DNA of 64,000 nt from Candidatus Altimarinota bacterium. Its GTDB lineage: Bacteria; Patescibacteriota; Gracilibacteria; UBA1369; GCA-2718715. The notes under the pieces are model-generated. The model ran no database searches. It had not been told where the DNA came from and saw only the letters and a list, made by a program, of their open reading frames with translations. The position numbers and the translations under genes were made by a program. This document shows, in pieces, positions 1 to 64,000 of the stretch. The stretch is from NCBI GenBank assembly GCA_041242255.1, contig JBESAV010000001.1:448001-512000 (forward strand), in the 5' to 3' direction. The number at the start of each line of letters is the position of its first letter. Position 1 is the first letter of the stretch.

Positions 1-1312
1 TAGTCATCTCAAGAGGGAAACCATAAGTGTCGTAAAGCTTAAACGCAACCTTTCCAGATATAGTTGTATTGTTAAATTCCTTCATCTTTTCTGCTACTTT
101 TTCAAATTCTTTCTGACCAGTTTTTAAAGTTTTACTAAATTGCTCTTCTTCTTTCAAAAGCTCATTTAAAATCATTGCAGAGTTTTCTTCTAGTTCCGTA
201 TAATGATGTTTGTATTCTTCGATAAACTTCTCAGCAATCCTTACCAAAAATTGTTCTTCAATCCCAAGCCTATGAAGATGTCTTACCGCACGTCTTATAA
301 GCTTTCTCAAAACATAACCTTGATCCTTATTTGATGGAGTAACCGATGTCACAGGGTCTCCAATCATAAATACCGCTGCCCTTACATGGTCAGCAATAAT
401 CCTTTTTGATTTCTCAGCTTCAGACACTCCAGCAAACTCAGATTCTCCCATCTTATCAACAACTGCAGAGTCAGCAGCTTGTTCTAAAAGCTCCATTACT
501 GGTTTAAATAACTCAGTCTCATAAGCAGAGGAAACTCCTTGTAAAGCAGCAGTTGTTCTTTCTAGTCCCATACCGGTATCTATATTTTTCTTTTCTAGCT
601 CAAAACAATTACCATCAGAATCCCTATAAAACTGCATAAATACGTTATTCCAAATCTCCATATATAAGTCAGCTTCATCATTTACATGGTACTCTCCATT
701 CAAAAACTTCTCATCTTCTACGTCACCCATATAGTAAAAAATCTCAGTATCAGGTCCACAAAGACCAACTGGTCCTAGATCCCACCAATTTTCTTCAACT
801 CCAAAGAAGTAAATCCTATTCATATTCCCATCACCAGCTGTGCATTCAGAGGCTCTTACAAATCCCAAGCTTTCCCACACCTTTGCCGCTTCTTCATCCT
901 TAGGAGCATTTTCATCACCTTCAAAACATGTGACACATATACGACGAGCATCTAGCCCAAGACCACCTTCAGCTTTAGGTGCAGTCAAAAATTTCCAACT
1001 CATCTCAATCGATTCTTTTTTGAAATAGTCACCCAGGGACCAATTTCCAAGCATTTCAAAGAAAGTATGATGCGAATTATCACCAATTTCATCTATGTCA
1101 TTTGTACGAATACATTTCTGAGAGTTCACAAGCCTTGATCCAGAAGCATGCTCTTTACCCATAAGATAAGGAATAAGCGGTTGCATTCCAGCAGTATTAA
1201 AAAGCACAGTCGGGTCATTTTCTGGTACAACTGATGCAGATCCAATTTCTGCATGATCAAAATTCTTAACAAAAAAGTCGATATATTTACGGCGAAGCTC
1301 TCGAGCCAACAT
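1..1312 (-). CDS. alaS: alanine--tRNA ligase, partial (runs off the left edge)
   Basis: Not in the ORF track. Manual translation from ATG at 1312 gives MLARELRRKYIDFF...DPTVLFNTAGMQP...QKCIRTNDIDEIGDNSHHTFFEMLGNWSLGDYFK, the AlaRS N-terminal motifs. Confidence 0.97.
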   Translation of the reverse strand, partial: MLARELRRKYIDFFVKNFDHAEIGSASVVPENDPTVLFNTAGMQPLIPYLMGKEHASGSRLVNSQKCIRTNDIDEIGDNSHHTFFEMLGNWSLGDYFKKESIEMSWKFLTAPKAEGGLGLDARRICVTCFEGDENAPKDEEAAKVWESLGFVRASECTAGDGNMNRIYFFGVEENWWDLGPVGLCGPDTEIFYYMGDVEDEKFLNGEYHVNDEADLYMEIWNNVFMQFYRDSDGNCFELEKKNIDTGMGLERTTAALQGVSSAYETELFKPVMELLEQAADSAVVDKMGESEFAGVSEAEKSKRIIADHVRAAVFMIGDPVTSVTPSNKDQGYVLRKLIRRAVRHLHRLGIEEQFLVRIAEKFIEEYKHHYTELEENSAMILNELLKEEEQFSKTLKTGQKEFEKVAEKMKEFNNTTISGKVAFKLYDTYGFPLEMT

Positions 1313-1404
1313 AGTATTCAAATTACAGTCAAGCCGATTCTAACACTTAGTTTTCACCTTTTAAAGAACATTTTCTACTATGTATCTAATCTTAGAAACC
1401 AATC

Positions 1405-3036
1405 ATGGCCAAGAAAAAAAAGCAAAAAAAGTCAAAAGTTGAACAGACAAAAAAAGCTACCCAAAAAAAGATCAATGATGCCCAAGCAAAACCAACCAAA
1501 GATGTAGATAACTCATCTGAAAAGTTCATCGACCACCTAAACACAATTTTCAGAAGTCAATTTTCCCGCGGAGTTCTATCTTTCACAATTTTACTAATAC
1601 TCGGATATTCACTTTATAGCTACACACAACACAAACTCTACCAGGGCACATTAGTCAATCTTCTTCCAGCAGATACTACCTTTGCTTTCCTTGAGGTAAA
1701 CCAAAATTTATATTTAGACCAAGTCAAAAGACTCTCTAATCACAAAAATCAAGAAGAGATAAGGCAGCTTATCGATCCTGAAACATCCCTTCTCAACCAA
1801 ACCAACATTACTCCAGTACTCAATAGAGCCCTCAAAAAAAATCTATCTATCCAGTATTCTCAAGATCAAAAAAAATACCTTTTCTTATACAAACTACTCC
1901 CAGAAGATGCAGAAAAAATAAAATTCCCAGTCAGAGTAATTCAAACCAAATCCGATCAAAAATGGTACTACTCAAAAAAAGGGGATATACTATCTATCTC
2001 AAACGACAAAACAATCAGCAAAAATCCATTCCAAGAATTACCAAAGTTCACAAACCAAAGAGCCTTCCTAGATTCTAGCCTAAATATTCCTCAACAGAAC
2101 TTAGCCTGGTTCAGCATCAACCATAGCTTCATACCTGAGCTATCCTCAGACCCACTTTTCCCTAACAATAAACTTTCTAGTCTTAAAGCAATTTCTCCAA
2201 TATTTGGATTTACTAGTGGATATTTCAATGTAAATACACAAGGTTTATTAGTTGGAACCTATACCAATCCAAACCCAAACCTTAACCTAACACTTAGCCC
2301 ATTACGACAATTGGACAAATTCCAATCAAACCTTCAGCAGTACACACCACCACTTCAGTCTTTAGACTTTATAATATCCGGGACAGAAATATCTACGATG
2401 ACTCAACACTTCACAGACAAATCTCCTGAAATTCTAATAAGCCTCCAAAACATTGCTACACGCCACAATTTATCTCCCCAAAACCAAGCTACAATCCAAG
2501 AAATTCTTCAAAATGAGTATTTAGTTTACAAACAAGAGGATTCTTATTCTTTACTCCTACCAAAGCAAAACCCAGAAACAGAAACTCAAATTCTAGATAT
2601 ATTCTCAAATCTTGAAGCTTACTATTCACCGACTATCAACTCTTACCTTCTGGAAGACAACACTCGTGCCAGAACCAAAGTTCCATCAGAGCCAGTTATT
2701 CGTGAACCAAACGAGGATCAATTACATACTTTCAACATGAAAGAGCTATCCACCCAGGTCCATGTAGACTTTTCTCATCCTCAATATATCCAGATAACCT
2801 ACAATCCTCCAACTACTCAAACAATCTCTCAACCAAAACAAACTTCAGTCGAGCCAGAAAATCCAGATTTCTTCCAGAATCTATTGCCTCAAGGTAGTAG
2901 CCATATCTACATGTCACAAGACCAAGTTTTAGAGCTAATTACTGAAGAAGACCTTAGTTTTTACCCATTTAATGTAAACTCTTCCACTTACTTTTTTGAT
3001 GATGGTATTCAAGCCTTATTCCAATTAACATGGTAA
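1405..3036 (+). CDS. membrane-anchored hypothetical protein
   Basis: 543-aa ORF with a Lys-rich N-terminus, one TM helix (VLSFTILLILGYSLY) and a large soluble domain; overlaps the next gene. Confidence 0.75.
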   Translation: MAKKKKQKKSKVEQTKKATQKKINDAQAKPTKDVDNSSEKFIDHLNTIFRSQFSRGVLSFTILLILGYSLYSYTQHKLYQGTLVNLLPADTTFAFLEVNQNLYLDQVKRLSNHKNQEEIRQLIDPETSLLNQTNITPVLNRALKKNLSIQYSQDQKKYLFLYKLLPEDAEKIKFPVRVIQTKSDQKWYYSKKGDILSISNDKTISKNPFQELPKFTNQRAFLDSSLNIPQQNLAWFSINHSFIPELSSDPLFPNNKLSSLKAISPIFGFTSGYFNVNTQGLLVGTYTNPNPNLNLTLSPLRQLDKFQSNLQQYTPPLQSLDFIISGTEISTMTQHFTDKSPEILISLQNIATRHNLSPQNQATIQEILQNEYLVYKQEDSYSLLLPKQNPETETQILDIFSNLEAYYSPTINSYLLEDNTRARTKVPSEPVIREPNEDQLHTFNMKELSTQVHVDFSHPQYIQITYNPPTTQTISQPKQTSVEPENPDFFQNLLPQGSSHIYMSQDQVLELITEEDLSFYPFNVNSSTYFFDDGIQALFQLTW

Positions 3037-4940
3037 ACCAAAACAAATTTTTCTATTTCATTGTTTCACTACTAATAGTCTTTTTTGTTTTAAATATATT
3101 CTCTTCAGCTCTAAACATATCTCAAATAACCAAACTAAATTTAAGCTCTCTAAGAGAAGCAGTTTCCTCTATATCCTCAGCCAAAGACAATACCCAAAGT
3201 TTAAATCTCGAAGAAGCCTCAAAAAATTTCACTCAAGCTAGCCAGTATTTCCAGGATTTAAAAGATTCATCGATTTACTTCGAAAACGATCTTTTATCTC
3301 CTCAAGAAATATCCCAAGCCGGACTAATATTAAGTAGGTTAGGAGAAAACTTAACCAATTCAGTAGCAAACCTAAAAGCCTTGCCAACTGAAATGTTTGA
3401 GATAAACAAGCAGGTCTTTTTAGGTGAAACACAATCCAAAAGATCCCAGTCTTTAACTACCCAAATTTCCCAAACCAAATCCACCATCGAGCTATCAATC
3501 TCTCAAGCAACTCAAGCTTCACAACTACTATCAGACCAATCCTACCAATTACTGCCTCCAAAACTTAAAAATGAATACAAGGACGCCCTACAAAAGCTAG
3601 ACCAAGTCCAAACAATCCTTCAAAGAGTAGACGCCCTTTTAGCAGGAACATTAGATTTACTAGGACATCGGACGCCACATCGTTACTTAGTACTCCTTCA
3701 AAATCAAAATGAGCTACGCCCACTCGGCGGTTTCTTAGGAAGTGTGATGTCATTCCAGGTAGATCAAGGAATCATAACTGATATTAATTTCCAAGATATA
3801 TACGACATCGATGGTCAGGCTCAAAAAACTTTAGATGTGCCACCAGAGTTCCAAGGTTTCTCTACAGAGATTTTCTCAAGAGATGCCAACTACAGCCCAA
3901 TTCCAGAGGTATCCATCCAAAAAATCCAAAACTTATTCAGCCACTCTAAGCAAACAAACTACAGATCATACATCATTCTAAATCATAATTTTCTAGCTAA
4001 GCTTCTTGAAAAAGCAGGCCCACTCTCTTTGCAAATTGACGGTAAAACCTATCAAATAACTTCAACTAATTTTTCACTTATTCTCAACACCATTGTTGAG
4101 ATCGAACAAAACAAAGATGTTGTAAACAAGATATTGGAAGATACCCAAACACACATTTTTCAAAACATATCTCAAGAAGATTTATTTCAAGTTATTTACA
4201 CATCAATTCAAGATAGAGATCTACAATTCTTTACTCTAAACCAAACCATCCAAAGCGAGATCGACAAAGCACCACTTTACAAACCAATATCCATCAACAC
4301 ACCACCCGAAACAGATTATCTTTTAGTCACAGAAACCAACATCGGGGGAAACAAGTCTGACCAATACATGCAGACAAACATTACCCACTCAACTAAGTTT
4401 TCTTCCAATCAAATCCTCAACACCATCAATCTATCCAAAACCCACACGTACTCAAATCAAACTGAAATCATCAATAATTCTATACTCCAGTCCAACAACA
4501 TACCTTCAATCCCTGATGAATTACGATTTATATTAGGAAGAGGGGACAATAAAACAATGACTAAACTGTATATCCCAGAGGGTTCAACCTTAGTAAGCTA
4601 TGAGGGTGATTTTACTAAAGATCCAGAAGTTTACCGAGACACAGATTTTCAAAAAACATATATATTATTCGAAACCCAAACAGCTCCAGGCCAAACCTCA
4701 AACGTTCAGATTACCTACAGACCAAAACTAAAAATACCTAATCAAAAAGTACAAACCTACCAGCTCCTTCTTCAAAAACCATCCGGATTTAGTTTCCAAT
4801 TCCAGAAAGAATTAGTTACTGACCAAACCATCAGGTTAAACACTCCAAACTTCCAAACCACTCAAAACCAACCCTTCAAAATCTCATCAACTACTCAAAG
4901 AATAAATCAAGATACCACATTCCAAAACTACTTCTATTGA
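3030..4940 (+). CDS. DUF4012 domain membrane-anchored protein
   Basis: N-terminal TM; motifs YLVLLQNQNELRPLGGFLGS, RDANYSP and NIGGNKSD typical of DUF4012. Confidence 0.85.
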   Translation: MVNQNKFFYFIVSLLIVFFVLNIFSSALNISQITKLNLSSLREAVSSISSAKDNTQSLNLEEASKNFTQASQYFQDLKDSSIYFENDLLSPQEISQAGLILSRLGENLTNSVANLKALPTEMFEINKQVFLGETQSKRSQSLTTQISQTKSTIELSISQATQASQLLSDQSYQLLPPKLKNEYKDALQKLDQVQTILQRVDALLAGTLDLLGHRTPHRYLVLLQNQNELRPLGGFLGSVMSFQVDQGIITDINFQDIYDIDGQAQKTLDVPPEFQGFSTEIFSRDANYSPIPEVSIQKIQNLFSHSKQTNYRSYIILNHNFLAKLLEKAGPLSLQIDGKTYQITSTNFSLILNTIVEIEQNKDVVNKILEDTQTHIFQNISQEDLFQVIYTSIQDRDLQFFTLNQTIQSEIDKAPLYKPISINTPPETDYLLVTETNIGGNKSDQYMQTNITHSTKFSSNQILNTINLSKTHTYSNQTEIINNSILQSNNIPSIPDELRFILGRGDNKTMTKLYIPEGSTLVSYEGDFTKDPEVYRDTDFQKTYILFETQTAPGQTSNVQITYRPKLKIPNQKVQTYQLLLQKPSGFSFQFQKELVTDQTIRLNTPNFQTTQNQPFKISSTTQRINQDTTFQNYFY

Positions 4941-5809
4941 AATAATACATTGAAGTAACTTGTTGTATTAGCATAATGTCCAGTATATTCATAAGAATTA
5001 GTATAACCAATAATCTCTGGATCTTTTTTCATCAAGCGAGCAAGCTCAACTCCAATCAAAAGTGAAGGAGGGGAGTCTACATTATCAATTTTCAAATCTT
5101 CAACATCCATCGACATAATAGCCTCACGAGTCTCCTGATCATAAACACCCGCCTGATTTACAGTCCTGTAATGATTAAAATCAACACTGATCACAAACTT
5201 TGCTTCATCATAATATTTAGTCAGAAATTTTGCCAACTCACGACTTTCCTTGTTCCCAGCTGAAGAGGACACAGATATAGGAACTATCCTAGCTTCAGGA
5301 TTTGTCATTTTTATATAATCAGCTTGCACTCCAATAGAGTGTTCTTTTTCAAAACAACCAGGCTCCATATTCACAAACCCACTTTCAACCAATTCTTCAA
5401 CAATACTCGGCTCACTCTCTAACAATCCAAAATTAGTTTTATAATCATGGTCTCCAGTGCTGAAAACATCCTCACATTTTTCCGGATGGTCAGGTCCAAT
5501 TACAATAAAAAGATCATCTTCATCACTCAAAAATTGCTCATAAAACTCACCAACAAAATCAGCTGCCACAGGCAAATGATGCGAGGTTATACCAATTCTA
5601 CTTGTTGATTCTTCTATGCTTTCTGGCCTACTAAAACTTCTCTCTATAGCCAGCTTATATTTAGAGTTATTACTATCTATCACTAGGTTTCCAACTTCAA
5701 TACTTTGAAGTGAACTTTCCTGAAAAGGGGAGTCCACTCCAGCGTAGCCCTGGCATCCAGCCAAGGCTACTAAACTAAGAATTAAGATACTAGGTTTATA
5801 GGTTTTCAT
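4934..5809 (-). CDS. MEMO1 / AmmeMemoRadiSam protein B-like lipoprotein
   Basis: Lipobox LAGC after a hydrophobic stretch; motifs SHH, IGPDH, EHSI and SVDFNHY; start overlaps the A2M stop (TAATG). Confidence 0.8.
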   Translation of the reverse strand: MKTYKPSILILSLVALAGCQGYAGVDSPFQESSLQSIEVGNLVIDSNNSKYKLAIERSFSRPESIEESTSRIGITSHHLPVAADFVGEFYEQFLSDEDDLFIVIGPDHPEKCEDVFSTGDHDYKTNFGLLESEPSIVEELVESGFVNMEPGCFEKEHSIGVQADYIKMTNPEARIVPISVSSSAGNKESRELAKFLTKYYDEAKFVISVDFNHYRTVNQAGVYDQETREAIMSMDVEDLKIDNVDSPPSLLIGVELARLMKKDPEIIGYTNSYEYTGHYANTTSYFNVLFQ

Positions 5810-8800
5810 TATCTGATAGTTATATTTCCATCTTCTCCTCTAGCCACATTATCAGCATCATACTCTTTGATTTGGGCACCTTGCACTTTAAATTCTCCAT
5901 CAGATACAACTCTAGCAAAGTAACTTATCTCACCATCATTACAGTTGTTATAACGCTCTAAAGAGTAACTAGATCGACTGAAAGTAATCACATTCCCAAC
6001 ACTCTTACCTCCATACCAATTATAACTACATGTCTCACTATTAAATTGATACCTAGTCACATTATTTATCACTGGTCTTAATCCAGAAGGTAAATAATCA
6101 ATAATCTGGTAATTCTTATATTCATCTTCATTGTAAATAGAGTCTTCAATATCTATCACAACTCGAACCAAGTCACCACTTTCAAACTGACTCGTTTCTA
6201 CTCCATCCACAAGATACCTCTTACTTATACTTAGATTTTGACTATTCCCAGCTAGGTCACCACTTTCTCTATAGCTAGCTACAAGCATTACCTCTCCATC
6301 AATACTTTCAACTTCCAGAGCCTCAGCTTGAGCTTTAGTTATCTTCTCATATCTCGAGAATCCATCACTCAAGTCAAACTCCATAACCTCATCTCCAATC
6401 CTTAAACTAACCAAAGACTCAACCAACTCAACATTTGATATAACTTTTTCCATTGCCATCACACCAGCAATACCATACACAGAACCATCACTTTCAAATA
6501 CTTCCAAAGCCTCTCCATCTACAGGCAAACCAATTCTAGCTCTCAAAAGATTATTTAACTGAGTAAACTGACCCTCTACTAAGTCACTCGAGATAGAGTT
6601 GTTATACATCGCTCTAGCACCTTCTTTATCTCCCATCTTCTCAAGCCCAAGCGCTACATATATTTCACCAAGTTTAGTATTCTCAGAGCTTCTAGCTACT
6701 TCTTTAAGTTCAGCCAAAACATTTTCTCCCAAACTTGCTAATCCATATAAGGCAATAGAGGTTCTCTCAATGTCTGCAGTCTTGTTAACCATCTGCTCTC
6801 TTAGATAACTAGAAGTCTTAGCTTTCAAAATATCATCCCCAAGAATATCAGAGACTAAAGCTGTTAATTCCAGGTCAGCATCACCATAAGTAAACAACGC
6901 CAATCCATTATTATCAGGCACATAGTAATCATTCAGATTCAAATCAATTTTTTCAGGTTCATTATTCCCAAACTGTTCACTCATCAAATCAACAATGTAG
7001 TTTCTTGTTACAATCTGATCCAACCTATTATTCACAACATAAAGTCCAGATCTCAACTCAGGTAAAAATTTACCTTTCCCAACTGTAGCTAATTCTAGAT
7101 CAACCATTCCCTCAGCAGGAACCTCTAGTCCAACTGCTCCAGTACTATCAATCAACACATCCTCAAATGCTAATCTTTGACCATATGATTCAATCACCTC
7201 AAAAGGCAATACCAATGTGTCAGCATTATCTCCCTGTCTTACAGTCAACTTAGCTTCGTGTATCCCAAGTTGAAGTTCTTCGATCTGGAAACCATAAGAA
7301 GTTTCACTACTAGTAACCTCTTCCAAAATCCCTAGCGATTCAATTTCCAAAACATAATCAATCTCATCTCCAATCACCAAGTCCTCCCCATAAGCTCTGA
7401 TCTCCATAACTGGTTTATCCTCTAGCAGGTAAGTGTCATTAATACTCGTTGCAGCAAACACAGGCAAGCTAACAGGCACTTTTATGTTATCTTGCCCAGC
7501 CAAAATTCTTTCATTTTCAAATGCCTTTGCTGAGATCCTCCATGAAGTTAAGTTATCAGGAAGATCAAAGAAAGCAGTTGCACTACCACCAGCATTTGTT
7601 TCGAAAGTATCAAACAAGCTTACATCTTTAAACTCAGATCTTTCAGCTCCACCTTTCTCAGCATTATGTACATAAATCCCATCCGCAAAGTATGTATGGG
7701 TTTTATCTACATTCAAGTTATACACTCTAGTTGCAGGCTTATTTACATATTCAATTTTTTCAATCCTAACAATCTCTCCATTTTCTCCAATCAATTCATC
7801 TCCAACCTCAGCCATCCCAGCCAATCTCCATTTTCCATTTAAGAAGATTTCATGTTCACCTGTTACTTCCAGCTCATCATTAATAATCATGTAACCATCT
7901 ACCAAATAGCTATGAACACCTTGCACAGTTACAATCTTCTTATTACCAGAATTTTCATTAGCGAAGCTCAAGACTTGGTCTCCAACTCGAACCTCCTCAA
8001 TCGGTTTACTTTCACCATTCGACATTAATACCATTGTCCCAGGTAAGAAACATCCTCCTTGCTCAGCACCAGCATCCATATTAGCCGCTTCAAGGCGTTC
8101 ATTTTTATTTGCCCCACTTTGCGGACTATCAATATTATCAATGTACAAAGTACTTAATATATCTTTCTCATACTCATAAGGTAAAACATGGAATAATGCC
8201 TCATCCACAGAAGCCAGGTTAACTTCAGCCTTTACCGGATCACCATTCACATCAGTTACTTCCATCTCAATCTCAACTCTTTCTCCAGGTCTATATCTAT
8301 CCTTGTCTGTTTGCATGTTTATGGAAAGCTCACTTTGCAATTCATCATACGAAGCAATCACTCTATTTGTATCCTCAAATCCAGTCTCAGTCAAAACAAC
8401 AGCCTGGTAAGCAAACCCAGGAATAAACTCTTCTTTAAATACTTTCGATACATTCTCCGAAGGAGTAACCTCAAAATCATCTATTGCAGTCTGGTACCCA
8501 TAGTATAAGTACTCCTCAGATTGTAGAGTCTTCTCTTCTGGAACATCCAATTCAAGCTCAAACTCTTCGCCTATTTTCAATTCAGGCTCCTGAGATCTAC
8601 TATTCAAGCTCAAAGTGATCCTTGAATCATCATAGAAACCAAAAGATCTATATCCTATATAGTTTTTAGTTTCAAAATTCACACCTCTGTCATCAGTCGA
8701 ACTTAAGATCACATAGTAAGAAGTATATAGATCTTTCTGTTGTTCAGTTGGCTCAAAGGTAAACTCAAATTCACCCTCACCATTTGTAACACCTTGCTTA

Positions 8801-11181
8801 GAGGTTAAAAAGTTTTCTCTGAACTCATACCTATATTGTTGCTGAGAAGTTTTCGAAACAGGATCATAGTAAAACCCATCTTCTATTTTTTCATAATAAG
8901 TTCCATAAATAGTTGCAGTCACACCTTTTCCAGTATCTGGATCACCGATGAACTCACTTCTGTAATAACCCCTCGAATCAGAGGTGGCATTTGCTAGGTT
9001 AACTTCATTAAGTTTTGCAGTGAGATTATATAAATCATCATCACTAGAAACATCATTTATTAATTGCATATAAACATCTTCCTCAAACACCAAAACTTCA
9101 GTCTGTGCACTTATCTCTCCTTGTTCAGGACTACCAGTTCTAAGGTAAATATTTCTAGAGTTTGGTCCATAACTAAATTCATCATCAGATCTATATGCAG
9201 TCGCACTGATAACTCCTTGTCCGTTCTCATCTAACTGCAGAGTGCTTTCTGAATTGTTGTAGTAATTTTGAGAAATATAATCACTGTACTGAACTTCTAG
9301 ATTTGGCACAGGTGTTCCATCAAAGAACTTAGCCTCAACCTCAATATCAACTGTTTCACCAGCAAACATGGAGTCTCGACTAGGAGTAGCAATCAACTGG
9401 TAAGCCGGCGTCTCAAAATCAACAATCTGCAAGCTCGAAGTAGAAATCACTTCATCATCTTTCTCTACTTGTAGTGTGTAGTAACCCGGTTCAATACCCT
9501 CAAAACTCAAAGATCCTTTAATCGTATCAAAGCTACTCACAACCGCCGTAGAAGAGGCAAGTTTATTATCATCCCAGTAACCATAGTAGTAGTAACTTCC
9601 ACCAGTCAAACTAACAGTTACTTTATCATTTTTTAGATCATCCTCTCGACCTTTAACCACTCCCCAAAAGTTTATCTCATCCGTAGGCCTATAAACATAA
9701 CGATCACTACTCAAGAAATTCCAATATCTATCAGCTTTAGGATAATAAAAACCATACCAGTTTGAATCTTCCATCATACTCAAATATGTTTCACCATTCC
9801 ATTCAACCATAAACGAACTAGGCCTATTATCTCCCATACCTTCAGATCTTTCTTTAAGGTAATCAGGCGCATTGTAATTCAATAATCCTTTCTCATTAGT
9901 TCGACCAAGGTCAGTAGTCTCACCACCTCCGATCAAACTAACATCAGCTCCATCCAAGAAAGATCCATTCTCAAAATCATACAACCATAATAACCCCGTT
10001 TCACTTGTATAAGTGTAGTAGTGGGCTAGGGGAGAAACCTGGAACCAAACAATCGACCTATCTCCATTATTACTATTTTCAATCTCAATTGCATATGTCC
10101 CAGTTTCCAGCTCATCTGCTAGATAAAGCACTCTTGAGTAATTTTGCTCAACAATCTCCGGCGAAACCTCATATAGTTTTGTAGCTTTCTCCAAACTCAA
10201 CTCATCATCAAAACTATTTTTATAAATTGAAGTCCAGTACCAGTTCCAATTCTTACTCTGACCATACTCTTCCATAAAGTCCTCAGTCGATTCGTATCTA
10301 TAAATACTTGTCGTATAATCTTCGTTAAATCCTTCTGTATCTAGCTCAGTATAACCAATACTAAAGAACTTATCTCCTCCTGGGAAAAAGCTTTCGTAAT
10401 CACTCCAGAAATTGATACCTCTTTCATTATAAGCCTCTGAAGATGTTTCAAATGTAAACACAAAGTCCTCTCCAAAGCTAGAATCTCTCTCATCAAACAA
10501 AGCTTGATCAACCGTCACAGTGTAAACTGTACCTTCTTGCATCCCAGCATGCACCAAAACTAGTTTCTCATCTTCTACTCGCACATCATAGTCCAAACTA
10601 GGCTCCACACTCACAAAACTAGCATCACCTTCAGTAACATCTTCGTTAAATTCAATCTCTATCGAAGAATCAATTGGCACATACGTCCCTCTGTTTCTTG
10701 GTAAACTAGATATCACCTGAAAGTCAGCTTCCACAGCAAAAGCCCAAGAATAATCTCTATTAGACTCTATGTTTGCCACCAAAAGCTCACCTTTAGGCAG
10801 CTCAACACTCGGAGTTAGAGTATATGAGTAGGTAGCATTACTATTTAGCTCTGCCCCCTGTGCTTTAGCTTGAGGAATCATACTCAGTATTCCACCTTGC
10901 TTCTCAACTTTAAACTCAATTTCAGGCTCAAAACTCACCAACTCTCTCACATCACTCTCAGATAATTCAACCTTACTATCCAGTGTGAAAGAAGATCCAG
11001 CTTTAGTCACAAAGTCTTCAAAAGTATCATTAGCTCTCAAGCTAAACAAAGTTTCTTCATCACTTTTATCAAAGTCATTAATCCCACTATCAAAAAGCAA
11101 ATCTCTGTACATAAAACCAACACCCACCAAAAGAATCACCAATAGGGAAGTCACTATTGGTAGAATAAATTTCTTATTCAT
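5809..11181 (-). CDS. alpha-2-macroglobulin family protein (Ig-like + MG2 + bait-region + A2M domains) with an internal Hint domain
   Basis: N-terminal TM; MG2 motif SDRYVYRPTDEINFWG; TDKDRYRPGE and LASVDEALF; FDLPDNLTSWRISA; C-terminal GDLVRV...IDYLPSGLRP. Confidence 0.9.
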   Translation of the reverse strand: MNKKFILPIVTSLLVILLVGVGFMYRDLLFDSGINDFDKSDEETLFSLRANDTFEDFVTKAGSSFTLDSKVELSESDVRELVSFEPEIEFKVEKQGGILSMIPQAKAQGAELNSNATYSYTLTPSVELPKGELLVANIESNRDYSWAFAVEADFQVISSLPRNRGTYVPIDSSIEIEFNEDVTEGDASFVSVEPSLDYDVRVEDEKLVLVHAGMQEGTVYTVTVDQALFDERDSSFGEDFVFTFETSSEAYNERGINFWSDYESFFPGGDKFFSIGYTELDTEGFNEDYTTSIYRYESTEDFMEEYGQSKNWNWYWTSIYKNSFDDELSLEKATKLYEVSPEIVEQNYSRVLYLADELETGTYAIEIENSNNGDRSIVWFQVSPLAHYYTYTSETGLLWLYDFENGSFLDGADVSLIGGGETTDLGRTNEKGLLNYNAPDYLKERSEGMGDNRPSSFMVEWNGETYLSMMEDSNWYGFYYPKADRYWNFLSSDRYVYRPTDEINFWGVVKGREDDLKNDKVTVSLTGGSYYYYGYWDDNKLASSTAVVSSFDTIKGSLSFEGIEPGYYTLQVEKDDEVISTSSLQIVDFETPAYQLIATPSRDSMFAGETVDIEVEAKFFDGTPVPNLEVQYSDYISQNYYNNSESTLQLDENGQGVISATAYRSDDEFSYGPNSRNIYLRTGSPEQGEISAQTEVLVFEEDVYMQLINDVSSDDDLYNLTAKLNEVNLANATSDSRGYYRSEFIGDPDTGKGVTATIYGTYYEKIEDGFYYDPVSKTSQQQYRYEFRENFLTSKQGVTNGEGEFEFTFEPTEQQKDLYTSYYVILSSTDDRGVNFETKNYIGYRSFGFYDDSRITLSLNSRSQEPELKIGEEFELELDVPEEKTLQSEEYLYYGYQTAIDDFEVTPSENVSKVFKEEFIPGFAYQAVVLTETGFEDTNRVIASYDELQSELSINMQTDKDRYRPGERVEIEMEVTDVNGDPVKAEVNLASVDEALFHVLPYEYEKDILSTLYIDNIDSPQSGANKNERLEAANMDAGAEQGGCFLPGTMVLMSNGESKPIEEVRVGDQVLSFANENSGNKKIVTVQGVHSYLVDGYMIINDELEVTGEHEIFLNGKWRLAGMAEVGDELIGENGEIVRIEKIEYVNKPATRVYNLNVDKTHTYFADGIYVHNAEKGGAERSEFKDVSLFDTFETNAGGSATAFFDLPDNLTSWRISAKAFENERILAGQDNIKVPVSLPVFAATSINDTYLLEDKPVMEIRAYGEDLVIGDEIDYVLEIESLGILEEVTSSETSYGFQIEELQLGIHEAKLTVRQGDNADTLVLPFEVIESYGQRLAFEDVLIDSTGAVGLEVPAEGMVDLELATVGKGKFLPELRSGLYVVNNRLDQIVTRNYIVDLMSEQFGNNEPEKIDLNLNDYYVPDNNGLALFTYGDADLELTALVSDILGDDILKAKTSSYLREQMVNKTADIERTSIALYGLASLGENVLAELKEVARSSENTKLGEIYVALGLEKMGDKEGARAMYNNSISSDLVEGQFTQLNNLLRARIGLPVDGEALEVFESDGSVYGIAGVMAMEKVISNVELVESLVSLRIGDEVMEFDLSDGFSRYEKITKAQAEALEVESIDGEVMLVASYRESGDLAGNSQNLSISKRYLVDGVETSQFESGDLVRVVIDIEDSIYNEDEYKNYQIIDYLPSGLRPVINNVTRYQFNSETCSYNWYGGKSVGNVITFSRSSYSLERYNNCNDGEISYFARVVSDGEFKVQGAQIKEYDADNVARGEDGNITIR
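7663..8052 (-). other. Hint (bacterial intein-like) domain, 130 aa, residues 1044-1173 of the A2M
   Basis: Block A CFLPGTMV, block B VTGEH, block F VYNLNVDKTHTYFADG, block G VHN; the +1 residue is Ala; no endonuclease domain. Confidence 0.93.
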
Positions 11182-11241
11182 AAATTAAAATTAGATTTGC
11201 TGGAATTATAGCAATCTCAATTTAAATACACAAAAATTGTT

Positions 11242-12639
11242 CTAGACCAAAGTCCCTTCTAGTAACCAATCAGTCGACTTGTCCACATAAACATCAACCA
11301 TTTGTCCAATCAAACTTTCATCACCATCAAATGCAACTTCCTTGTAGTGTTCAGTCCTCCCTTGATACTTTCCAACTCTTTCATTGTATCTTTCCACCAA
11401 AACCTTCACCGTTTTTCCTTCAAACACATCATGTCTTGCTCTAGCACTTTTTCTTAGCACTTCATTCATACTGTGCCACCTTCTTTTCTTTTCCTCTCTA
11501 GAAACAGTATCTTCCATCAACATTTCTGCCGGTGTTCCTTTCCTAGGTGAAAACTGACTGATGAAAGCTAGATCAAATCCAATCTCCTCAAAAAACTCAC
11601 AACTTTCCTTAAACATCTCTTCTGTCTCACCACAAAAACCAACAATCATATCAGTTGATATAGAGCAATCAGGCATATATTTTCGAATAGTTTTCACAAT
11701 CTCCCTAAACTTCTCAGTATCATAATTACGATTCATTTTCTTCAGCATAGCATTCGAACCAGACTGCAAAGGCAAGTGAATATATGGCATCAAGGTTCTT
11801 CCGTCAGCAATGGTTTTAACAACTTCTTCAGTGATATCCTGCGGGTGCGGTGAAGTAAATCTAAGTCTCTCAAGCCCTTCAATCGTATCCAATTTCTTCA
11901 AAAGTTGCACAAAAGGATTCTCATGATACTCAAACAAACCACTTTTCTTATCTTCCCAGCTCATACCAAAACTATTCACGTTTTGCCCAAGCAAAGTAAT
12001 CTCTAAGCAACCATTCTCCACAAGCTCAAGCGCCTCTTTATAAACAGACTCAATCGGACGGCTCTTTTCACGCCCACGAGAGTAGGGAACTATACAATAA
12101 GTACAAAACTTATCACACCCAGACATGATTGGAATATACGCCTGAAAGTCATTTATATATTTAGGCTGAATCTTAAAGTAATTCTCAAGATCAGCTTCTT
12201 TCTGCTCTAATTCAGAAAACTTAGGATCAACTTCAGTCAGCAATTCACCAAGCTTAGGCAGATCAGCAATCGGAAAAACTATATCCAAACAGTCCACTCT
12301 ATTCAGCAATGGATCTTTCTCTTTTGATTTCCTAGTAGATGCAGTTCTAGTCATGCAACCAGTTATCCCAACCAATAATTTATCATTCTTCCTCTTCAAC
12401 TTCTTCATATGTTTCATCATCCCAAGCACCTTATCTTCAGCCTTCTGTTTGATAGAACAAGTATTGAATATAATGAAATCAGCCTCAGCCTCCTCTTCAG
12501 TTGGCTTATAACCATAACTTTCAAGCAATCCACTCAATCTTTCTGAATCAGAATGATTCATCTGACATCCATGAGTTCGGACCAAATACTTTAACTCTTT
12601 TTCTTCTACAAAGTTCATATCAAACTTTAAATCAATCAA
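11242..12639 (-). CDS. miaB: tRNA-i6A37 methylthiotransferase MiaB
   Basis: GCQMNHSDSE, NTCSIKQKAE and radical SAM CDKFCTYC motifs; C-terminal TRAM domain. The start may be ATG at 12618. Confidence 0.92.
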   Translation of the reverse strand: MIDLKFDMNFVEEKELKYLVRTHGCQMNHSDSERLSGLLESYGYKPTEEEAEADFIIFNTCSIKQKAEDKVLGMMKHMKKLKRKNDKLLVGITGCMTRTASTRKSKEKDPLLNRVDCLDIVFPIADLPKLGELLTEVDPKFSELEQKEADLENYFKIQPKYINDFQAYIPIMSGCDKFCTYCIVPYSRGREKSRPIESVYKEALELVENGCLEITLLGQNVNSFGMSWEDKKSGLFEYHENPFVQLLKKLDTIEGLERLRFTSPHPQDITEEVVKTIADGRTLMPYIHLPLQSGSNAMLKKMNRNYDTEKFREIVKTIRKYMPDCSISTDMIVGFCGETEEMFKESCEFFEEIGFDLAFISQFSPRKGTPAEMLMEDTVSREEKKRRWHSMNEVLRKSARARHDVFEGKTVKVLVERYNERVGKYQGRTEHYKEVAFDGDESLIGQMVDVYVDKSTDWLLEGTLV

Positions 12640-12752
12640 ATTATATAAATTTATCCAAAAAACTCAACCAATCCCAACCCCATCTACAAGCTATTCTGTA
12701 ATCCCAAAACCTAATCTACAAAACAAACATACAAATAATGCAAATACATTAC

Positions 12753-12781
12753 TTGTACACTTATTAAAAATTTGGTATAGT
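12753..12781 (+). promoter_or_regulatory. sigma70-type promoter of the putative ncRNA
   Basis: TTGTAC (12753-58), 17-nt spacer, TATAGT (12776-81) with an extended -10 TG. Confidence 0.65.
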
Positions 12782-12786
12782 TATAC

Positions 12787-13251
12787 GAAGTCCAAAGAAA
12801 AAGGCTTCACAAAAGAAGTGAGAACAGACGTAGTTGACTCAAACGGTGCGCACCCAGAGTAATAAACTCACAGATCATTTACAGACAGAGACACAGCCAA
12901 AGAGTAGAGACTGAAATCTATACTCAATCAAAACTTTTAGTTTCCCTCTTTTGCTTTGTGATTGGATAAGAACTAACCATTCTTACCCGATATAAACCCT
13001 TTGCTTGGTAGACTATTTTTTAGCCTTGTGCCTTGTCACACTATCAAATCTTCTACACAAAAACAAGCGGTCCGGTGGTAAGACTTGAAACTAACCGAAG
13101 CACAGCAAAAGATAAACTGGATAGATGGTTACTATCAATCGGAAAGCCTTCCTAGACCGAAAGTTCCCGGTGATTGACGTAATTTTTAATCACTATCAAG
13201 GGAACAGTCTAAGAAAGCCTGCCGAGGAAGACCCTTAGGGGTCTTTTTTTT
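12787..13251 (+). ncRNA. putative large structured non-coding RNA, family unassigned
   Basis: No ORF of 60 aa or more; lies between a promoter and a terminator; many local and long-range helices whose G-U pairs favour the + strand. Confidence 0.7.
13228..13251 (+). terminator. intrinsic terminator
   Basis: AAGACCC-TTAG-GGGTCTT followed by a T run. Confidence 0.8.
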
Positions 13252-13333
13252 ATGTTCTATGCTCAAAAATAAACTTACACTCTTTGCAAAAAGCGCAATT
13301 TGTGTTATCATTCTTTAATGATAATAAAAGTTT

Positions 13334-13504
13334 ATGGCCCTACTATTCACGGAGTCTAGAAAGCTATTCATAATTTTCACAACCGTTTTACTGCTTGTTT
13401 TCTCTGTATCTACACTTTTCCTCTGGGATAACCACGAAATGGGGGACATAGCCGACCACGGAAAAGCCAGCTCCCTCCACGCCCCAAGCGTAGTTCCATA
13501 TTAA
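13334..13504 (+). CDS. small membrane protein (56 aa)
   Basis: Below the track cutoff: MALLFTESRKLFIIFTTVLLLVFSVSTLFLWDNHEMGDIADHGKASSLHAPSVVPY. One TM helix; promoter-like TTGCAA...TGtTATCAT at 13284-13311. Confidence 0.55.
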   Translation: MALLFTESRKLFIIFTTVLLLVFSVSTLFLWDNHEMGDIADHGKASSLHAPSVVPY

Positions 13505-13512
13505 AATATTTC

Positions 13513-13540
13513 AAAAAAAACCAACCTTTTACAGTTGGTT
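13513..13540 (-). terminator. intrinsic terminator of 13560..13883
   Basis: Minus strand reads AACCAACT-GTAAAA-GGTTGGTT followed by a T run. Confidence 0.65.
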
Positions 13541-13559
13541 AGCATTCAAAACAAAGATT

Positions 13560-13883
13560 CTATCCACCTCCTTCTAGGAATCTTTCCCTAGTGTTTTCAT
13601 AGGTCTTAATAGCTAGATTGTACCGAGCATCGTGGTCATAACCCTCTTCGTTTTTTGTAGAAAGGTCCTCATACAATTCATCTCGAGATATACCACGGTC
13701 ATCCTGGTAGCCTCTAATTAAAAACTCTGGAAACCAAAAACAAGTTTCATTTTCCTTTTTTTCAGCTAGAGGTACATTTTTCCCATCTTCAAAACGTTTA
13801 ATGACATGAAAAATTTGAATTAGTCTCTCTTCTCTAATTGGATTAGAGATTTTAGGGAAAACATCAAAGCTTTTCAGCTCCAT
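13560..13883 (-). CDS. orphan hypothetical protein (107 aa)
   Basis: ATG with SD AAGGAG 6 nt upstream; has its own promoter and terminator. Confidence 0.7.
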   Translation of the reverse strand: MELKSFDVFPKISNPIREERLIQIFHVIKRFEDGKNVPLAEKKENETCFWFPEFLIRGYQDDRGISRDELYEDLSTKNEEGYDHDARYNLAIKTYENTRERFLEGGG

Positions 13884-13991
13884 TGGAAACTCCTTTTCTT
13901 TGTTTTTTGAATGAACATTAGTGAGAACTAAACACCACTATGGATTTAGCTTCAACATTTGCATTAAATACTTAAAAAGTTGATATATCAA
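13884..13991 (-). promoter_or_regulatory. promoter and structured leader, copy A
   Basis: TTGATA-N17-TTTAAT, hairpin 13953..13923, TGTTCATTCA box, then SD. Confidence 0.6.
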
Positions 13992-14004
13992 GTAAGGTAT
14001 CAAT

Positions 14005-14035
14005 AAAAAAAAGACCACCTTTCAAAGGCAGTCTT
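14005..14035 (-). terminator. intrinsic terminator of 14045..14374
   Basis: Minus strand reads AAGACTGCCTT-TGA-AAGGTGGTCTT followed by T6; the stem is complete (with G-U pairs) only on the minus strand. Confidence 0.75.
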
Positions 14036-14044
14036 CTGAAACAT

Positions 14045-14374
14045 TCAGTAAGATAAGTCTTCCATTAAACGTTGCCTAAAACCTTCTAAATCATCATCTT
14101 CATGCCAGAACATTGAAAATTCACAGTTTTCAATCTTCAAGAAATAAAACCCAGTTGCATCATCAAATTGAATTTCTGACAAAGCTTCTGAATTATTCAT
14201 CGCATTAAAGTTTTCAGTACTTATCCATTTGTAATAAGGCATAAACTTATAGCAACACCCACTGTCAATCAGTATAGGACTAAACCTTTCACTATAGTCA
14301 ACTAAAATTTCAATTATCCTTTTAGCCTTTTTCAGTTCAAGTCCATATCTTTGTCTACTCGTAAAGTGCAGCAT
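14045..14374 (-). CDS. orphan hypothetical protein (109 aa)
   Basis: ATG with SD AGGAGG 5 nt upstream; has its own promoter and terminator. Confidence 0.7.
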   Translation of the reverse strand: MLHFTSRQRYGLELKKAKRIIEILVDYSERFSPILIDSGCCYKFMPYYKWISTENFNAMNNSEALSEIQFDDATGFYFLKIENCEFSMFWHEDDDLEGFRQRLMEDLSY

Positions 14375-14475
14375 ACTTACCTCCTATTGTATGAATGAAC
14401 AGTTACAGAAGTTAAACTCGACAATCGATTCAACTTCATTGAGTTCATTAAAGTGTAGATGCCTGCTTTTGTCAA
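14375..14475 (-). promoter_or_regulatory. promoter and structured leader, copy B
   Basis: TTGACA-N17-TTTAAT, hairpin 14437..14408, TGTTCATTCA box, then SD. Confidence 0.6.
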
Positions 14476-14519
14476 ATCTAAGGTCTACCAGTATAATATC
14501 TAGAACCTATCAATAAAAT

Positions 14520-14834
14520 ATGAAACATTTCTTCATCACTATCCAAACCCATTTATATATAGAGGATAAACTTCAAGATTGCATCAATTTCTCTACATAC
14601 TACATTCAAGCCAAAGACGAGTCTGAAGCCACTCAATATATAAAGAAGCTTCAACCAATTACATATAAAAATATCAATGACCAAACCTGCCAGTGGAGAT
14701 TTCATCGAATTCAATCAATCGATCAATTATCAGATCTTTCAACATCAAAAGAGATCTCAGGTTTCATAGTTTCACCCCAAGACCTCCAGTCAGACTTAAA
14801 AAACTCTACAAAGCTTACTTCACAACAAAGTTAA
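14520..14834 (+). CDS. DUF4288-like protein
   Basis: 104 aa; the pattern IQAKDESEA...YKNINDQTCQWRF resembles DUF4288. Confidence 0.55.
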   Translation: MKHFFITIQTHLYIEDKLQDCINFSTYYIQAKDESEATQYIKKLQPITYKNINDQTCQWRFHRIQSIDQLSDLSTSKEISGFIVSPQDLQSDLKNSTKLTSQQS

Positions 14835-17247
14835 TAATCTTCCCAGGAACGTAGATCTCTTTCACCACATCTTTACCTTCTAGAGAACCTGCCACTACTT
14901 CACGTGATTTTTCCAAAGCTGACTCACGAGCTTCATCTACACCAAGCTCCACTTCACCACGAAGCTTCCCATTAACTTGAACTCCAAGAGTCACCACATC
15001 GTCCACCAACATTTCTGGATTAGCCTCAGGCCAAACTTTCCCCGCAGCAAACAAACTTTCCTCATGCTCTAAAACATCCATCCAGATCTCTTCAGCCATA
15101 TGAGGAGCAAGAGGGGAGATAAGGGTAACAATTTTTTCTTTAGCATCACGAGTTAACCCTTTCTTAGAGGCTAGATTGGTGAATTCCATCAAAGCACTCA
15201 GACAAGTGTTAAACTGCAGGTTTTCCATATCAGTAGTAATACTATCAATGACCTTATGAAGTTTTTTCTCCACTTCCTTATCCAGCTCAGAAACTTCCGG
15301 AGATAAAAGCATCTTCCAGAATTTATCTCTAAATCTCAAAACTCCAGTTATCCCAGTATCACTCCAGTCACCACCGTCAGCAAAAGGTCCCATAAACATC
15401 AAGTACATTTTCAAGATATCACTTCCATGTTTCTCTACATATTCATCGGGATTTACGACATTACCTTTAGACTTACTCATTTTCGCACCATCTTTGGTGA
15501 TTAGACCTTGATGGAAAAGCCTAAGTGTAGGTTCTTTATGATCCACATATCCAAGCTTTTGCATCACCATATTCACAAACCTCACATACAAAAGGTGCAT
15601 AGTCGCATGTTCCGAACCACCGATGTACATATCAATCGGTGCCCATTTCTTAGCCAAAGCTTTATCAATTGCTTGAGTATCATCATTTGCGTTAGGGTAT
15701 CTCAAGTAGTACCACGAAGAACACACAAAAGTATCCAAAGTATCAGTTTCACGTTTTGCATTACCACCGCAAGAAGGACACTTACAATTCACAAACTCTT
15801 CTGAGGTCGCCAAAGGAGCTTTCCATTTCGGCTGATAATCTACATCTCTAGGTAGTTCTACCGGAAGATCGCTTACTGGTACAGGAACAACCCCACAGTC
15901 ATCACAGTACACCACTGGAATTGGCGCTCCCCAATACCTCTGGCGAGAAACCGACCAATCCCTAAGTCTATAAGTTGTTTTAGCTGAACCTTTCCCAATA
16001 GCTTCAAGTTTTGCAGTAATACCTTCTTTCACTTTCTCAGAAATCTCCCCGTCAAATTCACCAGAGTTCTTAGCAATTCCATAACCAGTAAAGATTTCTT
16101 CCTCTCCTTTATCTCCATCTATGACTTCTATGATATCCAGTTTGTATTTCTTAGCAAATTCATAGTCTCGTTTATCATGAGCCGGAACAGCCATGATAGC
16201 TCCAGTTCCATAACTTCCAATCACATAATCCGCCACCCAAATCGGAACAGGCTTACCATTAATAGGGTTTTCAGCATATGAACCAGTAAATACACCAGTC
16301 TTTTCTTTACCTTCTGCCGATCTTTCAATTTCATTTTTCATCAAAGCAGCCTTGATGTACTTCTCACATTGCTCTCTGTAATCATCAGCCAAAAGCTCAT
16401 CAACCATTGGATGCTCTGGTGCCACAACCATATAAGTCGCACCATACAAGGTATCCGCTCTTGTTGAGAAAGCTACTAGGCTTTCTCCAGTTTTTTCCGT
16501 ATACCCACTATCTTCACTTAAAAGATCAAACACTATCTCAGTTCCTTCACTTTTCCCAATCCAATTCTCCTGCATTTTTCGGGTTTTTTCTGGCCAATCC
16601 GTTCCACTAAAGTCCAAAAGATCTTCTGCAAAATCAGTAATCTTAAAGTACCACTGTTTCATAAGTTTTTTCTCAACCACAGCTCCTGATCTCTCAGCAG
16701 TTCCATCCGCTAGAACCTGCTCGTTCGCTAAAACAGTTTGGTCAACTGGATCCCAATTCACCAAAGACTCAGCTTGGTAAGCCAAACCTTCTTCCAGCAT
16801 TTTCAAAAACAACCATTGCGTCCACTTATAGTACTCTGGAGAAGAAGTGATCACCTGCTTACTCCAGTCCCACATTCCACCCATTTCTGAGATTTGTTTT
16901 TTCATTGTAGCTACGTTTGTCGAGATACTATCCTCAGGATGTACCCCAGTTTTGATCGCATAATTCTCAGCTGGCAAACCAAAACTATCAAACCCCATAG
17001 GTTGAAAAACAGTCTTACCTGTTAGCCTCATATATCTTCCAAAAGTATCAACACCTCCGTAATTCAACCAGTGTCCCATATGCAAATTCGACCCAGAAGG
17101 GTAGGGAAACATGGTTAGATTATAAAACTTATCCTCCTCAGGAGTACCCTCAATATCTACTTCATGTAGTTTATCTTCCGCCCATTTCTTTCTCCACTTC
17201 TTTTCAACCTCTACTGCATTGTATTCTCTAACTTTATTTTTAGACAT
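14815..17247 (-). CDS. leuS: leucine--tRNA ligase
   Basis: MFPYPSGSNLHMGH, RLRDWSVSRQRYWG, KMSKS and GVQVNGKLRG motifs. Confidence 0.98.
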   Translation of the reverse strand: MSKNKVREYNAVEVEKKWRKKWAEDKLHEVDIEGTPEEDKFYNLTMFPYPSGSNLHMGHWLNYGGVDTFGRYMRLTGKTVFQPMGFDSFGLPAENYAIKTGVHPEDSISTNVATMKKQISEMGGMWDWSKQVITSSPEYYKWTQWLFLKMLEEGLAYQAESLVNWDPVDQTVLANEQVLADGTAERSGAVVEKKLMKQWYFKITDFAEDLLDFSGTDWPEKTRKMQENWIGKSEGTEIVFDLLSEDSGYTEKTGESLVAFSTRADTLYGATYMVVAPEHPMVDELLADDYREQCEKYIKAALMKNEIERSAEGKEKTGVFTGSYAENPINGKPVPIWVADYVIGSYGTGAIMAVPAHDKRDYEFAKKYKLDIIEVIDGDKGEEEIFTGYGIAKNSGEFDGEISEKVKEGITAKLEAIGKGSAKTTYRLRDWSVSRQRYWGAPIPVVYCDDCGVVPVPVSDLPVELPRDVDYQPKWKAPLATSEEFVNCKCPSCGGNAKRETDTLDTFVCSSWYYLRYPNANDDTQAIDKALAKKWAPIDMYIGGSEHATMHLLYVRFVNMVMQKLGYVDHKEPTLRLFHQGLITKDGAKMSKSKGNVVNPDEYVEKHGSDILKMYLMFMGPFADGGDWSDTGITGVLRFRDKFWKMLLSPEVSELDKEVEKKLHKVIDSITTDMENLQFNTCLSALMEFTNLASKKGLTRDAKEKIVTLISPLAPHMAEEIWMDVLEHEESLFAAGKVWPEANPEMLVDDVVTLGVQVNGKLRGEVELGVDEARESALEKSREVVAGSLEGKDVVKEIYVPGKIINFVVK

Positions 17248-17300
17248 ATTTGAAAATTAATTTGCTCCAAATATATCAGCAATAAGCCACTTCCACAACT

Positions 17301-17966
17301 CTATCCAGCAATCTTAAAACTAATCAACTCAGCCTTTTTCCTAAGCTCAAAAAGCATGTAAATTCTTTTAGCTTTTACCACATACCCTTTCTCAATCATC
17401 AAATCTAAAAACCATCTTTGCCTAGGAGATAATTCAAGCCCATAACTTCTAAAACCACTTAATCCCTCCACCTCAGCCTCAACTATTTCATCCAATCTCA
17501 TTTTGATCCTCTCCAGATTTCTTTTTTGCCTATCTACTTCAAATTCCAGATCTGATTGCCCATATCTATTCAAGTATTGAAGTTTACCTGAGTAGTAAGG
17601 CCAAGTTTGAATCTTATTTAAAACACCGTATATTCGACAAACCTCTTCAGTAAGTTCCAGATTATCATCTTTAATCCATTTATCCTCCAGGTCATCTCTA
17701 AGGATATGAGACAAACAAACATTCACATACATATCCACACTAGAAACAATTTCCTCAATTTCTTTTGCTTCATTTTCATCATAGAACTCAATTTCTTTTT
17801 CACTAATAGCATCTTCATAATCCATAATTAGGGGACCATCATCCAAAACCTCAGGTGAACTTTTACAAGAACCTATAAAAACACTCAAAACCAAAAATAC
17901 TTTCAAAGCATTCGAAAATTCAAACTCATCCAGATATCTAAACCCATTAAGTTTATCCATATACAA
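17301..17966 (-). CDS. hypothetical protein, possibly membrane-anchored or a lipoprotein
   Basis: 221-aa ORF with a hydrophobic segment ending IGSC. Confidence 0.55.
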   Translation of the reverse strand: MYMDKLNGFRYLDEFEFSNALKVFLVLSVFIGSCKSSPEVLDDGPLIMDYEDAISEKEIEFYDENEAKEIEEIVSSVDMYVNVCLSHILRDDLEDKWIKDDNLELTEEVCRIYGVLNKIQTWPYYSGKLQYLNRYGQSDLEFEVDRQKRNLERIKMRLDEIVEAEVEGLSGFRSYGLELSPRQRWFLDLMIEKGYVVKAKRIYMLFELRKKAELISFKIAG

Positions 17967-18013
17967 AAATAAAGGCTTTCATTATAAAACTAATTCACTA
18001 TAAAGCAAACTAC

Positions 18014-18715
18014 TTACAACTCAAACCCCTTAGGCCCAACTATTACCACAAATTCACCCTTTAGAGACTTTCTTCCACCAAACTCTTCAGCAGCCTCCTT
18101 TAGATTTCCTCTCCAAAACTCCTCATACATTTTAGTAATCTCTCTTCCCACACATATCATCCGAGAATCATCTACAAAATCATTCATCTGCTTCAAGGTC
18201 TTCGTAATCCTATGAACAGATTCATAAAAAACTACAGACTTATCCGAAAGCTCATCCTCAATTTGTTTAAAAATAGTCTGACGTCCTTTCTTTGCTGGCA
18301 AAAATCCTAAGTAAGTAAACTTATCAGCGGGAAATCCAGATGCACTCAAGGCTCCAATCACAGCCGACGCCCCGGGAATAGGGGATACAGTAAGCCCAGC
18401 TGATACAGCACCATTCACTAGCAAGTAACCCGGATCAGATATACAAGGCGTACCAGCGTCCGAAACAAGAGCTACACTTTTACCATCTTTCAACTCTTCC
18501 AATAAGCTATCAACTTTCCCCGAACCACTTCTACTGTGAAAACTAACCAGTCTCCCATTATTTGGGATCTCAAGTCTTTCCAAAAGTTTCCCTGTTACTC
18601 TCGTATCTTCACAAGCAATTACATCAACCTCCTCCAAAGTCCTCATAGCTCTTACAGTAATATCCTCCATATTTCCAATTGGAGTCGCAACCACAAACAA
18701 AGTTCCAGTTTCCAT
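18014..18715 (-). CDS. rsmI: 16S rRNA (C1402-2'-O)-methyltransferase
   Basis: VVATPIGNMEDIT, ACEDTR, VSDAGTPCISDPG and REITKMYEE motifs. Confidence 0.95.
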   Translation of the reverse strand: METGTLFVVATPIGNMEDITVRAMRTLEEVDVIACEDTRVTGKLLERLEIPNNGRLVSFHSRSGSGKVDSLLEELKDGKSVALVSDAGTPCISDPGYLLVNGAVSAGLTVSPIPGASAVIGALSASGFPADKFTYLGFLPAKKGRQTIFKQIEDELSDKSVVFYESVHRITKTLKQMNDFVDDSRMICVGREITKMYEEFWRGNLKEAAEEFGGRKSLKGEFVVIVGPKGFEL

Positions 18716-18885
18716 TATCTAAGATTTTTTAAAAAACCTGGTGCCAAAAAGTGCACTAACAAAACCATTATAGCCGGTACCCACCAAGGATACATTGGCA
18801 CAAATAGGAATAAAATTGTTAGAAGTAAAAGATTTACCTTAACAAAGAATACTATCCACGCCTCAAATGATCTAGATTCTAACAT
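18715..18885 (-). CDS. small membrane protein (56 aa)
   Basis: Below the track cutoff: MLESRSFEAWIVFFVKVNLLLLTILFLFVPMYPWWVPAIMVLLVHFLAPGFLKNLR. Its stop overlaps the rsmI start (TAATG). Confidence 0.6.
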   Translation of the reverse strand: MLESRSFEAWIVFFVKVNLLLLTILFLFVPMYPWWVPAIMVLLVHFLAPGFLKNLR

Positions 18886-18941
18886 TTTAAATCAATTTAT
18901 ATTGTTTCAAACCTACCACAAATTCAAAAATCATCAACCCC

Positions 18942-19499
18942 TCAAGCCTTAGGCTTAGTTATATTCGGCTCTTTTACATAGTTTGGTTCCAATCCCTCCA
19001 CGTCTTTGACCAAAGCACCCATTTCCATAATTTCTCTAAATCTTTCTTCAAAAACTTCTTGAACCTTCATCTCAGAAACCAAAAATCCATCTACCTCATC
19101 TTTTTCAACTAACTCAAAACTAGCATCCTTCATATCAACCTTATACATTTTTCCACTACCAGCATTTAAGTAAACTAATTCATACTTATCTGCTATAGCT
19201 CCTTTCAAATATTCAAAAGTATTCATAGTCACTAAGTCTATCTTTAATCCAACCGCTAAAGCTCGTCCAACAATAAATCCAATTCTCACTGTCGTAAAAG
19301 AACCAGGCCCAATCACAACTACAACCTCCTTCAGGTCATCTTTTACCAGACCATTATCTTTCAACATTTTGTCTATATTTGGTAATAGCTTCTTTGATTC
19401 CTGACGGTCTACCTTCCAAGACCTAGTATCTACTAGGCCTTCAGAGCTAATCACTGCTATCAAAACTTCATGTAGGCACGTATTTATAAAAAGTTTCAT
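18942..19499 (-). CDS. tsaB: t6A biosynthesis protein TsaB
   Basis: LFINT, GPGSFTTVRIG and C-terminal LEPNYVKEPNIT motifs. Confidence 0.88.
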   Translation of the reverse strand: MKLFINTCLHEVLIAVISSEGLVDTRSWKVDRQESKKLLPNIDKMLKDNGLVKDDLKEVVVVIGPGSFTTVRIGFIVGRALAVGLKIDLVTMNTFEYLKGAIADKYELVYLNAGSGKMYKVDMKDASFELVEKDEVDGFLVSEMKVQEVFEERFREIMEMGALVKDVEGLEPNYVKEPNITKPKA

Positions 19500-19508
19500 C
19501 TAAATTTC

Positions 19509-22118
19509 TTAATATTTTTCTACTATCTCAATTCCTTTCAAGTAGTAATTTATGATTTCCTCATAAGTATAACCAATCTCTGCCATTCCACTAGCCCCAC
19601 ATCCGGATATACCTACACCATGACCCCATAGTTTACCTTCACCACCTTTACAGAAACTATCATCAACACTAGTCAAATAAGGAGCTTTAAACCTAGACCA
19701 ACCCCAAACTTCTCTTGGAGTTCTAGTTCTACCATCACTTTCACTAAAGTAGGGGATAACTACATCATAATCAAACCAAGTAATAGTCTCTCCTTTGGTA
19801 GCAAGTACCGCTTTTTTGTTTAGGGAACTTCTCATCTCAAAACCATATCCAAGGTATTTTTGACTACTCTCAGGTGAGTCATTTAGATGATACGGTTTTC
19901 CTTTATACTTCAAACCTCGACCGTGTCCATTTGAGTAATAATAAGCATAACTCCTCGCAGCTACTACAATAGTCTTTGCCTTTTCAATATGTTCACTATC
20001 AGGAACCTCAGCTAATCCTAGCAGGTAAGACTCTATCCCAAGTTCATTTATCAATCTCATCTTCCCATCAACAATCCTAAACTCACTTACCCCTCTAAAC
20101 TTATTATCATTTAGTTTTGTATTCCAAGCCGGTCTATTAGCATAGTTTACTATTTTCAAAACCTTTTCATCCACCTCGCCTTCAGGAATTATCCTAATCA
20201 CACTTCCTTGCCACTCTTCATCATCTTTTTTAACCTTCAATGCCTCACCCTCCTGCCAAATAGTAATCTGTTCATCAACTCCAATCTCAACAGACTCACC
20301 ATCAACTACAATACTAAATTCATCACTACCTTCTACGTAAGTTTTTTCTAGATCAAATTTACTAATTAGCACTCTCACTCTCGGGTCATTGACTTCAACT
20401 GCACTATTACTAGTCACACTATACGAACTTGAACTATTAACTTGAAAAACATTATTTGTTGTACTCGTATTGCTTGTAGAGACATTGGTACTCGAAGTTG
20501 TGCTCGATGAACTACTCGAAGTATTTCGGTTTCTATAAAAAGCAGCAAAAGGATTAGCTATAGTTGGAGCATCATCTTGTGAACCTTCAGGAACTGAATC
20601 ATTTTCATTCACTTCATATTCGATATCTGGCTTAACATAAGCTCCAAGTTTTAAATCAGAGTTTGAAACTTTCCTTCCATTCACATATAGCTCAGCATCT
20701 ATCTCATATAAGCCCGCCGCAGCTTTACCATAAAACTGTCCATCAAAAGTTCCTATCTGCCCACTACGTGTATTATCCTTAAGCATAAATTTTGTCTGCT
20801 CAGAACCAAGTACGTCATTATTAGAATGACTCACCAAGAGATAGGTGTTACTACTATTCCAAGATTTTCCACTCAGATTTCTAACTGAAGGATCAAGATT
20901 TCCAGTAGTCAGATAACCACTATTTACATCACCAGTCAGACTAGTAATCGATTCAACCTCATAATCCAAGTTATCATCAGCTTTACTAACCAAGTTTCTC
21001 AAAATCGGTAAAAAGGATCTCCCGTATATTCCAGGACAAGAAGTAGCACTGTAGTCACCATGCCCACCAAGTACAGGGTAGCTTCTTCCTTCATAAGTAT
21101 CGTAGCTATTCACATCAAGATTGTAATCATCAGCTAACGATCTAAGTAGTTTAGCCAAAGACTCCAAAGTAGCTTCAGGCACATCCTCATTCTGATAATT
21201 TCCTAAAAGCGAAATCCCAACAGAGACTTTATTAACCTCTCTAGAGTGCCCACCAATCACATCTCTACCACCAGCTCTTCCTTCATAAATATTTCCTTGT
21301 CTATCGATTATATAGTTATACCCAATATCACCCCATCCTCTACTAACAGCATGGTAATATTGAATATTCCTAATAGCCTGCCTCGGATCATCTAAGTTTG
21401 CTGTCGTAGCTGTGTGATGAACCGCTAGAAATTTCACGTCATTTGTATACTGCAAAGGCCATTTCAAAAGATTCCCATCCATTTCAGTTTCAATCCTTGA
21501 AACATTCTCATTTTCCAAGTACTCAGCTACTGCCTCCCAGTCTTCATCTGTATATTCATCAGTATAATTCAAACTATCATCAGCCCCCCAAGAATTTCTA
21601 GATATGATTAAGAAATTATCATTTATATCTTCAAGACTGGCCACTTGGGAAGTACTAGCCACTACATTTTCAAAATTCTCATTAACATTAATTACTTCCC
21701 AGTTAACCAAATCCACCATCGGTAAAACTGAATCAGCTCCACTTCTCATATTAAATCGAAACTGAAAACCATATGAATCATTTGAGTTAACCAAATTCTC
21801 AAAGTTTTCGTAAACATCATGACTGTGAGATCTTACATCTGTATTTTCAGTTAATAAAACCCACTCAGACCAGCCACCATTTTCATCCAGTAATCTGACA
21901 TACCCATTAATCAAATCATCAGCCGACATTTTCACATCAAACTCATATATCAGACCAGTAAATTTCTCAGTTTTATACTCTTGTGATAAAAAAGTCTGAC
22001 TACTAAGTCTAGTTTTATTACCAACCTTAAAATCTCCACTTTTCCCAGAAGAATAACCAGGTAAAACCAAAATTGTTAATATCAATCCCGTTAATAGCCT
22101 CACAAAATTACTCCTCAT
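19509..22118 (-). CDS. secreted peptidoglycan hydrolase: amidase_2 (PGRP-like) fused to a SpoIID/LytB domain
   Basis: Signal peptide; IISRNSWGA, VHHTA, GWGDIGYNY and GH...TSCPG motifs; Ser/Thr linker; INELGIESYLLGLAEVP, AARSYA and GHGVGIS motifs. Confidence 0.88.
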   Translation of the reverse strand: MRSNFVRLLTGLILTILVLPGYSSGKSGDFKVGNKTRLSSQTFLSQEYKTEKFTGLIYEFDVKMSADDLINGYVRLLDENGGWSEWVLLTENTDVRSHSHDVYENFENLVNSNDSYGFQFRFNMRSGADSVLPMVDLVNWEVINVNENFENVVASTSQVASLEDINDNFLIISRNSWGADDSLNYTDEYTDEDWEAVAEYLENENVSRIETEMDGNLLKWPLQYTNDVKFLAVHHTATTANLDDPRQAIRNIQYYHAVSRGWGDIGYNYIIDRQGNIYEGRAGGRDVIGGHSREVNKVSVGISLLGNYQNEDVPEATLESLAKLLRSLADDYNLDVNSYDTYEGRSYPVLGGHGDYSATSCPGIYGRSFLPILRNLVSKADDNLDYEVESITSLTGDVNSGYLTTGNLDPSVRNLSGKSWNSSNTYLLVSHSNNDVLGSEQTKFMLKDNTRSGQIGTFDGQFYGKAAAGLYEIDAELYVNGRKVSNSDLKLGAYVKPDIEYEVNENDSVPEGSQDDAPTIANPFAAFYRNRNTSSSSSSTTSSTNVSTSNTSTTNNVFQVNSSSSYSVTSNSAVEVNDPRVRVLISKFDLEKTYVEGSDEFSIVVDGESVEIGVDEQITIWQEGEALKVKKDDEEWQGSVIRIIPEGEVDEKVLKIVNYANRPAWNTKLNDNKFRGVSEFRIVDGKMRLINELGIESYLLGLAEVPDSEHIEKAKTIVVAARSYAYYYSNGHGRGLKYKGKPYHLNDSPESSQKYLGYGFEMRSSLNKKAVLATKGETITWFDYDVVIPYFSESDGRTRTPREVWGWSRFKAPYLTSVDDSFCKGGEGKLWGHGVGISGCGASGMAEIGYTYEEIINYYLKGIEIVEKY

Positions 22119-22212
22119 ATCAAAAAATTATGTATATCAATTATACTCCCAACCAGTTTCCATACAAATTGTAATTCGGTATAATGATTACATAAGATTT
22201 AAACAAACAACC

Positions 22213-22527
22213 ATGCAAGTTGTAACTAAAGACGAATTAAACAATTTACTTGAATCATCAGATACTCCAGTATTTGTTGACTACTACGCAGATTGGTGTG
22301 GTCCTTGCAAAATGCTTGCCCCAATCATCGAAAAACTAGCTCCTGAATTCGAAGGGAAAGTAAAAATCGTAAAAGTAGATATCGACGACCAAGAAGAATT
22401 AGCCGGAGAACAAAACGTTCGATCAATCCCAACACTTATCGCATACAAAGACGGAAAAGAACACGAAAGAATTGTTGGGTTTCAGTCAGAAGATGCCCTC
22501 AGAAAAACACTTGAAGGTCTAAGCTAA
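22213..22527 (+). CDS. trxA: thioredoxin
   Basis: WCGPC active site; 104 aa. Confidence 0.96.
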   Translation: MQVVTKDELNNLLESSDTPVFVDYYADWCGPCKMLAPIIEKLAPEFEGKVKIVKVDIDDQEELAGEQNVRSIPTLIAYKDGKEHERIVGFQSEDALRKTLEGLS

Positions 22528-22538
22528 TTCCAAATTCC

Positions 22539-22571
22539 AAAAAAGCCTTATCAAAACGTAAGGCTTTTTTT
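22539..22571 (+). terminator. intrinsic terminator after trxA
   Basis: AAAAAAGCCTTAT-CAAAAC-GTAAGGCTTTTTT. Confidence 0.75.
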
Positions 22572-22584
22572 ATTATAGTCAAAA

Positions 22585-23298
22585 ATGAACTCACAAATCC
22601 AACTTCCACAAGACTGGCTCAATCTCCTAAAAGACGAATTCCAAAAACCATATTTCCAAAAAATAAAACTTTTCCTAGAGCAAGAAATCCGAGATAACCA
22701 AACTTTCTACCCAAAACCATCTGAGATATTTAATGCCTTCAAGCAAACTGCCCTCCAAGATTTAAAAGTTATAATTCTTGGACAAGACCCGTACCATTCA
22801 GTCGAATTCCTAGACCAACAAAAATTACCACACGCTCACGGTTTAAGCTTCTCTATACCTATCGATGCCAAGAAAGTACCTCCAAGTCTCAAAAACATCT
22901 ACAAAGAATTAAAAGAAGATCTCGGTAAAGAAAACTTCATCATCCCAACTCACGGAAACCTCACCAAGTGGGCCAACCAAGGAGTTCTCCTCCTCAACTC
23001 GACCTTAACCGTCCGCGCCCACCAAGCAAATTCACATTCTAAAATTGGCTGGCAGGAATTCACAGATACAGTCATCAAAAAAATATCTTCAGAAACAGAA
23101 AACAAAGTTTTCATTCTTTGGGGAAACTATGCCCGTTCCAAAAAAGAACTAATTGATACCACGAGACATCTGGTCTTAGAGTCACCGCATCCATCTCCAT
23201 TTTCTGCTCGAAAAGGCTTCTTTGGGAGCAAACCTTTCTCCAAAGCCAACCAATACCTTCAAAATCACAATCAAAAACCTATTGATTGGCAACCTTAG
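22585..23298 (+). CDS. ung: uracil-DNA glycosylase (family 1)
   Basis: GQDPYH, PPSLKNI, GVLLLN and HPSPFS motifs. Confidence 0.96.
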   Translation: MNSQIQLPQDWLNLLKDEFQKPYFQKIKLFLEQEIRDNQTFYPKPSEIFNAFKQTALQDLKVIILGQDPYHSVEFLDQQKLPHAHGLSFSIPIDAKKVPPSLKNIYKELKEDLGKENFIIPTHGNLTKWANQGVLLLNSTLTVRAHQANSHSKIGWQEFTDTVIKKISSETENKVFILWGNYARSKKELIDTTRHLVLESPHPSPFSARKGFFGSKPFSKANQYLQNHNQKPIDWQP

Positions 23299-23755
23299 TC
23301 GCTTCCATTCTGGCAAGATCATCTACCCTTTCATTCTCTGGGTGACCATTATGAGCTTTTACCCATTTCCAGTGAAATTTATTATTTCTTCGTAAGCATT
23401 TCATATAGTGAGCATCAATCGGTCCCCATAGATCAGTATTAGCCTTCTTCTTCCAACCTTTTGTAAAAGTAGACACCACTAAGTTAGAATCAGAATAAAC
23501 ATAAACCACGGAGTCACTAATATTATGATGGTTAAAAAGCTCAAGCATCTTAAGTATAGCTGTCATCTCCATCCTGTTATTTGTTGTCTTTGGCTGACCT
23601 CCAGACCATTCAATTTCATTGATAAGCTCATGACTATCAAAATCTTTTTTCTTCAGAAGTAAACCCCAACCTCCCGGCCCAGGATTTCCTAAACAACTAC
23701 CATCACTATAAACTTCTATTATAAATTTCATGCAAATAATTATTTTCAACATCAT
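23279..23755 (-). CDS. rnhA: ribonuclease HI
   Basis: YSDGSCLGNPGPGGWG, TTNNRMEM and WVKAHNGHPENERVD motifs; the likely start is ATG at 23731. Confidence 0.94.
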   Translation of the reverse strand: MMLKIIICMKFIIEVYSDGSCLGNPGPGGWGLLLKKKDFDSHELINEIEWSGGQPKTTNNRMEMTAILKMLELFNHHNISDSVVYVYSDSNLVVSTFTKGWKKKANTDLWGPIDAHYMKCLRRNNKFHWKWVKAHNGHPENERVDDLARMEATKVANQ

Positions 23756-23870
23756 ATATCCTCACAACATAATTTCAAACTACTTGACAAATTAGAATAA
23801 ATTGTCAAAAATAAAGCTAGTAGAAATAAGCCTCATTCCGAGCGCTTATAACTCAAACAGGAGGAAGACA

Positions 23871-24041
23871 ATGTTCTTTGGATTCTCTTTGACTCCCAAA
23901 AACATCCTTATTCTGATGGTCGTTTCCATCCTCAGTGAGATAGACCTGATGGTAATGAGGCTCGAAGAAATACCATTTATTGGTTCGATAGTCGCCTTCA
24001 CACATTGGGCCATCAGGGGAGACCACCGCGTCGGCTTCTGA
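23871..24041 (+). CDS. small hydrophobic protein (56 aa)
   Basis: ATG at 23871 with SD AGGAGG; MFFGFSLTPKNILILMVVSILSEIDL...; followed by a terminator. Confidence 0.5.
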   Translation: MFFGFSLTPKNILILMVVSILSEIDLMVMRLEEIPFIGSIVAFTHWAIRGDHRVGF

Positions 24042-24057
24042 AGGCCCACCTCCACCC

Positions 24058-24093
24058 GACCCACATAGTCAAAAGCTGTGTGGGTCTTTCTTT
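24058..24093 (+). terminator. intrinsic terminator
   Basis: GACCCACATAGT-CAAAA-GCTGTGTGGGTC followed by TTTCTTT. Confidence 0.75.
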
Positions 24094-24155
24094 ATACTCC
24101 ATTGACACCAAACCACAAAACCCTACAATTCACCCAACAAATAAACCAAAGCCAA

Positions 24156-25250
24156 ATGTCACTTCAAATAGGAATCGTCGGACTCCCAAACGTTGGGAAA
24201 TCAACTCTCTTCAATGCCCTGACTAAATCCCAAGGAGCCCAAGCAGCCAACTACCCATTCTGTACAATCGACCCAAATGTCGGAATAGTAGAAGTTCCAG
24301 ACGACCGCCTCAAAAAAATAACTGCCATAGCCGAACCAGAAAAAGTTATTCCGACAATCATCGAATTCGTTGATATCGCCGGACTAGTGAAAGGTGCCTC
24401 AGAAGGGGAGGGCCTAGGTAACCAGTTCTTAGCTAACATCAGACAAGTTGATGCCATTGCCCATGTAGTAAGAATGTTCGAAGATGACGACATTCATCAT
24501 GTCCACGGAAAAGTTGACCCTGCCTCTGATAGGGAAGTCATCGAAATGGAATTAATCCTGGCTGACCTCCAAACAGTTACTAAAAGATACGAGAAATCCA
24601 AATCAGAAGCTAAGTCAGGAAACAAAGAAAAGTTAGCCTACCTTGAACTAATTACTGGGCTCAAAGAACACCTAGAAGCAGGGGAGAAAGCTATCACTTT
24701 CACTCAAGACGAAGAAAAACTAAAACTTCTCAAAGATCTTCATCTACTCACAGCCAAAAAATTCATGTACATCTGTAACCTTCTTGAAAGCGATGTTGCC
24801 GAAGCAAACCCAGATGATCTTAGAAGTAAGTTAGGTCTTAGCCAAAACGAACCAGTAATCCCAGTTTCTGCTCAAGTAGAACAAGAATTAATCTCCTTCG
24901 ACGAAGAAGAAGCCAAGGAGTTCCTTCAAGAACTAGGCCTAAAAGAATCAGGTCTAAACGCAGTTATAAGAACTGCTTATGACTTGCTTGATCTACAAAC
25001 CTACTTTACGGCTGGAAAGAAAGAAGTTCGAGCCTGGACAGTTCGCAAAGGAGCCACAGCTCCACAAGCAGCCGGAGTTATCCACACTGATTTTGAAAAA
25101 GGCTTCATCAAAGCCGAAGTCATTGCTTACCAAGACTACATCGACTGCAATGGAGAATCTGGAGCAAAAGAAAAAGGAAAACTCCGCCTGGAAGGTAAAG
25201 ACTACCTAGTCCAAGACGGAGATGTAATGCACTTCAAGTTCAACAACTAA
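24156..25250 (+). CDS. ychF: ribosome-binding ATPase YchF
   Basis: GIVGLPNVGKSTLFN, ANYPFCTIDPN and DIAGLVKGAS motifs. Start moved to ATG 24156, downstream of TTGACA-N16-TACAAT (24102-24129). Confidence 0.96.
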   Translation: MSLQIGIVGLPNVGKSTLFNALTKSQGAQAANYPFCTIDPNVGIVEVPDDRLKKITAIAEPEKVIPTIIEFVDIAGLVKGASEGEGLGNQFLANIRQVDAIAHVVRMFEDDDIHHVHGKVDPASDREVIEMELILADLQTVTKRYEKSKSEAKSGNKEKLAYLELITGLKEHLEAGEKAITFTQDEEKLKLLKDLHLLTAKKFMYICNLLESDVAEANPDDLRSKLGLSQNEPVIPVSAQVEQELISFDEEEAKEFLQELGLKESGLNAVIRTAYDLLDLQTYFTAGKKEVRAWTVRKGATAPQAAGVIHTDFEKGFIKAEVIAYQDYIDCNGESGAKEKGKLRLEGKDYLVQDGDVMHFKFNN

Positions 25251-26560
25251 CGAAGTAAACCTTGTCTAATATCACTTACCAAACCTTCCACGTTTTCTAT
25301 ATATCCCTGGTTTCTGTCTGAGTTATCTATTCCAGACATTTCTCCCTCAAAGTGAGTCGCCAGACTCATAATTTCTGAGTATTCATCACCAGTGAAAAAG
25401 GTCATCACTTTTGTCGGATTAGCAAGGTTTGTTGGGATAACTTTTCCTCGGAACTCATCTCTATCACAAAGTTCTAATACTTTTTCTGATGTAGAGTTTC
25501 CACGTGCAATATTCATCCCAGCCCAGACTTGATTATCATTCAAAAAACCAGCTTTATTTAGTTTTGAAGCTAACTCCATATACTGGAAAGTACCAGTAAG
25601 ACGGTAGTTAATTTCCGCAGGAAAGGTTTCGTAGTTTTTAGTTATCATAAAATCACAACCAGCAGGTCCATAAGCTTCAGTGCTAGCACATAATTGAATA
25701 ATTTTTCGGATCATCCCATCCATAGCAGTCATACTCAAAAATGGTATATAAACATTCCCTAAGTGTACTGATGGAGGTGTATCAGGTGAATCACTTTCCA
25801 ATAATTGCATACTCAAAGTTGTGTTCGAAAAAGTACCATCAACATGTGTTTCATATATAACAGATGGGGAAGTACTAACATCAATCATCTTCTGTAACAC
25901 ATACCCATCTTCAGTATCACTTTCTTCCCAGTTCTCATAAAATTCTAAAAGTTCATAAGGATCTCCTAGCTTCATACCTTGTCCACTTGCCCCTCTCTTC
26001 TTTTTTAAAACACCTTTTTTAAACCTTTCAAAGTTTGAAGTATCATGTAAGAAATCCCAAAGATCTCCATTTAGTACGGCGGTATCTGGAAGATCAATTC
26101 CAATCTGTCTCATAAATGTAATAAACTCTACTTTGCAATTAAACCTTTCAGCCATTTCAAATGAGGCAACAGTAGATAATCCAGTTTTCCTAGCAATCTC
26201 ATCAATTGTTTGATGCTGAATAAAAGGATCAAGAATAGATCCTGCAAATCTTCTTTTAATAGCTCTTAGTGCCTCAGTATTCAAATTAAGCGACTCAGCT
26301 AGTGTTTGATCTTGAATCTGAGGTATGTACAAGAATTCATTTAATTCACCTAAAACTATTCCAAACTTATCTCTTAAAAATCCATGTAACAATCTAATAG
26401 GGTCTTCATATTCTTCTAGGGCAACCAGTATGTCGTTTGGGTTTAATCGTGTTATATGTCTCGGAGCATAGCTTGAAAGAGAAATACCACCATTACCAGA
26501 GTGTCCATTTAATATTTCTTTGTCTAAATCATAGACTCCAATTCTTCTTTGCAGTGTCAT
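25247..26560 (-). CDS. ATP-grasp fold protein (putative peptide/amide ligase)
   Basis: LKKKRGASGQG, LQKMIDVSTSPSV, GPAGCDF and EINYRLTG motifs. Confidence 0.65.
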   Translation of the reverse strand: MTLQRRIGVYDLDKEILNGHSGNGGISLSSYAPRHITRLNPNDILVALEEYEDPIRLLHGFLRDKFGIVLGELNEFLYIPQIQDQTLAESLNLNTEALRAIKRRFAGSILDPFIQHQTIDEIARKTGLSTVASFEMAERFNCKVEFITFMRQIGIDLPDTAVLNGDLWDFLHDTSNFERFKKGVLKKKRGASGQGMKLGDPYELLEFYENWEESDTEDGYVLQKMIDVSTSPSVIYETHVDGTFSNTTLSMQLLESDSPDTPPSVHLGNVYIPFLSMTAMDGMIRKIIQLCASTEAYGPAGCDFMITKNYETFPAEINYRLTGTFQYMELASKLNKAGFLNDNQVWAGMNIARGNSTSEKVLELCDRDEFRGKVIPTNLANPTKVMTFFTGDEYSEIMSLATHFEGEMSGIDNSDRNQGYIENVEGLVSDIRQGLLR

Positions 26561-26623
26561 ATCAAAATTTTAAAAGCCAATTCAAAATATACACACAAGT
26601 TATATACGTCAAATCAAATCCTA

Positions 26624-27049
26624 TTACTCCTTCCAAATATTGATAACCTCAGCCCCTGTTTCCACATCAGAGTTTTCAGCCCCAACAAGATTTTCATAAA
26701 TCATAGGTACCTCAATCCTTAAACCATATTTTATTTCAACTCCCCAACATATCTCACTAAAGGGTTCATATACAAAATCATTATAAAAGTTTCTATCTAG
26801 AACCCTCACCACCATCACATCATATTCATGGCATATCATTCCAATAGCCTCCACTTTTTCACCTATTATTTCACCTGGATTTTCCTTACCCCAGCCATCT
26901 TCCATGAAATCCAAAATCATTCTACTCAAAGCAGGAATAAAGACAGCATACAAAAGGTCAAATTTACCTTCTTGTAAGCTAAGCTCTCTCAAGTTATTTA
27001 AATCTGCAAACACAACAGCAACTCTTTTTTCCATAATCGTGTTTAACAT
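26624..27049 (-). CDS. hypothetical protein
   Basis: 141-aa ORF with minus-strand-typical composition, filling the gap between genes. Confidence 0.55.
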   Translation of the reverse strand: MLNTIMEKRVAVVFADLNNLRELSLQEGKFDLLYAVFIPALSRMILDFMEDGWGKENPGEIIGEKVEAIGMICHEYDVMVVRVLDRNFYNDFVYEPFSEICWGVEIKYGLRIEVPMIYENLVGAENSDVETGAEVINIWKE

Positions 27050-27092
27050 TATTTAATTTAACTATAATATAAACCTATATAAAACCAAACAA

Positions 27093-27539
27093 ATGGCCCT
27101 CAAACTAACTTCACCATCTTTCCAAAATAATGACGACATCCCAGTTCAATTCACCTGCCAAGGCGATGACATCAACCCAGAGCTTCAGATCCAAGGAGTT
27201 CCAGAAGATACAGAGAGCCTTCTTCTACTTGTAACAGACCCAGATGCTCCATCTAAAACTTGGCTACACTGGTGCATGTTCGATATCCACCCAGAAACCA
27301 ATCACATTCCAGAAAACTGCCCAGCCAACTACGCCAAACAAACCCATAACGATTTCGGAAACCCAGGTTATGGAGGACCATGCCCACCAAAGCACAAGCA
27401 TCAATATGTTTTCAGATTATATGCTCTAAAAAGCAAAATAGGCCTACACGAAGAGTCATCCTTAGCCGACATCCTATTTGCCATCGAAGATGAAGTTATC
27501 GAGAGTGCTGAGCTTGTAGGCTACTTCCAAAAGTCTTAA
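27093..27539 (+). CDS. YbhB/YbcL family (PEBP) protein
   Basis: DPDAP, WLHW, GYGGPCPP and HQYVFRLYAL motifs. Confidence 0.92.
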   Translation: MALKLTSPSFQNNDDIPVQFTCQGDDINPELQIQGVPEDTESLLLLVTDPDAPSKTWLHWCMFDIHPETNHIPENCPANYAKQTHNDFGNPGYGGPCPPKHKHQYVFRLYALKSKIGLHEESSLADILFAIEDEVIESAELVGYFQKS

Positions 27540-28237
27540 GTCTTCTTCAAAAGTCCTTTGAACTTCCCCAAAATATAGTAAACCATCCCTACACCAGCCA
27601 ATACCAAAAGTACTGTTAGTGCTTTATCATATTTTTCTAATATCTCACCACCAATAGTTACCCCAACCACAATCCAAGGCGTCACACCCAAAACTGTAGC
27701 AATCAAAAACTTTCCATATTTCATCCCTAAGGCTCCAGCCAAATATGAAATAGAATCAAACGAAGTTGCAGGGTTTAACCTAAGTAAAGTTAATTCCTTC
27801 ACACCTCCTCCTTTCATTTTTTCAATCAAGCTCAAGTATTTTTCATTCTTCACAAAAGCCCCTGCCACAAACTTACCTTGCCAATAGTTAAATGAGTTAC
27901 CGACAACATTACCAATGGAAATCAAAACAATTCCCCAAATACTCCCTGTCATAAGTCCAACCACTGGGTACATAGCCACTGCTGGAATTATCCCAATAAT
28001 TACTTCAACCAAAACTAGAACTAAAATAATCAACGAGGTTTGCCACAAAGCAAAATCCCTAAAGTAGTCCTGAATCACCTGAGCATCCCCCTGACTTACA
28101 ATGTACATCAAACCTCCAGAGTAGTAATTCCATATCAAAAATACAAATACACTCAAGATCCCAATTACATTCAGACTAGCCAACAATTTTTTACGCTTAG
28201 CAAAGCTTTTTTCCGAAATACTAGATACTCTATTCAC
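27536..28237 (-). CDS. TVP38/TMEM64 (VTT/DedA) family membrane protein
   Basis: Multiple TM helices; LRLNPATSFDSISYLAG and FLIATVLGVTP motifs. Confidence 0.85.
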   Translation of the reverse strand: MNRVSSISEKSFAKRKKLLASLNVIGILSVFVFLIWNYYSGGLMYIVSQGDAQVIQDYFRDFALWQTSLIILVLVLVEVIIGIIPAVAMYPVVGLMTGSIWGIVLISIGNVVGNSFNYWQGKFVAGAFVKNEKYLSLIEKMKGGGVKELTLLRLNPATSFDSISYLAGALGMKYGKFLIATVLGVTPWIVVGVTIGGEILEKYDKALTVLLVLAGVGMVYYILGKFKGLLKKT

Positions 28238-28298
28238 AGGTCAATTTTATTTTCAATTTCAACTGATATGATTATATCGTAATTATAACTCCAAAGCC

Positions 28299-29117
28299 AT
28301 GCGTCAATATCTTAGTTTAGTTGAAGAAGTTCTTGAGAACGGCGAACAAAAAGGGGATAGAACCGGTACCGGAACCATTTCAGTTTTTGGTATCCAAAGA
28401 AAATATGACCTCAGAGAAGGATTTCCTCTTCTAACCACCAAAAAAGTACTTTTCAGCGCAGTCATTCGTGAGCTACTTTGGTTCCTTAAAGGATCAACCA
28501 ATATCAACGACGACCTCACTCAACACACTCCAATCTGGGACGCATGGGCAGACGAAAAGGGAGAACTAGGTCCAGTCTACGGTCACCAATGGATCAAATG
28601 GCCAAAGTACACTTTAGTAAATCCAGAAACCAACGAATACAAAGTCGAACCAATCAACCAAATCCAAAACGCCATCGACACCATCAAAAACAACCCAAAC
28701 TCCAGAAGAATTATAGTATCAGCCTGGAACGTAGCTGACATCGAAAACATGAAGCTCCCACCCTGCCACGCCTTCTTTCAGTTCTACGTAGTCAATGGCC
28801 GCCTCGACCTCCAGCTTTACCAAAGAAGTGCCGATATTGCCCTTGGGGTTCCTTTCAATATTGCTAGTTACGCCGCTCTTCTAATGATGGTGGCCCAAGA
28901 GTGCAACCTAACTCCAGGGATATTCACACACACACTAGGTGACGCTCATATCTACAACAATCATGTAGAAGGACTTCAAAAACAACTCCAAAGAAAGCCT
29001 CACAAACTTCCAACTCTTGAAATCGCCAATAAGCCTTTCTGGGAGCTTAAATTTGAAGACTTCCAACTCAAAGACTATACCCACGACAAATTCATCAAAT
29101 TCAAAGTAGCCGTTTAA
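28299..29117 (+). CDS. thyA: thymidylate synthase
   Basis: DRTGTGT, LPPCH and [13 protein letters not shown] motifs. Confidence 0.98.
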
Positions 29118-29126
29118 CCAACCCAC

Positions 29127-29651
29127 ATGAAACCAATTCATCTTATAGCCGCCATCGACTCCAAAAGGGGACTGGGTAAAGATAACGATCTTGCCTGGCA
29201 TCTTCCTCCGGACATGAAACATTTCAAAGAAAAAACCACCTCCACTCAAGACCCTGACAAACAAAACGCTGTCATCATGGGGCGTAAAACCTGGGAATCA
29301 ATCCCAGAAAAATTCCGCCCACTTAAAGACCGCATAAACGTAGTTCTCTCCAAAACCTTATCCGAAACACCCACTGGAGCTCAAGTTTGCACAAGTTTAG
29401 AAGATGCCCTCCAAGACCTTAACCAAAACCCAAGCATTGAAACCGTTTTCATCATCGGTGGATCCAAACTCTACAACCAATCCTTAGATCAAGAAATCCC
29501 AGACAAAATCATCCTTACTCAACTCCAACAAGATTTTGACTGTGACGTGTTCCTAAATCCACTCCCAAAATCATACACTTTGACCAGCCAAACAGATCCA
29601 ATCTCACACGAGCAGATAACTTTCCAATACCAAGAATTCTCAAAAAACTAA
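29127..29651 (+). CDS. folA: dihydrofolate reductase
   Basis: LAWHLPPDMKHF, IMGRKTWESIP and IIGGS motifs. Confidence 0.96.
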   Translation: MKPIHLIAAIDSKRGLGKDNDLAWHLPPDMKHFKEKTTSTQDPDKQNAVIMGRKTWESIPEKFRPLKDRINVVLSKTLSETPTGAQVCTSLEDALQDLNQNPSIETVFIIGGSKLYNQSLDQEIPDKIILTQLQQDFDCDVFLNPLPKSYTLTSQTDPISHEQITFQYQEFSKN

Positions 29652-29732
29652 ACCAATACCAGTCAATCACTCACAGACTTTTAGATTGTATTTTAAACCA
29701 CTTAATGATATAAATTTACGCGACAGACAGTA

Positions 29733-29807
29733 GCCGGGGTAGCTCAGTGGTAGAGCAGAGGCCTGAAAAGCCTTGTGTCGGTGGTTCAATTCCGCCCCTC
29801 GGCACCA
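29733..29807 (+). tRNA. tRNA-Phe (GAA)
   Basis: Cloverleaf with acceptor GCCGGGG/CCTCGGC, anticodon arm GAGGC-CTGAAAA-GCCTT, GGTTCAATTCC T-loop and an encoded CCA. Confidence 0.96.
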
Positions 29808-29863
29808 TTTGAAAATAGATCCCTCCCATGGGAGCTATTTTATTTTAATTCCAAAAAGACAAT

Positions 29864-30358
29864 TCACTTTTCAGCCTTCTCTTTCTCCTCCAAAACTTGT
29901 TTATACATCTCACTATACCTATCTACCAAAAAGCTAAGAATTCTTCGAGCTGAAAAAGTATCAATCACTAGCAGTGTATTTTCTATCAAAACTCTAGTAA
30001 TAACTGCCCTAGCCCTCACATTCTTAACTTGATCAAGCCATAACATAGCTTGTTCCAAAACTTGTTGATTTTCGTTACTCAAAAATGTCATACCTCCAAC
30101 TTCATCCTCCCATATCTCAAGCACTGTCAAAAGAATATTGTTTCTAAAATCGTTATCCTCTTCCCGCAAAATATCAATAATAACTTGCATTTTTTCTCTT
30201 CTAGTCAAAGATTCATCAGCAATCGAGTACTCCATACCTCCCAGTCCAAGAGCTTCACGGTCAAGATCATTTCGATCAAATTCACCAGTTCGTTTCTTTT
30301 CATCAATTACACTTGATTCCACATCTAACCCGATTCCAACTTTGAGTTTATCTGACAT
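29864..30358 (-). CDS. hypothetical protein
   Basis: 164-aa ORF that looks helical. Confidence 0.6.
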   Translation of the reverse strand: MSDKLKVGIGLDVESSVIDEKKRTGEFDRNDLDREALGLGGMEYSIADESLTRREKMQVIIDILREEDNDFRNNILLTVLEIWEDEVGGMTFLSNENQQVLEQAMLWLDQVKNVRARAVITRVLIENTLLVIDTFSARRILSFLVDRYSEMYKQVLEEKEKAEK

Positions 30359-30481
30359 CTATAATATTTAAACAATCCCACTCTAAAAAATTTTAAACAA
30401 TCAATCAAAGCCAAATCATATCAAACAAACATTTTCTAAAAGTAGTCAATTCATATATATTTAAGAAAATTAAAACAAAAT

Positions 30482-30727
30482 ATGAACAAGCAAAAAGAAC
30501 CAAAGAACATAGAATACCAAGACTTCATAAACTACCTCCACTCCCCAAAAAGACTCATGCTTACAAATTTACTAGCAGGAATCTTCCGAGGAATAGGAGG
30601 AGTGATAGGGGCCACTTTAGTCGTAGCAATCTTGATCTACTTACTAAACATCTTTGTTGATTTCCCACTAATCGGTGAATACTTCCAAGACTTAAAAGAG
30701 ATACTAGATCGAGCTACTCAAGCTTAG
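30482..30727 (+). CDS. DUF5665-like membrane protein
   Basis: NLLAGIFRGIGGVIGATLV...FPLIG pattern. Confidence 0.75.
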   Translation: MNKQKEPKNIEYQDFINYLHSPKRLMLTNLLAGIFRGIGGVIGATLVVAILIYLLNIFVDFPLIGEYFQDLKEILDRATQA

Positions 30728-30963
30728 TTCCCAAAGTTAGACTCCAAGTACTCGATTATATCAGCTGATTCATACATAATCACATTGTTCGACTGATCTA
30801 CCAGCAAAGGCACTTGAGTTTTCCCACCAATCTTAAAACCCCATGAGCTTTCACCTTTATCAAACTTATGAGATCTAAAAATATAATCTAATCCCAACTC
30901 AGTCATCTTTTTCATAACCTTCAAGCAATAAGGACAATCCGGATTTGCATACAGTTCTAACAT
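30724..30963 (-). CDS. glutaredoxin / GST-N-like protein
   Basis: CPYC, GGKTQVPLLVD and MYESADII motifs. Confidence 0.88.
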   Translation of the reverse strand: MLELYANPDCPYCLKVMKKMTELGLDYIFRSHKFDKGESSWGFKIGGKTQVPLLVDQSNNVIMYESADIIEYLESNFGN

Positions 30964-31005
30964 ATTTCAAATTAAATCTAACACCACAATCTTACACTGC
31001 TTGAA

Positions 31006-32328
31006 CTACAATGTCGTGTTGTTATTTCCTTCTCTTCTAATAGGCATAACACTCATATTTGCATACGTATTTACATATGCCTCACTTTGAATCATACCTT
31101 TTTTTAGTAATTTATAGCTCTCTCCAATCCTCTCAAAGCAGTAAGGTATAAGGCAAAAACCTTTGTCTTCTCTATCATAATATTTTTGAATCAACGATCC
31201 ATTTAGATCAGAATTATATGCTAAGACAAATACAAAGATACCTTTATCATTTTCGCACTGTATTTCTATATCTCCATTTATAATTTGAACATCAATCTTT
31301 TCAAAGTAACTAGAAATTATTTTTGTATACTCATCAGCAAGCCACTCTGATTTATCTCTTCCTATAAATAATCCAGCACTAATTCCTCGAAACAACTCTC
31401 TACCACTAGCGTATTGAATAAAATCAGTATATAACCTCCTAAAAGTAGCGTCCTGAGGTAGAGTCTCGTGTACTTTTTTTCCTCTAAGTTTATTATATAT
31501 AAAATTTGAACGCCTAATTATTTCTGCACCGTTTAAACCCTCTTCACTTAAATAACTTCTAATTTTTTTATAGAATTTTACAGTTTCTTCGGTTGAAGCA
31601 TAAATCTCAATACCTAGCACTTTCATAAATTCAACAACCTCCTTACTTGCCGGAGGCAAATAGATATACTCACCATATGTAATATTTTCAAACATAATAT
31701 TAATATCAATTTCAGTAGGTACCAGATCATCCAATGCCTCACTAACTTCAGTGTTCATACCAAGGTTTAAACCACCTTTTAGTGTATCCGTATTACCATT
31801 CCTAAAATCTCTTTCCCTTGGTCTAGGAGAATAAAATTCAAGTTTCAAATCAACCATTTTACCCTCCAATAGATTTGATAAGTCACTATCTCCAAGTCTC
31901 TCTAATGCACACTCCACCATCATCGAGGTTCTACTATTTCCAGTAATAACAGTAACCTTATCTGAAATCTTAACTGGTAATGACTCAAATCTTTTCTTGA
32001 GAAGTACAGCAACTCTTTCACTAACAGTATAATAATCAGTCTCATCCAACCTACTGCTAAACAGATCTGAAAATTCATCAATTTCCATCTCCCTCAACTT
32101 ATGAATGTAAACCTCATCAAGAATTTTCCTTAATTCCTTAACACTAATCCCTTTCATCAAAAGGTCTATATCAGTAAATACATCATTATTTTCAACCCAA
32201 AAGAACTCAACAGTATCTCTCCAGTCATTAAGAATATCAAAAACTTCATCACTGACCCCTTCTTTATTTGCTACCGGTATATTTGAAGACTTCAAATAAC
32301 CTACTAACATTTCCAACTTTTTATCCAC
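31006..32328 (-). CDS. hypothetical protein
   Basis: 440-aa ORF with a GTG start; no recognisable motif. Confidence 0.6.
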   Translation of the reverse strand: MDKKLEMLVGYLKSSNIPVANKEGVSDEVFDILNDWRDTVEFFWVENNDVFTDIDLLMKGISVKELRKILDEVYIHKLREMEIDEFSDLFSSRLDETDYYTVSERVAVLLKKRFESLPVKISDKVTVITGNSRTSMMVECALERLGDSDLSNLLEGKMVDLKLEFYSPRPRERDFRNGNTDTLKGGLNLGMNTEVSEALDDLVPTEIDINIMFENITYGEYIYLPPASKEVVEFMKVLGIEIYASTEETVKFYKKIRSYLSEEGLNGAEIIRRSNFIYNKLRGKKVHETLPQDATFRRLYTDFIQYASGRELFRGISAGLFIGRDKSEWLADEYTKIISSYFEKIDVQIINGDIEIQCENDKGIFVFVLAYNSDLNGSLIQKYYDREDKGFCLIPYCFERIGESYKLLKKGMIQSEAYVNTYANMSVMPIRREGNNNTTL

Positions 32329-32333
32329 GTATA

Positions 32334-33107
32334 TTAATCAAAAATTTCTACATGAATTCTACTCTTGTCAACTCCAGACTGCAAGCCCATTTCTCGAACC
32401 TCCTTAATCATCGCACTTCCACCACAAATATACAGGTTAGTATCAGCACTAATAATACTCTCAGAATCAAGTAGGGAAGTCACACGACCTTCAAAAAACT
32501 CTAGGTTCTGAAACTCTTCTCTCATCTCAACAGATGCCTTATCTCGTGACATACAAATCCATATTTTTGCCTCAAGCTTTTTAGCAAGATCATTAAGCTC
32601 AGCCAGATAAAAACCATCATTCTCGTATCTAAAACCAAAAAGTACGTTCAACTCCATCTCTAATCTTTTATTTCGTATATCCTCTAAGATACCTTTGATT
32701 GGAGCAATTCCAGTCCCAGTCCCCACCAACACTGCTTTCTCTACATTATCCGGCAAAGTACAAAAACCAAAAGGCCCCTTAAACTCACATTCATCACCAT
32801 CCTGAAGGTTACTAAAGTATTCACCAGCTTTACCACCTTCTACAATCTCCACACAAAGTTCAAATCTTAAACCACTTTTTCCAGCAGGTGCTGATGCTAC
32901 AGAATAAGCCCTTTGTATAAAAGTTTCAGAATCAGCCGGATCAATAAATTTTAAATTAACAAACTGCCCAGCCTCAAACTCAAATTTACCTTCCACAACT
33001 TCAAACCAAACAGAGCAAACCTTATCATTTAGCCAATCAATACTTTTAACCTCAGCCACAAAATCTTCCGGTCTTACTACTTTCAAAAAATCAGGTAATC
33101 CATTCAT
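32334..33107 (-). CDS. FAD/NAD(P)-binding oxidoreductase (ferredoxin reductase family)
   Basis: GQFV, RAYSVAS, GPFG, GTGTGIAP and YICGG motifs. Confidence 0.88.
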   Translation of the reverse strand: MNGLPDFLKVVRPEDFVAEVKSIDWLNDKVCSVWFEVVEGKFEFEAGQFVNLKFIDPADSETFIQRAYSVASAPAGKSGLRFELCVEIVEGGKAGEYFSNLQDGDECEFKGPFGFCTLPDNVEKAVLVGTGTGIAPIKGILEDIRNKRLEMELNVLFGFRYENDGFYLAELNDLAKKLEAKIWICMSRDKASVEMREEFQNLEFFEGRVTSLLDSESIISADTNLYICGGSAMIKEVREMGLQSGVDKSRIHVEIFD

Positions 33108-33108
33108 A

Positions 33109-33594
33109 TTACATTCTTAAATACTTATCCAAATTCCTAGTCGTTATCTTTCTAGCCTCAAACTCATCTTTTACAAACTCGATCAGCTCCGCCTCAGCCT
33201 CTTCTTCCCAGTCTTTAATAGCATCTTCCACAATCCATAACTTAGCCTCACACTTGCTAATCTTCTCAAAAACTTCCTTTAAAAACTTCTCCCCAATTCC
33301 AAATACAAATATAGCATCATACTGTCCAAACTCATCTTGAAGATCATCCAATTTCTGTAATTCCATAATCCTCTGGTTTCCACCTTCCATCAAAGTATCC
33401 ATAACTTTATCATTCTTCTCATCAGAAATATCTCCAACCACTAAACTCAATACATCAAATCCAAGCTTCCTAGCCATTGAAGTTATATGCATAAAATTCT
33501 CTCGGACTGCAGGGGCAAACGGAACCGCCTCTTCTCCAAAGCTCTCCACAAACTTTTTCTGGGTAGCTACATCAATCAGCAAATATTTACTCAT
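33109..33594 (-). CDS. hypothetical protein, possibly a degenerate isochorismatase-like fold
   Basis: N-terminal LLIDVATQKKF and IVEDAI resemble cysteine hydrolases, but no catalytic Cys motif is evident. Confidence 0.45.
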   Translation of the reverse strand: MSKYLLIDVATQKKFVESFGEEAVPFAPAVRENFMHITSMARKLGFDVLSLVVGDISDEKNDKVMDTLMEGGNQRIMELQKLDDLQDEFGQYDAIFVFGIGEKFLKEVFEKISKCEAKLWIVEDAIKDWEEEAEAELIEFVKDEFEARKITTRNLDKYLRM

Positions 33595-34973
33595 TTCTTT
33601 CGGTTATGCCATTTTTCCGATGCCCATCCTTCCTTATTTACTTGTCTAGCTCTGGCTATTGCCAAACTATTTTCAGATACATCATCTGTTACTACAGAGC
33701 CAGCTGCAACTACAGATCCATCCTTCACTGCTACTGGTGCAATAAACTTCGCTCCACTACCTACAAACACATTTTTACCAATACTAGTTTTGTATTTATT
33801 AATTCCATCATAGTTACACATACAAGTCCCAGCTCCTACATTTGTATCCTCTCCAATCTCACAATCTCCAAGGTAACTCAAGTGCTTAGCTCTTACCCCT
33901 TTTCCAAGTTTCGAATTTTTAACTTCCACAAAGTTTCCAATTACACACTCATCACCAATCTCATTCTTACCTCTCAGGTGAGCATTAGGACCTATCTCAC
34001 ATTTCTTCCCAATTTTACTATTCTTAAGAACAGAAGAATCAATCAAGCATTCATCGTCCACCTCACAATCAACAATTCTCGAACTTCCAAATATTTCACA
34101 TCCTTCACCAATTTTAGTGTTTCCTTGCAAGTAAACATTCGGATGCATTACCGTCCCAGCTCCAACCTCCACACAATCTTCCACATAAGTACAACCGACA
34201 TCCACAACCTCAACTCCATTTTCCATCAATTCAGTCAATTTTCTATGCCTAAGAGTTTCGCAAGCAGTTGCTAACTGTGGTTTAGTATTCACTCCAATCG
34301 TATCCTGATAATCTTTAGTAAAATAAACACCAACTTCCTCTCCAGCATCTTTCAAAATCTCAACCATATCAGTCAAATAATACTCACCTTTAGAGTTTTT
34401 GTTATCAACCTGCACCAAGTATTTCCATAATAACTTCGAATCAAAACAATAAACACCAGTATTGATCTCATCAATCTGTCGTTCTTTATCAGTAGCTTCT
34501 TTCTCTTCAACAATCCTCAAAACAGTATCCGTGGAATCTTTCACAATCCGCCCATACCCAAAAGGTTCAGGAACTTTAGTTGTCAAAACAGTTGCAGCAC
34601 GATCTTTTTTCTTATGACACTCAATCATATTTCTCAAAACACTTTCCCGAAGCAGGGGAGTATCTCCACACAAAACAAGCACTATCCCATCTTCATTTTC
34701 TAAAAGCATATTTGCTTGAAGTACAGCATGAGCTGTCCCCAGTTGCTCTCTTTGCTCCACAAACTCAAACTCAGTCTTAATCTCATCCAATACTCTCTCT
34801 TTCTCAAATCCAACTACAAAAACTTTCCTCTCTACTTCTAGTTGGTCCAAGGTCATATTAATCTTCTCAACCATAGGTACTCCATTCACTTTGTGAATAA
34901 CCTTTGGTAAGCTTGATTTCATTCTAGTTCCTTTCCCTCCAGCTAAAACAACTGCAAATACTTTTTTTGACAT
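33591..34973 (-). CDS. glmU: bifunctional UDP-GlcNAc pyrophosphorylase / glucosamine-1-P acetyltransferase
   Basis: LAGGKGTRMKS, QLGTAHAV and GEYYLTD motifs, hexapeptide repeats, and HLSYLGD. Confidence 0.96.
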   Translation of the reverse strand: MSKKVFAVVLAGGKGTRMKSSLPKVIHKVNGVPMVEKINMTLDQLEVERKVFVVGFEKERVLDEIKTEFEFVEQREQLGTAHAVLQANMLLENEDGIVLVLCGDTPLLRESVLRNMIECHKKKDRAATVLTTKVPEPFGYGRIVKDSTDTVLRIVEEKEATDKERQIDEINTGVYCFDSKLLWKYLVQVDNKNSKGEYYLTDMVEILKDAGEEVGVYFTKDYQDTIGVNTKPQLATACETLRHRKLTELMENGVEVVDVGCTYVEDCVEVGAGTVMHPNVYLQGNTKIGEGCEIFGSSRIVDCEVDDECLIDSSVLKNSKIGKKCEIGPNAHLRGKNEIGDECVIGNFVEVKNSKLGKGVRAKHLSYLGDCEIGEDTNVGAGTCMCNYDGINKYKTSIGKNVFVGSGAKFIAPVAVKDGSVVAAGSVVTDDVSENSLAIARARQVNKEGWASEKWHNRKK

Positions 34974-35020
34974 AAATTCTGGTCATAAAACGACCAAAAT
35001 TTACCATACAGATTCTATTT

Positions 35021-36277
35021 TCACAATATCCACAAGCCAGTATAACCAAAGATCAATCCAACACACAAAAGCACAACCAAACTAAATTTTGTTCTCAAAG
35101 TAGGTGATCCCAAAAATATTACAAACAAGCACTTACAAAGCATATTTGAAGTAGTTGCAAGCACCACTCCAGTTGCCGCCAGTCTTTCAGTTATCTCACT
35201 TTTAGAAAGACTAGCTAGGGTTAAGCTAATCGCATCAGTATCCACCATCCCAGACAAGCTACTAGCTATTAGCAAAGCCTCTTGCCCAAAATACTGATTC
35301 GACAAACTCACTAGTATTAAAACCAAAGCAAAAATCCCACCAAACTTCATTGCCGAAAGAATATCTACTGGATTATTTATTCCGTAGTCAGCATCCTTTA
35401 AACTGTAATTATCCTCAGAGTTTTTATTGTAAAAATAAAATCCAAATACACCAAGCACCAAAGCTCCAACCGTCATTGGGATTGCTAACCATTTAAACAA
35501 TCCAAGGTTAACAACACTCACTTCAAGCAAAACTCTCAAATACATAGCCGAAGAAGAGATAAGCAATCCAAATAAAATCGGAGAAAGCGCTTTCTTAGGG
35601 AGGTCCTTACTTAATTTACTAAAGGAAAGTGTTACAGCCGTACTCGAAACCAACCCTCCCAAAAATCCAGCCAAACCTACACCTCTCTTATATCCAATCA
35701 GCCTTATCCCCAAATAACTTAATGCAGATATACCTGCAATCAATACAACTAAAAGCCAGATATCATATGGATTAATAATCCCAAACGGGCCAACAACTTC
35801 ATCCGGCAAAAGTGGTAACACCACCACAGATATTATTATAAGCTTCAGAATAGACTCAAGCTCCTTTCTGGTTATCTTCTTTGTAAATTCATGTATATAT
35901 TCCTTCAGCGCCAAAATACTCACAAGCATAGCCGTAATAATCGACGCTAATACAAACTCACTTTGCCCAGCCAAATAACCAATCAGAAATACTATCAGCA
36001 CAGCTATTTCTGAAGTAACACCAATAGTATCGTGATTTCTGTTACTCACAAAATAAGCTGCTAACATAACAGCTGTAACACCAATAAAACCAATAAAAGT
36101 CAAAGCATCAACTCCAATCACTGAAAGCACAGCCCCTAAAAAAGAAATCAAGCTATATGTCCTTACTCCTGCGAAATTTGTAGCATTCTCCTCAAAGTTT
36201 CTTTTTTCTCTCTCAATCCCAACCAAACTTCCTAGCAAAAGCCCATACCCAGCCGCCAAAATCACAGATAGATTCAT
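35021..36277 (-). CDS. MgtC/SapB family protein with DUF4010
   Basis: LVGIERE, AGVRTY, GGLVSSTAVT and DTDAI motifs; multiple TM helices. Confidence 0.88.
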   Translation of the reverse strand: MNLSVILAAGYGLLLGSLVGIEREKRNFEENATNFAGVRTYSLISFLGAVLSVIGVDALTFIGFIGVTAVMLAAYFVSNRNHDTIGVTSEIAVLIVFLIGYLAGQSEFVLASIITAMLVSILALKEYIHEFTKKITRKELESILKLIIISVVVLPLLPDEVVGPFGIINPYDIWLLVVLIAGISALSYLGIRLIGYKRGVGLAGFLGGLVSSTAVTLSFSKLSKDLPKKALSPILFGLLISSSAMYLRVLLEVSVVNLGLFKWLAIPMTVGALVLGVFGFYFYNKNSEDNYSLKDADYGINNPVDILSAMKFGGIFALVLILVSLSNQYFGQEALLIASSLSGMVDTDAISLTLASLSKSEITERLAATGVVLATTSNMLCKCLFVIFLGSPTLRTKFSLVVLLCVGLIFGYTGLWIL

Positions 36278-36311
36278 ACCAGTTTTTATATCTACTAATT
36301 ATAGCAGAAAA

Positions 36312-38453
36312 CTAGTCGTTTAGGAACTCTTCCCTCAGTAGGAAAGCTACTTTGTTAGTGATCATTCCTTTTTCCAAAAGGTCATCAATCACATTTTCTT
36401 CAATCATATGCACCCCTTTCATTGCAAACTTTTCTTCCAAACTAGTCGTTTCTTTTTTATCTTTCTTCAACCTTTCAAAAACTTGCTCCATCTTATCTTG
36501 AGATACCTCTTGGAACTTCTCGTAAATTCCAATCACATTCTTGAACGAATCATTTAAACCAAGTTTATTCTGACTACTAAGCTCTGAAATTGCATTTAAC
36601 TCTTTCACAACCTTTCTAGAGATAATCTGGAGAGCTCTGTAGTACATGAAAGAAATACTATCACTATTTTTAATTCTCTTATCATAAATATCGTAAGTTT
36701 TCTTTTCCCACCATGACATAACTCTATTCATCTCACACGCCTTACCAATAACCTTCCTAACTTCTTTATTATCCTTAAAGTCGGCAGCAGCATCAGCTGA
36801 TGCAACTTCTAAAATTCCTTTCTCGACACATTCTTCCTGCCAGTTAAGTTTAGAGTGCAATTTTTTGAAAACTACCTCATTCACCTCATCATATATAAAC
36901 AACCTTTTCAAGGCATGCTTCTCAATACCAATAGCATACAACCTCAACATTGCTTCAAAAGTCTTAGAGGATTTTTCAGCCATTTTCACACAGTTTTTCT
37001 TAGCTGATTTAAATTCTTTATCATATTTCGACTTCAACATTTTATAAACTTCATCACTGACATATCCTTTTTTATTGAAAGTTTTTAAACGAGCCATTAC
37101 TTTAGAGAACATCAAAACTTTACTCTCTTCATATTCAAGTTTTTCTACTTCGGTAAGGTCATTAATTCCTAACTTGTTCATAATTATTCCCAGTAAAGGA
37201 GCTTTCACAAAAAGAGTAAAGAATATACAACCAACAGTTATCACCGTCAGAAAATCCTTCAAACTATAAGAATAATTCCAACCTGCAACCTGCAAATCAA
37301 CTGGTATAAACAATAGCATGATTACCGCCAAAGCACCTTTCAGATCACCAAAAGCCAAGATCTTCTTCCAACTCGAAGGAATCACCTCCTCTTCACTAAA
37401 CATATTCATTGGAGTAGTCACTAGGTAAACCGCAATCACACGAGCAATTGTAACCACCAAAATAGCTACAAAAATCGGCCCTAAGAATTGTGGGTGACTT
37501 TGGAATAATTTCGCAAACAAACTCCCCATCATGATAAACACCAAGGAGTTAGCCACAAAAGCAAAGTACTCCCAAAATTTATCCATATACTCTTCAACTC
37601 TAGGAGATATCTTATACCGACCATAGTTACCAATTACCATAGAGGCAACAACTGTCGCAATAATAGAAGACACGTGAACATTGTGTCCAAGGATAATCAG
37701 CTTCGCTGAAATAATCTCTGCAAAGATAAAAGTGATATGAGCCACCACCATAGTTAGAGTTATTTCCACATTTTCATTATCCTTAATCTTCTCCAGAATC
37801 TTTGAAAACAAAACTCCGATAAATCCACCAAAAGCAATCCCTCCAATAATCATCACAAAGAAAGTTCCAAGTCCAGGAAGTATGCTTCCAGTTAAGCTTT
37901 CACCATTCCTTATTACCTCCAATAAAATGATAAAAATCGCAAAGGCAGAAGCATCATTAAACAGACTCTCTCCCTCAAAAAGCATAGCTAGCCTCTTAGG
38001 CGCCCCAAACTCTTTAAACAAAGCTAAAACAGCTACCGGATCAGTTGCAGAAATAATTGTCCCAAACAAAAGCATAGCCATAAACGGTACTTCCACTCCA
38101 AACAAACCAAGCATCCAGGTTCCACCAAAAGCAATTATTGCGGCAGAAATTATTAACCCAATCACAGCCAACGCAGAAATTGTCATCTTATTCTCCCAAG
38201 CTTCTTTAAAGTTCATGTTATATGCTGATTCAAATATCAGCACCGGCAAAAATACAAAGAACAAAAGGTCTGTCGTCAAATTAAACGTAGATAAAAAACT
38301 AAACACTGGCACACTAGAGATCGGCACCAGTAATATCCCAGCAATTACTAAAAGAACTGTATAAGGAATTCCTAATTTCTTAGAAATAAAATAAACTCCC
38401 ATTGAAAGGAGTAGTAAAGAAAAAATCGCCAGAAATACTTGTGAAGATAACAT
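36312..38453 (-). CDS. CPA1 family Na+/H+ antiporter
   Basis: FLPVLIFESA, ISATDPVAVLA and EGESLFND motifs; large cytoplasmic C-terminus. Confidence 0.9.
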   Translation of the reverse strand: MLSSQVFLAIFSLLLLSMGVYFISKKLGIPYTVLLVIAGILLVPISSVPVFSFLSTFNLTTDLLFFVFLPVLIFESAYNMNFKEAWENKMTISALAVIGLIISAAIIAFGGTWMLGLFGVEVPFMAMLLFGTIISATDPVAVLALFKEFGAPKRLAMLFEGESLFNDASAFAIFIILLEVIRNGESLTGSILPGLGTFFVMIIGGIAFGGFIGVLFSKILEKIKDNENVEITLTMVVAHITFIFAEIISAKLIILGHNVHVSSIIATVVASMVIGNYGRYKISPRVEEYMDKFWEYFAFVANSLVFIMMGSLFAKLFQSHPQFLGPIFVAILVVTIARVIAVYLVTTPMNMFSEEEVIPSSWKKILAFGDLKGALAVIMLLFIPVDLQVAGWNYSYSLKDFLTVITVGCIFFTLFVKAPLLGIIMNKLGINDLTEVEKLEYEESKVLMFSKVMARLKTFNKKGYVSDEVYKMLKSKYDKEFKSAKKNCVKMAEKSSKTFEAMLRLYAIGIEKHALKRLFIYDEVNEVVFKKLHSKLNWQEECVEKGILEVASADAAADFKDNKEVRKVIGKACEMNRVMSWWEKKTYDIYDKRIKNSDSISFMYYRALQIISRKVVKELNAISELSSQNKLGLNDSFKNVIGIYEKFQEVSQDKMEQVFERLKKDKKETTSLEEKFAMKGVHMIEENVIDDLLEKGMITNKVAFLLREEFLND

Positions 38454-38550
38454 GTTTAGTACTATATTTACAAAAGTCGTGAATTATCCTACAATTATCT
38501 ATTATTAAGTCAAGCAAAATATAGTATAATTAAACCAGCTAAAGAAACAA

Positions 38551-39552
38551 ATGGACGAAAACAAAAAACCAGAAATACACACAACCAGCCCACAAAAAAA
38601 TGAACCCACTCAACCAGAGGAGCAAAAGCATATCAATCTTCATATTGATGATCAAAAAGATGACCATTTTGTTCTAAATCTTAAAAATTACGATTTAAAT
38701 ATCCCAGAAAAGAAAGACCTCAAAGAAACAACTAAGCAAGCAACTTCAAAAGCAATCCAGTCAGCCAAGCAAATAACCCAAAAAGTTGCATCAGCCCCAA
38801 AGCCTAATTTAAAGAAACTCCGAAAGTTAAAGTCAAAAGACAAATCTACATCCTCCCCATTAGTCCAAAACCTCAAGTTCGTCTTCAACACAATCGCAAT
38901 CTTCCTCGTAACCTTCATTGTTCTTAACTGGGGATCATACAGCCAGGTATTCATGACTTACTACAACCAAGCAACTGGCCAAACCAGCCAAACTTTGACT
39001 GTCTTCTCCAATGAAAACAAACAACAACAAGACACAGCTTACGCAAGCTCTTCATTAGTAAATGACAATTTCAATATCCCTAAACTTACTAAAGAAATCA
39101 CCCCTCCTGGTACCAGAATCATCATTCCATCCATAAACACCAACGTTCCAGTTATTGATGTTCCAGAAGATAAACTCATCGAAAGAAATTGGACTGCTCT
39201 AGAACAAGACATTCAAAACGCCCTTAGGTCGGGTGTAGTACATTATCCAGGGACACCACTTCCAGGTCAGTCCGGTAACGTTGTGATCACAGGTCACTCA
39301 TCCTATTACCCATGGGATCCAGGTAGATTCAAAGATGTTTTCGCTGTACTTCACAACCTAAACATCGGAGATGAAATCATCATATTCCACAAACAACAAA
39401 AATACACTTATCAAATTACAGAAACTAAAAAAGTATTCCCTTATGAGGTAGACGTCCTAAACGACTTCAATGACGACAGAGTTACATTAATAACGTGTAC
39501 TCCAATAGGAACAAACCTTAAAAGACTTATCGTAACTGCTAAACCAGTCTAA
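38551..39552 (+). CDS. sortase
   Basis: TM anchor; GNVVITGHS and TLITCTPIGTNLKRL supply the His/Cys/Arg triad. Confidence 0.9.
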   Translation: MDENKKPEIHTTSPQKNEPTQPEEQKHINLHIDDQKDDHFVLNLKNYDLNIPEKKDLKETTKQATSKAIQSAKQITQKVASAPKPNLKKLRKLKSKDKSTSSPLVQNLKFVFNTIAIFLVTFIVLNWGSYSQVFMTYYNQATGQTSQTLTVFSNENKQQQDTAYASSSLVNDNFNIPKLTKEITPPGTRIIIPSINTNVPVIDVPEDKLIERNWTALEQDIQNALRSGVVHYPGTPLPGQSGNVVITGHSSYYPWDPGRFKDVFAVLHNLNIGDEIIIFHKQQKYTYQITETKKVFPYEVDVLNDFNDDRVTLITCTPIGTNLKRLIVTAKPV

Positions 39553-39917
39553 AGATCATCAAGCTCAGCCATAAGTTTACTCTCAAGCTCTTTTTCTTGA
39601 GCTTCATTGGCTTCTTCGGCATTCTCAAGTTGTTCCATTTTTTCTTTTCTAGCTTTTTCAATTCTTTCAGCTTCTTCAGCTTTTTCAATATCTTCAACTT
39701 TTTGACTATAGTATGAATCAATCTCAGCAAGTTTTTTTCTTTCATTGTCCAAAATATCATAAAGATTTTGAACTTGCTCCGGAGTCATAATCGGCAGAAG
39801 ATCTACCCAGTACTGTCTTTCCTCATCATTCATCGACTCAGTCTTCATAATCATCTCTATCAGTTCAGGATGTTTCTGTTGAGCGTCATCTGAAACAATA
39901 ACTTTATTATCGGCCAT
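39549..39917 (-). CDS. hypothetical helical/coiled-coil protein
   Basis: 122-aa ORF; shares a domain with 48219..48866. Confidence 0.75.
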   Translation of the reverse strand: MADNKVIVSDDAQQKHPELIEMIMKTESMNDEERQYWVDLLPIMTPEQVQNLYDILDNERKKLAEIDSYYSQKVEDIEKAEEAERIEKARKEKMEQLENAEEANEAQEKELESKLMAELDDL

Positions 39918-39940
39918 GCTAAAATATTAATTTCTAATTA

Positions 39941-41098
39941 TTATACCACACTTATTCCTTTCGAACCATACAACTCTTTCCTCATCTTAATTGCAAAGTT
40001 TGTCACACCATCGATAATCTTCTTATCCTTTAACATCTTAAGACGTCTCATCGCCCAAGTGCCTAGCGGTTCACCTTTAGCTATCTTTACAGCGTTTCCT
40101 AGCCCCATGTTGTGTGCTATGTACAAGTAATCATAAACTTCATAAGTTTCAGCCTTTCTTCCTAAAGCTCCTTGAAGACTTTTAAAGTTATCAGCAGTTA
40201 GTTCCATGGTCATATAACTTTGCATTTCACTTCCAAATACAAGTTTTTCTACCCCTTCTGGCCAAATCTCTCTGTTTTTACGAATCTCTTTATTTTGTTT
40301 GAAAAATCTTTCAGCCCTATCTACAGCTAACTTATCATAATCCTCTCCACGTCTATCCAGCTGTTTTGCTGCAGACTTAAGTCTTTTAGGTAGGTACTGT
40401 GTCATATGTTGCCCAAAACCAGTCGCTCCAGATGAATTCCAAGCCATCCTTTTAAAGGAAGACTCTTTCTTGATCACCCCAAGTACATAAGGAATATAGA
40501 TATCTTTCTGCATTCCGTAGTCCTCACATGCTCTACCAATATCCCTTACCAACTCAATAAACTCAGTTTTATCGAGCTGTTTATTAATACTCTTTTCATC
40601 ATTATACAAATCCAAAACACGCTTCGCATCAGGACCTCCATCTTCTTGAATCTCATTTAACATATCCACATCTTTCTCAGTAATTTTCTCATACGATCCA
40701 ACTTCCACACCCTTTTTGTTTTTATAATAATCATCAGCAATAGGTGATATCTCCTCATTTGAAACACCTTTGTGTTTATAGTCTTTCACTTCATCCAAAA
40801 ATATCCATTTATAAATACCTTCTAAGAAAGGATACGAATCAATAGCCTCAATCCCAATTCCTTTCACGATATTTATCGGGTCATCCAAAATATCTTCCAC
40901 AGTAATCCTTTCATAGATATGCCCATCTTTGTCCTCTCCTTCAAACACTGCAAAATCCAGAACATTTTGCTTTAGCTTGTCTAACTCCTTGCCAGCATCA
41001 CTATTTTCGATCATATCTAAAAGACCTTCTAAACCAGATTTAGTTTCATCCTTTTTCGAATCTTGAAATGATTGCCTCACAACTTCCTTACTCATCAA
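39941..41098 (-). CDS. lytic transglycosylase (SLT/lysozyme-like) domain protein
   Basis: VIKKESSF (catalytic Glu), SGATGFGQ and YIAHNMGLGN motifs. Confidence 0.72.
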   Translation of the reverse strand: MMSKEVVRQSFQDSKKDETKSGLEGLLDMIENSDAGKELDKLKQNVLDFAVFEGEDKDGHIYERITVEDILDDPINIVKGIGIEAIDSYPFLEGIYKWIFLDEVKDYKHKGVSNEEISPIADDYYKNKKGVEVGSYEKITEKDVDMLNEIQEDGGPDAKRVLDLYNDEKSINKQLDKTEFIELVRDIGRACEDYGMQKDIYIPYVLGVIKKESSFKRMAWNSSGATGFGQHMTQYLPKRLKSAAKQLDRRGEDYDKLAVDRAERFFKQNKEIRKNREIWPEGVEKLVFGSEMQSYMTMELTADNFKSLQGALGRKAETYEVYDYLYIAHNMGLGNAVKIAKGEPLGTWAMRRLKMLKDKKIIDGVTNFAIKMRKELYGSKGISVV

Positions 41099-41515
41099 TT
41101 ATATTAAAAATAAATCACCATAAGACTCTTCAAAAGTCTCCTTTTGATACTTTACAGACTGCACTAAGTTTCTTACCTGGAAAGAAGGCTTCACAAACAG
41201 AGTCTCTCCACCAGAGATGTCCATCAAGTCTTTTATCTGCCTTAATTTACTGCAGAAATTCACTGCATTTATATCCGCTTTACCTTGAACCATTTCCTCA
41301 GCTTTATCGTATTCAGCAGAATTTATAAGAGAAGACGGGTTCAAAAGATTAAAAGTACCATCATAAACTTTCTGCATAGTAGTCTGGATAAAGGTCATTT
41401 CCTCTTCAGTAAATCCTTCCGGATCAACAACCGGTTCATTCAACATTTCCTGTGTTTCCGGATCAATATCTACAACCTGATTCAAAGGTTTGTCATTTTG
41501 AAAGCTATTATTCAT
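41099..41515 (-). CDS. hypothetical protein
   Basis: 138-aa ORF abutting the downstream gene. Confidence 0.7.
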   Translation of the reverse strand: MNNSFQNDKPLNQVVDIDPETQEMLNEPVVDPEGFTEEEMTFIQTTMQKVYDGTFNLLNPSSLINSAEYDKAEEMVQGKADINAVNFCSKLRQIKDLMDISGGETLFVKPSFQVRNLVQSVKYQKETFEESYGDLFLI

Positions 41516-41568
41516 ACTTTGATACAGTTAATTTCTAGTTATTATATCACAAATTATATCATTATCCC

Positions 41569-43617
41569 ATGTCTAAACTTACCAAAAAACAAGCACAAGA
41601 AAGGATTAATCAACTCAAGCAAGCCATAATTTCTTGGAACCAAGAGTATTTCCAAAACGATAACACAATTTTCCCAGAATCAACCCGCGACCAATTAAAG
41701 GCAGAACTCATTCAACTTGAAAAAGATTTCCCAGAGTTTTTAACTAAAGATTCACCATCTCAAGTAGTTGGTGCTGGCCTATCAGAGAAATTCACTAAAA
41801 TAGAGCACATAACTCCAAAGAAAAGTTTAGACGATGTTTTTTCAGAAGAAGAACTTTTAGATTTTGTTAACAGAGTAAAAAAGTTCTTAACTCCTGACGA
41901 AGAAAAGCATTTAGAGTTCACCATTGAACCGAAAATAGATGGCTTAAACGTCACAGTCTGGTACAAGCAGGGTATCCTTCACACAGCCCTTACTAGAGGA
42001 AACGGTAAAGTGGGGGAGTCAGTTACCCATACGGTTAAAACAATTTCAAATCTTCCCCATAAACTTGCATACCCAATCGACCTTGAAGTAACCGGAGAGG
42101 TCTTCATTTCCAAAGCTAATTTCCAAAAGATAAATCAACAAAGCTCACAGCAGTACGCCAACCCAAGAAATCTAGCCGCAGGCTCCATCCGTCAAATTGA
42201 TCCAGAAGCAGCTCGTGAAAGAATGCTAAGTATAAATTTATATTCAATTGGAAACCTCAATCTCCGAAAATCCAAACTTAAATCACCTGAAACACAAGAA
42301 GAAATCTTTAAATTCTTCGACAAACTTAACCTCCCACATCAACACCAATTCTCAGTACATAAAACAGAAAAACAAATCATTTCCCAGATCAAAAAACTAA
42401 CTCAAAACAGAGATTCACATCCATATGAAATAGATGGACTAGTCATAAAAGTTAATCAACTAAACCTTAGAGAAAAACTAGGCTACAAGGCTAAAACTCC
42501 ACGCTACGCATGCGCCTACAAATTCCCAGCCACTACCAAACCAACCAAAGTTTTAGATATAACCATTCAAGTTGGTAGAACTGGTAGTCTCACACCAGTA
42601 GCAGAATTAGAACCAGTCCACATAGATGGAACAACCGTTTCTAGAGCCACTCTTCACAATCAAGACGAGATAGATCGTAAAGATGTTCGAGTAGGGGACA
42701 CCGTGGTAGTGAGAAAAGCAGGAGATATTATTCCTGAAGTAGTAAACGTTTTAACAGAATTCAGAACTGGAAATGAGGAAAAATATCAAATCCCTGACTT
42801 CTGCCCAGTCTGTAATAAACCCGCACAACGTGAAAAAGATGAGGCCGTAAAAAGATGCGTAAACCCAGACTGCCCTGCTAAACAACAAGCTCGTTATGAA
42901 CACTTCATTTCCAGGCAAGGATTTAATATCGATGGTTTAGGCCCAAAAGTTATTGAACAACTTTTGCAGGAGGGACTTATCCACAATTTTTCTGACCTCT
43001 TCAAACTTTCTGCAAAAGACCTTATGCCACTCCCGCTTTTCAAAGAGCAAAAAACCCAAAACATCCTAGATAGCATCTCCAATTCCAAACACATCCCGGT
43101 CCATAATTTCTTATTCAGCTTAGGTATCAGAAACATCGGAATCCAATCAGCCCAGGACCTTTCCTCATACATCTTCGCAAAGCAACAAGGTCAAACTATT
43201 ACCCCATTAGAGCTCCTAAAAGAAATTCAAGACCATAGCTTAGATGATCTAACTAAAATAGATGGATTTGGAGAGAAAACCTTAGAGTACTTCCACAAAT
43301 GGTTCTCCAACTCTAAAAATCAAGAGCTTCTAAACTCTCTCACCAAATCAGGAATAACCATAGAAATACCAGAAAAGCAAACCACATCAGGAGTACTCAA
43401 TAACCAGACTTTTCTTTTCACTGGTAAACTTCAAAACTTCGATCGCTCAACTGCCAAAACTTTAGTAGAAAACTATGGCGGAAAAAATGCCACCTCAGTT
43501 TCCAAAAAACTAGACTATCTTGTGATCGGAGAAAAACCAGGGTCAAAACTCAAGAAAGCCGAAGAGGCAGGAGTCAAAGTAATCACTGAAGAAGAATTCC
43601 TTCAAATGATCAACTAA
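41569..43617 (+). CDS. ligA: NAD-dependent DNA ligase
   Basis: EPKIDG, NPRNLAAGS and VGRTG motifs, a Cys4 zinc finger, and a BRCT domain. Confidence 0.98.
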   Translation: MSKLTKKQAQERINQLKQAIISWNQEYFQNDNTIFPESTRDQLKAELIQLEKDFPEFLTKDSPSQVVGAGLSEKFTKIEHITPKKSLDDVFSEEELLDFVNRVKKFLTPDEEKHLEFTIEPKIDGLNVTVWYKQGILHTALTRGNGKVGESVTHTVKTISNLPHKLAYPIDLEVTGEVFISKANFQKINQQSSQQYANPRNLAAGSIRQIDPEAARERMLSINLYSIGNLNLRKSKLKSPETQEEIFKFFDKLNLPHQHQFSVHKTEKQIISQIKKLTQNRDSHPYEIDGLVIKVNQLNLREKLGYKAKTPRYACAYKFPATTKPTKVLDITIQVGRTGSLTPVAELEPVHIDGTTVSRATLHNQDEIDRKDVRVGDTVVVRKAGDIIPEVVNVLTEFRTGNEEKYQIPDFCPVCNKPAQREKDEAVKRCVNPDCPAKQQARYEHFISRQGFNIDGLGPKVIEQLLQEGLIHNFSDLFKLSAKDLMPLPLFKEQKTQNILDSISNSKHIPVHNFLFSLGIRNIGIQSAQDLSSYIFAKQQGQTITPLELLKEIQDHSLDDLTKIDGFGEKTLEYFHKWFSNSKNQELLNSLTKSGITIEIPEKQTTSGVLNNQTFLFTGKLQNFDRSTAKTLVENYGGKNATSVSKKLDYLVIGEKPGSKLKKAEEAGVKVITEEEFLQMIN

Positions 43618-45319
43618 AAAAACTAGCCACCTCATCCACCGAAAGACCATCTTCAGCTTCTTCTTCGATCAAACCAGGTTCAGGTTCACCAGTCGTAGGG
43701 GCTAGATCAAAAGCATTATGCTTTACTTTTTTACTTTGAGATTTACGTGACATCTCAGCTGCAATACTCACATCAACAATCAGCTTTAAATCTACTTTCC
43801 CACCAAGTTTTTCTTCCAAGTCATCCGTTAGTTCATTTACAAGTTCAGGCTTATTTGCTTGTTCAAAAGGGAAGTTAGAATTAAATTTCACAACCACAGA
43901 CTCTTCTTCAATAGCAATTTTAGTAGCTTGCAAAGCCCTTTTTAAAATAGCTGACTTCGTTTCATCTACTACCATTTTCCAAACTTCATCAATTTTCTTT
44001 TGATCAATTCCACTCAAATCAGCCTTATCTTTATCTTTTGATTTCTTTTTATCATCAGATACTTTTTTCTTTTTTACTATCTTAATGTCATCACTCTCCA
44101 AAATCTTTTTAACACCCTCATCTACTTTTCCCTTTTCCTTTGGATTCGGTTTAGAATCCAAATCAACAGCAACCTCAGCCTCAACTTGAGGTTCAGCTTC
44201 TACAACTTTATCAGGCACTTTTTCCGCTACAGCTTTTTTAGCAATCACCTTGGCCCCGGCAACTTTACTTGGAGCCGGAACTTCTATATTTATTCCAGCA
44301 AAATGATTGGCAGTTTTCACAGCAAATACTTCCAAAGGAAGGCTACTAACACTAGCATCCTTAAACACATCCCAGATCTTTTGCCAGCTTTCTACCAAAA
44401 ACAAACATTGCGACTGTCCAGCTGCATCATCTTCAAAAACAGCCTTTTGCAAATTATCCCTAAGCAAAGATGTCATATCCATACCAATCTGCTGTGATCC
44501 ATATCCAAAGTTATTAATATTCACAACTTTCTCGGTAGCCTTCATCACATCTCCTTCAAGAATCCTTTCAATCAATTCCATCAGCTCATCTTCAGGAGTT
44601 ACACCCAAAACCTGACTAATCTCCTCTTTGGCAGTTAGTCCACTGGCTGATACTTGATCCAAAAGGGATATCGCATCTCTCATTCCACCCTTAGCTTTTC
44701 TTACAACCAGTCTCAGAGCCTCTTCATCTATCCCAAATCCTTCTTCCTGGTTGATATAGTTAATTCTTTCAAAGATATCAACCTCCATTATTCGTTTAAA
44801 ATCATATCTCTGACACCTTGAAATTATAGTATCAGGTATTTTATGAACCTCAGTAGTTGCTAAAATAAAGTAAACATTTTCCGGTGGTTCCTCCAAGGTC
44901 TTCAATAATGCATTAAACGCCTCTTTAGTAAGCATATGCACCTCATCAATTATATAAACCTTGTTTTTTGCATGATAAGGGTTGAACTGCACCGAGTCTC
45001 TCAGCTCACGAATCTCATCAATCCCTCTATTTGAAGCTGCATCTATCTCAATCACATCCACCAGAGATCCTTCACTAATCTCCTTACACATTTCACACTC
45101 ATTGCATGGTTCAATTTTTTCATTATCAAAGTTCAAACAGTTCACAGACTTAGCAATCAACCTCGCCGAAGTCGTTTTCCCAGTCCCTCTAGGTCCACAG
45201 AAAAGATAAGCATGAGCTAAACGTTCCAATTCAATACCTTTTTGCAAAGTTTTCTTAATGTGCTGTTGACCATAAAGGTCATTAAAATTTTGAGGTCTAT
45301 ATTTAAGATAGAGAGACAT
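43610..45319 (-). CDS. dnaX: DNA polymerase III subunit gamma/tau
   Basis: KYRPQNF, GPRGTGKT, EIDAASNRG, IIDEVHML and SRCQ motifs. Confidence 0.97.
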   Translation of the reverse strand: MSLYLKYRPQNFNDLYGQQHIKKTLQKGIELERLAHAYLFCGPRGTGKTTSARLIAKSVNCLNFDNEKIEPCNECEMCKEISEGSLVDVIEIDAASNRGIDEIRELRDSVQFNPYHAKNKVYIIDEVHMLTKEAFNALLKTLEEPPENVYFILATTEVHKIPDTIISRCQRYDFKRIMEVDIFERINYINQEEGFGIDEEALRLVVRKAKGGMRDAISLLDQVSASGLTAKEEISQVLGVTPEDELMELIERILEGDVMKATEKVVNINNFGYGSQQIGMDMTSLLRDNLQKAVFEDDAAGQSQCLFLVESWQKIWDVFKDASVSSLPLEVFAVKTANHFAGINIEVPAPSKVAGAKVIAKKAVAEKVPDKVVEAEPQVEAEVAVDLDSKPNPKEKGKVDEGVKKILESDDIKIVKKKKVSDDKKKSKDKDKADLSGIDQKKIDEVWKMVVDETKSAILKRALQATKIAIEEESVVVKFNSNFPFEQANKPELVNELTDDLEEKLGGKVDLKLIVDVSIAAEMSRKSQSKKVKHNAFDLAPTTGEPEPGLIEEEAEDGLSVDEVASFFS

Positions 45320-45358
45320 AAATACTATTAATTTTACTCAACCTTAACATGTCCAATA

Positions 45359-46477
45359 TCAAATATTTACTTGATTTTTCTTTTCTCTATTTACAACCTC
45401 CTCAATTTTTTCTTTAAATATTTCCTTTCTAAATTTCCTAGCTGCTTTCACAGCATTTTTACTGTCAAAGTCTTTCTCAAGCCATTTTTTAAACTCATTA
45501 AACTTCTCCACAAAATTTTCAACATCCTGTTCTTCAAAAAGTATTCCCGTCTTACCATCTATAACTGTCTCCAAAAGACCACCTTTCCCATAACCAAACA
45601 CAGGTCTTCCAGAGGCCATTGTTTCAACTGGAGTTATTCCAAAGTCTTCCTCACTACAAAATATCAAACCCTTACACTTTTTCATTAGTTTAGCCACTTC
45701 TTCATCTGGTCTAAAGCCTAGAAATTCTATGTTTTTATCTCCTTTTGCAAGTCTCTCCAAATACTCTCTATCGGAACCATCTCCAACCACCTTAAGTTTC
45801 TCTCCAAGCTTCTTAAAAGCATTAACTGCCAAATCAATCCTCTTATAACGAGTCAAAGTAGAAACTATCAGATAGTAATCACCAACCTCATCAGAAACCT
45901 CAAAGCGATCTACTTCCACCGGAGGGTAGATCACCTCAGAGTCCCTCCGGTAATATTTCTTTATTCTTTTTTGGACATTTTCAGAATTAGCAATAACTAC
46001 ATCAGATCTCTGCGCTGCCAAGTAATCCCATTCTCGTACGGGTTTCCTCAGGAAATCAACCAACACACTTTTCCATCCAGTCCACCCTTTCTCCTCTAGG
46101 TATTCGTTTTTCCAATCCCACAAAAATCTTGCCGGAGAATGATAGTAAACTACATGCAAACAATCAGTATTAGTCACAACACCGTGCGCAAAAGAGTTAC
46201 TGGAGCAAATAACCAAATCATACTCACTCAGGTCAAACCTCTCAATTTCCTTTGTAAGTCTATTGATTCCAATTCGAAAGAATTTTCTTCTCAACCACCC
46301 CCATCCTTGCAGTCGAGATCCAAAAAATTTCACTCCCTTATATTTTTTCTCAACTAAAGATTTATCGTACATTAAGCAAAAAACATCAGCCTTAGGATAT
46401 ATTTCAAGCAAACTACTTAACACCCTTTCAGCTCCACCAAGCTTAGTGACATACTCGTGTACGATTGCAACTTTCAT
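45359..46477 (-). CDS. family 4 glycosyltransferase
   Basis: GGAERVL, YYHSPARFLW and EDFGITPVETMASG motifs. Confidence 0.9.
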   Translation of the reverse strand: MKVAIVHEYVTKLGGAERVLSSLLEIYPKADVFCLMYDKSLVEKKYKGVKFFGSRLQGWGWLRRKFFRIGINRLTKEIERFDLSEYDLVICSSNSFAHGVVTNTDCLHVVYYHSPARFLWDWKNEYLEEKGWTGWKSVLVDFLRKPVREWDYLAAQRSDVVIANSENVQKRIKKYYRRDSEVIYPPVEVDRFEVSDEVGDYYLIVSTLTRYKRIDLAVNAFKKLGEKLKVVGDGSDREYLERLAKGDKNIEFLGFRPDEEVAKLMKKCKGLIFCSEEDFGITPVETMASGRPVFGYGKGGLLETVIDGKTGILFEEQDVENFVEKFNEFKKWLEKDFDSKNAVKAARKFRKEIFKEKIEEVVNREKKNQVNI

Positions 46478-46502
46478 ATTTTTTTCTGAATCATACCAGA
46501 TT

Positions 46503-47141
46503 CTAATCTCCTTTCAATCTCCCAGCCGCCAACGCAAATCGTCTTATATTGCTTTGCTGAAACCCTGCCTCTACAAGTATAGACTCTACGGCATTAAATG
46601 TAGCTCCTGTAGTCATCACATCATCTACAATCAGTACACATGCTCCATAGTCGATCCCTTCTAATTCTATAAACTCAAAAGCCCCTTGCATATTTTTCTC
46701 TCGTTCCTTCTTTCTCATCAAGCTACTAGATTTATCAAATTTAACTCTCTTAATCATTCGGGCAACTCGTCCATAACCTAATTCCTCCATCATCTTTCCA
46801 AGTAAAAAACTCTGATTAAAACCTCTAAAGCAATACCTCTTAAATGTAGTTGGTATATAAACAATATACTCAAAATGCTCCATATCAATCCCTTTCAAAA
46901 ACTTCCTCCAATACATATATGATCTTTTATCAAAGCTGTATTTAGCTTTAAGCATAAGAGTACGAATCCTACCCGAATAAGGAAAAAGTGCCCATGTCCG
47001 TGCCTCGATCAAATCTAAATTCATATCTCCTTTAATCGATTCCTCACAAGCTGTACAAACAGACTCTTCTTGACCTAAAGTCTCAAATCCACAAATAACA
47101 CAATGCCTCCCAAATATAATTTTTTCTAAATATCTAATCAT
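46503..47141 (-). CDS. comF: ComF family protein
   Basis: N-terminal CxxC...CxxC; RGFNQS and LIVDDVMTTGAT motifs. Confidence 0.88.
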   Translation of the reverse strand: MIRYLEKIIFGRHCVICGFETLGQEESVCTACEESIKGDMNLDLIEARTWALFPYSGRIRTLMLKAKYSFDKRSYMYWRKFLKGIDMEHFEYIVYIPTTFKRYCFRGFNQSFLLGKMMEELGYGRVARMIKRVKFDKSSSLMRKKEREKNMQGAFEFIELEGIDYGACVLIVDDVMTTGATFNAVESILVEAGFQQSNIRRFALAAGRLKGD

Positions 47142-47253
47142 ATTCCAACTTATGTTTACTCAAATCATAGACTTAGAAGCTTAACAAAAATTAAAATAAA
47201 TTTGAGTTATTGCTGATTATCATGCTATATTCTTGACAATGTAATATATACCC

Positions 47254-48222
47254 ATGAGAAAAAAATCATTAGCAATGATCACTGCCACTCTGATGACAGC
47301 TTCAGCGTGTACAGAAGATCCAAACAACAACATGAGTCAAGACATGGAACCACGCATCAATAACGCACCGATCCCACCTGAGGACTTCGGTACTAAAGAT
47401 GCAGGTATGGATATGAATTCTCCAGATATGCAAATCATAGAGGATATGGGGGCAAGAATTGATATGGCAATGGATCTAGGCGAAGCAGACCTTGGATCAC
47501 CTGACATGGGTGTAGATATGAGCGAAGATATGGGAGTTTCACCTATAGGTTACAATCTAGACATAACATGCGACGCATATGAAGAATGTCTACAGGCAGC
47601 TACAAGTATTCAACCAAGAACACCAAACGATCCAGAATATATTCTCTCAAGATACGGCCTAGGTGGATATCCAGAAGAGACAACACAAATCCAAGAACAA
47701 AACAGGCAATCAGGTATAATCAACCGCCAACCTGGCCTCAATGAAGCTGCAACAATATTAAATCCACTAGGAGAGCAAAGCTCAACAGGTCTTATAGTTG
47801 ACGGAACATTCTGTATTTTACCTGAAGAATCTCAAGTTAGATTAATAAGTGTTACTGAACCAAACGTGCCATTTGATAGTTGTGAGCCAACTGCGGAGGC
47901 TTGTACTGTAACTTTTGAATACATCAGCCTCGCTCCTTCAAACTGGTCTGATCTAAGAATAGTAATGAAATTTGAATGTCCTGATTCATCAGTTCCTTCA
48001 GTTGATGGTATTGATGCAGTTCTTACAAACCCAGATGATAATGAATATTCAGCATTTGTAAGCCTTCAAGATACTTATAGTGTCTCACCTAACAACTGTT
48101 TATTAGATCCAGACTTCGTTTTAATTGCCGAAACTTGCAAAAACTTTAACGATCAAATACCTGACGAGTACCCTGTATATACAGGTGAAAGATTCAAATC
48201 TTCTCTAAGAATTTCAAGATGA
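47254..48222 (+). CDS. putative lipoprotein with an Asp-Met-Gly-rich linker and a Cys-containing domain
   Basis: Signal peptide ending TASAC; DM/DLG repeats at residues 44-95. Confidence 0.75.
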   Translation: MRKKSLAMITATLMTASACTEDPNNNMSQDMEPRINNAPIPPEDFGTKDAGMDMNSPDMQIIEDMGARIDMAMDLGEADLGSPDMGVDMSEDMGVSPIGYNLDITCDAYEECLQAATSIQPRTPNDPEYILSRYGLGGYPEETTQIQEQNRQSGIINRQPGLNEAATILNPLGEQSSTGLIVDGTFCILPEESQVRLISVTEPNVPFDSCEPTAEACTVTFEYISLAPSNWSDLRIVMKFECPDSSVPSVDGIDAVLTNPDDNEYSAFVSLQDTYSVSPNNCLLDPDFVLIAETCKNFNDQIPDEYPVYTGERFKSSLRISR

Positions 48223-48866
48223 ATAATTTCTCAGACAATAACTCAACTTCATTCGGCTTCAATGACTCAAATATAGATCCATTCGACCCATTTGGTCTAG
48301 GTGGATCACAACAATCATCTACTCAGTCAGATTCCTCCAATTCACAGTCAGAAGAATCTGACCAGACCTCCTCTAAACCACCAACAAAGCAGTCAGATAA
48401 GCCTACCCCAAAGAAAGATGATGGAGTTAGAGTAAAAACAGTAAAAGCAGATGACTCCTCAGATGAAACCGAGAACGAAGAAGATAAAACACCTGCTAAT
48501 TTTCAAATTGGAAAGAAAAGTCAAGAAATCAGAATCAAGCTAAAGCCTCATAACTTAAACTTCAACGAAGATTACTTCCTAAAGCTCTTAGCTGGCTCCA
48601 TTTCTCTCAATCGCGATGAAAAGAAAAGGATTTTAGATTCAATCCCAACTCTAAGGCAGTCTCAAATCAATCAACTAATAGAAATATTTGAAGACGAAAA
48701 AAGGAAATTTGCCGATCTCCCAGATAAACATCAGAAAGAACTAGAAAAATTAGATAAAAAGCACCACCTAGAGTGGATGTCTATTGAAGACGAGTATCTA
48801 ATGGGAGAAAAACAGCAAGAAGATCAAGCAAAAGCTGATGAGATTCGAAAAAATTTAGGATTATAA
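48219..48866 (+). CDS. hypothetical protein
   Basis: Low-complexity N-terminus; helical C-terminal domain related to 39549..39917. Confidence 0.75.
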   Translation: MNNFSDNNSTSFGFNDSNIDPFDPFGLGGSQQSSTQSDSSNSQSEESDQTSSKPPTKQSDKPTPKKDDGVRVKTVKADDSSDETENEEDKTPANFQIGKKSQEIRIKLKPHNLNFNEDYFLKLLAGSISLNRDEKKRILDSIPTLRQSQINQLIEIFEDEKRKFADLPDKHQKELEKLDKKHHLEWMSIEDEYLMGEKQQEDQAKADEIRKNLGL

Positions 48867-48878
48867 CAAAACTATACA

Positions 48879-49268
48879 ATGAAAAAATTTATCACTCTAT
48901 TAACAGTTTCAATTCTAGTTTCTGGATGCTCTGCAACACCAGAAGATCAAGTTGAAAGCATTGACCAAACTGAAACCAATCAAACTCAGCTTGAAGTTAG
49001 CGAGGAAGAATTAACACAAGAGGAAGCAGACAGACAATCTGAAATCGAAGAAGATCTACAGATTTACGAAACCACAGATCAAGCCAATCAAACTCTAGAG
49101 GACTGTGAAGACTTTAATGATGAAAATGCTAAGTCAGCCTGCCAAGATAATTACCATTTCAATCAAGCAGTTCAATCCAACGACCCATCAAGCTGCCAAA
49201 AAATAAAAGATCCCCAATTCATGGAGATCTGTAATTTTGAATCATCTCAAGAACCGGAGCAGTCTTAG
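48879..49268 (+). CDS. putative lipoprotein with paired cysteines
   Basis: Lipobox VSGC; repeats CEDFNDENAKSAC and CQKIKDPQFMEIC. Confidence 0.75.
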   Translation: MKKFITLLTVSILVSGCSATPEDQVESIDQTETNQTQLEVSEEELTQEEADRQSEIEEDLQIYETTDQANQTLEDCEDFNDENAKSACQDNYHFNQAVQSNDPSSCQKIKDPQFMEICNFESSQEPEQS

Positions 49269-49945
49269 AAGTTTTTATTGTATAAGTTATCAGGATCCCA
49301 GCACATTGCTTTTACATATAAAGTACCATTCTGTGCAGGATCTTGAGCTTGCCTAGCGTAACCATAACATGAGTTATTAGACGCGTAAGTGTAAGAACCA
49401 TCATGTTTATAATCCATATAATAGTCATATAGACGTGACGTACATGAAACCAAATACGTTGTAGATGGGCACGTAGCATAAGTCGTATGATATGTTCCTA
49501 AGCTACTATCAGTTAAACTTTTTGAACCAGTCACTTCATACATATATCCGATAGATCGTGCTTTTAAGTGAGAGTTAATATCAACTTCATATGATGCAGA
49601 CCCTGAACCAATCTCAAGCTCAGTCACACCTCTCATATCTACATAAGCCGAATTTATATCAATAGTCTGAGTTTCTGAACAACCAATACATCCCTGAATA
49701 TTATCAGCTACAAAGTCCCTTACCGTTAAACCTTTAATGAAAGAAGTTCCACTAGTGTCACTAACGTCAAGTCTCCCATTAACAGTCAACCCATCAAAAA
49801 CAGGACTTATAAATCCATTCGGTGGTTCATTTGAAGGCCCACTAAAACTATTCGCAGCTACTAAACCAGCAAACCCTACCATGGTTATACCAAGTACCAT
49901 TCCAGCTAATACCCCTGAAATCTTTTTACAAAATTTTGTTACCAT
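49265..49945 (-). CDS. secreted hypothetical protein
   Basis: Signal/TM segment followed by FSGPSNEPPNGFISP; Cys-containing C-terminal domain. Confidence 0.7.
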   Translation of the reverse strand: MVTKFCKKISGVLAGMVLGITMVGFAGLVAANSFSGPSNEPPNGFISPVFDGLTVNGRLDVSDTSGTSFIKGLTVRDFVADNIQGCIGCSETQTIDINSAYVDMRGVTELEIGSGSASYEVDINSHLKARSIGYMYEVTGSKSLTDSSLGTYHTTYATCPSTTYLVSCTSRLYDYYMDYKHDGSYTYASNNSCYGYARQAQDPAQNGTLYVKAMCWDPDNLYNKNF

Positions 49946-50068
49946 CTCAAACTAATTAATTATCAGATTATTATAACATAAAACCCTAAAACCAAAAAGT
50001 CTTATTCATTCCGAAATAAGTAAAAACTAACTACAATATTGTCTGAACTTTTAGCAGAGAAACAACAA

Positions 50069-51322
50069 ATGTTTAAATTCCTAAAAAAGAAAAACAATTC
50101 CAAAAACCTCCTCGCTTTAGATATTGGTACTGAATTCGTAAAAGCTATAATCTTAGAAATCCCAGAAGACTCAGTAAAACCAAAGATTATTGGATTTGGA
50201 AAATACCCACAAAAGCTTGGTGATATGCACAACGGTGCAATTATGGATATAACTTCTGTTATCGAAAACAGCAAAGAAGCTATCCTACAGGCTCAAGATG
50301 ATGCTGGTGTTGAACCATCTCAGATAATTCTTGGAATGGCAGGGGAGCTCGTGAAAGGTGATGTGACGACTATTGAGTATAAAAGAAAAAAACCAGACAA
50401 AAAAATAGATCTAGATGAACTACAAGAAATCGTCCAGAAGGTCCAAAGAGAGGCCTTCCAAAAAGCTAGACAAAAAATTGCCGAAGATACTGGATTCCCT
50501 GAACCAGAGATAAAGCTGGTAAATGCCGCTATAGTTGCAGTAAATATTGATGGCTATAAAGTCACAAATCCAATCGGCTTCCAAGGGGAAAACGTAAAAA
50601 TAACTATCTTTAACGCCTTTTCTCCACTAGTGCATTTCGGATCCCTCCAAACAATTGGCGATGAGCTTGGCCTAGATCTACTCTCGATTGCAGTTGAGCC
50701 ATACGCGGTATCTAGAAGTTTATCCTACGAAGACGGAGGTGATTACAGTGCTATCTTCATAGATATTGGTGGAGGAACTACCGATATAGCAGTTGTCCAA
50801 AATGGAGCCTGCATGGGTACCAAAATGTTTACATTGGGTGGGCGTTCATTTACCAAGAGATTGTCTCAGATTTTAAATATTTCTCTAAAAGAAGCGGAAG
50901 ATATCAAGTTAGCTTATTCTGATGATGAACTAGACAGAGACAGCTTCCAGAAAGTAAGAGATGCTTTCAAGGTAGATAGTCAGGTTTGGGTTTCAGGAGT
51001 TGAACTAAGTTTATCTGAATTTGATCATTTAGATTCTCTTCCTTCCAAGATATATATATGTGGAGGAGGAAGCCACCTTCCAGAGATCAAAGAAGTCCTA
51101 GAAGACCAAGCTTGGCAGAAAAACCTACCCTTCATCAAACCTCCAAAGGTCTCATTCCTTGTTCCAGAATACATTTCCAGTCTTGAAGACATGACGGATT
51201 CTTTAAAAGATCCATCGGATATTACACCTTTAGCTTTAGCTAATCTTGGAGTACCTCTCTCACAACAGGAGGACTCACTTAGAAGTGTTTTAAGAAAAGT
51301 CATAAAATTAATGCAAGTTTAG
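50069..51322 (+). CDS. FtsA-like actin-fold ATPase
   Basis: LALDIGTEFVK, IDIGGGTTD and ICGGGS motifs; ATG 50069 preferred over TTG 50039. Confidence 0.85.
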   Translation: MFKFLKKKNNSKNLLALDIGTEFVKAIILEIPEDSVKPKIIGFGKYPQKLGDMHNGAIMDITSVIENSKEAILQAQDDAGVEPSQIILGMAGELVKGDVTTIEYKRKKPDKKIDLDELQEIVQKVQREAFQKARQKIAEDTGFPEPEIKLVNAAIVAVNIDGYKVTNPIGFQGENVKITIFNAFSPLVHFGSLQTIGDELGLDLLSIAVEPYAVSRSLSYEDGGDYSAIFIDIGGGTTDIAVVQNGACMGTKMFTLGGRSFTKRLSQILNISLKEAEDIKLAYSDDELDRDSFQKVRDAFKVDSQVWVSGVELSLSEFDHLDSLPSKIYICGGGSHLPEIKEVLEDQAWQKNLPFIKPPKVSFLVPEYISSLEDMTDSLKDPSDITPLALANLGVPLSQQEDSLRSVLRKVIKLMQV

Positions 51323-51324
51323 AT

Positions 51325-53136
51325 ATGACAAAAAAAGAAAAAGATACAAAAAAATACAATCAAATACCCCTTTCTCAAGTTGTTTATGTAAACATAGATG
51401 ACGAAGTAGCAACGGTCTTCAATCAAATCCAAAACAAATCCAAAGACAAAATTTATATCATTGCCCCAAACCGAGCCGTATTGTTTCAAAGTGCTATCAA
51501 TCTAAAAATCCTTAAAAGAAAATCATCCGACTTAAAAAAAGAAATATTCTTAGTAACTACTGACATAAACGGGCAACATCACGCTAAACAAGCTGGAATA
51601 GATTTCTTCAACACCATTCAAGAAGCTACCGGGGAAAAAAAAGTTAAACCAAAACCAGTTCCAGCTTCCAACATCATTAAAGTCGCACCACAAAAAGACA
51701 CTACTCCAGACCCAAAAGCCGAACCAGAAACAAATCCAAAACCAACTCTCAAAGAATCAATCTTAAACTTGCCTCAAACTCTAGAGCAAAAATATAATCA
51801 ATCAGTCCAATCAGCCAAGGAATTTATATACAAAAAAATCCCTAAACTTAATCCTGAAAATCAAAAGTTTATCGTTACCAAACCCAACAAAAACCTGCTT
51901 TTCAGCATAGGGCTATTCACATGTCTTCTTTTCTTTTTTGTAGCTTATATATCTCTTCCAAACTCATCAGTAAGAATTACCCCAAACTTCATACCAATTG
52001 AACAGACAGTAAATATAACTTTAGCTGATGTAGATATGCACGAAAGATGGCTTAGAACTACTACAAACAAAGCAATTGCTATGCACAATATATCTCCTGG
52101 GATTGTAGAAAACACTATTGAGTTCCAACCAACTGGGTTTGATTTAAATGGTAAAAATGCAGAAGGAGAAATCACCATTTACAATATCAGCGATCGAGAG
52201 TTTCCACTTGTTCCATTTACTAGATTCCAAACAGAAAATGGAATCATCGTTAGAAGTAAACGTTTCATAAACCTTCCTCCAGGTTCTCCTGAGGAACCAT
52301 CAGTTATGACTGTTGAAGTAGTAGCGGATGCCTTGGATATAAATAAAATCCCTGCAGGTGAAAGAGGAAATCTACCAACTCAAACCAAACTTTTCTTGCC
52401 AGCCCTAAGAGCTGAAACTCAACAAGAAGTCTATGCTGAGGTAAGTAGAGAACTTGAAGGTGGAGTGACTTCAAATGACAGGATTGTTACAGATAATGAT
52501 TTAGTCTCAGCCGAGCAACAAGCCATAGCACAGCTCAATAACTCTCTTGAAGCTCAACTCCAAGAGTATGTCCAAAAGTACAACCAAGACTACAATCTCG
52601 ACCTAAAATTATTTAATTTTCCAGAAACCTTCCAGATTAGTAATGTTGAAACAAGTTTAGATCCAGATTTATTAGGTCAAAAAATGCCATCCTTCAATAT
52701 CACAGCAAGAGCCAACGTTTCAGCATATGCCTACGATCATGAGGAATTCACCAATATCCTTGTAAACCAACTCAGAAACGTAAAAAGCCCAGATAAACAA
52801 CTTTCAGTTATTAATACTGAAGACATCCAAACAAGAATTCTTGATACACTAAATCAAGAAGACATACAAAATAAATTAGAAGAAGGATTTATTGAAGTAA
52901 CAGCAACAATCTCTGGAGTAGAGAAGTACATTGTTGATCCAAACACGCCTGCCGGACAAAACTTATACGACAAGATAACTCAAAACATCGTCAATCTAAG
53001 AGTTAGCGAAGCTAGAAGATACATCCAAGGTCTTCCAGAAGTAGATAAAGCTCAGATTAGCGTATGGCCATTCTGGGCACCAACACTCCCAAGCAATCCA
53101 GATAACATTAAGATAAAACTAAATGACCAAGTATAA
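51325..53136 (+). CDS. bitopic membrane protein with a baseplate-J/gp47-like extracytoplasmic region
   Basis: Cytoplasmic N-terminal domain, one TM helix, AEGEITIYN...LVPFTRFQTENG...GERGN...GG, and C-terminal VWPFWAPTLP; starts 2 nt after the FtsA-like gene. Confidence 0.65.
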   Translation: MTKKEKDTKKYNQIPLSQVVYVNIDDEVATVFNQIQNKSKDKIYIIAPNRAVLFQSAINLKILKRKSSDLKKEIFLVTTDINGQHHAKQAGIDFFNTIQEATGEKKVKPKPVPASNIIKVAPQKDTTPDPKAEPETNPKPTLKESILNLPQTLEQKYNQSVQSAKEFIYKKIPKLNPENQKFIVTKPNKNLLFSIGLFTCLLFFFVAYISLPNSSVRITPNFIPIEQTVNITLADVDMHERWLRTTTNKAIAMHNISPGIVENTIEFQPTGFDLNGKNAEGEITIYNISDREFPLVPFTRFQTENGIIVRSKRFINLPPGSPEEPSVMTVEVVADALDINKIPAGERGNLPTQTKLFLPALRAETQQEVYAEVSRELEGGVTSNDRIVTDNDLVSAEQQAIAQLNNSLEAQLQEYVQKYNQDYNLDLKLFNFPETFQISNVETSLDPDLLGQKMPSFNITARANVSAYAYDHEEFTNILVNQLRNVKSPDKQLSVINTEDIQTRILDTLNQEDIQNKLEEGFIEVTATISGVEKYIVDPNTPAGQNLYDKITQNIVNLRVSEARRYIQGLPEVDKAQISVWPFWAPTLPSNPDNIKIKLNDQV

Positions 53137-53908
53137 AGAATCTCTAATAGATCAAAAATTTATAAAAGTAGATAAGGTTAAGATAAGTTTTTTCAAATTC
53201 GGTAACGGCCCTCAAAAAATCCTTATCCTTCATGGCTTTGGTAGCTCAATCAAAAGCTGGAAAAAACTAATTACAAAGTTTGACCCAACCAAGTTCACTC
53301 TGTATTTCCCTGAACTTCCAGGCTTTGGACAAAGCGAACATCCACCGAAACCCTGGGAGGTTAAAGACTACACCAAGTTTGTTCAAGCTCTCATAAAACA
53401 AGAAAATCTAGATCTAAATTTTCTCATCTGCCACTCTTTCGGAGGCCGAATATCCATCCAACTCCTTACTCAAGATAATAATTTTCAAAAAGCAATTTTT
53501 ATAGCCGCCGCGGGTATTAGACCAAAACTTACTTTTGTTCAAAAGTTAGCCAACAAAGTTGGTCCAATTCTAAAACCCATTAAAGGATTCAAACCTGTCC
53601 AAATCCTTCTTAAAAATCTAAGAAAACTCATAGGAGCGGGCGACTACAATAAAGTTCAAGGAACTATGAAACAGACCTTTATAAATGTAGTAAACACAGA
53701 TCTCTCAGAATCCCTCCCAAAAATAAAAACACCAGTTCAATTAATCTGGGGAGACCAAGACACATTGACTCCAATTTACATGGGTCAAAAAATGAAAGAG
53801 TCTATTCCAAACTCTGAACTTACAATCTACCAAGGCAAAAAACATGGACTTCACCTCACAGACCCAGCTAGACTACATAAAGACATAACAAGTTTTTTAC
53901 TTAATTAA
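53123..53908 (+). CDS. alpha/beta hydrolase
   Basis: LHGFG, PGFGQS, nucleophile motif CHSFGG, WGDQD and a catalytic His. Confidence 0.9.
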   Translation: MTKYKESLIDQKFIKVDKVKISFFKFGNGPQKILILHGFGSSIKSWKKLITKFDPTKFTLYFPELPGFGQSEHPPKPWEVKDYTKFVQALIKQENLDLNFLICHSFGGRISIQLLTQDNNFQKAIFIAAAGIRPKLTFVQKLANKVGPILKPIKGFKPVQILLKNLRKLIGAGDYNKVQGTMKQTFINVVNTDLSESLPKIKTPVQLIWGDQDTLTPIYMGQKMKESIPNSELTIYQGKKHGLHLTDPARLHKDITSFLLN

Positions 53909-53984
53909 TCAAACTCATTATACCAACTTGATATGTATTGACGTGCTAGCACTTAATGTTATGCTTTTTGTATAAAAGATTATA

Positions 53985-55178
53985 TTGAAAAAATCCATTG
54001 AGCACTTAATTACTTTTGGGGACTTAAGGTCAAGATTGCATGGACTACATCAAGCAGCAAAACCTCTTAGGTCAAACAATTCTAAATCTGCAATTATACA
54101 AAGTATGATAAGCAGTAACACTAGAGATATTCTAAATCCAGAAACTGTAGATTATTTTTTTTCAATGTACCCTAAACCTACAACTGTACCCTTTCAGTTT
54201 GAACCTATTTATGCCCATAGTGTGCGCTTGAAAGATGCTCTGAAGTTATCCGAAGAGATTGGTTCAAGAAACTTTTTTCATAATATTGATAGTTTAATTG
54301 TAAGTATAGACGGCACATCTATAAGTTATTTAAACACCCTTATTGACGAACCAGAAATGTTCCCAAACCTAGAATCTATTATCCTATTTGTGGCTCCAAA
54401 TGGAGATGAGTTTTTGGGACAACTTTTAAAATATCCTAATTTTGAAAGTTTAGACAAACTTCACGTTAATAGGTTCTATAACCGTACGCCAGAGGAACTT
54501 AGTATTGTTCTTCAGGATTCATACCTGCCCCATCTACAGCATCTATCTCTATCGTCTTGTTATCATGGTAGAAACCATAAAGATGTCAGTAAAGTACTTA
54601 GCAACTCAGGATTTTCCCCAACTTTAGATGCTGTGTCACTAGTAAATTTCCCAAAACCATTAAAGTTTCTTCTGAAAATGCAAAAGGAAGGAATGTTAAA
54701 TGCGGTATCTAGCAGTTCACTAAGCAAAAACAATAATTTATTCACAGTCACTAACACCCCGAGGTTTTTCAGTTTAAGACTTCCATTTTTAGAGCATTTA
54801 GATCTATCAGAAACAAATTTATCTGATACATCTTTAAAATTAATTTTAAAGATGCCTTTTACTCAAGATTTAAAATCTCTACTCATTCAACGTACAAATG
54901 TAACAGTTGAAGGTATTCAGCATATTTTTGAAAGTCAAAAGCCTGCTTCATTAGAGTGGCTGGACATTGATTTCACTAAACTAGATGCTAAAACCACAGA
55001 GCTCATATCTGAGTCTAATTTTTCGAAACAATTAACACATCTAACATCTTACCCTTATTCTAACGACCACCCATTTGTACAACACTTTAGAAAGTCTGAA
55101 AACACTCAACATTTATTTCCAGTTAGAAACTGCAAAAAATCTAGAACTTTCAAGAGAATTAGACGTATATATTATTAG
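53985..55178 (+). CDS. leucine-rich-repeat-like protein
   Basis: Repeats LEHLDLSETNLSDTSL, LKSLLIQRTNVTVEGI and LEWLDIDFTKLD; the start codon is uncertain. Confidence 0.6.
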   Translation: MKKSIEHLITFGDLRSRLHGLHQAAKPLRSNNSKSAIIQSMISSNTRDILNPETVDYFFSMYPKPTTVPFQFEPIYAHSVRLKDALKLSEEIGSRNFFHNIDSLIVSIDGTSISYLNTLIDEPEMFPNLESIILFVAPNGDEFLGQLLKYPNFESLDKLHVNRFYNRTPEELSIVLQDSYLPHLQHLSLSSCYHGRNHKDVSKVLSNSGFSPTLDAVSLVNFPKPLKFLLKMQKEGMLNAVSSSSLSKNNNLFTVTNTPRFFSLRLPFLEHLDLSETNLSDTSLKLILKMPFTQDLKSLLIQRTNVTVEGIQHIFESQKPASLEWLDIDFTKLDAKTTELISESNFSKQLTHLTSYPYSNDHPFVQHFRKSENTQHLFPVRNCKKSRTFKRIRRIYY

Positions 55179-55211
55179 AAGTTACAATGCTTCAGACTAA
55201 AATTATAAACA

Positions 55212-56759
55212 ATGTTTGATCCAATATTACTTCTAATCCTAGGCCTCACCACCTTCAACCTCTTAACATCTCTATTAAGACATCTTCATTTCATACAGCT
55301 CAAAGAGTATAGATACGATAGGTTCCGAACTCTTTTACGCTATGAAGGTGGCTTTTCAAAGCTCACCACCCCCATTGGTTTTTTAGCATATTTACTTAGT
55401 ATCTATACCTTACTCACAGATAACCTTCTTTTCTTTCTTACTGCCAACATCATAGCCTTATCTAGTACCTTGTGGATAGTTCTTAGAAAAGGAATCTTCC
55501 GACCAAAACCAACCAAAAAAGCACTACTGATTCTAGCTATAACCATAATCCTCAATTCATTATTTTTCCTATCTACGACAACTATAACCAAACTCAACTT
55601 AATCTACGTTTTAGCAATCCCATCTCTATATCTAATAACATTAGTATTCTACCCAATCACAAAATTAGCCAAAGAAAAGCAAATCCAAAAAGCCACTAAA
55701 AAATTAAATCAATTCCCAAACCTTACAGTCATAGGAATAACCGGTAGCTATGGGAAATCATCCACAAAAGAATTCCTTTACCAAATACTCAAACCTCATA
55801 GAAAAACAATAAAAACTCCTAAAAACATCAACACTGATATAGGTGTAGCAAATTTTATACTCAAAACTGATTTTACTAATAAAGATGTTTTCATAGTCGA
55901 AATGGGGGCTTATCAAAAGGGAGAAATTGCCAAAATATCAAAAATGGTAAAGCCACACATCTCTATGATAACTGCAGTTCACAACCAGCATCTATCCCTA
56001 TACGGATCTCAAGAAAATATAGCCAAAGCCAAGTTTGAAATTGTAGAAAACTTAAGACCAGACGGACATTTCTTCTATAATCTTGATTCACCAGGTATGA
56101 AATACGTCCAAGAATTTCTAACTCACACACCAATTCAAAAAACATCCATCTCCAAACAGACAAACCTCAAAAATATCCAACAAAACCCTTCAAGCCTAGA
56201 CTTTCAATTAAATCAAACTTCTTACCAGGCACCAATTATAGGAAAGCACTTCGCCGAAAACATATCCTTAGCCATCCTAACAGCTCAAAAGCTAGGATTA
56301 ACCGAAGATCAAATAAATTCATCACTAAACACACTTCAACTCCCAGATAATACATTCAGTATCAAACAGGGTATAAAAAACTCAACTATCTATGACGACT
56401 CCTACAATTCATCCCCAGCCGGATTCCACGCCATAATAGATACAATCGAAAACCAAACTATCAAAGGTAAAAAGATTTTAGTAACTCGAGGAATGCTTGA
56501 GCTTGGACAAGATGAAAAGCATGAGCATCATCGTATAGCCAATCGTCTCGATCAATCCTTCGACCTAGTTGTGGCAATTTCATTAAAGACATTCCACTAT
56601 TTTGAAGATTATCTTCCTGATGAAAAACTGAAGTACATTACAGATCCAGATCAATTGGTTCAGTTTCTAGATCAGCAAATCACTGAAAACTCTTTAGTTT
56701 TAGTCGAAAATCGAGTACCATCACAATTGATAAACTTCCTTACCAAAGACCAAAAATGA
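55212..56759 (+). CDS. MurF-like Mur ligase with N-terminal TM helices
   Basis: QLKEYR, GITGSYGKSSTKE, VEMGAY and DDSYNSSP motifs. Confidence 0.85.
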   Translation: MFDPILLLILGLTTFNLLTSLLRHLHFIQLKEYRYDRFRTLLRYEGGFSKLTTPIGFLAYLLSIYTLLTDNLLFFLTANIIALSSTLWIVLRKGIFRPKPTKKALLILAITIILNSLFFLSTTTITKLNLIYVLAIPSLYLITLVFYPITKLAKEKQIQKATKKLNQFPNLTVIGITGSYGKSSTKEFLYQILKPHRKTIKTPKNINTDIGVANFILKTDFTNKDVFIVEMGAYQKGEIAKISKMVKPHISMITAVHNQHLSLYGSQENIAKAKFEIVENLRPDGHFFYNLDSPGMKYVQEFLTHTPIQKTSISKQTNLKNIQQNPSSLDFQLNQTSYQAPIIGKHFAENISLAILTAQKLGLTEDQINSSLNTLQLPDNTFSIKQGIKNSTIYDDSYNSSPAGFHAIIDTIENQTIKGKKILVTRGMLELGQDEKHEHHRIANRLDQSFDLVVAISLKTFHYFEDYLPDEKLKYITDPDQLVQFLDQQITENSLVLVENRVPSQLINFLTKDQK

Positions 56760-58015
56760 GCGTAATCTCACAGTTCACTCCCAACACCAAATTCAAAGAA
56801 GCTTTGATTAGCCTCAAGTACATCCTACTACCTTTTTTGATAAATTCCTCTGACCGACACATCTCAAAACTTTCCAATCAATTAAAACTATTCTATCCAG
56901 ATCATGAAAACTTTTTATTTGATTCAGGAAGGACTTCCCTTTATGAACTACTAAGAGCTTATATACAAGTAGACTCTAAACTAGATGAAAAACAGGTTCT
57001 ATTAGCCGGACACACATGTCTGGTGGTTGTTAATTCTATCTTAAAAGCTGGCTTAACTCCAAAATACATAGACTTCAAAAAAGATTCTTATCAGATAGAC
57101 CCCCAAAAGCTAGAGGAAGCAATCACTCCTGAAACTAAGTTTTTAGTTCTACAGCACACTTTTGGACAAATTGAAGATTTAAAATCCATCCAGAATATTG
57201 CCAAAAAGCATAACCTCATAATTATAGAAGACCTAGCTCACAGTTTCCTTTCAAAATACCAAAATAAATTGCTTGGTAATTTTTCAGACTCAGCTTTTCT
57301 AAGCTTTGGAACAAACAAGATTTTATCATGTCTCAGAGGAGGAGCGGTGATAACCAAAAACCTAAAACTCCAAAGACAACTCCAGGAAAATTGGGAGCAA
57401 CTCGAACAATTTCCTATTTCTAAAACTTACCAACACCATTTCAAGCAAGTTGGTTTTTACATCGGACAGATAACTTACTTTTTCAAAGTAGGGAAGTTAC
57501 TAATGTGGTTACTATCTAAACTACGTTTAGCCCCAAAAGTTATTTCCTTATCTGAAAAACATTCTTGGACTTCTCAACTAGATTCTTTTCAGATTTCAGA
57601 CTCACTGGCTCATGTTTGCCTAAAGCAATTTAATAGAATTCCTGAAAACATAAAAACACGACAAACAATAGCAGAAATTTACCAGAAAGAGCTTCAACCA
57701 ACTCCAGAAATAAAAACATTTCCAATATCCAAAGATCAAGTTCAGCTATTTTACCCAATTCTTGTTTCAGATCCACAAAGCCTCAACCAAGTTCTCAAGC
57801 GATACAATGTCCTTTTAAACCTGGATTGGACAGGTTCTCCAATTTCTCCAGACATGAAACTTTCATCTAAGTATTATTACAATTCCTCAAACTGCCCTGT
57901 AGCAATTAACCAAGCTAAACAGCTAATCCTTCTTCCACTGCATCAAAACATGAACCAAAACAAAGCCAAAAAGATAACTAATCTGATTAATAAATATTAT
58001 GAAACCTACCGCTAA
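56756..58015 (+). CDS. DegT/DnrJ/EryC1/StrS PLP-dependent aminotransferase
   Basis: SGRTSL, IIEDLAHS, LSFGTNK (PLP lysine) and LILLPLH motifs. Confidence 0.88.
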   Translation: MSVISQFTPNTKFKEALISLKYILLPFLINSSDRHISKLSNQLKLFYPDHENFLFDSGRTSLYELLRAYIQVDSKLDEKQVLLAGHTCLVVVNSILKAGLTPKYIDFKKDSYQIDPQKLEEAITPETKFLVLQHTFGQIEDLKSIQNIAKKHNLIIIEDLAHSFLSKYQNKLLGNFSDSAFLSFGTNKILSCLRGGAVITKNLKLQRQLQENWEQLEQFPISKTYQHHFKQVGFYIGQITYFFKVGKLLMWLLSKLRLAPKVISLSEKHSWTSQLDSFQISDSLAHVCLKQFNRIPENIKTRQTIAEIYQKELQPTPEIKTFPISKDQVQLFYPILVSDPQSLNQVLKRYNVLLNLDWTGSPISPDMKLSSKYYYNSSNCPVAINQAKQLILLPLHQNMNQNKAKKITNLINKYYETYR

Positions 58016-59033
58016 ATTGCATACAAAAATACTCAAAGACTCAAAACAATGGGAGGAATTCTTAGAAAAACAACCTTTCCAGATCTTCGTCCAGTCTCCA
58101 TCTTATGCTGAATTCAATACAGCCACCGGAGACGAATCTTTCATTTTGGGTTTATACGACACCGACAAAAAACTTATTGGCGGATCAGTTGTTATAACCA
58201 TTCATGCTAAAAGAGGAAATTTCTTCTATTTACCATATGGTCCAATACTAGATTATTCAAACCAAGAACACCTTAAACAGTTTACAAAAGATCTTAAAAA
58301 ACTAGCCAAAGCCAAAAACTTAGACTTCATCAGAATCTCTCCATTTATAGACGAAACACCAGAACACAAAAAAGCAGTCCAAAAAGTAGGTTACCGTAAA
58401 GCTCCGATGCATATGATTGCTGAAACCACCTGGATGCTTAAATTAGACAAAGAGCCAGAGGCACTCATGAAAGACATGCGCCAAAACCACCGAAACCTTA
58501 TCCGAAGATCTAAAAGAGATGGTGTAAAAGTAGAAGTTTCAACAGATATCAAAGATATCAAAGACCTCCACGAACTCCTCGAGGAAACTGCAAAACGACA
58601 CAATTTCCATGCTTTTCCACTTTCATATATTCAAGAGGAGTTCAAAGCCTTCCATAAGCATGGACAAGTTAAGATTTACAAAGCTTTCCATGAAGGCGAC
58701 TTATTAGCTATCTCTATGATGTGTTTCTACAAGAACACAGCCGTTTACAGACATAGTGCGTCCAGTCATCTTAAACCAAAAGTCCCTGCATCATACGCAA
58801 TCCAGTGGCAAGCTATCCAAGATGCCAAGAAAGCAGGTTGCGAATATTATAACTTCTGGGGAATAGCACCAGAAGGAGCAAAAAACCACCCATTCAAAGG
58901 GATCACAAGATTTAAGCAAGGTTTTGGTGGGTTCCAAAAAGATTTACTCCCTGCACATGATTTGCCAGTAAGTCCAAAATACATTATTAATTATCTAGTA
59001 GAAACAGTTCGCCGAATAAAAAGAGGATTCTAA
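57999..59033 (+). CDS. FemABX family peptidoglycan bridge aminoacyltransferase
   Basis: YLPYGP, RNLIRRS, YNFWGI and GITRFKQGFGG motifs. Confidence 0.9.
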   Translation: MKPTAKLHTKILKDSKQWEEFLEKQPFQIFVQSPSYAEFNTATGDESFILGLYDTDKKLIGGSVVITIHAKRGNFFYLPYGPILDYSNQEHLKQFTKDLKKLAKAKNLDFIRISPFIDETPEHKKAVQKVGYRKAPMHMIAETTWMLKLDKEPEALMKDMRQNHRNLIRRSKRDGVKVEVSTDIKDIKDLHELLEETAKRHNFHAFPLSYIQEEFKAFHKHGQVKIYKAFHEGDLLAISMMCFYKNTAVYRHSASSHLKPKVPASYAIQWQAIQDAKKAGCEYYNFWGIAPEGAKNHPFKGITRFKQGFGGFQKDLLPAHDLPVSPKYIINYLVETVRRIKRGF

Positions 59034-59042
59034 TCACACACA

Positions 59043-59543
59043 ATGCCAAAACAACCAGAGCACCCATACATCATAAATCTTCATCAAATCCTACTTTCTG
59101 AGATAGGAACAATGCAAGATATATACATTCCAATTCAAAAGTCTGATGATTCAGATTTTAAAATAGACCCCGAAGAAGAACTTCTCGTTCAGTTAACTAA
59201 AATCGATGAAAAAGGTATTTCCATAAATATCCCAAAGCAAGAACTTGAAGGAAAAGCAAAAGACGCAGTTTCTTTGGAAGAGTTTACTCAAACTATTAAA
59301 ACCTACCCGATAGAAAGAAGATATTACACATCTATTCCTGAAGAAGAAGATCCAGAAATGGTAGAAAAAATCCACACAGGAACTTTCCAAGTTGATCTGA
59401 CCTCAATTATCAACGAAGCCATCTATCTAAACATCCCGTATAATTTCCACAAAGAAGAAGATGCTAAACCAGCAAGTTTCACAACTGATAAAGACAACTC
59501 TAATTCACCTTTTGCTAAGCTAAAAGATTACAAAAACACTTGA
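59043..59543 (+). CDS. YceD/DUF177-like protein
   Basis: VDLTSIINEAIYLNIP and SPFAKL motifs; lies directly upstream of rpmF. Confidence 0.75.
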   Translation: MPKQPEHPYIINLHQILLSEIGTMQDIYIPIQKSDDSDFKIDPEEELLVQLTKIDEKGISINIPKQELEGKAKDAVSLEEFTQTIKTYPIERRYYTSIPEEEDPEMVEKIHTGTFQVDLTSIINEAIYLNIPYNFHKEEDAKPASFTTDKDNSNSPFAKLKDYKNT

Positions 59544-59599
59544 TTATAAAACAAAATTTAGTATTATCTGCGAGAAAATAAATATAAATTTACAGAATA

Positions 59600-59830
59600 A
59601 TGGCAGTTCCAAAGAAAAAAACTTCCAAAGGAAGAACTAGAAGACGTCACAAAGCTTACCTACAAAAGCAAACAACAAAAATCAAAAAGAAAGTACAAGT
59701 AGTAGCTTGTTCTAACTGTGGTGAAGACAAACTAAACCACTTTGCATGTCCAAACTGTGGCCAATACAACGGAAGACAAGTTACAGACATGACTAAGAAA
59801 ATTGATAAAATCACTACTGTTAAAGCCTAA
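59600..59830 (+). CDS. rpmF: 50S ribosomal protein L32
   Basis: MAVPKKKTSK start; CSNC...CPNCGQY zinc knuckle. Confidence 0.95.
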   Translation: MAVPKKKTSKGRTRRRHKAYLQKQTTKIKKKVQVVACSNCGEDKLNHFACPNCGQYNGRQVTDMTKKIDKITTVKA

Positions 59831-59836
59831 ATTTCA

Positions 59837-60298
59837 ATGAAATCTTTTCGTCATTTAGGTCGTGAATTAGTACTAAAAACTCTTCTATGCGAAGAGTTTT
59901 TAACGAAAGAAGAATTAAAGAAGATGGAAGATCAAGAAGAACCAATCGATTACATCATAGGTCACTTTGGTAAAGAATTACCTGATACTGATTTCACTAA
60001 AGATCTTTACGGGAATGTTTTAGTTCAATCCAAAGAAGCTCAAAAACTCATTCAGCAATACGCCCCAGACTGGCCACTAGATAAGATTGCTCGTATCGAC
60101 AAAAACATTCTTATCATCGGGATTACAGAACTTCTCCACAGTGATGTACCACCCCTTGTTGCCATCAATGAAGCAGTGGAACTTGCCAAGGAATATGGAG
60201 ACGACAGTTCTTCCAAGTTCGTAAATGGGGTGCTTTCAAACATCGCACATGATATAATAGGGAAAGATAAACTAGTAAACAAAGATGCAAGCCAATAG
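59837..60298 (+). CDS. nusB: transcription antitermination factor NusB
   Basis: [24 protein letters not shown] and FVNGVL motifs. Confidence 0.95.
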
Positions 60299-60986
60299 CG
60301 ACTACAGCTCACTTCTAAAAAAACTATCCCTAAAGTTCAACGATCTTCAACTCCTCCAGGAGGCTTTTACGCATAAGTCATTCGTAAATGAAGTTGCCGA
60401 TCCAGCCATAAAGTCAAACGAACGTCTCGAGTTCCTAGGCGACGCTGTTTTAGAATTAGTTGTAACTAAACATCTTTTTCAAGACTACCCAGAAAGAGAA
60501 GAGGGAGAACTCACAGCTATGCGCTCAGCCCTTGTCCGTGGTAAAAATCTATCTAAAGTAGCCCGTAAACTAGAATTAGGGCAATATCTCATTCTATCAA
60601 AGGGGGAGTACAATTCTAAAGGCCAAAACAAAGGCTACATCCTAGCCAATCTCGTCGAAGCAGTCATAGGTGCAATCTACCTAGATCAAGGTATGTCAAA
60701 AGCCTCAGAGTTCATCCTCAAGAACATTTACTCGGATTTATCTGAAATCTTAAAGATCAAAGGCCACATAGATTCTAAAACTAGGTTCCAAGAAGTTTCT
60801 CAAGAAAAACTTGGTGTAACTCCAGATTACAAACTCATCAAAGAGTTTGGCCCAGACCACTCCAAAGAATTCACCATGGGAGTATTCCTAAACGGTGATC
60901 TAATAGAAGAGGGAACTGACTCATCCAAGCAAAAAGCCGAGCAAAAAGCTGCCCTCAGAGCTCTAGAAAAAAAGGGTTGGATCTAG
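60285..60986 (+). CDS. rnc: ribonuclease III
   Basis: [12 protein letters not shown] signature; C-terminal dsRBD. Confidence 0.97.
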
Positions 60987-61204
60987 TTCATCAATCCTTT
61001 GAAAAGGATATAACCTAGAAAAACTCCCAAAAACAAACCATCAACAAAACAAATCAATATCACATATTTAAGTGATAGTTTTTTCTTTTCTCTTAAAAAT
61101 TGCACCTGAACCTCCTCAGTATTTTGGCTAGCAATATAACCATAAAGCCCACAACCCAAAAAGAACAACACCAACAGAATTATCTCCCAGTACTCAAATC
61201 CCAT
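60983..61204 (-). CDS. small two-TM membrane protein
   Basis: 73 aa with two hydrophobic segments. Confidence 0.6.
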   Translation of the reverse strand: MGFEYWEIILLVLFFLGCGLYGYIASQNTEEVQVQFLREKKKLSLKYVILICFVDGLFLGVFLGYILFKGLMN

Positions 61205-61380
61205 ATCTACAAATTAACTTTGCATTTATTTTAAAGACATAATATTTCTTAGCAATAATTTTTCCAACATGGCAATGATTTAGGTTTGCCAAAAAAGATC
61301 ATCTCTTTTATATTCATGTGGCTTCCACAAGCAAAACTTGCCAGTTCGAAGCAACAATTAGAGACCCAATCTCCCAAAGT

Positions 61381-61456
<76 letters not shown>

Positions 61457-61506
61457 TTTCAATATACTTCTATGTATTGTATCTTTAAGTTATAAACTTT
61501 CATTAC

Positions 61507-61989
61507 ATGCACCCAAACTACCTCCAGCTATTTGCTAAAGCTCTAAGAACAGAAGATTCCACCAAAAGAGAATCTTTATTTCAAGAAATGAACGCCTCCC
61601 CAGAAGTAAAAGCCTCCATAAATCAAACCGTTACATCCATGTCAAAAGACGGGTTAACATTTTTCCTAGAACCACAAGAAGCAACTATTTCTACTGAACA
61701 CAAAGGGAATACAATAGTTTACAAAGGTGATTTTATTTATGGATTTGAGAAAGACCAAGTCTTTCATGACATCCCAGGTGACCTATCAACTAAAACCACC
61801 AAAGAAGTTAACAATCCTAACTCTGAAGTAATCTTTACCATCAACCCCGAAAACAACCAGCTCGAATCAATCTATGAATCCATGGCTGCAAATACTTTTG
61901 GCAAACAACCAAAAACTAATCTAGCCAAGCCAGCCATCTTCATAATAGTAATCATAGCTCTGATAATCTTCATTATAACCAATTCATAA
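61507..61989 (+). CDS. hypothetical protein with a C-terminal TM helix
   Basis: 160 aa ending AIFIIVIIALIIFIITNS. Confidence 0.65.
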   Translation: MHPNYLQLFAKALRTEDSTKRESLFQEMNASPEVKASINQTVTSMSKDGLTFFLEPQEATISTEHKGNTIVYKGDFIYGFEKDQVFHDIPGDLSTKTTKEVNNPNSEVIFTINPENNQLESIYESMAANTFGKQPKTNLAKPAIFIIVIIALIIFIITNS

Positions 61990-61998
61990 ATCTACCCA

Positions 61999-62589
61999 AT
62001 GATCGAAGTCGAAAAAAAATTTATCTTATCTCCTGAACAGCACAATTCCCTTATCAAAGTAGCCAAGTTCCAAAAAGAGATAGTATTTACAGATACATAC
62101 TACGATACAAAAGACTTTCAGTACATCAAGCAAGACACATGGCTAAGAAAGAGAAATGAAGCTTTTCAACTAAAAGTTCCATTAACTTTAGATAAACATA
62201 GACTAGTTGATCAATACGAAGAAATTACAGATTCTGAAGACATTAAACAAAGACTTAATCTGCCTCTACAAAACCCAATACAGGAGGGAATAGAGCAAGC
62301 TAAGCTTCATAGTTTTTGCAAATGCACAACCACCAGAAAAAAGTATCAATACAAAGATTTTATTATTGATACAGATGAAGTTGAATACGAAGACTTTTCT
62401 TACCAAATAGCTGAAATAGAGCTTATGGTTGATACTGAAGAGGAGGTCGAACAAGCTATCCAAAAAATTCTAAACTTTACAAAAACACTAAATCTAGAAA
62501 TCACACCAGTCCGAGGTAAAGTAATCGAGTATCTCAAAAGAAAAGAACCAGAAATATATAAACTTTATACTAAAAAAACCACTACCTAA
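61999..62589 (+). CDS. CYTH domain protein
   Basis: N-terminal IEVEKKF (ExExK); DTYYD, WLRKR and AEIE motifs. Confidence 0.88.
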   Translation: MIEVEKKFILSPEQHNSLIKVAKFQKEIVFTDTYYDTKDFQYIKQDTWLRKRNEAFQLKVPLTLDKHRLVDQYEEITDSEDIKQRLNLPLQNPIQEGIEQAKLHSFCKCTTTRKKYQYKDFIIDTDEVEYEDFSYQIAEIELMVDTEEEVEQAIQKILNFTKTLNLEITPVRGKVIEYLKRKEPEIYKLYTKKTTT

Positions 62590-62622
62590 GCAGTGGCTTC
62601 TAAAAGTAAAACTTAGAAACAA

Positions 62623-62886
62623 TTAGTTTCTTGGTTTAGCTATATCAACTTTGATTTCTCTTCCATCAAGTTCTTTACCATTAAGCTCTTCAATTGCTTT
62701 TTGAGCTTCTTCTTCAGAAGACATAGTTACGAAACCACAACCTTTCGATCTACCAGTTTCTCTTTCTTTTAGTACGAAAGCATCTTCAACTGTACCAATT
62801 TGTTCGAAAAATTCCGCCAATCCAGCGTCAGTTGTTGCCCACGCTAAGCTTCCTACGAAAAGCTTATTTTGTTGCATATCATTCAT
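62623..62886 (-). CDS. RRM RNA-binding protein
   Basis: RNP2 LFVGSL and RNP1 KGCGFVTM. Confidence 0.93.
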   Translation of the reverse strand: MNDMQQNKLFVGSLAWATTDAGLAEFFEQIGTVEDAFVLKERETGRSKGCGFVTMSSEEEAQKAIEELNGKELDGREIKVDIAKPRN

Positions 62887-63083
62887 GATAATATTTACGT
62901 TAATTTAGTTAGACACAATACCTCGTTTTCTCACCTTTTAAGGTATTAAACCGAATCATTGCATTTGAATTATGCCTAATTTATCAAAAATAGTCAAACT
63001 AGTTCTTCACTAAACTACAAACAACCTCAAAGACTAGCCTTTAAGTCATTTTTTTGGTAAAATAAATAGATATAATTTTTTTA

Positions 63084-64000
63084 ATGAGTCATAAATCATT
63101 CTACAGAAGACTTATTCTAAATACGAGTGCGCTAATTTTACTAATTCTAGTCACCACTCCAATCATCTTAGCCTCGACCTACATTAACGATCCAGATAAC
63201 GATTCAACAACTGAGCTTGAACTATGGTTAAAAGCAGATGAAGGCTTCACACCAGCCAACTGGACTGATCAATCAGCTAACACTAACGATGCAGCTCAAT
63301 CAAACCCTGCCAACCAACCCGCCTTATTAGACAACCAAATCAACTTCAATCCAGTAGTAGATTTCGATACTGGAGATACTCTTGAAGGAGTAGCATCGCC
63401 AATCAATTCAGGTACAGATCAAACAGTTTTCTTTATTTATCAACACACAGCCAATGGAGTTGGAGATCAGCCAGATCTTTTTGATTACGATGGAACTGCA
63501 GGTGGAAATAGGGTGGAAGTTTATGATGATACGTTCTCTTATCAGGGTACTTTATTTGATGAAACAAATACTGGAAACACACTCACTAATGCCAATCTTG
63601 TATATATCAGACAAGCTCAGAACATCGTCAACACAGGAGGTATCTCCGTAAACGGTGAGCCAGAAGTGACTGGTACTACTGCCGCCATTGGAGGGGGTGA
63701 TACTTATACAATTGGAACACAAGGCTTACTCGATGGTAACTTAGCCGAACTAATTCTTTACAGTGAAGAGCTTAATGCAACCAACATTGATAACATTGAA
63801 TCATACCTAGCACTTAAATACGGAATAACCCTAGATATAAATACACCTCAGTATACAAACAGCTCAGGTACAACAGTTTTTGATACAGACGACGGTGGAA
63901 ACTCCGGAGCCGCTTCTGACGGAACAGCAGACTGGTTCGATATCGCTGGTATTGCTCGAGATGATGCCACAACCTTAGATCAAAGAATTTCTCAGTCCGA
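63084..64000 (+). CDS. secreted LamG/concanavalin-like domain protein, partial (runs off the right edge)
   Basis: Not in the ORF track. Manual translation from ATG 63084 gives a signal peptide, then LELWLKAD, WTDQS, INFNP, IESYLALKYGITL and IAGIARDD...LDQRISQS, open to the window end. Confidence 0.8.
   Translation, partial: MSHKSFYRRLILNTSALILLILVTTPIILASTYINDPDNDSTTELELWLKADEGFTPANWTDQSANTNDAAQSNPANQPALLDNQINFNPVVDFDTGDTLEGVASPINSGTDQTVFFIYQHTANGVGDQPDLFDYDGTAGGNRVEVYDDTFSYQGTLFDETNTGNTLTNANLVYIRQAQNIVNTGGISVNGEPEVTGTTAAIGGGDTYTIGTQGLLDGNLAELILYSEELNATNIDNIESYLALKYGITLDINTPQYTNSSGTTVFDTDDGGNSGAASDGTADWFDIAGIARDDATTLDQRISQS

Follow-up and report, generated by a model that had tools for sequence, protein, structure and literature searches.

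In alpha-2-macroglobulins (A2Ms), a protease cut in the bait region normally untethers the bait and drives a conformational change. In complement C3, C4 and C5, a small folded domain (ANA) is placed between the halves of the activation-site MG domain, and a single cut that removes it converts the protein. The bacterial A2Ms closest to the protein described here are ECAM (YfhM) of E. coli and SaA2M of Salmonella (PDB 5a42, 4ziq, 4rtd and 4u48), which are membrane-anchored, extracytoplasmic, multi-MG proteins whose MG domains include one with a bait insert and one at the C-terminus, together with a helical TED-like domain. As described in passages of PMC4498604, the ECAM bait is inserted inside one MG domain; Arg923-Leu942 make up its disordered part, Arg956-Asn963 are likewise listed as bait that is cleaved, and crystals of elastase-cleaved ECAM contained domains from either side of the bait. 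MagD of P. aeruginosa, a 'type II' bacterial A2M with the A2M fold and the thioester Cys missing, is encoded in the six-gene mag operon, and occurred in cells both at 165 kDa and as a form of about 100 kDa cleaved by an unidentified factor, according to extracts of PMC3735191.

Hint domains of the BIL/PT-HINT kind are also known. They are found in the variable parts of surface proteins, or immediately ahead of the toxin tips of polymorphic toxins. Those of type A (PF07591; 2lwy) are mini-Hints of about 130 aa with Cys1, a T..H pair and a terminal His-Asn, without +1 nucleophile or endonuclease, in secreted or surface hosts; their products are mainly those of cleavage, and they could also ligate without a +1 nucleophile (PMC4031507, in part).

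In the window, i.e. the whole stretch of 64,000 nucleotides that was analysed, these two known kinds were combined in one gene (Table 1), with all the type-A features just listed. A design with a Hint in the A2M bait does not seem to have been described, as had been supposed in the preliminary description, since no published account was found in a literature search whose coverage left most subscription journals outside.

An A2M-family protein with an internal Hint domain

By sequence and by model, the protein is a member of the A2M superfamily. Among the Pfam families named in the preliminary description, A2M_BRD, A2M and PT-HINT were above their cut-offs, as was bMG10, while MG2 was below (30.2 vs 32.8 bits). 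The family profile matched YfhM (E 3.9e-49) and SaA2M (3.2e-40) in the PDB, and also TEP1, human A2M, C5 and C3. In Foldseek, the C-terminal 1091 aa (AF2 model, pLDDT 83.3) matched the bacterial A2M 5a42 (E 3.8e-36), with TMq of 0.43-0.44 to native ECAM/SaA2M forms versus 0.29 to cleaved forms. The reading frame, Cys1044 in GG/CFLPGT, the Hint interval and the family assignment were confirmed as first given, and the quoted motifs LASVDEALF, TGEH, VYNL, VHN/A, RSEFKDVSLF and LPDNLTSW are all in the translation.

Table 1. Features of the A2M-Hint gene and its downstream neighbour
Feature	Residues	Position	Strand	Basis
Whole gene, A2M-family protein with internal Hint (201.5 kDa)	1790 aa	5809..11181	-	ORF listing, translation, Pfam
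Signal-anchor, hydrophobic, MNKKFILPIVTSLLVILLVGVGFMY	1-25	11107..11181	-	Predicted, read from translation
Big_5 Ig-like domain	154-246	10444..10722	-	Pfam E 8.8e-9
A2M_BRD (bait-region-domain) match	864-997	8191..8592	-	Pfam E 1.9e-7; profile alignment to ECAM chain 815-881
Hypervariable pre-Hint linker, bait-like	1003-1037	8071..8175	-	Mean pairwise identity 0.218; AF2
Conserved N-flank GAEQGG	1038-1043	8053..8070	-	Mean pairwise identity 0.754; G1043/C1044 = predicted N-terminal scissile/thioester bond
Hint domain (14.5 kDa)	1044-1173 (130 aa)	7663..8052	-	Pfam, NCBIfam, alignment, profile, model
C-flank AEKGG	1174-1178	7648..7662	-	N1173/A1174 = predicted Asn-cyclisation site; pLDDT < 50
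A2M Pfam domain (MG domain after bait)	1189-1243	7453..7617	-	Pfam E 5.4e-5; ECAM alignment resumes here
TED-like helical domain without thioester	about 1360-1582	6436..7104	-	Helices 688-883 of AF2 model; global fold match ECAM/SaA2M
RLDQ at CxEQ-equivalent site of thioester-bearing relatives	1386-1389	7015..7026	-	Sequence alignment
bMG10 C-terminal MG domain	1662-1773	5863..6198	-	Pfam E 1.7e-6
Memo-like lipoprotein gene, lipobox LAGC	291 aa	4934..5809	-	PF01875 E 1.6e-19; downstream, shares base 5809 with A2M ORF

The CxEQ thioester motif was absent from the whole protein, in which Cys occurred only at 1044, 1718 and 1747. RLDQ aligned with CVEQ, CTEQ or CIEQ in relatives, and R-x-D-Q is the commonest state at this site in the class. 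MagD-type A2Ms, to which the protein is likened by description, share the loss of CxEQ, so the label 'thioester protein' is barred and superfamily membership is unaffected. The protein further differs from ECAM and SaA2M in its helical N-terminal anchor instead of a lipobox, in the Memo-like lipoprotein gene downstream instead of a PBP1c neighbour, and in the Hint at the bait end. The motif R1181-x-x-F-x-D precedes the A2M Pfam domain, with R invariant at position 179 of a 45-sequence alignment.

The Memo-like gene is conserved next to the A2M genes of this class, whether the Hint is present or absent, and a MiaB-like radical-SAM enzyme is encoded upstream; neither mag-like genes nor a PBP1c gene were present among the neighbours. 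In 10 of 18 loci, relatives of the class have a cytoplasmic N-terminal segment and an adjacent ECF sigma gene. An ECF anti-sigma role was rejected for the protein in the window, which possesses neither: in the translation no cytoplasmic domain stands ahead of the anchor helix, which begins at about residue 5, and the matching ECF sigma of the genome is about 440 kb away with its own partner.

Judged from its sequence, the insert has every part of a type-A BIL/PT-HINT mini-Hint, in line with the preliminary description. The key residues are C1044, T1107..H1110 (TGEH) and H1172-N1173, with A1174 at +1. PT-HINT (PF07591) matched residues 1058-1174 (E 1.6e-13, 51.5 bits against a cut-off of 27.7) and NCBIfam intein_Cterm (TIGR01443) residues 1153-1173 (E 6e-5); the nearest solved relatives were the BIL domain 2lwy (E 1.3e-18, chain 5-138) and then other Hint domains. 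In the AF2 model, the Hint blocks are mostly of pLDDT 82-95, flanked by the low-confidence linkers 1023-1042 and 1174-1178.

Two other assignments were rejected. A canonical class 1 intein requires +1 Cys, Ser or Thr, which is missing here. The Hint shares the fold and catalytic blocks of class 1 inteins, their insertion in a conserved host motif (GAExGG/GG) and their patchy presence among homologues, but has no homing endonuclease within its 130 aa and lies in an exported host. A Hedgehog/Hog-type Hint, which would lack C-terminal Asn cyclisation and be followed by an adduct-recognition region, was discarded because the domain ends in HN and the A2M MG domain begins within 8 residues; Pfam Hint (PF01079) matched residues 1034-1076 only, below cut-off.

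Position and occurrence of the Hint domain

The Hint occupies the segment which, by alignment and in the model, corresponds in position to the bait region, as first proposed. N-terminal to the insert, the family profile was aligned to ECAM 815-881; the alignment resumes at 937 beyond the insert, which falls in the 56-residue gap containing the ECAM bait. Ahead of it, the linker (27-36 aa in 48 homologues) is the least conserved segment, compared with an identity of 0.30 for the whole N-terminal half, and residues 1023-1042 (324-343 of the model) have pLDDT < 50. An exposed, disordered, variable and bait-like segment thus appears to lie between A2M_BRD and the next MG domain, with cleavage by proteases putative. 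Because this linker of 20-35 aa is hypervariable and of low confidence, a protease-cleavable bait may remain ahead of the Hint. The profile also aligns to C3 and C5 directly past the insert (profile 1167-1172 onward), and the ANA slot could be likened to the Hint slot, an equivalence extrapolated rather than aligned residue by residue. An external convertase removes ANA, which plays a signalling role as well, whereas the Hint is itself the putative cutter.

Rather than being unique to this protein, Hint-in-A2M is by sequence a large conserved family across Patescibacteria, thioester-bearing A2Ms included. The Hint was found at the same site and in the same alignment column in 48 homologue clusters, which is far beyond chance, and it was present in 35 of 80 species-level loci, while 131 of the best 150 representatives spanned the Hint and the following MG domain. 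Of 401 genomes sampled from the phylum, 20 were positive as we read the table of matches. The site is identical across two distant A2M classes, and Hint and intact CxEQ coexist in 10 loci of the species-level set; 38 of 39 Hint-less relatives are without thioester. Several Rhs-type matches (P0113, P0115-P0117, P0119) we take to be the known BIL/PT-HINT kind, from which the present Hint differs by being fixed in one functional A2M loop and inherited with the A2M.

Cys1 and the terminal His-Asn were present in all 48 clusters, where the +1 residue was Ala (16), Glu (15), Asp (10), Gln (6) or Gly (1) and never Cys, Ser or Thr; among 34 readable species-level loci one had Ser (L041) and the others A/E/D/Q/G/N. 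The Cys, block-B Thr and His, penultimate His and terminal Asn were invariant in the 45-sequence alignment, and in P0023 and P0024 the Hint Cys is the sole Cys of the protein. Positions -1/-2 are GG in 46 of 48 clusters. Lys at +2/+3 (K1176 here) was found in 48/48 Hint-bearing clusters and 34/34 readable loci, versus 0/39 Hint-less relatives in the matching segment. The codons of AEKGG and AEQGG are identical at 13 of 15 nt, forming an imperfect 15-nt direct repeat. At the Hint site, Hint-less relatives carry a conserved GAExGG/GG motif (GAERGG-xGGA-R), which the rejoined flanks would closely resemble.

With an identity to the window's copy of 35-81%, against 15-69% for the N- and C-terminal parts, the Hint (127-130 aa among homologues) is the best-conserved part of the protein. 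Its divergence tracks that of the host (r = 0.93) and its GC is 0.364 versus 0.376 for the gene, which fits a long-resident domain under purifying selection. On the host tree (LG+G4, short search, 47 rows), Hint-bearing and Hint-less proteins interleave: six changes of presence are needed, at least three of which well-supported branches make unavoidable, and the pair P0027 (Hint) and P0081 (no Hint) are sisters with 100% support. On this sequence evidence, gain or loss of the Hint took place several times. The A2M Hints group in a single clade, and this together with the tracking of the host argues against frequent lateral movement.

Possible fates of the bait loop

The reading we prefer, at about even confidence for the whole of it, is that the protein is a membrane-anchored, extracytoplasmic A2M without thioester, in which a domesticated type-A BIL at the end of the bait loop excises itself to give a two-chain A2M. 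After export and folding, an N-S acyl shift of the Hint at Gly1043-Cys1044 would form a thioester, and cyclisation of Asn1173 would break the Asn1173-Ala1174 bond. The main products would be the free Hint and two A2M chains, the anchored N-terminal one of 118.8 kDa and the C-terminal one of 68.1 kDa, held together via the MG domain that brackets the bait. Beyond the observed architecture, position, conservation and family assignment, we infer this chemistry from the residues, and likewise its timing, which may be constitutive or triggered, and any effect on conformation. Since the break would be at the site of the normal activating protease cut, the Hint could provide the protein with a maturation or activation step of its own that needs no protease, and self-triggering of the A2M may be possible. 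That a bacterial A2M lacking the thioester can be processed has a precedent in the cleaved form of MagD (PMC3735191, in extracts). MagD, a product of the mag operon, is cut by another factor, while here the Hint could cut. Shedding of the C-terminal half (about 615 aa), raised in the preliminary description, is unlikely by analogy, because the ECAM bait is inside one MG domain and cleaved ECAM retained both sides (PMC4498604, in passages).

Several observations count against self-excision. Simple cleavage leaves the invariant Lys at +2/+3 unexplained, in the 10 loci with intact CxEQ one would expect constitutive self-cleavage to discharge the thioester with no target at hand, and Ser at +1 in L041 does not fit well. 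The interleaved sisters suggest that forms with and without Hint may substitute for each other in function; re-ligation would account for this better than permanent cleavage would. The likeness of the rejoined flanks to the Hint-less motif also counts against permanent cleavage. In BIL-type splicing, the Hint would leave, the +1 amine would attack the Gly1043 thioester and the halves would be rejoined into a single-chain A2M with intact bait; the Hint would then be an intein-like passenger or conditional switch with no lasting effect. This is rather unlikely in our estimate. In its favour, the closest relative of known structure, 2lwy, is a BIL domain, and one paper, by its title, reportedly concerns its trans-splicing 'without nucleophilic side chains'. 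Conservation extends to both junction residues, which single-end cleavage would not require; the flanks are Gly-rich, flexible and repeated, and the Hint is patchy on the host tree, at one site in two distant classes, and coexists with intact thioesters. The conserved Gly-rich motif of Hint-less relatives and the repeated gain or loss keep intein-like re-ligation viable. Against it are the +1 residue, which is not Cys, Ser or Thr in 48/48 clusters and 33/34 readable loci, the small domain without homing endonuclease, and the single clade tracking the host. In the portions of PMC4031507 used here, type-A ligation without +1 nucleophile is possible, but cleavage products dominate.

The Gly1043~Cys1044 thioester might also react with some nucleophile that is neither water nor the +1 amine, an outcome we regard as improbable. 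The conserved Lys could form a ubiquitin-like Gly-Lys isopeptide staple across the bait, or an amine or hydroxyl group on a captured protease, host-cell surface protein or wall component could act as acceptor. In Hedgehog-type Hints, the same thioester serves for transfer to an outside nucleophile. The Hint would supply the covalent-capture chemistry lost by the TED, consistent with a class having R-x-D-Q instead of CxEQ, with GG as a sterically open acyl donor, and with a Lys confined to Hint-bearing proteins. However, the Hint does not track thioester loss, as Hint-less relatives mostly lack the thioester too and some loci have both; a pure hand-off has no need of the terminal Asn, and the protein lacks an adaptor domain. 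In the tandem-Hint protein P0042, HN is likewise followed by Lys or Arg at the 8 repeat junctions read, so the Lys may be a trait of the Hint subfamily and not of A2Ms. If such a transfer took place, intein chemistry would replace the classical TED thioester in covalent capture or attachment, and an episymbiotic bacterium with a tiny genome would possess a covalent adhesin or trap that arms itself. Least probable is a chemically silent Hint, acting in the bait loop as a folded plug or spacer that changes protease access: the hypervariable linker could still be the working bait and Hint-less relatives work without it, but the catalytic residues are invariant in proteins otherwise 15-69% identical, and the Hint Cys is the sole Cys in two members.

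Under self-excision, a self-cutting module would be placed at the protease-trigger site of an A2M-related surface protein in a tiny-genome bacterium, an arrangement common to well over a hundred related protein groups.

The A2M gene and the position of its Hint domain

The alpha-2-macroglobulin (A2M) gene (5809..11181 (-)) was a single open frame of 1790 codons in the ORF listing and translation of the window, occupying 5.4 kb of the 1.0-Mb genome of the organism. One Hint and one A2M were found in this single-contig genome, both of them in this gene. All strings quoted in the preliminary description were present in the translation, with the Hint domain in the expected interval, and the Pfam and NCBIfam checks recovered A2M_BRD, A2M, PT-HINT and the intein C-terminal motif.

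Features of the A2M protein and of the genes beside A2M genes
Feature	Residues or loci	Nucleotides (strand)	Remarks
Hydrophobic N-terminal helix	~5-25		nothing ahead of the helix; read from translation
Big_5	154-246		Pfam
A2M_BRD	864-997		Pfam
Hint domain	C1044 to N1173	8052..7663	TGEH 1107-1110, H1172-N1173, then Ala
PT-HINT	1058-1174		Pfam, E 1.6e-13, above cut-off
Intein C-terminal motif	1153-1173		NCBIfam
Conserved Lys	K1176	7648-7662 (-)	Lys of the AEKGG flank
A2M	1189-1243		Pfam
RLDQ at the thioester position	1386-1389	7015-7026 (-)	R-x-D-Q, commonest state in the class
bMG10	1662-1773		Pfam
Memo-like gene (PF01875)		4934-5809 (-)	downstream of A2M, same strand, ORFs share base 5809; lipobox LAGC
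ECF sigma genes of related loci	L020-L025, L027, L028, L031, L032		upstream of the A2M gene, same strand

A single-sequence search of the PDB matched Hint chains only, with no A2M match. The family profile matched the A2Ms of E. coli (YfhM/ECAM, E 3.9e-49) and Salmonella (SaA2M, E 3.2e-40), followed at lower ranks by insect TEP1, human A2M, CD109, C5 and C3, and its Hint part matched 2lwy, a "bacterial intein-like domain" (BIL), with E 1.3e-18. Residues 700-1790 were modelled with AlphaFold2 from an alignment of 46 sequences (mean pLDDT 83.3, pTM 0.56). The model was closer to ECAM 5a42 (E 3.8e-36, TMq 0.43) and SaA2M 4u48 (TMq 0.44) than to 4ziq and 4rtd, the forms cleaved by a protease (TMq 0.29).

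No CxEQ thioester motif was present in the 1790-aa protein, whose three Cys were at 1044, 1718 and 1747, and RLDQ stood at the thioester position, so the protein is a thioester-less A2M, a state known from MagD of P. aeruginosa. MagD was present in cells as a 165-kDa form and a cleaved form of ~100 kDa (PMC3735191). Arg-x-Asp-Gln was conserved in place of CxEQ across the whole thioester-less class, with or without Hint, and may form a salt bridge that takes the place of the thioester.

The family profile aligned to ECAM at chain positions 815-881, up to VDEALF...LY, and again from 937 after the insert, thus the Hint fell in a 56-residue gap of ECAM. According to PMC4498604, the disordered ECAM bait is Arg923-Leu942, and Arg956, Gly958 and Asn963 are residues of the cleaved bait. 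The overlap of gap and bait held for any offset of 0 to 39 between chain index and residue number. In the AlphaFold2 model the Hint was confident (blocks mostly of pLDDT 82-95) and lay between low-confidence segments at 1023-1042 and 1174-1178, so that its proposed placement in the bait region stood by both profile and model. Among 48 Hint-bearing homologues the least conserved stretch was residues 1003-1037 (mean pairwise identity 0.218, 27-36 aa long), with GAExGG directly before the Hint and the five residues after it at 0.754 and 0.679, and an invariant Arg opened the next macroglobulin (MG) domain ~8 residues past the Hint. The Hint lies at the C-terminal end of a loop that is still bait-like.

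Distribution and inheritance of the Hint-bearing A2Ms

Residues 860-1300 returned 124 matches in a word-indexed search. Among the 120 matches listed, the clusters P0002-P0049 combined PT-HINT and A2M domains, were 33-75% identical to the query region and 1694-1928 aa long, with the exception of P0042; the few named members were Patescibacteria and Daviesbacteria. In 48 proteins including that of the window, the Hint was 127-130 aa long, Cys1 and the terminal HN were always present, GG directly preceded the domain in 46, and the residue after the terminal Asn (+1) was Ala in 16, Glu in 15, Asp in 10, Gln in 6 and Gly in 1. A further alignment of 45 sequences had C1044, T1107, H1110, H1172 and N1173 invariant.

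When 1.84 billion representatives were scanned exhaustively with HMMER, 376 proteins reached E <= 1e-30. Within the best 150 of these, 131 matches spanned the Hint and the following MG domain, most of them in proteins of ~1700-1900 aa and some in shorter, perhaps partial records; the other 19 covered the Hint only, many as tandem repeats. Database labels of such proteins were "polymorphic toxin-type HINT domain-containing" or "hypothetical". The Hint occurred at the same site in 35 of 80 species-representative loci (a set partly overlapping the clusters above), including Kerfeld-, Peri-, Parcu-, Moranii-, Falkow-, Collier- and Uhrbacteria and several MAGs labelled otherwise, so the search for the same architecture in Patescibacteria revealed a family instead of a one-off. 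In a sample of 401 genomes of the phylum of the window, 55 had some match, 20 of them spanning Hint and MG and about 20 having the Hint-less MG part only, as read from the match table.

Among P0042 and 18 other proteins of the best 150 HMMER matches, some consisted of head-to-tail Hints with nothing but K-G-G or similar linkers between them; P0042 had 11 matched Hint stretches in 1285 aa. These tandem-Hint proteins were the nearest non-A2M relatives of the A2M Hint. In a FastTree comparing 41 A2M Hints with 11 from other proteins, where the short domain leaves deep nodes weak, the A2M Hints formed one clade, with the tandem-Hint protein neighbouring and Rhs-type PT-HINTs outside; P0027, P0031, P0034-37 and P0040 were left out, their last residues being cut by the alignment slice.

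No other part of the protein was as well conserved as the Hint, which was 35-81% identical to the copy of the window, versus 15-69% for the N- and C-terminal parts. The GC content of the Hint equalled that of the gene and its divergence tracked that of the host protein (r = 0.93), and a recent foreign insertion was rejected on these grounds. The Hint-less relatives (P0050-P0088; by name Dehalococcoidia, Acidobacteria, Uhrbacteria and others) carried GAERGG-(D/E)GGA-R...F.D exactly at the Hint site. The 88 full-length proteins were aligned with the faster MAFFT FFT-NS-2, so deep columns are approximate. The host tree (IQ-TREE, 47 rows, Hint columns removed, LG+G4 short search, a model more prone to long-branch artefacts) needed 6 changes of Hint presence, at least 3 of them forced by well-supported branches, and joined a Hint-bearing and a Hint-less protein as sisters with 100% support. 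P0042, P0051 and P0054, each partial or not an A2M, were excluded from host trees. P0120, drawn as a Hint carrier in FastTree, was an alignment artefact, since its insert had neither Cys start nor HN end and its Pfam list no PF07591. The flanks AEQGG and AEKGG were a 13/15-nt direct repeat, which could help precise loss of the Hint.

Gene neighbourhood

In the window, the A2M gene was surrounded by Memo-like, MiaB-like radical SAM, DUF4012 and LeuRS genes, with no PBP1c, mag or protease gene among these neighbours. The window had a strongly negative GC skew over its whole 64 kb (cumulative -9.2), and in its first 22 kb the minus strand carried most of the long ORFs, which fits one replichore of a small genome. 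The only widely shared neighbours were the Memo-like and ECF sigma genes, each occurring with either form of A2M, and no protease gene kept beside Hint-less but not Hint-bearing loci was found among the loci compared.

A Memo-like gene directly followed the A2M gene, with the same orientation, in 24 of 34 species loci with the Hint and 29 of 43 without it, from several phyla, and such an extracytoplasmic Memo-A2M pair seems to be undescribed. An ORF of ~145 aa adjoined the Memo-like gene in four Hint-less loci (L023, at 10957-11391 (-), L024, L025 and L032), that of L023 with a weak "Host_attach" (PF10116) match below cut-off (E 4.2e-5).

Of 18 loci examined, 10 had an ECF sigma gene (Sigma70_r2 + r4) immediately upstream of the A2M gene and on its strand; among 77 species loci this arrangement occurred in at least 17, a lower bound given the short flanks. 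The A2Ms of all 10 loci had a 40-120-aa extension before the membrane helix, and extensions of about 35-60 aa were also present in L016, L017 and L029, three loci that lack the sigma gene. Eight N-terminal extensions gave no Pfam match to a known anti-sigma domain. The sigma gene together with the extension suggests A2M-type anti-sigma factors in a protease-sensing signal path, on which the literature search returned no relevant paper. The A2M of the window had neither feature. The ECF sigma homologue of its own genome (L113, 191 aa) was about 438 kb downstream of the end of the window, followed by a gene whose product of 467+ aa had an N-terminal part of ~80 aa and a single membrane helix. 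The two genes have the look of a normal sigma/anti-sigma pair with no relation to the A2M.

Possible fate of the Hint and its meaning

Type-A BILs possess the C-terminal His-Asn and lack a +1 nucleophile; an N-terminal thioester is formed and Asn is cyclised, giving mostly cleavage products, and ligation is also possible, by attack of the freed amino group on the thioester (PMC4031507). The sequence features that this chemistry requires are all present and conserved in the A2M Hint. The best reading, to which we give about an even chance, is that the Hint excises itself and leaves a two-chain A2M, with predicted products of 118.8 kDa and 68.1 kDa and a free Hint of 14.5 kDa; the chain would be broken where cleavage by a protease usually untethers the bait. 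Release of the C-terminal half, which the preliminary description had thought possible, is not expected by analogy with ECAM, because the ECAM bait is inserted in a single MG domain and crystals of elastase-cut ECAM contained domains from either side of it (PMC4498604).

Re-ligation of the two A2M halves after excision is a doubtful alternative, favoured by the interleaving of Hint-bearing and Hint-less forms, by the flanking sequences and by the coexistence of Hint and thioester. Hint and intact CxEQ occurred together in four clusters (P0046-49) and 10/35 loci, grouping with thioester-type A2Ms. These 10 loci, together with the absence of CxEQ in 38/39 Hint-less proteins, weakened the idea that the Hint compensates for a lost thioester. 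Less probable still is that the Hint thioester is handed to another amine, perhaps the conserved Lys, which all 48 Hint-bearing proteins and all 34 readable loci had at +2 or +3, and which none of the 39 Hint-less homologues had in the matching segment; Lys or Arg also followed HN at the 8 repeat junctions read in the tandem-Hint P0042. That the Hint is a silent plug appears very improbable.

An A2M joined to a type-A BIL thus unites two parts of known kinds in a combination for which no description was found. As the preliminary description had held, no paper on an A2M with Hint or BIL appeared in the full-text literature searched, which takes in a minority of subscription journals. Among the papers listed for macroglobulin with intein none was relevant by its title or the opening of its abstract, and among those listed for PT-HINT with A2M none named PT-HINT or pretoxin HINT. 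One patescibacterial paper mentions the SaA2M structure, in its reference list only.

So far as is known, A2M, C3, C4, C5, insect TEPs and bacterial ECAM all switch when an external protease cuts a single loop. If the self-excision reading is true, this widespread natural family, with a self-cutting module in the bait loop, would be the first case of the A2M fold being fired or matured independently of a protease, and the first fixed, vertically inherited role of a BIL in a defined functional site, not beside a toxin tip or in a variable surface region. Self-processing A2M scaffolds could also be useful in protein engineering. The finding offers a way into an abundant, unexplained surface protein of 200 kDa in Patescibacteria. 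It also draws attention to the partners conserved with this class, namely a Memo-like lipoprotein and, for many of its members, an ECF sigma factor.

Follow-up and report, generated by a model that had tools for sequence, protein, structure and literature searches.

Activation of complement C3, A2M and their relatives depends on the cutting of a single loop, which, to our knowledge, is always done by another enzyme. In a CPR-type genome of about 1 Mb, from a Candidatus Altimarinota bacterium, a predicted self-cutting Hint domain sits in exactly that activating loop of an A2M-family protein of 1790 aa, and the canonical CxEQ thioester motif is missing from the same protein, which raises the question of what the Hint does there. 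A sequence-only reading of the window (the whole stretch of DNA analysed, 64,000 nucleotides) had proposed that Hint Cys1 supplies a substitute for the lost thioester. Our searches of open-access literature, judged partly by titles and the openings of abstracts, found no description of an intein, Hint or BIL domain in an A2M.

Membership of the A2M family was supported in agreement by Pfam domains and by a family profile. Pfam matches were obtained for Big_5, A2M_BRD, PT-HINT, A2M and bMG10 (Table 1); A2M_BRD, A2M (PF00207) and bMG10 lie above their cut-offs and provide the MG array and bait-region domain, and MG2 scores under the Pfam cut-off. The family profile matched E. coli ECAM (YfhM) at E 3e-74 and Salmonella SaA2M at E 1e-64, and a PDB search with the protein as a single sequence brought up no A2M chain with an E value of 0.01 or less. 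For the C-terminal 616 aa, an AF2 model (pLDDT 81.2) places helices at model residues 193-408; in Foldseek it matched native ECAM, SaA2M, C5, C3 and TEP1 with E values from 1e-24 to 1e-19, and TM is 0.55-0.56 for native ECAM and SaA2M. The C-terminal half is thus predicted to adopt an MG-CUB-TED-MG10 fold resembling that of these two proteins. The N-terminal membrane anchor proposed earlier was also recovered, as a hydrophobic segment predicted to be either a signal peptide or a signal anchor; of all 19-aa windows scored by Kyte-Doolittle, the one from residue 5 has the highest mean (2.68). A lipobox Cys is absent, with no Cys upstream of residue 1044 in a whole-protein scan. The thioester-bearing ECAM and SaA2M resemble this protein in their multi-MG, BRD, CUB, TED and C-terminal MG domains, in being tethered to the membrane and in the place of the bait loop, whereas here CLEQ is replaced by RLDQ, the bait loop holds a 130-aa BIL domain, neither the lipobox Cys nor an adjacent pbpC is found, and sequence identity to them is low.

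Table 1. Features of the A2M-family gene and its product, with coordinates in the window (residue numbers in brackets)
Feature	Position	Strand	Basis
Whole gene, 1790-aa A2M-family protein (P0001)	5809..11181	minus	ORF list and translation, Pfam, family profile
N-terminal hydrophobic segment (about 5-25)	11107..11169	minus	Predicted signal anchor or signal peptide
Bacterial Ig-like domain Big_5 (154-246)	10444..10722	minus	Pfam E 8.8e-09
A2M bait-region domain PF07703 (864-997)	8191..8592	minus	Pfam E 1.9e-07, 31.9 bits vs cut-off 22.7
N-flank GAEQGG (1038-1043), ending in Gly1043	8053..8070	minus	Alignment
Hint/BIL domain, Cys1044-Asn1173, 130 aa	7663..8052	minus	Pfam PT-HINT, AF2, Foldseek
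Block-B-like TGEH (1107-1110) within the Hint	7852..7863	minus	T-x-x-H conservation
C-flank AEKGG (1174-1178); +1 Ala non-nucleophilic, Lys1176 conserved	7648..7662	minus	
A2M domain PF00207 (1189-1243), MG domain after the bait loop	7453..7617	minus	Pfam E 5.4e-05, 23.4 bits vs cut-off 21
Helical TED equivalent (about 1367-1582)	6436..7083	minus	AF2 helices, Foldseek
RLDQ (1386-1389) at the CxEQ thioester position	7015..7026	minus	Alignment
C-terminal MG10 domain PF17973 (1662-1773), with Cys1718 and Cys1747	5863..6198	minus	Pfam E 1.7e-06

The loss of the thioester was confirmed down to the bases. A full-sequence scan of the 1790 aa found Cys at residues 1044, 1718 and 1747 only and C-x-E-Q nowhere, and the RLDQ that had been noted near residue 1386 of this three-Cys protein is encoded exactly at bases 7026..7015. 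In a 57-sequence alignment, RLDQ shares its column with the CVEQ, CMEQ, CAEQ, CTEQ or CIEQ of 12 thioester-bearing rows, and it aligns with CLEQ (Cys1187) of ECAM. Arg1386 (residue 212 of the AF2 model) directly precedes a helix at 213-230, close to the N-terminal side of the helical TED region. On alignment evidence, RLDQ marks the true homologous position of CxEQ and not a chance look-alike; the earlier reading of an A2M-family protein that has lost its canonical thioester is upheld. Across the thioester-less clade, R-x-D-Q is kept with Arg in 169/169 members, Asp in 162/169 and Gln in 127/169. Not every member of the A2M superfamily has CxEQ: complement C5 lacks it (PMC9352918), and P. aeruginosa MagD is likewise described as devoid of the CxEQ Cys (PMC3735191). 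MagD resembles the present protein in having kept the A2M fold without this Cys, whereas the tree places the origin of the thioester-less state here within a distinct CPR clade that has an R-x-D-Q of its own; the MagD passages of PMC3735191 mention no Hint.

The inserted domain was matched by Pfam PT-HINT over residues 1058-1174 (E 1.6e-13; 51.5 bits, cut-off 27.7) and by NCBIfam intein_Cterm (23.2 bits, cut-off 15.6), and the family profile picked up 2lwy, a BIL domain of solved structure, with E 1.6e-18. AF2 modelled the Hint with pLDDT 84.1 between disordered flanks with pLDDT below 50. The best Foldseek match of this model was the BIL2 domain 6y75 (E 5.8e-12, TM 0.80; 6tmm is likewise BIL2), and the C. 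thermocellum BIL 2lwy was matched at E 2.4e-10 with an rmsd of 1.8. The leading matches were BIL domains (TM 0.76-0.80), followed by mini-inteins, and Hedgehog reached only ranks 22 and 27. In the single-sequence search of the PDB, Tetrahymena BIL2 came first (E 7e-4). Among 237 full-length Hints, whose mean pairwise identity is about 44%, Cys1 and the terminal His-Asn (here His1172-Asn1173) are invariant (237/237 each), and T-x-x-H occurs in the block-B zone of 235. A C-terminal His-Asn is part of the type A BIL definition (PMC4031507). We accordingly read the domain as a type-A bacterial intein-like (BIL) domain, predicted from these residues to be catalytically intact. The expectation that it keeps everything needed for a thioester between Gly1043 (bases 8055..8053) and Cys1044 (bases 8052..8050) proved right, with Cys1, block B and the flanking Gly all in place; Gly-Gly occupies positions -2/-1 in 104/115 and 118/120 Hint-bearing proteins of two sets.

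Other classes of Hint fit less well. Without a Cys, Ser or Thr after it, the Hint of this protein cannot splice as a canonical intein does; the +1 residue, mostly Asp, Ala, Glu or Gln across the family, is Ala1174 here, Ser in 6/237 Hints and Cys or Thr in 0/237, which rules out a canonical (class 1) intein. A Lys lies within +1 to +4 of the Hint end in 237/237 (here Lys1176); the Lys-Hint association runs in the same direction in 4.2 of 10 pairs and in the opposite direction in none, which is not significant when relatedness is taken into account (p 0.125); that Lys1176 is a nucleophile linked to the Hint is no more than suggested. Hedgehog is not known to have the His-Asn and carries a sterol-recognition extension. 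The HINT fold and a Cys1 thioester resolved by a nucleophile are common to Hedgehog/Hog and the present domain, whereas the latter ends in His-Asn with no sterol-recognition extension; with the His-Asn invariant, no recognition region and a lower fold rank, transfer of the Hedgehog/Hog type is not favoured. PT-HINT (PF07591) of polymorphic toxins is the best Pfam family for the domain, above its cut-off, but the part that follows the Hint is the MG-CUB-TED-MG10 half and not a toxin module, and a polymorphic toxin is ruled out. One Rhs-like protein with PT-HINT (P0056) occurred among the matches. Closest in kind are the type A BILs such as C. thermocellum BIL (2lwy), which share the HINT fold, Cys1, His-Asn, the lack of a +1 nucleophile and a secreted or surface host; the present domain differs in its A2M-family host, in its place in the bait loop and perhaps in its invariant Lys at +2/+3.

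The position of the insertion is constant. In 40/40 Hint-bearing rows the domain occupies identical alignment columns between GAExGG and xEKGG..R..F.D, after Pfam A2M_BRD and before PF00207, with the A2M R..F.D motif within 8 residues of its end. By alignment, the site lies between ECAM residues of about 930 and 955, where flank AEKGG is set weakly against ECAM ELKRGG in a low-complexity loop. The disordered bait of ECAM is given as Arg923-Leu942, and Phe947-Asn963 re-docks after cleavage (PMC4498604). The Hint end falls 5 profile positions ahead of human A2M residue 730; the human bait is given as P690-T728 and can be replaced by GGS repeats (PMC9352918). As judged from these alignments, the insertion site never varies and is the Gly-rich bait (activation) loop. 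Hint-free relatives also carry GAExGG, so the Gly-Gly belongs to the host loop, and their empty sites are clean (GAEKGG-GGGG). The C-flank AEKGG is a direct repeat of AEQGG in the N-flank, and 13/15 bases of the DNA repeat are identical (by eye).

If the Hint were a substitute for the lost thioester, its presence should track the loss of CxEQ, which it does not. Among 321 homologues, a seeded, non-random sample drawn from the best 58, 150, 120 and 120 matches of searches, three of them seeded with P0001 or P0045 (totals found were 1184, 1100 and 3028), 124 carry the Hint and CxEQ, 116 the Hint and RxDQ, 68 RxDQ without a Hint and 13 CxEQ without a Hint; 61/68 of the Hint-free RxDQ homologues span the insertion site. 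On a tree of 180 proteins, CxEQ is lost in a single change, against a minimum of 17 changes in Hint presence, of which well-supported branches force 9-10; CxEQ status differs in 0/10 phylogenetically independent Hint contrasts. The correlation between Hint presence and CxEQ loss anticipated by the sequence-only reading is thus absent, homologues being CxEQ-less without any Hint, and the claim that the Hint stands in for the thioester falls with it, as all four combinations occur and none of the contrasts links the two traits. Compensation is rejected by the 124 homologues that keep both and by the 68 that have neither. In this sample the two traits evolved independently; the CxEQ loss is placed by the tree as a separate, single and older event for which the Hint does not compensate, and the idea of the Hint replacing a lost thioester can be set aside.

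The Hint itself has a patchy history. It is about 45% identical between two deeply diverged A2M clades whose hosts share 17-18% identity; Hint and host identities correlate weakly in pairwise comparison (r 0.43), and in a Hint phylogeny of 129 columns, built to tell vertical descent from lateral transfer between the RxDQ and CxEQ clades, no branch with local support of at least 95 sets the P0045 and P0047 Hints apart. Its composition is not different from the rest of the gene (GC 0.364 against 0.376 for the host gene). Judged by repeated loss or gain with clean empty sites, the Hint is dispensable for the A2M scaffold, which is as compatible with a neutral passenger that splices itself out as with a trigger that has a function. 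It is kept with its catalytic residues in hundreds of CPR protein clusters, with or without the thioester. The present genome holds one PF00207 and one PF07591 match, both in the 1790-aa gene, and hence no second A2M or Hint. The eight neighbouring ORFs comprise DUF4012, Memo-like, MiaB-like rSAM, LeuRS and AlaRS families and three without a Pfam match; no mag-type partner is apparent among them by Pfam matches, nor is a six-gene mag-type operon. The short 1.5-kb flanks of 11 relatives' loci contain no Memo-like or MiaB-like neighbour that would mark a conserved operon partner.

Taken together, the protein is best seen as a membrane-anchored, thioester-less A2M with a BIL domain in its bait loop, whose autocatalytic excision probably cuts or partly re-ligates that loop. 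We infer the processing and its products from the conserved residues and the behaviour of other BILs. After export the BIL would fold, and Cys1044 would undergo an N-S acyl shift onto Gly1043, aided by the block-B Thr and His, so that the Gly1043 carbonyl would enter the thioester. Cyclisation of Asn1173 would break the Asn1173-Ala1174 bond, and the 130-aa domain would excise itself. The invariant His-Asn, superfluous for Hedgehog-style transfer, points to such BIL-type excision. For the Gly1043 thioester the fate we favour, at a little under an even chance, is hydrolysis, which would leave two chains and a bait cut without a protease; alternatively, the new alpha-amine or Lys1176 would attack it and re-ligate the chain. 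A cut bait is the trigger of conformational change in A2M-family proteins. Bait cleavage drives this change even without a thioester (PMC9352918), and MagD shifts conformation when it is cut by elastase (PMC3735191). A constitutively self-cut bait would, on the other hand, seem a waste of a protease trap.

Chemistry of the kind first proposed for this protein, in which the Hint thioester at Gly1043 replaces CxEQ and ligates the anchored N-terminal 1043 aa to a protease or host surface molecule, has a basis in the conserved Cys1, block B and Gly-Gly at -2/-1, which lead one to expect a reactive thioester there. Attack by an outside nucleophile is also chemically possible, if unlikely, and nothing ties it to the loss of CxEQ; it has a precedent in the nearest structure and PDB sequence match, BIL2 of Tetrahymena BUBL (6y75, 6tmm), whose N-extein likewise ends in Gly-Gly. 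BIL2 forms an isopeptide bond between a Lys epsilon-amine and the N-extein C-terminus, ubl4 having been conjugated to ubl5 and a Ras GTPase (PMC8616854). By likeness to this transfer, a Lys-directed ligation is conceivable here, although BIL2 belongs to a eukaryotic polyubiquitin-like locus, has a ubiquitin-like N-extein, is reportedly Zn-activated and is 24-25% identical to the present Hint. The replacement reading nevertheless seems quite improbable: it is contradicted by the homologue counts and contrasts given above (68, 124 and 0/10), the Gly-Gly is a host-loop feature present in Hint-free relatives, a simple transfer would not call for the His-Asn (237/237), there is no adduct-recognition module downstream of the Hint, and the part ligated would be MG1-6 plus the BRD, whereas A2Ms attach their targets via the TED. 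That the Hint is an unreactive relic, a mere structural insert in the bait loop, is conceivable for any unassayed Hint and has nothing specific in its favour; with Cys1 and His-Asn in 237/237 and T-x-x-H in 235/237 at about 44% mean pairwise identity, and with a fold confidently predicted by AF2, it is scarcely credible.

A more serious contender, still rather unlikely, is a neutral or selfish passenger that splices out, by alpha-amine aminolysis or through a Lys1176 isopeptide, leaves a continuous A2M with an ordinary Gly-rich bait and adds nothing to its function. A scattered distribution, with 17 or more changes of state and clean sites where the Hint is missing, argues for it, as do the presence of one element at an identical position in two A2M clades that diverged deeply (Hints about 45%, hosts 17-18% identical), the direct repeats AExGG/AEKGG on both sides and the conservation of both junction chemistries, which a splicing element needs. 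Type A BILs can indeed splice (PMC4031507), and splicing by such a domain here would restore an ordinary bait. Against a passenger stand the absence of a homing endonuclease, the single Hint in the genome with a composition like that of its host gene (GC 0.364 against 0.376), and the predominance of cleavage products in the type A BILs studied (PMC4031507); moreover, an inert insert could decay in a bait that tolerates insertions, whereas 237/237 Hints retain their catalytic residues. The self-excising BIL, preferred above, would carry function if it served as a built-in, protease-independent trigger. Bait autocleavage would then activate CPR surface macroglobulins, the CxEQ-bearing sister clade (at least 124 members) would expose its TED thioester and tag the nearby surface, and the RxDQ protein would be a non-covalent derivative. 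This extended scenario is speculative, and we hold it to be unlikely as a whole.

If it were true, episymbiotic bacteria would possess a self-activating, complement-C3b-like attachment device. A Hint acting as trigger would be a new way to activate an ancient protein family and could also let episymbionts attach, covalently or through a conformational change; if it is only a passenger, it would be an unusually clear example of an intein-like element that has no endonuclease and has stayed at the same position in deeply separated lineages.

The A2M-family protein P0001 carries a Hint domain in the stretch between its Pfam A2M_BRD and PF00207 domains, as listed in the table below. A single strongly hydrophobic stretch without a lipobox Cys lies at the N-terminus (approximately residues 5-25). 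The only Cys residues are 1044, 1718 and 1747, and C-x-E-Q is absent from the whole protein; the coordinates and Cys counts of the sequence-only reading, checked on the translation, were exact.

Features of P0001 and its surroundings (window positions in nucleotides, protein positions in residues)
Feature	Position	Strand	Source
P0001 ORF, 1790 aa	5809..11181	-	ORF list, translation
Big_5	residues 154-246	-	Pfam
A2M bait-region domain (A2M_BRD)	residues 864-997	-	Pfam
Flank repeat AEQGG, before Hint	8053..8067	-	
Cys1044	8052..8050	-	translation
PT-HINT	residues 1058-1174	-	Pfam, E 1.6e-13, 51.5 bits (cut-off 27.7)
intein_Cterm	residues 1153-1173	-	NCBIfam
Flank repeat AEKGG, after Hint	7648..7662	-	
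A2M domain PF00207	residues 1189-1243	-	Pfam
RLDQ	residues 1386-1389, 7026..7015	-	translation
bMG10	residues 1662-1773	-	Pfam
C-terminal 616-aa model	5812..7659	-	
80-aa ORF	7433..7675	+	
Memo-like gene, 291 aa	4934..5809	-	PF01875

The Hint extends from Cys1044 to Asn1173 (130 aa), with TGEH at residues 1107-1110 and a His-Asn end followed by Ala1174. Its AF2 model, built from a 10-row alignment, reached a pLDDT of 84.1 over the domain, with disordered flanks. Foldseek ranked BIL2 of the Tetrahymena BUBL1 locus first (6y75/6tmm; E 5.8e-12, TM 0.80), followed by the C. thermocellum bacterial intein-like (BIL) domain 2lwy (E 2.4e-10, rmsd 1.8), which the family profile also matched (E 1.6e-18); mini-inteins scored more weakly (~5e-8 and worse), and Hedgehog appeared only at ranks 22 and 27. 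Among the matches listed, Cys1 and the terminal His-Asn were present in 237/237 full-length Hints of A2M-like homologues and T-x-x-H in 235/237, and the +1 residue was Cys or Thr in none and Ser in 6 of the 237. Type A BILs are described as having a C-terminal His-Asn, an N-terminal thioester and C-terminal cleavage via Asn cyclisation, and as able to ligate by aminolysis, though cleavage products dominate (PMC4031507). Judged by sequence and modelled fold, the P0001 Hint has every feature of a type A BIL and is predicted to be active.

In the 57-sequence alignment A1, the Hint occupied identical columns in all 40 Hint-bearing rows, between GAExGG and xEKGG..R..F.D, and Hint-free relatives ran straight through (e.g., GAEQGG-EGGG-ERRDF). 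With E. coli YfhM/ECAM (from NC_000913.3) added to A1, the equivalent site fell between ECAM residues ~930 and ~955. In ECAM, bait residues Arg923-Leu942 are lost upon elastase cleavage, after which Phe947-Asn963 orders, binds the C-terminal MG domain and displaces the thioester domain (TED) (PMC4498604). A PDB profile search gave the Hint profile positions 1010-1137, with position 1142 matching residue 730 of human A2M, whose bait is P690-T728 (PMC9352918). On the ECAM mapping and the human A2M profile alignment, the Hint is assigned to the C-terminal end of the bait (activation) loop; a residue-level pairing of AEKGG with ECAM ELKRGG, inside a low-complexity loop, is only hinted at. A direct repeat, identical by eye at 13/15 bases in DNA, brackets the Hint, and Hint-free relatives often carry one GAEKGG and then a Gly run. 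This repeat could explain clean Hint loss by recombination or slippage, or could be an insertion footprint. The 80-aa ORF opposite the A2M gene overlaps the C-terminal Hint junction and was treated as a chance frame.

RLDQ is the true thioester position of P0001, and the canonical CxEQ has been lost, as the sequence-only reading had claimed: in A1, RLDQ shares its column with the CVEQ/CMEQ/CAEQ/CTEQ/CIEQ of 12 thioester-bearing rows and with the CLEQ (Cys1187) of ECAM. Modelled with AF2 from the 12-row alignment A3 (pLDDT 81.2), the C-terminal 616 aa show a helical block at model residues 193-408, and Arg1386 (model residue 212) immediately precedes helix 213-230. Foldseek matched this model to native ECAM (5a42, 4ziu) and SaA2M (4u48) at TM 0.55-0.56, with a poorer fit to activated ECAM (TM 0.33) and C3b (~0.24); its being closer to native than to activated forms may merely mirror the predictor's training. 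Because RLDQ aligns with CxEQ and the model resembles native ECAM and SaA2M, we conclude that the TED scaffold is kept, with the thioester chemistry alone lost. MagD (PMC3735191) and complement C5 (PMC9352918) are other, established family members lacking the thioester. Across the thioester-less clade, among the matches listed, Arg is conserved in 169/169 proteins, Asp in 162/169 and Gln in 127/169. Judging from these sequences, the former motif is not degenerate there, R-x-D-Q having taken over, and the invariance of the Arg where the Cys used to be suggests that selection maintains it for a new role, perhaps as a salt bridge in place of the thioester ring.

Homologues were gathered with four queries: whole P0001 (best 58 proteins); its C-terminal 616 aa, compared with a set of 1.84 billion cluster representatives (best 150 of 1184, E <= 0.001); residues 700-1759 of P0045, a homologue with both Hint and CxEQ (best 120 of 1100); and the Hint-free P0045 residues 985-1759 (best 120 of 3028). 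With the Rhs-like P0056 excluded, 321 A2M-like proteins were classified by Hint HMM and aligned thioester column. Among these listed matches, 124 combined a Hint with CxEQ and 116 a Hint with Arg at the Cys column, and Hint-free proteins comprised 13 with CxEQ and 68 with Arg. Fragments occur among the Hint-free proteins that the first two queries supplied; the 180 proteins from these queries that span both insertion site and C-terminal region, again among the matches listed, gave 2, 108, 9 and 61 in the same order. Genomic DNA confirmed two Hint-free genes (loci L011 and L012), with a Hint in 9 of 11 relatives' loci.

A quick FastTree phylogeny of 628 C-terminal columns, which left out the Hint itself and carried long-branch warnings, united the RxDQ proteins among the matches listed in a single 169-row group, with support 100 on a branch of length 1.95, and therefore implies a single CxEQ change. 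Hint presence changed at least 17 times, 9-10 of these forced by starred branches, against a mean of 56 for shuffled labels. Basal RxDQ lineages are Hint-free if the tree is rooted on the Hint-free CxEQ rows, an assumption, these rows not being one clean side of any branch. CxEQ state differed in 0/10 phylogenetically independent pairs of unlike Hint state among the matches listed. The homologue sample is seeded and consists of best matches; all four classes exist in numbers regardless of sample, tree or root. The proposal that a Cys1044 thioester at Gly1043 compensates for the lost CxEQ thus fails: Hint-free homologues also lack CxEQ, the two traits are uncorrelated, and many proteins have both Hint and CxEQ. 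Many such proteins (P0045, P0047, P0198-P0315, P0318-P0321) belong to a large candidate-phyla-radiation (CPR) sister group of A2M-like proteins, with source names mostly Gottesman-, Davies-, Woyke- and Woesebacteria; they share the bait-loop Hint and keep CxEQ intact. Of the best 120 of 1100 matches to P0045 residues 700-1759, 120/120 combined Hint and CxEQ, and 91/120 had exactly two Cys in total; sister-group members P0316, P0317 and P0322 have no Hint.

What the domain is, where it sits and how well it is conserved are shown by the comparisons above, whereas its reaction is inferred: Cys1044 would attack the Gly1043 carbonyl (N-S acyl shift), cyclisation of Asn1173 would release Ala1174, and the Hint would then depart. 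As there is no +1 nucleophile, the Gly1043 thioester could have four fates. Hydrolysis, whose chances we put a little short of even, would cut the bait without a protease and leave two chains, one of 1043 aa anchored in the membrane and one of 617 aa. This would be biologically important because a bait cut is described as triggering a large conformational change across the A2M superfamily, thioester or not (PMC4498604, PMC3735191, PMC9352918). Attack by the new alpha-amine, that is, type-A BIL splicing, is rather improbable, and to a similar degree so is attack by the epsilon-amine of a conserved +2/+3 Lys (Lys1176). Such a Lys occurs in 237/237 Hint-bearing proteins among the matches listed; among the 180 site-spanning proteins listed, Lys lies in this stretch in 110/110 with and 27/70 without a Hint. 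Allowing for relatedness, of 10 pairs 4.2 went the same way, none the opposite way and 5.8 were unchanged (p 0.125). Capture of an outside nucleophile, the chemistry of the sequence-only reading, is less probable again, and other fates share what remains. Such capture has a precedent in BIL2, which matches the P0001 Hint best in both structure and sequence and for which Lys-epsilon-amine isopeptide formation is described, with a ubiquitin-like N-extein conjugated to ubl5 and a Ras GTPase (PMC8616854, section 2.4). However, the Gly-Gly before Cys1 belongs to the host loop, since Hint-free relatives carry it too; the invariant His-Asn would be superfluous for transfer; and Hint and thioester loss are not tied.

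Frequent, clean Hint loss and the known splicing of type A BILs speak against hydrolysis, and make a serious rival of the view that the Hint is a passenger restoring an ordinary Gly-rich bait by splicing, which we nevertheless consider unlikely. Human A2M is reported to function with a GGS-repeat bait after cleavage sites are put back (PMC9352918); the bait thus tolerates insertions, and an inert insert would be free to degenerate, but all copies among the matches listed retain their catalytic residues. A mere passenger also sits poorly with the lack of a homing endonuclease, the single Hint in the genome and a Hint composition matching that of the host gene.

The genome, one contig of 1,000,477 bp (98.5% complete), has one A2M gene and one Hint, with unrelated housekeeping genes as neighbours; in the short flanks (1.5 kb) scanned for 11 relatives, none of these neighbours adjoined the A2M gene. 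The start of the Memo-like gene coincides with the final base of the A2M stop codon, and because of this overlap the two are probably co-transcribed; none of the 11 relatives has a Memo-like homologue in the 1.5-kb flanks of its A2M gene. The window has ~37% GC and strongly negative GC skew throughout (-0.13 to -0.45, 4-kb bins), and 12 of the 18 listed ORFs >= 80 aa in its first 20 kb, including all long ones past 4.9 kb, are encoded on the minus strand. With the C-terminal 616-aa query, the A2M gene was patchy, in 0/9 same-family genomes and 20/51 same-order genomes of other families. Among the matches listed, the closest homologues (65-67% identity) come from metagenome assemblies, and source names are mostly CPR (Doudna-, Magasanik-, Dojka-, Gottesman-, Davies-, Woyke- and Woesebacteria). 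For a CPR predator, large A2M-domain membrane proteins have been reported as a possible defence against host proteases, in a passage that names no Hint (PMC8080830).

The A2M family and type-A BILs are each already known; their combination, with a type-A BIL fixed in the A2M bait loop and widespread in CPR bacteria, appears to be new, since the full text of open-access papers yielded no description of a BIL or Hint in an A2M bait loop. If hydrolysis is indeed the fate of the Gly1043 thioester, members of the CxEQ-bearing sister clade would be thioester proteins that activate themselves.

Follow-up and report, generated by a model that had tools for sequence, protein, structure and literature searches.

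Positions 12788–13250 (+ strand) of the window, the 64,000-nucleotide stretch of DNA that we analysed, very probably form a gene, transcribed as a unit of its own, whose product is a structured non-coding RNA of ~463 nt. This RNA would be the first to be described of a family that is specific to one order of Peregrinibacteria/Peribacteria-type Patescibacteria, beyond which the class has weaker relatives. We rate it as a new RNA family. Its fold has three parts, namely a variable 5′ leader with helix P1, a central domain that is closed off by long-range pairing in helix P2, and a 3′ part consisting of P6, P7 and the terminator. Inside the central domain lie hairpin P3, helix P4, which encloses the long hairpin P5, and an H-type pseudoknot that is nearly invariant. 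We tentatively propose that the molecule is a stable, compactly folded, protein-binding RNA that acts in trans; our confidence in its identity and its mechanism, blended into one judgement, is moderate.

The RNA gene and its transcript

The gene and the elements of its RNA are arranged along the window as follows.

12753–12781, + strand: predicted sigma-70-type promoter, with TTGTAC at 12753–12758, a 17-nt spacer and TATAGT at 12776–12781 (sequence and promoter scan, the scan listing being shifted by one base)
12787–12906, + strand: 5′ leader, of low conservation also among family members, with a small hairpin (12787–12792 with 12803–12808) and a AGCCAAAGAG-type motif rich in A (alignments)
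12907–12944, + strand: P1, 12907–12915 with 12936–12944 and a variable loop between them (RNAalifold on 8 sequences)
12947–12959, + strand: 5′ strand of P2 (12947–12955) and P2b (12957–12959), long-range helices that close the central domain by pairing with 13100–13112
12962–12990, + strand: hairpin P3, whose loop 12974–12980 (UAACCAU) is one half of a kissing loop
13003–13068, + strand: P4 (13003–13007 with 13064–13068), enclosing P5 (13008–13056, variable at the tip) and an A-rich joiner (13057–13063)
13069–13096, + strand: near-invariant H-type pseudoknot core (covariation across families)
13100–13112, + strand: 3′ strand of P2b and P2, after a conserved GAAGCA-type segment (13097–13102)
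13120–13136, + strand: hairpin P6, its stem 92.2% paired with both-side change in 4 of 4 pairs
13139–13225, + strand: P7, a long irregular 3′ hairpin (RNAalifold on 8 sequences, and covariation)
13224–13249, + strand: intrinsic terminator, with a stem of 11 bp (GAGGAAGACCC / GGGGTCTTTTT) that continues on its 3′ side into a T-run (terminator scan)

The original prediction had read here an ORF-free unit running from a promoter (TTGTAC-N17-TATAGT) to a terminator, and each of these elements is borne out: the promoter by the sequence and the scan, the terminator by a scan that places it at 13224–13249, and the lack of coding by the finding that no ORF of more than 40 aa lies inside 12753–13251 (+ strand ORFs of 30–40 aa occur at 13033–13238). 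The −10 hexamer is preceded by TG, two bases upstream, and transcription would be expected to start near 12787–12788; the exact ends given here for the RNA are predicted ones. In distant homologues, the scan predicts a same-strand promoter ~117 nt upstream of the core, TTGACT-17-TATAAT (11/12) in the homologue L083 and TTGACT-17-TATACT in the homologue L081. An extra terminator hairpin, equivalent to that of the window, is found in two other family members and also, on the RNA strand, in L083. Same-strand promoter and terminator thus bracket the RNA in both the window and L083, and the scan of L081 gave a promoter only. In most family members P7 would serve as a terminator too, since a U-run lies directly 3′ of it.

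The RNA is on the + strand, an assignment that we make because of its G-U pairs and its terminators. In a strand test of the alignment there are 150 G-U cells vs 26 A-C cells, and 91.7% of the cells are paired on the + strand vs 82.3% if the sequences are complemented. Furthermore, RNA from the locus is present in RNA-seq assemblies of two studies, as contigs of 196, 196, 269 and 255 nt from four libraries, all lying within 12948–13228; strand, ends and level cannot be read from such contigs, and DNA is possible in such libraries. Two of the contigs are identical to the window and two derive from a relative that is ~95% alike, with word depths of 51 and 109. The small-word-share runs X11–X20 were left out, with the exception of X18 and X19. 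The flanks at 11200–12947 and 13229–15000 have no contig cover in the four libraries, an absence that carries no weight; the 5′ leader is likewise outside the cover, and for the 5′ 160 nt of the RNA the support is the predicted promoter alone.

Covariation and fold

A DNA search gave matches in 8 of the 9 other genomes of the same family, and a pattern scan judged with nhmmer gave true homologues at 8 of 16 genome-contig loci and 10 of 25 metagenome loci, so that 17 distinct homologue sequences were at hand after collection. Loci L018–L020, L026 and L039, which were non-homologous by profile or weak partial matches, were left out of all alignments. In the 17 sequences, 92.8% of the cells of the central domain are paired vs 36–43% when the partners are slid, with both-side change in 19 of 49 pairs; none of 500 shuffles comes up to the alignment in percentage paired, in both-side-change counts or in covariation score, but in the count of further pair types 452 of the 500 do so. 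In 30 sequences from several families, 91.7% of the cells are paired vs 37–43% with partners slid, both sides change in 34 of 46 pairs, and none of 500 shuffles reaches any of five measures, the pair counts of the nested helices being inflated in that this alignment was fitted to them by a model. The kissing loop and pseudoknot stem 1 were left out of the model that built the alignment, yet both covary. Nine covarying helices or tertiary pairings are thereby counted in the central domain, and P1 and P7 come in addition (together 81.9% paired vs 37–52% slid, with both-side change in 18 of 31 pairs). Strong covariation, which had been proposed as a check on the original prediction, is thus found. 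Folding against shuffled controls gave a more mixed outcome: the minimum free energy of the + strand is better than that of all 100 shuffles at a modest z of −2.77, but the − strand folds better still (z −5.46), and for this reason our case is based on covariation rather than on folding energy.

Several helices that had been read by eye are both conserved and covarying, and they can be identified with elements of the model as counted in the 30 sequences. The long-range pairing UCUUUUGCU/AGCAAAAGA, together with the 3 bp that extend it, is P2 (P2 and P2b, 90.9% of cells paired, both-side change in 8 of 12 pairs), the hairpin at 12961–12991 is P3 (both-side change in 8 of 9 pairs), GCUUG/CAAGC is P4 (97.9% paired; 4 of 5 pairs) and GUAGA/UCUAC is the base of P5 (98.3% paired; 3 of 4 pairs), a hairpin whose tip is unalignable between families. 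The long 3′ arm at 13139–13225 is likewise upheld as P7, the two parts of which are 86.3% and 82.4% paired, with both-side change in 14 of 22 pairs. Other by-eye helices did not hold. TGTG/CACA is located in a variable hairpin tip and is not conserved; CGGTGGT/ACTAACCG is not conserved as read, the conserved register being GGU/ACC, one stem of the pseudoknot; and TAGTTT/AAACTG (12938/13114) is not conserved, TAGTTT being part of P1. The pairing GAGTAGAGA/TCTATACTC (12902/12917) is formed at 8 of 9 positions in the window, but the homologues favour the overlapping P1. P1 itself is the least supported among the accepted helices (17 sequences; 72% of cells paired, 4 of 9 pairs with both-side change). 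In the leader, GAAGTC/GGCTTC (12787/12803) is present as described, but it is kept solely by the closest relative, with one U-G to U-A change. Two further pairings were tried and rejected, namely UGG/CCG pairs from RNAalifold (columns 85–87 with 304–306), which are a rival to the better-supported base of P3, and a pairing of the AGCCAAAGAG-type motif with the 5′ strand of P2, for which the alignment shows that the compensatory changes of the P2 3′ strand are not matched by the motif.

Two tertiary pairings complete the model. First of all, there is the pseudoknot core, which shows no variation inside the family but does show covariation when families are compared. Its stem 1 pairs GGUC (13069–13072) with GACU (13082–13085), with both-side change in 3 of 4 pairs across families, and the alignment was not fitted to this stem since it is absent from model R1. 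Stem 2 pairs GGU (13077–13079) with ACC (13094–13096), with both-side change in 2 of 3 pairs across families; the third loop, 13086–13090, is A-rich, and homologues have an optional hairpin insertion between 13074 and 13077. Second, the P3 loop pairs with the P6 loop (13125–13131, AUGGUUA) in a kissing loop of 5 to 7 bp, which is 79% paired with both-side change in 2 to 3 pairs in the 17- and 30-sequence alignments, and which occurs in the homologue alignment in variants such as UAACUAG with CCAGUUA and UUACCA with UGGUAA.

Distribution, neighbours and known families

Among 151 genomes of the order, model R1 has matches in 42 and the short core model R2 (82 positions) in 102, with two R2 matches in 26 of those 102; one family of the order (f15) has none in its 16 genomes. 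Beyond the order, R2 matches are weaker in the rest of the class, where 3 of 13 that were inspected lie inside long ORFs and may be false, and there are nearly none in the rest of the phylum. Eight second copies (L128–L135, 7 from the order and 1 from another order) were examined together with the first copy L111, and all 9 are full-length R1 matches of 18.6–62.3 bits.

The genes that flank the RNA differ between families, and no partner gene therefore emerges. The RNA adjoins LeuRS and a MiaB-like gene in the window's family; other families have it flanked by MscS-like and F420-ligase-like genes, both on the opposite strand, with a formyltransferase also among the neighbours, and in another order it adjoins a LOG-family gene. 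A partner gene by synteny was accordingly rejected, the MiaB-like neighbour being family-specific and the others different, and no protein partner was identified, with no neighbour gene conserved across families. A cis-regulatory leader or riboswitch would lie upstream of a gene on the same strand; here the downstream genes in the window (13560–13883 and 14045–14374) are on the other strand and the RNA ends in a terminator. An RNA that serves a mobile-element or defence protein as guide or partner (omega-RNA, tracrRNA, retron and the like) would be expected beside the gene of that protein; we found no conserved adjacency of this kind and no nuclease, transposase or reverse transcriptase among the neighbours, and the loci that were read have no prophage or tRNA-cluster association. 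A CA-rich run after P6 in other families suggested an Hfq/CsrA sponge, a candidate that was rejected: neither Hfq nor CsrA, the usual partners of bacterial sponge RNAs, was found in the genome, and the RNA of the window itself lacks the run.

Rfam 15 likewise gives no family for this RNA. With its 4227 families (including OLE, ROOL, GOLLD, raiA, HEARO, riboswitches and ribozymes) at gathering score, the matches in the window are two tRNAs, both elsewhere in it; 12550–13650 at E up to 10 gave nine weak and unrelated matches of 13–23 bits, far below gathering score; 39 homologous loci gave none at gathering score; and when 15 loci were scanned leniently (E up to 5), no family came up repeatedly over the RNA. 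The listings and abstracts returned by a literature search hold nothing on this RNA, and passages of PMC10768705 concerned host genes. The claim of novelty thus stands, and so does the wider reading of a stand-alone large ncRNA, possibly of a new family, with nothing found that would refute it. The original prediction had also seen no tmRNA, RNase P or SRP signature, in agreement with these scans. RNase P RNA (RF00010) has a single match in the genome, at C1:837117–837483 (188.9 bits, model positions 1–367), outside the region of the window, and tmRNA (RF00023) matches above gathering score at C1:210147–210569 (102.8 bits) and not at 12753–13251. 6S RNA (RF00013) has no match in the genome, and a relative (L085) has a separate near-threshold 6S match at 602–766 (44.9 vs 46.4 bits), ~740 nt from its copy of the RNA.

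As an observation on the genome itself, SRP appears to have been lost, since neither SRP RNA, Ffh nor FtsY was found. SRP RNA (RF00169, RF01854) has no match in the genome at E up to 10 and none in the lenient scan of the region, and the Ffh M domain (PF02978) has no match in the genome, where PF00448 has two sub-threshold P-loop matches and nothing more. E. coli Ffh, searched with phmmer against all six-frame ORFs, has a best E of 0.41, in a search that found 3 of 4 control proteins.

Possible roles and related systems

Our proposed role starts from the fold. The kissing loop and the pseudoknot would lock the central domain in one shape, and the invariant core, together with the conserved junction nucleotides that surround it, would offer a binding surface for one or more proteins; the molecule may thus act as a housekeeping or regulatory ribonucleoprotein RNA, being neither a cis-acting leader nor an antisense RNA. 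Protein binding, and any cellular role with it, is put forward here as a suggestion, and catalysis or ligand binding would suit the invariant pseudoknot core no less than protein binding would.

A ribozyme, in which the P2/P3/P4 junction and the invariant pseudoknot would together make up an active site and the RNA would process either itself or a separate substrate, is in our view unlikely. Conservation is strongest in the junction and pseudoknot nucleotides and not in the helices, the fold is locked by two tertiary pairings, and the RNA is kept in 1-Mb genomes across the order; such conservation and locked folds are typical of large ribozymes. On the other hand, no Rfam ribozyme family matched, no conserved candidate cleavage site or substrate was found, the RNA contigs span the core uninterrupted, and OLE RNA, with similar conservation, is not known to be catalytic. 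A self-assembling RNA-only complex, in which the P3 and P6 loops would pair between molecules to give dimers or larger assemblies, is improbable as well. The two hairpin loops are complementary over 5–7 bases and covary, covariation being blind to pairing in cis or in trans, and the size and ornateness of the RNA are near those of ROOL, GOLLD and OLE. There is, however, no repeated or symmetric architecture and no homology to those three, and an intramolecular kissing loop is the simpler reading since P3 and P6 are close in the secondary structure. That the family is a previously unknown large functional RNA class of one Candidate Phyla Radiation lineage, either a new natural ribozyme or a multimeric particle formed through the covarying loop-loop pairing, we regard as unlikely; if true, it would mean an RNA-based machine in 1-Mb symbiont-type bacteria with no counterpart in studied organisms.

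It is quite unlikely that the RNA senses a ligand in trans, with the pseudoknot and its A-rich third loop as a small-molecule pocket that controls the rest of the molecule. In topology and approximate size the core is like such aptamers, and the family shows no nucleotide variation in it, but the Rfam riboswitch models give no match even at E up to 10, the RNA has a terminator at its end, no same-strand gene downstream and neighbours that differ between families, and ~400 nt of additional conserved structure go beyond the role of an aptamer. We consider it very improbable that the RNA is an extremely diverged SRP RNA, 6S RNA, RNase P RNA or tmRNA missed by the Rfam models. As neither SRP RNA nor 6S RNA was found in the genome by RF00169, RF01854 and RF00013, one or two housekeeping RNAs are unaccounted for; RNase P RNA and tmRNA, however, are found elsewhere in it. 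SRP RNA, a candidate prompted by the missing SRP RNA, was rejected because the genome is without Ffh or FtsY and the GGUC segment is paired inside the pseudoknot, and 6S RNA was rejected because the covarying fold is multi-branched and pseudoknotted, as against a rod with a central bubble, and because the relative has a separate 6S-like match. Finally, the notion that there is no trans-acting + strand RNA at all, and that the locus is instead transcribed from the minus strand, acts as a cis-regulatory leader, encodes a small protein or is conserved as a DNA element, is scarcely credible: the better folding energy of the minus strand and the 30–40 aa ORFs stand in its favour, but against it are the G-U excess over A-C cells, the + strand promoters and terminators, the compensatory substitutions in the stems, the whole-hairpin insertions, which break any reading frame, and the absence of a same-strand gene downstream.

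The RNA takes up ~0.05% of a densely coded 1.0-Mb genome, and no fewer than 102 of the 151 genomes sampled from the order retain it. Its retention in the order, the invariance of its core inside the family and the covariation from family to family imply strong selection, in organisms that shed much else. These organisms are uncultivated Patescibacteria, whose biology is inferred mostly from protein genes, a picture from which a conserved RNA of this size has been missing. It is seldom that a new class of large, intricately folded RNA comes to light in bacteria, and earlier ones led to biology that had not been expected: HEARO was later shown to act as guide RNA for IscB, and RNA cages are reported for both ROOL and GOLLD. 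The present model, backed by covariation and with two tertiary contacts, offers a target for structure work.

With ~463 nt from promoter to terminator, a stand-alone unit and many covarying helices and tertiary pairings, the RNA would belong among the large ornate bacterial ncRNAs of at least ~400 nt, a descriptive group in which no homology family is implied. The comparison with OLE, ROOL and GOLLD made at the outset holds for size and complexity but not for homology. OLE, the ornate, large, extremophilic RNA of Firmicutes, is roughly 600 nt long and adjoins oapA. OLE is similarly stand-alone and several hundred nucleotides long, has many covarying helices and a conserved core, is kept to one lineage and has a function that is not obvious from sequence; it differs in belonging to another phylum, and the present RNA, at ~460 nt, matches it in neither sequence nor structure and has no conserved adjacent partner gene. 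ROOL, GOLLD and OLE reportedly form dimers or larger assemblies in recent cryo-EM work, in which loop-loop pairings are said to be important for ROOL and GOLLD. The present RNA resembles ROOL and GOLLD as a large ornate bacterial ncRNA and has a covarying kissing loop; it has no Rfam match to them, is smaller and is chromosomal, with one or two copies across the order. RNase P RNA and tmRNA, housekeeping RNAs usually present in one copy per genome, are also large and have long-range helices and pseudoknots, but both have full-length matches elsewhere in the window's genome. 6S RNA is an abundant rod of ~185 nt with a central bubble and has two paralogues in some bacteria. As a stable trans-acting RNA that sometimes has two paralogues, it recalls the two copies seen here in 26 of 102 genomes; the present RNA, on the other hand, is branched, with a pseudoknot and a kissing loop, and is not matched by RF00013. 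At the scale of the core, there is a likeness in topology to the preQ1-I and SAM-II aptamers, which are H-type pseudoknots: in 13069–13096, too, a short first stem is followed by a loop from which the second stem takes its 5′ strand, and the third loop is rich in A, but with no Rfam match at E up to 10 and no downstream gene, this pseudoknot is set inside a 460-nt RNA.

The RNA unit and its genomic setting

The structured RNA at 12788–13250 on the plus strand, as described here, is very probably real and represents a large structured bacterial ncRNA of a new family, a judgement that overlaps with the readings of its function and does not exclude them. The window spans 448001–512000 of a single-contig genome (1,000,477 bp, completeness rating 98.5%) and has a GC content of about 37%. 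The features around the RNA are as follows.

5809–11181, minus: 1790-aa alpha-2-macroglobulin-like protein (A2M bait region, MG2, bMG10 and Big_5 domains)
11242–12639, minus: MiaB-like radical-SAM gene (UPF0004, Radical_SAM and TRAM domains)
12597–12625, plus: low-scoring match to a model of CRISPR repeats
13283–13311, plus: second promoter-like site
13334–13504, plus, downstream of that site: 56-aa ORF with a hydrophobic stretch
13560–13883, minus: 107-aa ORF on the other flank of the RNA gap

The original prediction of a stand-alone unit with its own promoter and terminator holds, in that 12753–13251 contains no ORF longer than 40 aa, and sequence inspection and a scan place both predicted signals where they had been proposed. 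The surroundings deserve some comment of their own. The alpha-2-macroglobulin-like protein carries, at about residues 1034–1174, a Hint/PT-HINT module that resembles an intein-like or pretoxin-type element inserted mid-protein. The 56-aa ORF found no counterpart in tblastn searches of the homologous loci, and thus may either encode a small membrane protein peculiar to the lineage or be no gene at all. The CRISPR-model match, within the start of the MiaB-like gene (23.4 vs 35 bits, E 0.45), is taken as chance because a repeat array is absent. GC skew is strongly negative (−0.10 to −0.50) in every 2-kb bin across the 64 kb, irrespective of local gene strand.

A separate observation is that no signal recognition particle is detectable in this genome: models RF00169 and RF01854 find no SRP RNA, no Ffh M domain is seen, and local phmmer with E. 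coli Ffh against all six-frame ORFs returns no Ffh/FtsY homologue (best E 0.41), in a test whose controls recovered RplS, TrmD and RpsP and missed RimM (3/4). The same test is negative in G287, a complete 786-kb genome from another class of the phylum, and searches for PF00448 gave a match over the cut-off in just one of 41 genomes from the order, and in none from the class (0 of 151) or the phylum (0 of 121).

Homologues, covariation and tertiary contacts

A DNA search of 60 relatives gave matches in 8 of the 9 other genomes of the family, with long matches confirmed by nhmmer in 7 of 10 loci tested; the conserved part starts near 12891. A 20-letter degenerate core motif was then scanned across two public collections, and full-length homology, as judged by nhmmer, was found at 8 of 16 genome-contig loci (Candidatus Peribacteria 3, Candidatus Peregrinibacteria 1, Patescibacteria group 1, 'bacterium' 3) and 10 of 25 metagenome loci. 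These names mark the organism as a member of the Candidate Phyla Radiation of the Peregrinibacteria/Peribacteria type. Removal of identical copies left 17 distinct sequences.

Folding energy by itself is a weak argument for a structured RNA (z = −2.77 on the plus strand, −5.46 on the minus strand). For the central domain, the 17 sequences were aligned by MAFFT, and therefore with no fitting to a structure; under the proposed fold 92.8% of cells pair, vs 36–43% once each 3′ strand is slid by 1–3 columns, and both sides change at 19 of 49 pairs. None of 500 shuffles does as well as the real alignment in percentage paired, in both-side-change counts or in covariation score, while 452 do so in the count of further pair types. 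The covariance model R1 (217 positions, 38 pairs) was built on these aligned sequences and brought in more distant members. In the resulting 30-sequence alignment, which spans several families and, being fitted by the model to nested helices, favours those helices, 91.7% of cells pair vs 37–43% when slid, both sides change at 34 of 46 pairs, and 0 of 500 shuffles equal any of five measures. Covariation thus upholds the structured RNA of the original prediction. Within the family, P1 and P7, the latter a long 3′ hairpin, together reach 81.9% paired vs 37–52%, with both-side changes at 18 of 31 pairs; P1 alone is weaker (72%). Some helices originally read by eye fell away in the homologue alignments: those at 12902/12917 and 12938/13114 are not conserved, nor is the pairing register of 13073/13090.

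Two tertiary contacts covary though absent from the model. First, the stem GGUC 13069–13072/GACU 13082–13085 has both-side changes at three of four pairs, with variants that include CGUC/GACG, GAUC/GAUU and GGCU/GGCC. Together with a short core stem, which reads GGU/ACC in the window and GGC/GCC or CCG/CGG in other families, it makes the core an H-type pseudoknot. The first loop of this pseudoknot can take up an additional hairpin, as it does in many homologues; its third loop is A-rich. Second, the P3 loop (12974–12980) and the P6 loop (13125–13131) form a kissing loop. In loci that lie outside the window's family (L077, L081, L083, L086, L088, L092 and L095), the 15–60 nt directly 3′ of P6 hold a single-stranded, CA-rich run (AACAAAAACAAAA-like); it is absent from the window's own RNA, and some loci have comparable runs upstream of the RNA.

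Distribution, context and RNA-library evidence

Of the 151 genomes sampled from the order, R1 matches 42, among them all 9 of the family's other genomes, and the shorter R2 (pseudoknot core and P6, 82 positions) matches 102 of the 151; by family, the best covered give 9/9, 21/22, 13/13, 9/9, 9/11 and 7/8, with 0/16 in one family. Outside the order, R2 (E up to 0.001, both models being quickly calibrated and their E-values rough) matches 25 of the 135 genomes in the class sample, although 3 of 13 such loci inspected sit within long ORFs and may be false; in the phylum sample, one genome outside the class has a weak match. Two R2 matches occur in 26 of the 102 positive genomes of the order. Nine copies were examined, eight of them second copies (seven within the order, one from a different order) and the ninth a first copy, and all nine are full-length R1 matches with filters off (18.6–62.3 bits) and have no Rfam match; paralogues therefore exist. 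The second copies are diverged, full-length and unlinked (genomes G010, G017, G034, G046, G063, G121, G148 and others; loci L128–L134).

In the window's family the RNA and the MiaB-like gene point away from each other, often with LeuRS on the RNA's other flank. Other families have an MscS-like gene on one side of it and, on the other, an F420-ligase-like gene with a formyltransferase after it, each of these genes being on the strand opposite to the RNA; in another order it adjoins a LOG-family gene. With no neighbour common to these groups, the RNA is an independent gene whose context offers no functional lead. Two near-threshold matches were seen at homologous loci: a 6S RNA match at L085 602–766, minus (44.9 vs 46.4 bits, E 5.9e-6), about 740 nt from the same genome's copy of the new RNA, and a type III hammerhead match at L077 897–963, minus (36.5 vs 48.5 bits).

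A U-run after P7 ends the RNA in most family members, with an extra terminator hairpin in the window and two relatives. Two distant homologues have a same-strand promoter about 117 nt upstream of the core (11/12 consensus positions in L083, 10/12 in L081), and L083 has a terminator about 100 nt downstream, which gives a predicted RNA of about 400 nt there; the window's predicted ends give about 463 nt. Two studies supplied four RNA-seq libraries, which were compared with 11200–15000, and each yields one contig within 12948–13228: two, of 196 nt each, are identical to the window, and two, of 269 and 255 nt (word depths 51 and 109), come from a relative about 95% alike. Such contigs speak to presence in the library rather than to strand, ends or level, and the libraries may contain DNA.

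Possible roles and known RNA families

A trans-acting structural RNA fits the features best, given the stand-alone unit, the compact fold with two tertiary contacts, conservation concentrated in the junctions and pseudoknot, the occasional paralogues and retention in 1-Mb genomes. We tentatively suggest that it may act as a protein-binding ribonucleoprotein RNA; no partner protein emerged, and neither Hfq nor CsrA was detected in the genome. A ribozyme, for which an intricate fold might also be expected, seems unlikely, and self-assembly through loop–loop pairing in trans equally so. A ligand sensor, despite its pseudoknot core, is more doubtful still in a unit that ends at its own terminator. 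A diverged universal RNA is very improbable; the RNA is neither RNase P RNA nor tmRNA, since the genome has both elsewhere (188.9 and 102.8 bits, respectively). At gathering thresholds, the window's only Rfam 15 hits are two tRNAs away from the RNA, which thus stays unassigned, as first proposed. A permissive scan of 12550–13650 (E up to 10) gave nine unrelated matches of 13–23 bits, no Rfam family reached gathering score at 39 loci with homologues, a lenient scan of 15 loci showed none recurring over the RNA, and the literature searched held nothing on it. That this is not a plus-strand RNA at all is scarcely credible, with G-U outnumbering A-C 150 to 26 among paired cells and 91.7% pairing on the plus strand vs 82.3% when complemented.

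Among known systems, the likeness is in kind only: to OLE, ROOL and GOLLD in size and ornateness, to 6S RNA in paralogy and abundance, and to the preQ1-I and SAM-II aptamers in the topology of the core.
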